Source: Candidatus Iainarchaeum sp. (GTDB lineage Archaea > Iainarchaeota > Iainarchaeia > Iainarchaeales > DTGL01). Taken from it: a stretch of 11,469 nt of DNA. The notes beneath the pieces are model-generated. The model was not told where the DNA came from. It saw nothing but the letters and a program-made list of their open reading frames with translations, and did no database searches. The stretch lies in the NCBI GenBank assembly GCA_038736825.1, contig JAVYME010000034.1:1-11469 (forward strand), written 5' to 3'. The translations under genes and the position numbers were made by a program. Positions within the stretch are counted from its first letter, which is position 1, and each line of letters begins with the position of its first letter. This document shows positions 1 to 11,469 of the stretch, piece after piece.

Positions 1-125
1 GCCTTGCAATAGAGCCGGCAATATACGGAGAATTCGGCGGAATAAGAATAGAAGACAATTATGCAATGGAAAGAAAGGGCTTGAAGCCCCTTTCAAGAGC
101 ACCAAAGGAATTGATTGAAATCTGA
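1..125 (+). CDS. M24-family metallopeptidase (Xaa-Pro dipeptidase/aminopeptidase-like), C-terminal 40 codons only; 5' end lies outside the window
   Basis: Frame 3 is open from the window edge and reads LAIEPAIYGEFGGIRIEDNYAMERKGLKPLSRAPKELIEI, with stop TGA at 123-125. The block EP.iY....GG[IV]RIED followed by ~20 aa is, as I recall it, the conserved C-terminal metal-ligand segment of the pita-bread (M24) fold. It is absent from the ORF track because it is truncated and under 60 aa. Confidence 0.7.
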   Translation, partial: LAIEPAIYGEFGGIRIEDNYAMERKGLKPLSRAPKELIEI

Positions 126-164
126 AGGGAATCACTGCAAATAAAACGCACAAAAAGGAACGGA

Positions 165-195
165 TTTTTGCAATAAAAACCAAAACTGCCTTTTT
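165..195. terminator. Candidate bidirectional termination zone between convergent genes
   Basis: T5 runs at 165-169 and 191-195 could serve the plus-strand peptidase gene. The A5 run at 175-179 is a T5 on the minus strand and could serve ORF 226-1278. Called from motif only. Confidence 0.25.
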
Positions 196-225
196 AACCC
201 GGATTGTTAACAAGAATGGTTCATT

Positions 226-1278
226 CTAGCCTGAATTGTTAGCCTCTCTGGCTATCCTGCCAGAGCAAAGAACATTGAAGTCTTCAGTCAAACCCTCATA
301 AGAAAAACTGACAGTTATCTTGCCATTGCCAAAAATTGATCCTGCTTTCGGAGCATTGATTCCGCTTATTGTAAAAGTTTCGTTTGCTTGAACAGGCGAG
401 CCTTCAATTGTTCCTGTTCCAGAAAAATCGCCAGCCCCAACAGCACTATTTACTGAAATCTCTTTTCCAGTGCCATTAATTAAAGTAATGCTCACTCTGT
501 CGGCTCCTGCAGAAAGTTTCTCGTCTTTTACAGAAAAATCATAGTTCATTGAGTTGCATGTTATTTCATCCACTCCAATTTCGCTCTGTAAATCTAGCAC
601 ATACAAAAACATTGCAAAGCCTGCCGGCATGGCGCAATCCATTAAAGACTCGAATTCCGTTTCAGAGAGATTATAGGTTTTCATGAACCAGTCCTTTGAG
701 GTTTTCATTTGTTTTTCAAGTTGCAAGTTGTATTCCTTCCAATTGGATGCAAGGGAAACAGCGCTTTCAGGCATGGCTGGCAGAACTGCATTTCTTGAAT
801 TCAAATCCACTTCAACCACTTTGCCGTCAAAATCCTTCAAAGAACCAGATTGAACAAACTGCTTTTTGAGTTCTTCGCTCGGACAATCCTTGGAGGCAAC
901 CAAATAATATGAAACCTTGTATTTTCCTTCACTTGCAAGCACTGCCTTTTTTTCAAATGAAGGCACGCAAGACATGGCTTTTCTAAAATAGGGCTCCAGT
1001 TCAGATTTTTGCTTTCCTGGAACAATAGAGCCACTCATTTTTTCTGCAATTGAAGCGTATTTTTCAAAATCGCATTTTTTTGCCCTTTCCAGCAAAGAGG
1101 AATTCCAGGCAATAACTTTCCCGAAATCAGATTCGTCAGAAATCTTGATTGCCTCTTCCACTGGGGGAACCGTTGGCGTCTGGGTGGGCGTCGGTGTTGA
1201 CTGGCGTTCAGGCTGATTGCAGCCACTTAAAAGAAGCAATACTGCAATAAAAGCAAAAAACAATTTTTTTGATTCCAT
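226..1278 (-). CDS. Exported lipobox protein of unknown family: paralogous 4-Cys domain plus an extra C-terminal beta-rich domain
   Basis: This is a 350-aa ORF. ATG (1276-1278) is preceded on the minus strand by GGGAGG (1287-1292) with an 8-nt spacer. The N-terminus MESKKLFFAFIAVLLLLSGC has a charged n-region, a hydrophobic core and the lipobox L-S-G-C (Cys20 = 1219-1221), followed by the Pro/Thr linker TPTPTQTPTVPP. Residues ~41-235 align by eye with ORF 1303-2049, with four conserved Cys. The last ~110 aa (G/S/T/V-rich, ...ISVNSAVGAGDFSGTGTIEG...) have no counterpart in the paralog. Confidence 0.8.
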   Translation of the reverse strand: MESKKLFFAFIAVLLLLSGCNQPERQSTPTPTQTPTVPPVEEAIKISDESDFGKVIAWNSSLLERAKKCDFEKYASIAEKMSGSIVPGKQKSELEPYFRKAMSCVPSFEKKAVLASEGKYKVSYYLVASKDCPSEELKKQFVQSGSLKDFDGKVVEVDLNSRNAVLPAMPESAVSLASNWKEYNLQLEKQMKTSKDWFMKTYNLSETEFESLMDCAMPAGFAMFLYVLDLQSEIGVDEITCNSMNYDFSVKDEKLSAGADRVSITLINGTGKEISVNSAVGAGDFSGTGTIEGSPVQANETFTISGINAPKAGSIFGNGKITVSFSYEGLTEDFNVLCSGRIAREANNSG

Positions 1279-1286
1279 TAATTATT

Positions 1287-1292
1287 CCTCCC
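1287..1292 (-). promoter_or_regulatory. Shine-Dalgarno site (GGGAGG) for ORF 226-1278
   Basis: The plus strand reads CCTCCC. On the minus strand this is GGGAGG-AATAATTA-ATG. Confidence 0.6.
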
Positions 1293-1302
1293 AAAAACAG
1301 CA

Positions 1303-2049
1303 TTATTCTCCATATGAGCCCCCCATTCCATCCAATGCATCCATAAAATACTTATACATTGCCATGCTTCCTGTTAGCGAACAACCCAAAACCGCTTTGG
1401 TGTCCTTGCCGCCAAGCTCTTCAGCATTCTTTAACTCGGTTTCAATTTTTTCCAGTTCCTCCTGCCAGGATGAAAAAACTGAATCTTCAGGCAGAGGCGG
1501 CAATTCAGCCTTTTTCTCTTTCAAGTCCACTTTCAAGGAAACACTTTCAATGCCAAGCTTGTTTGCATCCAGAAAGCCGGCAATAGTGTTGTCATCGCAA
1601 GATGCAGGAACCTTAATTGAATAAAGAACATCAAATTTCCAGTCAGCTTTCTTTTCCGCTTTTTTGGAAAGCGAGGGAATGCACTTGCTTGCACTCTCAA
1701 AATAAGGCCTCATTTCGTCCTTATCTTCTTCTGTTACAGCAACACCAGAGTGCTTTTCCGCAAAAGAAACGAACTTTTCAAAATCACATTTTTTGGCTTC
1801 CACAAAAAGGTCTTCATAAAAGAGCGCCACTTTGCCGAACGCGGTTTCATCTGCAAAAGCAATTGCTTCAGCCTCAGTTCCTGTTGACTGAAAAAACCCG
1901 CTGAAAAAAACAAAAGCCAGTGCAATCACCAAAACCAAAAAAACTGCAATGGCAAACAAGAATTTTTTAGAACCAGCATTGGGAGTGAAATTCTCTTTTT
2001 TACCAGTCACATCACTGTCTCTCTTTTTATCTTTTTTACTCAAACCCAT
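1303..2049 (-). CDS. Signal-anchored paralog of ORF 226-1278 (unknown family)
   Basis: The ORF track gives 1303-2091. However, the internal ATG at 2047-2049 (MGLSKKDKKRD...) is preceded by GGAGG (2059-2063, minus strand) across a T9 spacer, so I call 2049 as the start. The protein has a basic N-tail and one TM (FLFAIAVFLVLVIALAFVFFSGFF, ~1891-1962). After the TM comes a domain sharing roughly half its residues with the downstream ORF in a hand-aligned ~70-aa block (AKKCDFEK, PYF, C.PS..KKA). Only a 24-nt gap separates it from the next gene on the same strand, so co-transcription is likely. Confidence 0.8.
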   Translation of the reverse strand: MGLSKKDKKRDSDVTGKKENFTPNAGSKKFLFAIAVFLVLVIALAFVFFSGFFQSTGTEAEAIAFADETAFGKVALFYEDLFVEAKKCDFEKFVSFAEKHSGVAVTEEDKDEMRPYFESASKCIPSLSKKAEKKADWKFDVLYSIKVPASCDDNTIAGFLDANKLGIESVSLKVDLKEKKAELPPLPEDSVFSSWQEELEKIETELKNAEELGGKDTKAVLGCSLTGSMAMYKYFMDALDGMGGSYGE

Positions 2050-2058
2050 AAAAAAAAA

Positions 2059-2063
2059 CCTCC
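2059..2063 (-). promoter_or_regulatory. Shine-Dalgarno site (GGAGG) for ORF 1303-2049, separated from the ATG by a T9 homopolymer
   Basis: The plus strand reads CAT-AAAAAAAAA-CCTCC (2047-2063). On the minus strand this is GGAGG-T9-ATG. Confidence 0.6.
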
Positions 2064-2120
2064 ACGCAACAACATAATAATAGTGCTTCATTATTAATCT
2101 TTGTGATTCTCGAGAACAGA

Positions 2121-2126
2121 TTTATA
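2121..2126 (+). promoter_or_regulatory. Candidate archaeal TATA box (TTTATA) in the divergent intergenic region upstream of the giant ORF
   Basis: TTTATA lies at 2121-2126, 33 nt upstream of TTG 2159. With archaeal TATA-to-TSS spacing of ~25 nt, this implies a very short leader if 2159 is the start. Called from motif and position only. Confidence 0.3.
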
Positions 2127-2158
2127 ACTTCAAAAACCAGTCAAAAAAAAAGCAAAAC

Positions 2159-5100
2159 TTGTTGAAAAAGCCAAGTATTTCTAGAGAACAGCGACTCTTG
2201 CAAAGGATTAAATATTTCAAAAGCATAACTGTTTGTGGTGTTCTGTTGAGGCAAAAGGGTTTATCTCCGTTCCTTGTCGGCATTCTAATTGGTTTGGCTG
2301 CAGTTGGAGCAACCCTTGCGGTTGTCGGCATTGTAAAAGCCACAGAGCAGGGAAAAACCCCGCCGGCTGCCAAGCCAACAATCACTCCCACAATAACCCT
2401 TGCTCCAACAAAAACGCCAGCCAAAACCCCCACTGTTAGCCCCACGCCACAAAAAACCCCTCAAAAGACACCCACTCCTACTCAAACCCCAACACCAACT
2501 CCAATTCCAGACGAGGAAAGCGCATGCCAGACAGTGGATGGCGCTAATGGAATTACTGGATTGAAAGCGGTTGAAGGAGTGCTTTTCAATTGGGATTTTG
2601 AAAGCATTCAATATGATACTTGTGAAATAACAGGCAAAAACAGTTTTTTTTGCGATCCAGTCCAGTTTTCGCTCAGTCTTGCTTACAGGCTTGAAAGAAT
2701 AAAGGGCTTTGCGGAAAGCGGTGAAAGGGATAAAGCGCTTGCCTTAACAGAATTCAACTCTCTCTTAATTGCAGACAATTATTCGGAAGACTTCAAAAAG
2801 GATTTTGCGCATTATTATTCCAGCAGGTTCTATGAAACCCCTGCATGGTTTGCGCCTTGGAAACAATACTTTGAAGATTCGAAAAGGCTGAGGTTTTCTC
2901 CAGCCAACCTAAAGCCGAACGGTTCAGGGGTTTTCAGGGTAAAACTCAAACTTGAATTTGACAAAAACAAATTCGAGTTTTTTTCAAGCGGAAAGCCGGC
3001 GGCAAAAATAACTGTTGAATTCTCCAAAAAAGGCGATTTTGAAGGCAAAAAATCAATATTTCACGATATTCCGTTCAATGGAATGGTTGGCACAACAAGG
3101 GTTGATGAAGATGGCAACATTGAAAGAAAGGACTATGGAATTGGCTTTAAGGAAAACAGTCCAGTGCTTTTATTGCAGCAAGGCAGCCAGCTCGTGACTT
3201 CTAAAACAAAAAGCATAGTGAAAGAATTTGAGGTGATTTTGCAGGAAAATTTCAATGAAACCAACCAGTTTGGCGGCACAATTGCCTTTATTGATGAAAA
3301 AAAAGGCTTGATTGTTTTCACTCCGCAAAACGCGAAAACAGTGGTTGCCGCTGTTGAACCAAAAAACCGCAATGCCTACCTTTTCTACTGGATTTTTGAA
3401 AACAATAAATCAATCGGGCAAGGAAAGAAAAGCATGGCATGGTGGTCCCTTGTTGACAGCAAAAAAGCACCTGAAAACATTCAGCTCTCACAGTTTTCAA
3501 AACCAGTCCAGGACCTGAACCGCCAGCTCGCTGATTCATGCAAAAACGCAAAAGCGCAAGGAGGAACATCTTTTGGCTTTCACATAACCAGCATTCCAGA
3601 AGGCAAAAAAGCACTCCTCAAATCCCATTATTTCACTCCAGCGAAAAGCAATGTGTTCTTGGAAAACGCTTGCCCTGAAACAGCAACGCTTTTCACTGAA
3701 AACAGCCAAACTTCAACCTCGCAATTGCAGTTAAGCCTTTCCGACACCAACAATTCAATAAAACAATTCCATGAAATAATAGCCCTCACAATAAAACGCG
3801 AAATATGCGTTATCAACAAGGAAGGACAAGCATACTTTCAATGGAATGCTGAAACCCTCAGCGAACAAGAAAACAGGGCATTAAAACTTTTCAGGATTGA
3901 AGAAGCCAAGCCCTGCAAGGAAAGCGATTCAGGAAACAATCCAGAGCAAGGGGGAAAAACCGAAACAAAAAGTGAAAACAAAACAGACAATTGCTTTTTT
4001 GGAATATGGTTAAAGGAACACTATTGCGAAGGAGCAAAAATAGGGGACAAAATCTACAATTGCAACAATTATTGCAAGGAAAAATACGGGGGAAAGGCAG
4101 CAGGCTCTTGCCAAAACAATGCGCAAAACATTGGTTACTGCCTTTGCACCAACATACCAGCGCCTGAAAACCAAGAAAAAGAAGCATTCCTTGTATCTGA
4201 CAAGGACTGGCGAGCAGTTCTCTCGTTTGTACCGGTTGCCATCAGGACTGGAAGCGATGGCAAGACAAGCATGAAACCATTGCTGGTATTCCATGAAGAA
4301 GCATCCGGCTTTGATGCAGACTCAATAATATACTTCCTCCAACAATACAAGCCAAAAAAACTCACAATCATTGGCAGCACTCCAAGCGAATTAGACAGAA
4401 TACTCTTTGCAGACAGCCAAAACATGGTGCCCGGAAAAAGCTTTGGCGCAGGCCTAAAAACAGAACAGGTTTCAAGAACCAATCCAAAAGACTACAAAAA
4501 ATATTTTTCAAGCACTGAAAGCGCGGTTTTAGTGGAGGACAATTACGAGCTAGCGCTCTTGGCTTCAGCCTATGCCTCGCTCATTGGAGCGCCCCTTTTA
4601 ATAGAAGGATTTAATAGCGAGCAAGCACCAGAGGGAGCCAAAATTATTTGCATTGGCAACCCTAACGCTAATTGCAGTGAAAAATATTCGCTTTCAGAAC
4701 TGCAAAAAAAATACTTAACCGCTACAAAAACAGACAAAATAATCCTTGTCAACCCCCAAGACTTGGAATTGCACTTCAGTGAAAAATTTAAAGAATTAAA
4801 ACCAGAGAAAAGCAAAAATCCAGTCAAGGAATTATATGGAAAAACATCCTTGGCAGCGCCAATACTTGCTAGTGCAAAACAGGAACTGATTTTGAGCGTG
4901 AACTCAACAGATTATTTGGCAATTGATCGATTCATTGAAGGCAAAATTGCAAGCCTTAACCCTACCGCAAAATACCTTACAATAATTGCTTCTCCACCTG
5001 CAATCCCGATGGGCAAAAAACCAAACAATTATTTGAGCGCTGGTGCAATGGATGACTGGTTTGAAGAACTGGACAGGCATGTTTATGCTGACTTGGATGG

Positions 5101-6319
5101 CGACTACCTTTCAGACCTTGTGGTTGGAAGAATCATGGGCTTAACAGTTTCAGATGCTTCAGCCTATACTGCAAGAGTCCTTTTCTATAACGAAATATTG
5201 AATTCAAAAAATTTCACCAACATTTGGTATCCTGATTTTCCCTTTAGATTGGGGACTGCGGCAAAAATGGACCGCCTTCTTTCCATGGCAGGATACCAAA
5301 AACAAAGCGTTCAAGTGTTAAATGCAGGCGGTCCCAAAAAAATCCAAAAAGAGCATTTGACGAACAAGCTTTGGATTGGATACTTAGACCATGGATGGTT
5401 CAATGGAGGGCACGACACGTTCACAACATATGGTTTGAGGGAAGCATCGGTTTGGTTTGAGCCAGCGGTTTTGTTTGTTGATGCTTGTTCTACTTGCGCT
5501 TTTGAAAAAAGCGAGTCAAGCTATGGTCTTTTCTGTGCCCACGCAATAAGGAGAGGGGCAATCGCATACTATGGAGCGGTTGAAGACACTTGCCTGCCAT
5601 GGGACTTGCAGTTAATGGTTTTAAGCGAAATACTCAACGGCAAAGATGTTGGCAGCGCGTTAAGAGATTCTGGCAGCAAGGGAGCTGTTTACCCTGTGCT
5701 TCGCTATGATCCATTCTTTGTATTGATTGGTGATCCAACCCTAAAGCCTGTTTTTGCAGGAAAATCCCAAGAAATGTATTCAGGCAGTTCAGTGAATGTT
5801 CAAATAAATCAAGCAAAAAAAGAGATAGAAATAACCATTCCACCGCAAAAACTGGACATTACTGTCGACTTTAAAGCAGAAACTGCACTGAAAAACTATT
5901 TCATTGAATACAAAGGGTATGTTGGGGAAACCCCTCTGGGGGACATGACATCACACTGTGCTGGCTACATTAAGTCCTCAAGCAGGGCATCGGAAGAAGA
6001 GTTGTCCGAAAACTCGTTCGAGTTTGTATTGGAAAAACCAAAAGACTTGGTTCAATTCAAAAATGTGGAGCTCTGGGAGGGCTCCACCAAACTGCCAATA
6101 ACAGTGACTGCTTCCAAGAGAAGCGCATTTGAAGACGAAGAATTGACAATAAACAACCAAAGTTCAGAAAAATTCCAAATCAACCTTTCAGTGCCAAAGG
6201 GGAACAACAAGTATTTCTATTTCAAAATCAGCAGATACGCTCACTCTTCAATCAGCCAAGAAGAAATAATAAAAAGCAAAAACCTTGAAGGCTTAAAGGC
6301 GGTAATCCAATATGAATAG
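2159..6319 (+). CDS. Giant (about 1,360-1,386 aa) membrane-anchored mosaic surface protein with a clan-CD (C25/gingipain-like) cysteine peptidase core
   Basis: A single uninterrupted 4.1-kb ORF covers this span, and all antisense ORFs over it are short. Numbering is from TTG 2159. Residues 38-59 form a TM (FLVGILIGLAAVGATLAVVGIV) and 66-117 a Pro/Thr stalk. Residues 119-585 are an orphan region and 612-663 a Cys knot. Residues ~675-950 are alpha/beta repeats of the type AFLVSDKDWRAVLSFVPVAI...PLLVF...KKLTIIGS. The C25-like blocks are YLTIIASPPAIPMG, YADLDGDYLSDLVVGRIMG...ARVLFYNE, YLDHGWFNGGHD (His1078, 5390-5392), VLFVDACSTCAF (Cys1110, 5486-5488), GAIAYYGAVEDT and FVLIGDPTL. A ~200-aa C-terminal beta-rich region follows. 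There is no in-frame ATG near the 5' end, so the start must be TTG: 2159, 2198, or 2246 (the last with GGTG 5 nt upstream). Confidence 0.9.
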   Translation: MLKKPSISREQRLLQRIKYFKSITVCGVLLRQKGLSPFLVGILIGLAAVGATLAVVGIVKATEQGKTPPAAKPTITPTITLAPTKTPAKTPTVSPTPQKTPQKTPTPTQTPTPTPIPDEESACQTVDGANGITGLKAVEGVLFNWDFESIQYDTCEITGKNSFFCDPVQFSLSLAYRLERIKGFAESGERDKALALTEFNSLLIADNYSEDFKKDFAHYYSSRFYETPAWFAPWKQYFEDSKRLRFSPANLKPNGSGVFRVKLKLEFDKNKFEFFSSGKPAAKITVEFSKKGDFEGKKSIFHDIPFNGMVGTTRVDEDGNIERKDYGIGFKENSPVLLLQQGSQLVTSKTKSIVKEFEVILQENFNETNQFGGTIAFIDEKKGLIVFTPQNAKTVVAAVEPKNRNAYLFYWIFENNKSIGQGKKSMAWWSLVDSKKAPENIQLSQFSKPVQDLNRQLADSCKNAKAQGGTSFGFHITSIPEGKKALLKSHYFTPAKSNVFLENACPETATLFTENSQTSTSQLQLSLSDTNNSIKQFHEIIALTIKREICVINKEGQAYFQWNAETLSEQENRALKLFRIEEAKPCKESDSGNNPEQGGKTETKSENKTDNCFFGIWLKEHYCEGAKIGDKIYNCNNYCKEKYGGKAAGSCQNNAQNIGYCLCTNIPAPENQEKEAFLVSDKDWRAVLSFVPVAIRTGSDGKTSMKPLLVFHEEASGFDADSIIYFLQQYKPKKLTIIGSTPSELDRILFADSQNMVPGKSFGAGLKTEQVSRTNPKDYKKYFSSTESAVLVEDNYELALLASAYASLIGAPLLIEGFNSEQAPEGAKIICIGNPNANCSEKYSLSELQKKYLTATKTDKIILVNPQDLELHFSEKFKELKPEKSKNPVKELYGKTSLAAPILASAKQELILSVNSTDYLAIDRFIEGKIASLNPTAKYLTIIASPPAIPMGKKPNNYLSAGAMDDWFEELDRHVYADLDGDYLSDLVVGRIMGLTVSDASAYTARVLFYNEILNSKNFTNIWYPDFPFRLGTAAKMDRLLSMAGYQKQSVQVLNAGGPKKIQKEHLTNKLWIGYLDHGWFNGGHDTFTTYGLREASVWFEPAVLFVDACSTCAFEKSESSYGLFCAHAIRRGAIAYYGAVEDTCLPWDLQLMVLSEILNGKDVGSALRDSGSKGAVYPVLRYDPFFVLIGDPTLKPVFAGKSQEMYSGSSVNVQINQAKKEIEITIPPQKLDITVDFKAETALKNYFIEYKGYVGETPLGDMTSHCAGYIKSSSRASEEELSENSFEFVLEKPKDLVQFKNVELWEGSTKLPITVTASKRSAFEDEELTINNQSSEKFQINLSVPKGNNKYFYFKISRYAHSSISQEEIIKSKNLEGLKAVIQYE
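2354..2509 (+). repeat. Low-complexity Pro/Thr(-Lys/Gln) stalk-coding repeat inside the giant ORF
   Basis: Translates to KTPPAAKPTITPTITLAPTKTPAKTPTVSPTPQKTPQKTPTPTQTPTPTPIP. The DNA is an iterated ACN-CCN pattern. The mirror-image Gly/Val-rich ORFs on the minus strand (2122-2445, 2285-2611) are artefacts of this repeat. Confidence 0.8.
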
Positions 6320-7418
6320 GCAAAAAACAGCAGTGCTTTTGTTGTTTTTTTCTTTCTTTTTGCTTTCATTTAATGCTCTAGCCCTAGATGTAAAAATAAA
6401 CGTTAAAAATTCTTTTGCTTCAGGAGAGACTGTTTTTTTTGAATACTCTATAACAACAGACAAAAGCATTGAAATTGCATTTGTGCCCCAAATAGAATGC
6501 GAAGCCATGCCTCTTCCAACAACTCCACAGAAAAACATTCGCTTGGAAGCAGGAAAAACCTTTTCAGGAAGATTAAACGGTGCTCTTGCAGACGAAGCAC
6601 TATACCGGCAGGACTGCAATGCAAAAATCAAAATTCTTTCGCCTACAACAGCAACATTCCAGAAAAAGTTTACGGTTATTCCGCCAAAAGCCATTGATTT
6701 GGAATTGAAAACCTGCAAAAGCCAGGAGTGCCTTGAACAGGAAAAAACATTCATTTCCGGCACAACAGTTTTCCTTTCTTTTTCCTCCAGTGCAGAAAAA
6801 CCAGCAATTGATGCCAACCTAGAGTTTCCGGATGGAACAATAAAAAAAATCTCGCTGCCCTATTCCTTCAATGCTGCAAGCATTGGAACCTATTCCCTTA
6901 CCGTAAAAGCCTTTGCGCCAGAATTCAAGGAAGAAACAAAAACAACCAGTTTTGCGGTTTTGGAAAAAGAACCCGAAATCATTGAAGAAAAATACGGTCC
7001 AGAATTTGAATTAAAAGCCTGCAAAGAACAGGAATGCATTAATGAAAGCAAAGAATTCAGTGCCGGAGAAAGCGCATTCCTGGCATTCAATTCCCCATAC
7101 GAGGGCATTCAAGTGAACGCCATAATAGTGTCACCTGATGAAACACGAAAGGAAACAAGGCTGCCGGCAAAAATAGAACTATCACAAGCAGGCCCTTACA
7201 TAATAGAGGCTGTTGCGGAAAAGAAGGGCTTTTCAGGGCAAACAAGGATAATGGCGCTTGAAGTGAAACAACCTAGTTTCACTCCATTGCCTGAAAAAAA
7301 AGAAGAAGGGGAAACAATTGATTTTGTTCTCGTTGGAGGCGCGCTCTTTGCAATAAGCATTATAGCCCTGATAATACTCATTTATTTTGAAAAAAGAGAG
7401 GAAAAAGTGGAATTATAG
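6312..7418 (+). CDS. Type I membrane protein with three homologous beta-sandwich (Ig-like) repeats
   Basis: ATG 6312 overlaps the giant ORF's stop (ATGAATAG, 6312-6319). An imperfect SD, AGGCGGT, lies at 6297-6303. The signal peptide is MNRQKTAVLLLFFSFFLLSFNALA. Three ~95-100-aa repeats share F..GE/T..F[FL].[FY][SN]: FASGETVFFEYS, FISGTTVFLSFS and FSAGESAFLAFN. Repeats 2 and 3 each open with ELK.CK.QEC. The C-terminal anchor is IDFVLVGGALFAISIIALIILIYF followed by EKREEK. Confidence 0.85.
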   Translation: MNRQKTAVLLLFFSFFLLSFNALALDVKINVKNSFASGETVFFEYSITTDKSIEIAFVPQIECEAMPLPTTPQKNIRLEAGKTFSGRLNGALADEALYRQDCNAKIKILSPTTATFQKKFTVIPPKAIDLELKTCKSQECLEQEKTFISGTTVFLSFSSSAEKPAIDANLEFPDGTIKKISLPYSFNAASIGTYSLTVKAFAPEFKEETKTTSFAVLEKEPEIIEEKYGPEFELKACKEQECINESKEFSAGESAFLAFNSPYEGIQVNAIIVSPDETRKETRLPAKIELSQAGPYIIEAVAEKKGFSGQTRIMALEVKQPSFTPLPEKKEEGETIDFVLVGGALFAISIIALIILIYFEKREEKVEL

Positions 7419-7425
7419 GGCACTG

Positions 7426-7437
7426 TTTTATTTTAAT
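7426..7437 (+). promoter_or_regulatory. Candidate TATA-like element (TTTTATTTTAAT) upstream of nucS; possible leaderless transcript
   Basis: This AT box is centred ~27 nt upstream of ATG 7461, and there is no convincing SD in between. The same T-runs could instead terminate the upstream operon. Confidence 0.25.
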
Positions 7438-7460
7438 CCTTTTTCACTAAAAATAGGTTC

Positions 7461-8219
7461 ATGCAATTATCACAGGCAAAAGCAATAATAGAAGAGGCAT
7501 TGCAAAAAAAGCACTTGTTGTGCGTTGTCGGCAACTGTTTTGTTGAATACTGGGGAAGGGCTGCCTCAAAGCTTCCAAAAGGCAAGAGAATGCTTTTGGT
7601 TAAAGGCGATTCCAGCTTTGCAATACACCAAAACCGTTTGCTTAGGCCTGTAAACTATATGATGAATGCAATTGTTTCAAGCGAGGTGCGTGAAGGCGTT
7701 CTAGTGGTTTGTGCTGAGAAAAGAAAGCCTTTGGAAAAAATAATTGTTTCTTTTTATGATGTGAGTTTTGCCCAGGCTTTTGAAATGAATGATTCAAGCG
7801 ATTTGCGGTTGTTTGGCTCGGAAGCTGAATTAAGCAATGAGTTAATGCAGGACTTGTCTTTTATTGAGCCTGGCTTAAAGCCAGCTAACCGGGAATGCCC
7901 TTTCAGAAAGGGAATGGTGGATATAATAGCGGAGGATTCTCAAGGCAATCTTGTAGTGATTGAGGTGAAAAGGAGAAAGGCTGACTATAAGGCGGTTTCA
8001 CAGCTTCAAAGGTATATGAAGGAGGTTGAAAGAATCAAGGGCAGGAAAAGCCGTGGCATTCTAGTGGCACCAGAAATTCACAAAAAAGCAAGGGAAATGC
8101 TGGAAGAATACGGTTTGGAGTTTGCAAAACTGGATTTTGAAATAGGCAATCCCAGTGCAAAAATAAAGGGAGTTAAAAGAAAGCAGTGCACTCTGGCGGG
8201 TTTTTCAAGTGAAAAATGA
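7461..8219 (+). CDS. nucS: Endonuclease NucS / EndoMS (mismatch-specific RecB-like nuclease)
   Basis: At 252 aa it is the typical NucS length. The N-terminal half has C.VEYWGRAAS.L..G.R.LLVK.D.SF.IHQ......PVNYM. The C-terminal half carries the RecB-family motifs GMVDIIAED (Asp154, 7920-7922), VVIEVKRRKA (Glu168/Lys170, 7962-7970) and VSQLQRY. The C-terminal tail QCTLAGFS (8184-8207) resembles the PCNA-binding (PIP-like) peptide known for archaeal NucS. Confidence 0.9.
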   Translation: MQLSQAKAIIEEALQKKHLLCVVGNCFVEYWGRAASKLPKGKRMLLVKGDSSFAIHQNRLLRPVNYMMNAIVSSEVREGVLVVCAEKRKPLEKIIVSFYDVSFAQAFEMNDSSDLRLFGSEAELSNELMQDLSFIEPGLKPANRECPFRKGMVDIIAEDSQGNLVVIEVKRRKADYKAVSQLQRYMKEVERIKGRKSRGILVAPEIHKKAREMLEEYGLEFAKLDFEIGNPSAKIKGVKRKQCTLAGFSSEK

Positions 8220-8472
8220 AAAAATATATAGAGAAATTGAAAGAATAAGGAAAAAGGAAAGTGAAAGGATAGGGCAGTTCCTTTTAGGAATTGCAATCCT
8301 TACCTTTTTTGTTTTTTTCCTGTTTGCTGGCTTTCTCGGAAAAAGCCTTTCTTGGACTGCATACTTTCTCTCCATGGCGGTTTTGATTGGATGGCTTGCA
8401 TATAACATTTTAAAACTGGAATCAGAAAAGAATGAGCTCGAGGAAAAAGTATTTAAACAACCAAAGAGTTAA
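8209..8472 (+). CDS. Small (87 aa) two-TM membrane protein, unknown function
   Basis: GTG start at 8209 overlaps the nucS 3' end by 11 nt. No ATG would retain both hydrophobic segments. The protein has a charged N-helix (KNEKIYREIERIRKKESER), TM1 FLLGIAILTFFVFFLFAGFLG, TM2 WTAYFLSMAVLIGWLAYNIL and a charged C-helix (KLESEKNELEEK). The coherent topology argues that it is real, but the weak start context keeps confidence moderate. Confidence 0.55.
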   Translation: MKNEKIYREIERIRKKESERIGQFLLGIAILTFFVFFLFAGFLGKSLSWTAYFLSMAVLIGWLAYNILKLESEKNELEEKVFKQPKS

Positions 8473-8487
8473 TATTGTGTGGTTTTA

Positions 8488-9642
8488 ATGAAACCAAAAC
8501 ATGCACTTATTGTGTTGGCGGCATTTCTTGCAATCTTGTTTTTAAGCGGGTGCATGCAGCCCCCGCTGGAAAACACTCAAACAATAAATTTTTACAAGTT
8601 CAAGCTTGACGGCAGCTTTGAATCAGGAACAGAAATGACTGGCACTCTCACAAGTGCGGCTGACGAGTGGACTGACTGCCAGGCAAAAATCAGTTCTTTG
8701 TTTGACATGATTATTGCTTTCAGCCAGATGCAAACAGACTTGAATGCAGAGCAAAAGCAACAAATTGAAAACTTGAAAAAAATAAAGGAAATGATTAAGT
8801 GCGAATTCGTGCAAGACAAGCAGTCAAACACTGGAAAATTCACTCTTTACATGCTGGTGACAGAGCAAAACATGAGTGCACTGGAAGCCCTAGCGCAAAA
8901 AGAAGAGGACAAAGAAAAGCTAAGGAACATGGTGAAAAAAAACCCTGATGGCACAATAGAAGTGAACATGGAACTGGCTGCCTCAACTCAGACAAGCAGC
9001 CTTAACCTTGGAGGGCAAACACCGGAAAAACCAAAAGAAATCCGGTTTTTCATTGAAGGCGAAGTCCTTGAATTCACTCCCCAAACATATGCAAAAGAGG
9101 AAGGCTATTATTCTTTCAAGGATCCTGCAACCCTTGAAGGGCAAAAAATCCACATAAAGTACGGGCAGCCGGTTATGCCTTTGTTCTCTTTCATGGGAAT
9201 AGACTTTACAATGGAAACACTTCTAATTGCAAGCGGAGCAATATTTTTATTGCTCATAATAATAATTGCCTTGTTGTTTTTAAAGGGCAAAAAGAAAAAA
9301 ACAGTTGAACAGCCAAAGCCAGCGCAAAGCACTGCCTTCGCTCAAACTGAAAGGGATGCAGAAATTAGAGCAGAAAAGGAAAGGATTGCGCGAGAAATGC
9401 AGGCAGCAACAGAAAGACAGCAGCAAATGGTTTTTGAAACCAAAAAACCCCAGCCTCCTTTAAGCCCAGCAAAACCGGCTGCAGCAGTGCAAGGCAGTGA
9501 AGAGGCAAAAATTGAAAGGCTTGTATTGCTGCTAAAACCAAAAGCCAAAGAGTACACTTCACGGGAAATCAAAGAAGCAATCATTGCTGAAGGCTATTCT
9601 GAGGCTATCGCCAGCGAGGTCTTGAAAAGGCTGGGTGTTTGA
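8488..9642 (+). CDS. Lipobox-bearing bitopic membrane protein with a ~130-aa cytoplasmic tail, unknown family
   Basis: The track starts at GTG 8479, but ATG 8488 gives the canonical MKPKHALIVLAAFLAILFLSGC with lipobox L-S-G-C (Cys at 8551-8553). The ectodomain is ~215 aa with 2 Cys. A second TM (LLIASGAIFLLLIIIIALLFL, ~9222-9284) is followed by KGKKKK, which implies a cytoplasmic tail. The tail has a charged coiled segment (ERDAEIRAEKERIAREMQAATERQQQ), a Pro-rich linker and a terminal helical module ...YTSREIKEAIIAEGYSEAIASEVLKRLGV (9499-9639). Confidence 0.8.
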   Translation: MKPKHALIVLAAFLAILFLSGCMQPPLENTQTINFYKFKLDGSFESGTEMTGTLTSAADEWTDCQAKISSLFDMIIAFSQMQTDLNAEQKQQIENLKKIKEMIKCEFVQDKQSNTGKFTLYMLVTEQNMSALEALAQKEEDKEKLRNMVKKNPDGTIEVNMELAASTQTSSLNLGGQTPEKPKEIRFFIEGEVLEFTPQTYAKEEGYYSFKDPATLEGQKIHIKYGQPVMPLFSFMGIDFTMETLLIASGAIFLLLIIIIALLFLKGKKKKTVEQPKPAQSTAFAQTERDAEIRAEKERIAREMQAATERQQQMVFETKKPQPPLSPAKPAAAVQGSEEAKIERLVLLLKPKAKEYTSREIKEAIIAEGYSEAIASEVLKRLGV

Positions 9643-9660
9643 GGAATGAAGGCTTTTTCA
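9643..9660 (+). terminator. Candidate oligo-T archaeal terminator after ORF 8488-9642
   Basis: A T5 run at 9654-9658 begins 12 nt after the stop codon (GAGGAATGAAGGCTTTTTCA). Archaeal RNA polymerase terminates at oligo-T tracts. There is no experimental support. Confidence 0.3.
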
Positions 9661-9852
9661 AGAGGCTTCCCCTAAATCCACTTCCATTTCTTCATCTGGA
9701 GAATCCTCTTTCACGAGTTCCCGAAGGATTGCGTCAAGCTTTCCTTTCGGCTTTCTTTTTTCGAAGGCATCCACGGCAAATCAGACACATTGAAACAGCG
9801 AAAAGTTAATTAAAGTATCTCAAAAGCAAACAAGCCAAATTAAAACACCAGC

Positions 9853-9864
9853 AAAACATTTATA
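9853..9864 (+). promoter_or_regulatory. Candidate BRE/TATA (AAAACATTTATA) for ORF 9916-10950
   Basis: A purine-rich stretch followed by TTTATA (9859-9864) lies ~55 nt upstream of the ATG. The GGAGG at 9905-9909 would fall in the resulting short leader. Confidence 0.35.
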
Positions 9865-9904
9865 GCAAGTATTAACAAAAAATACTCTTGCTTTTTTGAA
9901 ATTT

Positions 9905-9909
9905 GGAGG
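9905..9909 (+). promoter_or_regulatory. Shine-Dalgarno site (GGAGG) for ORF 9916-10950
   Basis: The sequence reads GGAGG-AAAAAA-ATG. Confidence 0.6.
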
Positions 9910-9915
9910 AAAAAA

Positions 9916-10950
9916 ATGCAGTTCCGCATGCCTTCATTGCACCCTAACAAAAACAGAATCAAAAGACTTAAGCGCCAAGCAAGGTTTTTGCAAAAACAAG
10001 GTTTAAACAGGAGAGAGAGAAGAGCACACATAATTGCAAGTCAAAACAATGCAAGAAAAAAACTCTCCATTGCAAGGAAGCCTTTAGAGTTGCAGGAAAT
10101 CCAGTTTAGAGCACAAAACAAGGCAGAAAAGCTCTATGAAAGACTGCAAAAGGAAAAAGATCCAAAAAAAAGGCGAAAGCTCATTGAAAGCTTGGGAAGC
10201 ACTCGCGTTTTCCAAGCAAGATATGTAACTTTTTTTTGGTCCATTGCTGAAAACCGCCGCCTTGGAGTAAGTGAAAGAATTGCCGCAATAAAGGCAATAG
10301 AAAACATGTCAGGACTTTATTCCACCAAAGTTTTACTTCAAATAGCTGAAAGGCTTCCCTTAAGCGATATTGCCTCAATTGAAATTCTCAACATTGTTTC
10401 AAAAAAAATCCGTGACCGGCCAGAAGAGGCAAAAAAAGCCATGAGGGAAATCGGCTTGCAAAAAAGAAAGATTTTGTTATGCTATCATCTTGCAAACCAT
10501 CCTTCACGCCAAGCAATAAAATTGCTTTCTGAAGTTTTGCTTCCTGGCTCGCTCAAAATCCAAGAGCATTCCACTAAAATCACTCCTGAAATGAGGGAAG
10601 GCATTCAGGCATTGCTTAAGGATAACGCGTTGCTTGGCGAGAGCAAAGAAGAAGCAATAAAGCTATTAAAAAAAATCCAGCTAGAGGCACAAAAATCTGA
10701 AAGCTCCGCCTTTAACCTTTATTCCAACATTTTCATATCAGGCATTATTGCTTCATCAATAAAGACTTGGTTTAAAAACTTTGGATATGAAATTCCAATA
10801 GACAAAGCCATTGCAACCAACCTTGTTGAAAGGCTTGAAGCACAACTGGAACAACTTCAAAAAATTAGTGGAATGAAGGAAGCACGCTTTGCAATCCAAA
10901 AAACCATGGGCGCAATTGCAATAGTTAAAAAATTCACTCCACCACATTAA
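9916..10950 (+). CDS. Hypothetical protein with a highly basic N-terminus and HEAT/ARM-like helical repeats
   Basis: ATG 9916 is preceded by GGAGG (9905-9909) with a 6-nt spacer and by TTTATA at 9859-9864. The N-terminal ~100 aa are Lys/Arg-rich (NKNRIKRLKRQARFLQKQGLNRRERRAH...KKRRK). Helical units with the PBS-lyase/HEAT-like signature then recur: ERIAAIKAIENM, SRQAIKLLSEVL and KEEAIKLLKKI. No specific family was recognised. Confidence 0.75.
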   Translation: MQFRMPSLHPNKNRIKRLKRQARFLQKQGLNRRERRAHIIASQNNARKKLSIARKPLELQEIQFRAQNKAEKLYERLQKEKDPKKRRKLIESLGSTRVFQARYVTFFWSIAENRRLGVSERIAAIKAIENMSGLYSTKVLLQIAERLPLSDIASIEILNIVSKKIRDRPEEAKKAMREIGLQKRKILLCYHLANHPSRQAIKLLSEVLLPGSLKIQEHSTKITPEMREGIQALLKDNALLGESKEEAIKLLKKIQLEAQKSESSAFNLYSNIFISGIIASSIKTWFKNFGYEIPIDKAIATNLVERLEAQLEQLQKISGMKEARFAIQKTMGAIAIVKKFTPPH

Positions 10951-10964
10951 AGGCAAAAACTGTT

Positions 10965-11469
10965 TCATTTAAGCAATGCCTCTATTTCAAGCAACCTATT
11001 GTATTTTTCTGTGCGCTCGCTTCTCGCCACAGCTCCAAACTTGCATTGCGTTGCCCCAATGCCAACCGCGAGATCCGAAATAAAGGAATCACAGGTTTCA
11101 CCGCTCCTGTGAGAAATAATCACACTCCACTTGTTCTTGAAAGCAAGCCTTGCTGCCTCAAAAGATTCAGTGAGAGTGCCTATCTGGTTGACTTTTAAAA
11201 GCAGGGAATTGCATGCCTTCAACTCTATTGCTTTGAGAATGCGCTTGGTGTTTGTAACCAGCAAGTCATCACCCACAATTTGCAGCTTTCCACCAAACCT
11301 TTCAGTGAATTCCCGCCAGCCACTCCAGTCCTCTTCTGCAAAACCATCCTCTATGGAATAAATTGGAAAACGCTTGCACAAGCCAGCATAATATTCTCCC
11401 AATTCCCTTGGAGAGAAAGCCCTTTCCCCAAGCCAGTATTTTCCATTTTCAAAAAACTCTGAAGCCGCT
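10965..11469 (-). CDS. eno: Enolase (phosphopyruvate hydratase), C-terminal ~167 codons; 5' end outside the window
   Basis: The minus-strand frame is open to the window edge, so the TTG at 11402 in the track is not the real start. Upstream codons read AASEFFENGKYWLGERAFSPREL. Diagnostic blocks are PIYSIEDGFAEEDW, LQIVGDDLLVTN, LLLKVNQIGTLTES and ISHRSGETCDSFISDLAVG...GAVARSERTEKYNRLLEIE. Stop is at 10965-10967. Confidence 0.93.
   Translation of the reverse strand, partial: AASEFFENGKYWLGERAFSPRELGEYYAGLCKRFPIYSIEDGFAEEDWSGWREFTERFGGKLQIVGDDLLVTNTKRILKAIELKACNSLLLKVNQIGTLTESFEAARLAFKNKWSVIISHRSGETCDSFISDLAVGIGATQCKFGAVARSERTEKYNRLLEIEALLK

Follow-up and report, generated by a model that had tools for sequence, protein, structure and literature searches.

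Cysteine-stabilised alpha/beta (CS-alpha/beta) peptides, or cis-defensins, have a debated origin, and bacterial examples have been catalogued only recently. Members such as MeuNaTx-5 (2LKB), BeKm-1 (1J5J), noxiustoxin (1SXM) and eurocin (2LT8) are free secreted peptides of ~40–55 aa, and some defensin-fold proteins, like some Kazal proteins, inhibit proteases. Among secreted peptidases, gingipain-type C25 enzymes cleave C-terminal to Arg or Lys and also process their own precursors; gingipains have inhibitory N-terminal prodomains and carry haemagglutinin/adhesin regions as non-catalytic modules of the secreted enzyme. The described bacterial cis-defensins (xanthusin-1 and others, in five classes; Cardoso et al. 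2024, PMC11561630) are independent secreted peptides 30–130 aa long, some classes having long N-terminal tails or a fourth disulfide. The mining that recovered them dropped anything longer than 130 aa, so that domains embedded in larger proteins would be invisible to that pipeline, and the word ‘archaea’ is absent from the main text of that study (PMC11561630). In the literature that we searched we found no archaeal cis-defensin, in agreement with an earlier note on the DNA analysed here. For DPANN archaea, secreted peptidases of the C25 and M64 types have been noted before (PMC9563170).

Here we analyse a cysteine-rich segment encoded within a window of 11,469 nt, the whole stretch of DNA under study. 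Like the bacterial cis-defensins, it contains a prokaryotic cysteine-stabilised helix motif; unlike them, it is embedded in a large protein. With moderate confidence, we interpret residues 586–663 of this protein as one compact four-disulfide extracellular domain, an attached, protease-resistant accessory module for binding or presentation rather than the precursor of a released defensin.

The host open reading frame (nt 2159–6319, + strand, 1386 codons) encodes a C25-family cysteine peptidase of giant size, secreted or surface-bound, from a DPANN archaeon (Ca. Diapherotrites). Its NCBI model, P0001 (‘C25 family cysteine peptidase [Candidatus Diapherotrites archaeon]’), starts at codon 30 (nt 2246), is 1357 aa long and is 100% identical to the product of the reading frame, whose numbering we use throughout. 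Two minus-strand reading frames over the module region (nt 3891–4187 and 4010–4294) were dismissed because the + strand frame has clear homologues. Near the N terminus, the hydrophobic segment LSPFLVGILIGLAAVGATLAVVGIV (aa 35–59, nt 2261–2335) holds the 19-mer of highest hydrophobicity in the protein (mean Kyte–Doolittle 2.58); we read it as a putative signal or membrane anchor. A Pro/Thr-rich stretch follows (aa 64–118, nt 2348–2512), a stalk by reading of its composition. Neighbouring genes encode lipoprotein-like or secreted products, which adds to the surface context. Next comes a conserved domain without an assigned function (aa 119–581, nt 2513–3901), common to P0002 to P0007 at 30–55% identity across ~32–39% of the query and covered by no family in a Pfam search. 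The cysteine-rich module (aa 586–663, nt 3914–4147) is followed by a junction, TNIPAPENQEKE (nt 4148–4183), that runs into EAFLVSDKDWRAVL, the conserved beginning of the peptidase unit. That unit comprises a pre-catalytic region (aa 673–920, nt 4175–4918), conserved across 39 loci, and a gingipain-type Peptidase_C25 catalytic domain (PF01364; aa 921–1196, nt 4919–5746; E 3.4e-10, 40.2 bits against a cut-off of 23), which places the protein in the C25 family. Within the catalytic domain, a His-Gly motif, D-H-G (aa 1077–1079), and an Ala-Cys motif, D-A-C (aa 1108–1110), supply His1078 (nt 5390–5392) and Cys1110 (nt 5486–5488), which by the clan CD His-Gly/Ala-Cys rule we take to be the catalytic dyad.

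The module holds eight cysteines (C1–C8: residues 586, 612, 623, 635, 639, 651, 661 and 663; nt 3914–4147) spaced C-x25-C-x10-C-x11-C-x3-C-x11-C-x9-C-x-C, that is, 8 within 78 residues, compared with 22 in the whole 1386-residue protein. Its last six, in the C-terminal half (C-half; Cys623 to Cys663, nt 4025–4147), read YC-EGAKIGDKIYN-C-NNY-C-KEKYGGKAAGS-C-QNNAQNIGY-C-L-C and give the CS-alpha/beta-type signature C...CxxxC...GxC...CxC, with G-S-C as the GxC element and loops of 11/3/11/9/1. This signature, and the two additional cysteines upstream at 586 and 612, are as the earlier note had described them. A relaxed regular expression for the CS-alpha/beta pattern had no match in 20,000 shuffles of the host protein, and a six-frame search of the window gave a single occurrence. 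Across 20 homologous copies, with a mean identity of ~35%, C2–C8 are invariant; C1 is kept in 18 of the 20 aligned copies, and the glycine of GxC is at least 90% conserved. The pattern is thus confirmed as real, conserved and non-random, and the cysteine pattern, whose conservation had been proposed as a check, is kept among homologues.

We modelled the module with AlphaFold2 (AF2) from the 20-sequence alignment, obtaining an 89-aa model with a pLDDT of 91.9 and a pTM of 0.77; an earlier run from a 2-sequence alignment was poor (pLDDT 51). The confident model is a single compact domain in which five strands precede a helix and then a two-strand hairpin. Strands of the N-terminal half (N-half) lie at model residues 19–21, 26–28, 30–32 and 36–43. 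The predicted helix, CNNYCKEKY, carries CxxxC (aa 635–643, nt 4061–4087; model residues 54–62; block pLDDT 92–97), and the predicted hairpin (nt 4100–4150) pairs a strand with GxC (AGSCQN, aa 648–653; model residues 67–72) and a strand with CxC (GYCLCT, aa 659–664; model residues 78–83). At the level of predicted secondary structure, this is the CS-alpha/beta order of a CxxxC helix followed by a GxC and CxC hairpin, and the cysteines sit on the elements expected for it. The earlier note's picture of an autonomous knot between flexible linkers has to be replaced. The model has no disordered linker within the module: SDSGNNPEQGGKTETKSENKTDN, taken before as a low-complexity linker upstream of the knot, is modelled as ordered beta structure (pLDDT 79–96) and holds conserved positions (D, G, P and D-x-C). 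Together with Cys586 and Cys612, it makes up the N-half of one domain of ~85 aa. The likely disulfide pairing in this domain would be C586–C612, C623–C651, C635–C661 and C639–C663. Related units that lack C5 also lack C8 and retain C4, C6 and C7 (P0137, P0015 and P0034); this joint absence is consistent with a C5–C8 bond, the equivalent of C3–C6 in CS-alpha/beta peptides.

The N-half (nt 3914–4027, Cys586 to Cys623) is beta-rich and has the motif C-x-E-S-D-x-G-x-x-P ... D-x-C ... L-x-E-x-Y-C. In an HMM search, many tandem-repeat proteins match positions 5–56/61 of the module query. Their widespread DPANN 6-Cys repeat, ‘CxDSDGG ... DxC ... LxEYYC ... CPxGxxCxxGxC’ (for example in P0029, P0018 and P0010), has C1–C4 spacings of x25, x10 and x11 identical to those of the module, and an hhalign comparison aligns the two over module columns 3–59 (98.8%, E 7.7e-17). 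Judged from these alignments, the N-half is homologous to the repeat up to C4/C5. The module has the consensus C-x-[DE]-[ST]-D-x-G ... D-x-C ... L-x-E-[YF]-Y-C ... C of the repeat at spacings x25/x10/x11, and Cys623, the ‘defensin C1’, is common to the C-half and the repeat. Both occur in secreted or surface proteins and in a similar taxonomic setting. They part at the C-terminal end: the repeat has six cysteines with a short terminal hairpin, C-x3-5-C-x4-C, and forms tandem arrays of 3–10 copies, whereas the module is single (as in the host protein) or double and ends in C-x3-C-x11-C-x9-C-x-C, with a helix, a longer hairpin and two extra cysteines, eight in all. In the hhalign alignment, C5 of the module and that of the repeat fall together, which would need a rearranged disulfide map between the 8-Cys and 6-Cys forms. 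Neither family has an NCBIfam model, and the repeat also has no Pfam model. PDB sequence and profile searches with the whole module and the 6-Cys repeat gave no solved structure related to the N-half; the top match, a factor H CCP domain (E 0.18), was judged to be chance.

For the C-half, the scans covered 24,736 Pfam models and 177,635 PDB sequences, and every weak match in either set is a CS-alpha/beta family with cysteines in register. Among the 20 C-halves, 9 match SLR1-BP (PF07333; best E 1.9e-4), 3 Gamma-thionin (PF00304), 2 AtDEF-like, 2 Toxin_3 (PF00537) and 1 Defensin_like. These are families of the kind that the earlier note had proposed to search with, but every match falls below its gathering score, which leaves the C-half outside these families by their curated thresholds; the window copy reaches 17.4 bits for SLR1-BP (cut-off 22.7) and 11.6 bits for Gamma-thionin (cut-off 25.1). 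When the PDB was searched with the C-half profile, no more than five chains came up at E ≤ 10, each a scorpion toxin whose cysteines are in register, MeuNaTx-5 being the best (E 0.0049); eurocin is also among the PDB matches of the C-half. Aligned by hhalign with four K-toxin fragments, the C-half reaches a probability of 82% and the control, the 6-Cys repeat, 4%; the former figure is not independent evidence since the K-toxin alignment was chosen from matches of the same profile. The alternative of an EGF or knottin fold, raised earlier as a possible better match, was rejected: no such family appeared in Pfam at E ≤ 10 for the 60-aa segment or at E ≤ 1 for the 20 C-halves. Compared with the CS-alpha/beta peptides named above, the C-half has the same six-cysteine signature and loop lengths in the usual range, but it is part of an 8-Cys domain of 85 aa within a 1357-aa archaeal protein, its first cysteine belongs to the preceding beta unit, and positive charge is not conserved.

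Structural comparison gave no significant match to defensin folds. Foldseek against the PDB with the confident 89-aa model gave nothing significant (best E 1.6), a scorpion toxin chimera ranking second (E 2.3, 34 columns, TM 0.30); the low-confidence model (pLDDT 51) placed the AtD90 defensin and brazzein on top at E ~1. Against BFVD, the confident model likewise had no significant match.

These results bear on whether the C-half merely resembles a CS-alpha/beta unit. It may be a unitary archaeal fold that mimics the CS-alpha/beta spacing by convergence, with a different disulfide map or topology, or having arisen separately from the cis-defensins of eukaryotes and bacteria. The homology of the N-half, through C4/C5, to an all-beta 6-Cys repeat without CS-alpha/beta similarity speaks for such a look-alike, as do the membership of Cys623 in both halves, the occurrence of the C-half in the sampled sequences always together with the N-half, the lack of a significant Foldseek match and the sub-threshold scores of all family matches. 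Against it, the predicted helix and hairpin hold the cysteines exactly as in CS-alpha/beta peptides, the weak matches across both databases are all CS-alpha/beta, and C5 and C8 are present or absent as a pair. We regard the look-alike as possible but doubtful; the present data fit convergence and homology of origin alike. A stronger claim in the opposite direction is that the C-half is a true CS-alpha/beta fold with the three canonical disulfides, the first archaeal case and an intermediate evolutionary state in which a beta-rich 6-Cys repeat gained a helix and the C5–C8 disulfide while C5/C8-less variants are still extant. This we consider unlikely as a complete statement. If true, DPANN surface proteins would record how such a motif can come about; a bolder version would have them share ancestry with the cis-defensins of bacteria and eukaryotes.

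The distribution of the module argues for an interchangeable accessory unit. At E ≤ 1e-3, an exhaustive HMM search turned up 131 proteins; ~17 of them carry ~20 full 8-Cys copies, and all named carriers are DPANN archaea or an unclassified ‘archaeon’ (Diapherotrites, Aenigmarchaeota and Iainarchaeum). These family counts come from the exhaustive search; word-indexed searches with the module and the C-halves gave 0 matches and missed even the query’s own protein. The module, which the earlier note had proposed to look for in homologous giant proteins, sits ahead of C25 bodies (P0009, twice; P0011, P0017, P0020, P0039 and P0061) and M64 bodies (P0003, P0056, P0113 and P0130). It also occurs with CARDB, Ig/MG2, lamin-tail and dockerin domains, and in proteins without a peptidase. 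P0009 has two tandem copies, and P0106 carries the module at its C terminus. Among 39 GTDB relatives of the peptidase unit, only 4 have the module; in the others, the same position holds 6-Cys repeats, another cysteine-rich module, dockerin-like repeats or a beta-helix. Scanning a genome collection with a two-sequence module alignment gave 274 pattern matches and no tblastn-confirmed relative, and a metagenome scan gave two loci, both with a beta-helix where the module would sit. The best reading is that the module is one of several interchangeable units ahead of DPANN secreted C25 and M64 peptidases and in other surface proteins. In architecture, which is as far as this comparison extends, it resembles gingipain haemagglutinin/adhesin domains, dockerins and pre-peptidase domains in being shuffled, non-catalytic and joined to a C25 or M64 unit; its fold differs from theirs.

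In the accessory-module reading, the N-half is a beta-rich unit homologous to the ‘CxDSDGG...LxEYYC’ archaeal repeat, and in the C-half the short end hairpin of the repeat would have been replaced by the CxxxC helix and the longer GxC/CxC hairpin. The product would be a cysteine-stabilised alpha/beta arrangement of the defensin or scorpion-toxin type whose first cysteine is common with the N-half. We infer that the module is retained without release, held on a cell-surface stalk right ahead of the peptidase unit, and its modularity suggests a role as a rigid recognition, binding or presentation element, in the way that CS-alpha/beta scaffolds are used for target binding.

A different use of the same position would be latency, in which the 8-Cys domain, an inhibitor or prodomain within the same chain, would hold the neighbouring peptidase inactive and be removed to activate it. 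The placement of the module immediately on the N-terminal side of both C25 and M64 peptidases, which are unrelated, would suit this, as would the inhibitory prodomains of gingipains and the Kazal inhibitor domains with which proteins of the related 6-Cys repeat begin (P0018, E 1.1e-7; P0010, E 5e-6). A dedicated prodomain is expected to co-occur with its enzyme, however; with the module on only 4 of the 39 peptidase relatives and unrelated units otherwise filling its place, we rejected latency as the main explanation. The copies in non-peptidase proteins, at the C terminus of P0106 and in tandem in P0009 also count against inhibition, which we hold to be quite improbable.

The earlier note had further speculated that the 6-Cys knot is a pro-defensin, cut free at Lys-rich linkers by the C25 peptidase of its own protein to give a free antimicrobial or membrane-active peptide. 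The CS-alpha/beta-like signature includes the GxC...C ‘gamma-core’, some copies are cationic (C-half charge +2 in the window, mildly so, and +8 in P0003), the downstream junction contains Lys (ENQEKE), and gingipain-type enzymes have the cleavage specificity and precursor processing required. Yet the proposal is highly improbable, the least favoured of the readings: Cys623 is preceded by the folded N-half and not by a linker, so cleavage where proposed would split a disulfide-bonded domain; net charge varies across the family (−7 to +8 for the C-half, with a mean of −0.5; whole-module mean −4.3); the module also occurs on M64 metallopeptidases and peptidase-free proteins; and the Lys-rich junction is independent of it. 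TNIPAPENQEKE is a short form of the family motif N-x-K-x-M-x-K-Y-S-x-K-E, part of the peptidase unit, which stands ahead of that unit in most of the 39 relatives whatever sits upstream and is kept in relatives without the module. A functional defensin is a free, small, secreted and usually cationic peptide; here the knot is an internal part of a 1357-aa protein and forms one domain with the N-half.

Should the predicted disulfide map be right, surface peptidases of DPANN archaea bear a CS-alpha/beta-like unit inside a larger domain, and related units that have or lack the additional helix disulfide survive alongside it. The scaffold would then reach a third domain of life, and there would be a testable route from a beta-hairpin repeat to the cysteine-stabilised alpha/beta motif. 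Regardless of the disulfide map, the analysis defines two unannotated families of cysteine-rich modules and a cassette-like N-terminal accessory position in the secreted C25 and M64 peptidases of DPANN episymbionts, a position that bears on how these organisms recognise or process host-surface or environmental proteins. On the other side of the module, the pre-catalytic region scores as CWB2-like in two homologues and not in the host protein: CW_binding_2 reaches 23.6 bits in P0009 (E 8e-5), slightly under the 24.9-bit cut-off, and 27.4 bits in P0039 (E 5e-6), over it.

The 11,469-nt contig, which in its entirety is the window, comes from a MAG of a Candidatus Diapherotrites (DPANN) archaeon. 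Its giant protein is encoded by an ORF of 1386 codons (2159..6319, + strand); in the NCBI model of this ORF, P0001, named C25 family cysteine peptidase, codon 30 is taken as the start. The protein opens with an N-terminal hydrophobic anchor at aa 35-59 and a stalk rich in Pro and Thr, after which come a conserved ~460-aa domain of unknown function and an eight-cysteine (8-Cys) module. A short junction then leads to a conserved pre-catalytic region and to the Peptidase_C25 domain (E 3.4e-10), in which the motifs D-H-G and D-A-C are found; a C-terminal region completes the protein. The products of the adjoining genes are lipoprotein-like and secreted. The module's cysteines, C1-C8, lie at residues 586, 612, 623, 635, 639, 651, 661 and 663 (nt 3914-4147), and we divide it at Cys623 into an N-half and a C-half. 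The earlier note had recognized a defensin-type pattern in the C-half, C-x11-CxxxC-x11-C-x9-CxC with G-S-C. We read it identically from the ORF and confirm it: a relaxed regular expression for this signature occurs once over all six frames of the window and matches 0 of 20,000 shuffles of the host protein.

A word-indexed search with the whole host protein as query returned eight relatives only. One of these, P0003 (1481 aa, JGI; locus L001, 8001-12446), is 44% identical to the window protein in the N-terminal domain and 41% in the 8-Cys module, with the same eight cysteines at identical spacing. There the module occupies another position, ~450 aa further along, and an Ig-like segment follows it; a HExxH zincin of M64-like type takes the place of the C25 domain. 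Another relative, P0002, has an N-domain 55% identical to that of the window protein and also carries the middle region of P0003, with neither an 8-Cys module nor a peptidase. This clearly looks as if domains had been shuffled between surface proteins of DPANN archaea.

With the two modules as query, 131 proteins in two classes were recovered at E<=1e-3 by an exhaustive HMM search. The first consists of ~17 proteins with ~20 full-length 8-Cys copies, whose consensus runs C-x-[DE]-[ST]-D-x-G-x-x-P ... D-x-C ... L-x-E-[YF]-Y-C and then Y-[ND]-C-x2-[YF]-C ... G-x-C ... G-[YF]-C-x-C. The cysteine pattern is conserved in these homologues: C2-C8 are invariant in the 20-copy alignment, 18 of its 20 rows have C1, and the GxC glycine is at least 90% conserved. 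Copies in P0133 and P0054 have two additional cysteines, probably forming a fifth disulfide bond, and the second copy in P0009 has lost C1 and has a new cysteine nearby. The second class contains many more proteins, with 3-10 tandem repeats (the 'CxDSDGG' or 6-Cys repeat) that match the first ~55 positions only and end in a short hairpin, C-x3-5-C-x4-C, for six cysteines in all. Every source-named member is from DPANN (Diapherotrites/Iainarchaeum, Aenigmarchaeota) or an unclassified 'archaeon'. All copies have an equivalent (DSDGG or DTDNGNDPE) of the module start at window 3920-3950 (aa 588-598, ESDSGNNPEQG), and this conserved [DE]-[ST]-D-x-G-x-[ND]-P-E presumably resembles acidic DxDxG calcium-binding loops.

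AF2 gave a poor model from a two-sequence alignment (pLDDT 51) and, from the 20-copy alignment, a single compact domain for residues 582-670 (pLDDT 91.9, pTM 0.77). In model positions, short strands (19-21, 26-28 and 30-32) and a hairpin (36-43/46-53) precede a helix, CNNYCKEKY, bearing C635 and C639 (54-62), and two strands, AGSCQN with C651 (67-72) and GYCLCT with C661 and C663 (78-83). The stretch SDSGNNPEQGGKTETKSENKTDN, previously taken for a flexible linker, is ordered in this model (block pLDDT 79-96) and includes the D, G, P and D-x-C residues that are conserved in the alignment. Of the CS-alpha/beta fold proposed for the C-half, the predicted secondary structure bears out the helix with CxxxC and the hairpin with GxC and CxC, and a significant structural match is missing. 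Foldseek against the PDB found none with either model: AtD90 plant defensin and brazzein ranked top for the weak one (E about 1), and a scorpion alpha-toxin chimera ranked second for the confident one (E 2.3, 34 columns, TM 0.30); BFVD returned no significant match. Because these matches are not significant and the disulfide pairs are inferred only, our assignment of the C-half to this fold is a modelled one, based on the predicted secondary structure and on where the cysteines fall within it.

Sequence comparisons point the same way, consistently and specifically, each match being weak alone. A 60-aa segment matched only SLR1-BP (E 0.053), Gamma-thionin (0.24) and Toxin_3 (0.5) in Pfam. Scanned singly, the 20 C-halves matched SLR1-BP (9/20, best E 1.9e-4), Gamma-thionin (3), AtDEF-like (2), Toxin_3 (2) and Defensin_like (1), none reaching the gathering score. 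Among 177,635 PDB sequences, the C-half profile matched five chains at E<=10, each of them from a scorpion CS-alpha/beta toxin whose cysteines line up with those of the profile: MeuNaTx-5 (E 0.0049), BeKm-1 (0.1), gamma-KTx 2.2 (0.57), noxiustoxin (2.5) and BeM9 (8.7). The window copy alone matched only the fungal defensin eurocin (E 1.3), and the P0054 copy matched noxiustoxin and margatoxin. Aligned by hhalign with four K-toxin fragments, the C-half profile scored 82% probability and the 6-Cys repeat, as a control, 4%; this evidence is non-independent because the toxins were drawn from the profile's own matches. Families of the EGF and knottin folds, the alternatives that the earlier note had named, appear nowhere among the matches. 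CS-alpha/beta toxins and defensins are the nearest known scaffolds for the C-half, which has their signature and predicted secondary structure; the module stays below curated family thresholds and is not a free peptide, and superfamily membership is not established.

The module is also related to the 6-Cys repeat, which has no model in Pfam or NCBIfam and no relative by PDB sequence search. Its alignment matched 16 repeat units by hhalign (98.8%, E 7.7e-17) over columns 3-59, C1 through C4/C5, and Cys623, the first cysteine of the proposed defensin, is the conserved LxEYYC cysteine of the repeat. Three related units, in P0137 (...VDCDGFPHGSLGQVCATDSNGYGYCLYE) and in P0015 and P0034 (...DCFTYFGGSTRGVCWNNVC...), keep C4, C6 and C7 and lack both C5 and C8; this joint absence would fit a C5-C8 bond, equivalent to C3-C6 of CS-alpha/beta. 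A 6-Cys unit could have become the 8-Cys module by gaining a helix and one extra disulfide, in agreement with these units. The hhalign register, which aligns module C5 with repeat C5, would imply another mapping between the two forms. In some tandem-repeat proteins the first domain is a Kazal-type serine protease inhibitor, over the Pfam cut-off in P0018 (aa 36-72, E 1.1e-7) and P0010 (aa 32-70, E 5e-6) and under it in P0012 (aa 18-45, E 0.0094, 16.4 bits).

Secreted C25 and M64 peptidases have already been noted in DPANN genomes (PMC9563170). The module stands directly before C25 bodies in P0009 (two copies), P0011, P0017, P0020, P0039 and P0061, before M64 bodies in P0003, P0056, P0113 and P0130, and alongside CARDB, Ig/MG2, lamin-tail and dockerin domains; in P0106 it is C-terminal. 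Scanning GTDB species genomes with a module-plus-peptidase-start alignment gave 39 loci with the peptidase unit, mainly DPANN, of which only 4 have the 8-Cys module. Two others carry a plain 6-Cys repeat in the same slot, others dockerin-like repeats, and two metagenome loci a beta-helix. About six loci (L009, L021, L023, L024, L028 and L036), and the N terminus of P0020, have a second Cys-rich module, CxDGTxYGxCSxxKPxYCxxGxLIxxCxxCGC...C..DGSC, often directly upstream of the same unit and without a Pfam match. Whatever stands upstream, the peptidase unit of most of the 39 loci (L004-L042) starts with a Lys-rich junction, N-x-K-x-M-x-K-Y-S-x-K-E-[AV]-F-L-[IV]-S-D-x-x-W, shortened in the window (4148-4200) to ENQEKEAFLVSDKDW; the junction is therefore not a module-specific release site. 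The region after it is CWB2-like in P0039 (over the Pfam cut-off) and P0009 (just under). Net charge of the C-half spans -7 to +8 (mean -0.5; window copy +2); for the module as a whole the mean is -4.3.

Taken together, the varied contexts, the 4/39 occurrence, the non-specific junction and the charge spread favour an accessory module that stays attached to surface peptidases and can be exchanged for others; we infer for it a role in binding, recognition or rigid presentation. The same observations argue against a dedicated prodomain of the adjacent peptidase. A pro-defensin cut out at the Lys-rich linker, as suggested earlier, is unlikely, since the junction is present irrespective of the upstream module and the charge is not that of a consistently cationic antimicrobial product; the earlier interpretation is partly supported overall.

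Bacterial cis-defensins were catalogued in 2024 among proteins of 30-130 aa only, in a main text from which the word 'archaea' is absent (PMC11561630), and our literature search found nothing specific on archaeal ones. We regard the 8-Cys module as an undescribed DPANN domain whose C-half, on the predicted model, would work as a cysteine-stabilised alpha/beta unit does and may indeed be one. Such an archaeal, domain-embedded unit, with apparent kinship to a beta-hairpin repeat, is of structural interest.

Other Cys-rich stretches fitting CxxxC...C...CxC occur in related peptidases, in the L009 ORF (residues ~320-375, ...GYCDVEWSSVCETLECSECDCLVACEEECAVNGWRVGYCTPDICSC; Arthropod defensin Defensin_2, E 0.032, under cut-off) and the L021 ORF (residues ~200-245); DPANN proteins may thus have a further, second type of module resembling defensins. 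Peptidase-unit relatives in bins labelled Bacillota (L019), Patescibacteria (L029), Omnitrophota (L030) and Methanosarcinales (L010, L013, L026, L036, L038 and L042) could be mis-binned episymbiont contigs or reflect transfer between partners. In the window, adjoining paralogous genes at 226-1278 (-) and 1303-2091 (-) share ...AKKCDFEKY[AV]S[IF]AEK[MH]SG... and have no Pfam or NCBIfam family; in the first of them a lipoprotein-like signal, LLLSGC, occurs together with a PT-rich linker. The gene at 6312-7418 (+), which has an 8-nt overlap with the 3' end of the giant ORF, may be co-expressed with the peptidase; its 368-aa product, without a family match, carries a signal at the N terminus and a membrane anchor at the C terminus and is internally duplicated (LKTCKSQECLEQEKTF / LKACKEQECINESKEF). 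Downstream lies an ordinary NucS endonuclease (7461-8219, +; NucS_N E 1.1e-19, NucS_C E 1.4e-28), and an enolase gene (10965-11402, -; E 4e-63) runs off the contig end, so that its C-terminal part is what the window contains.
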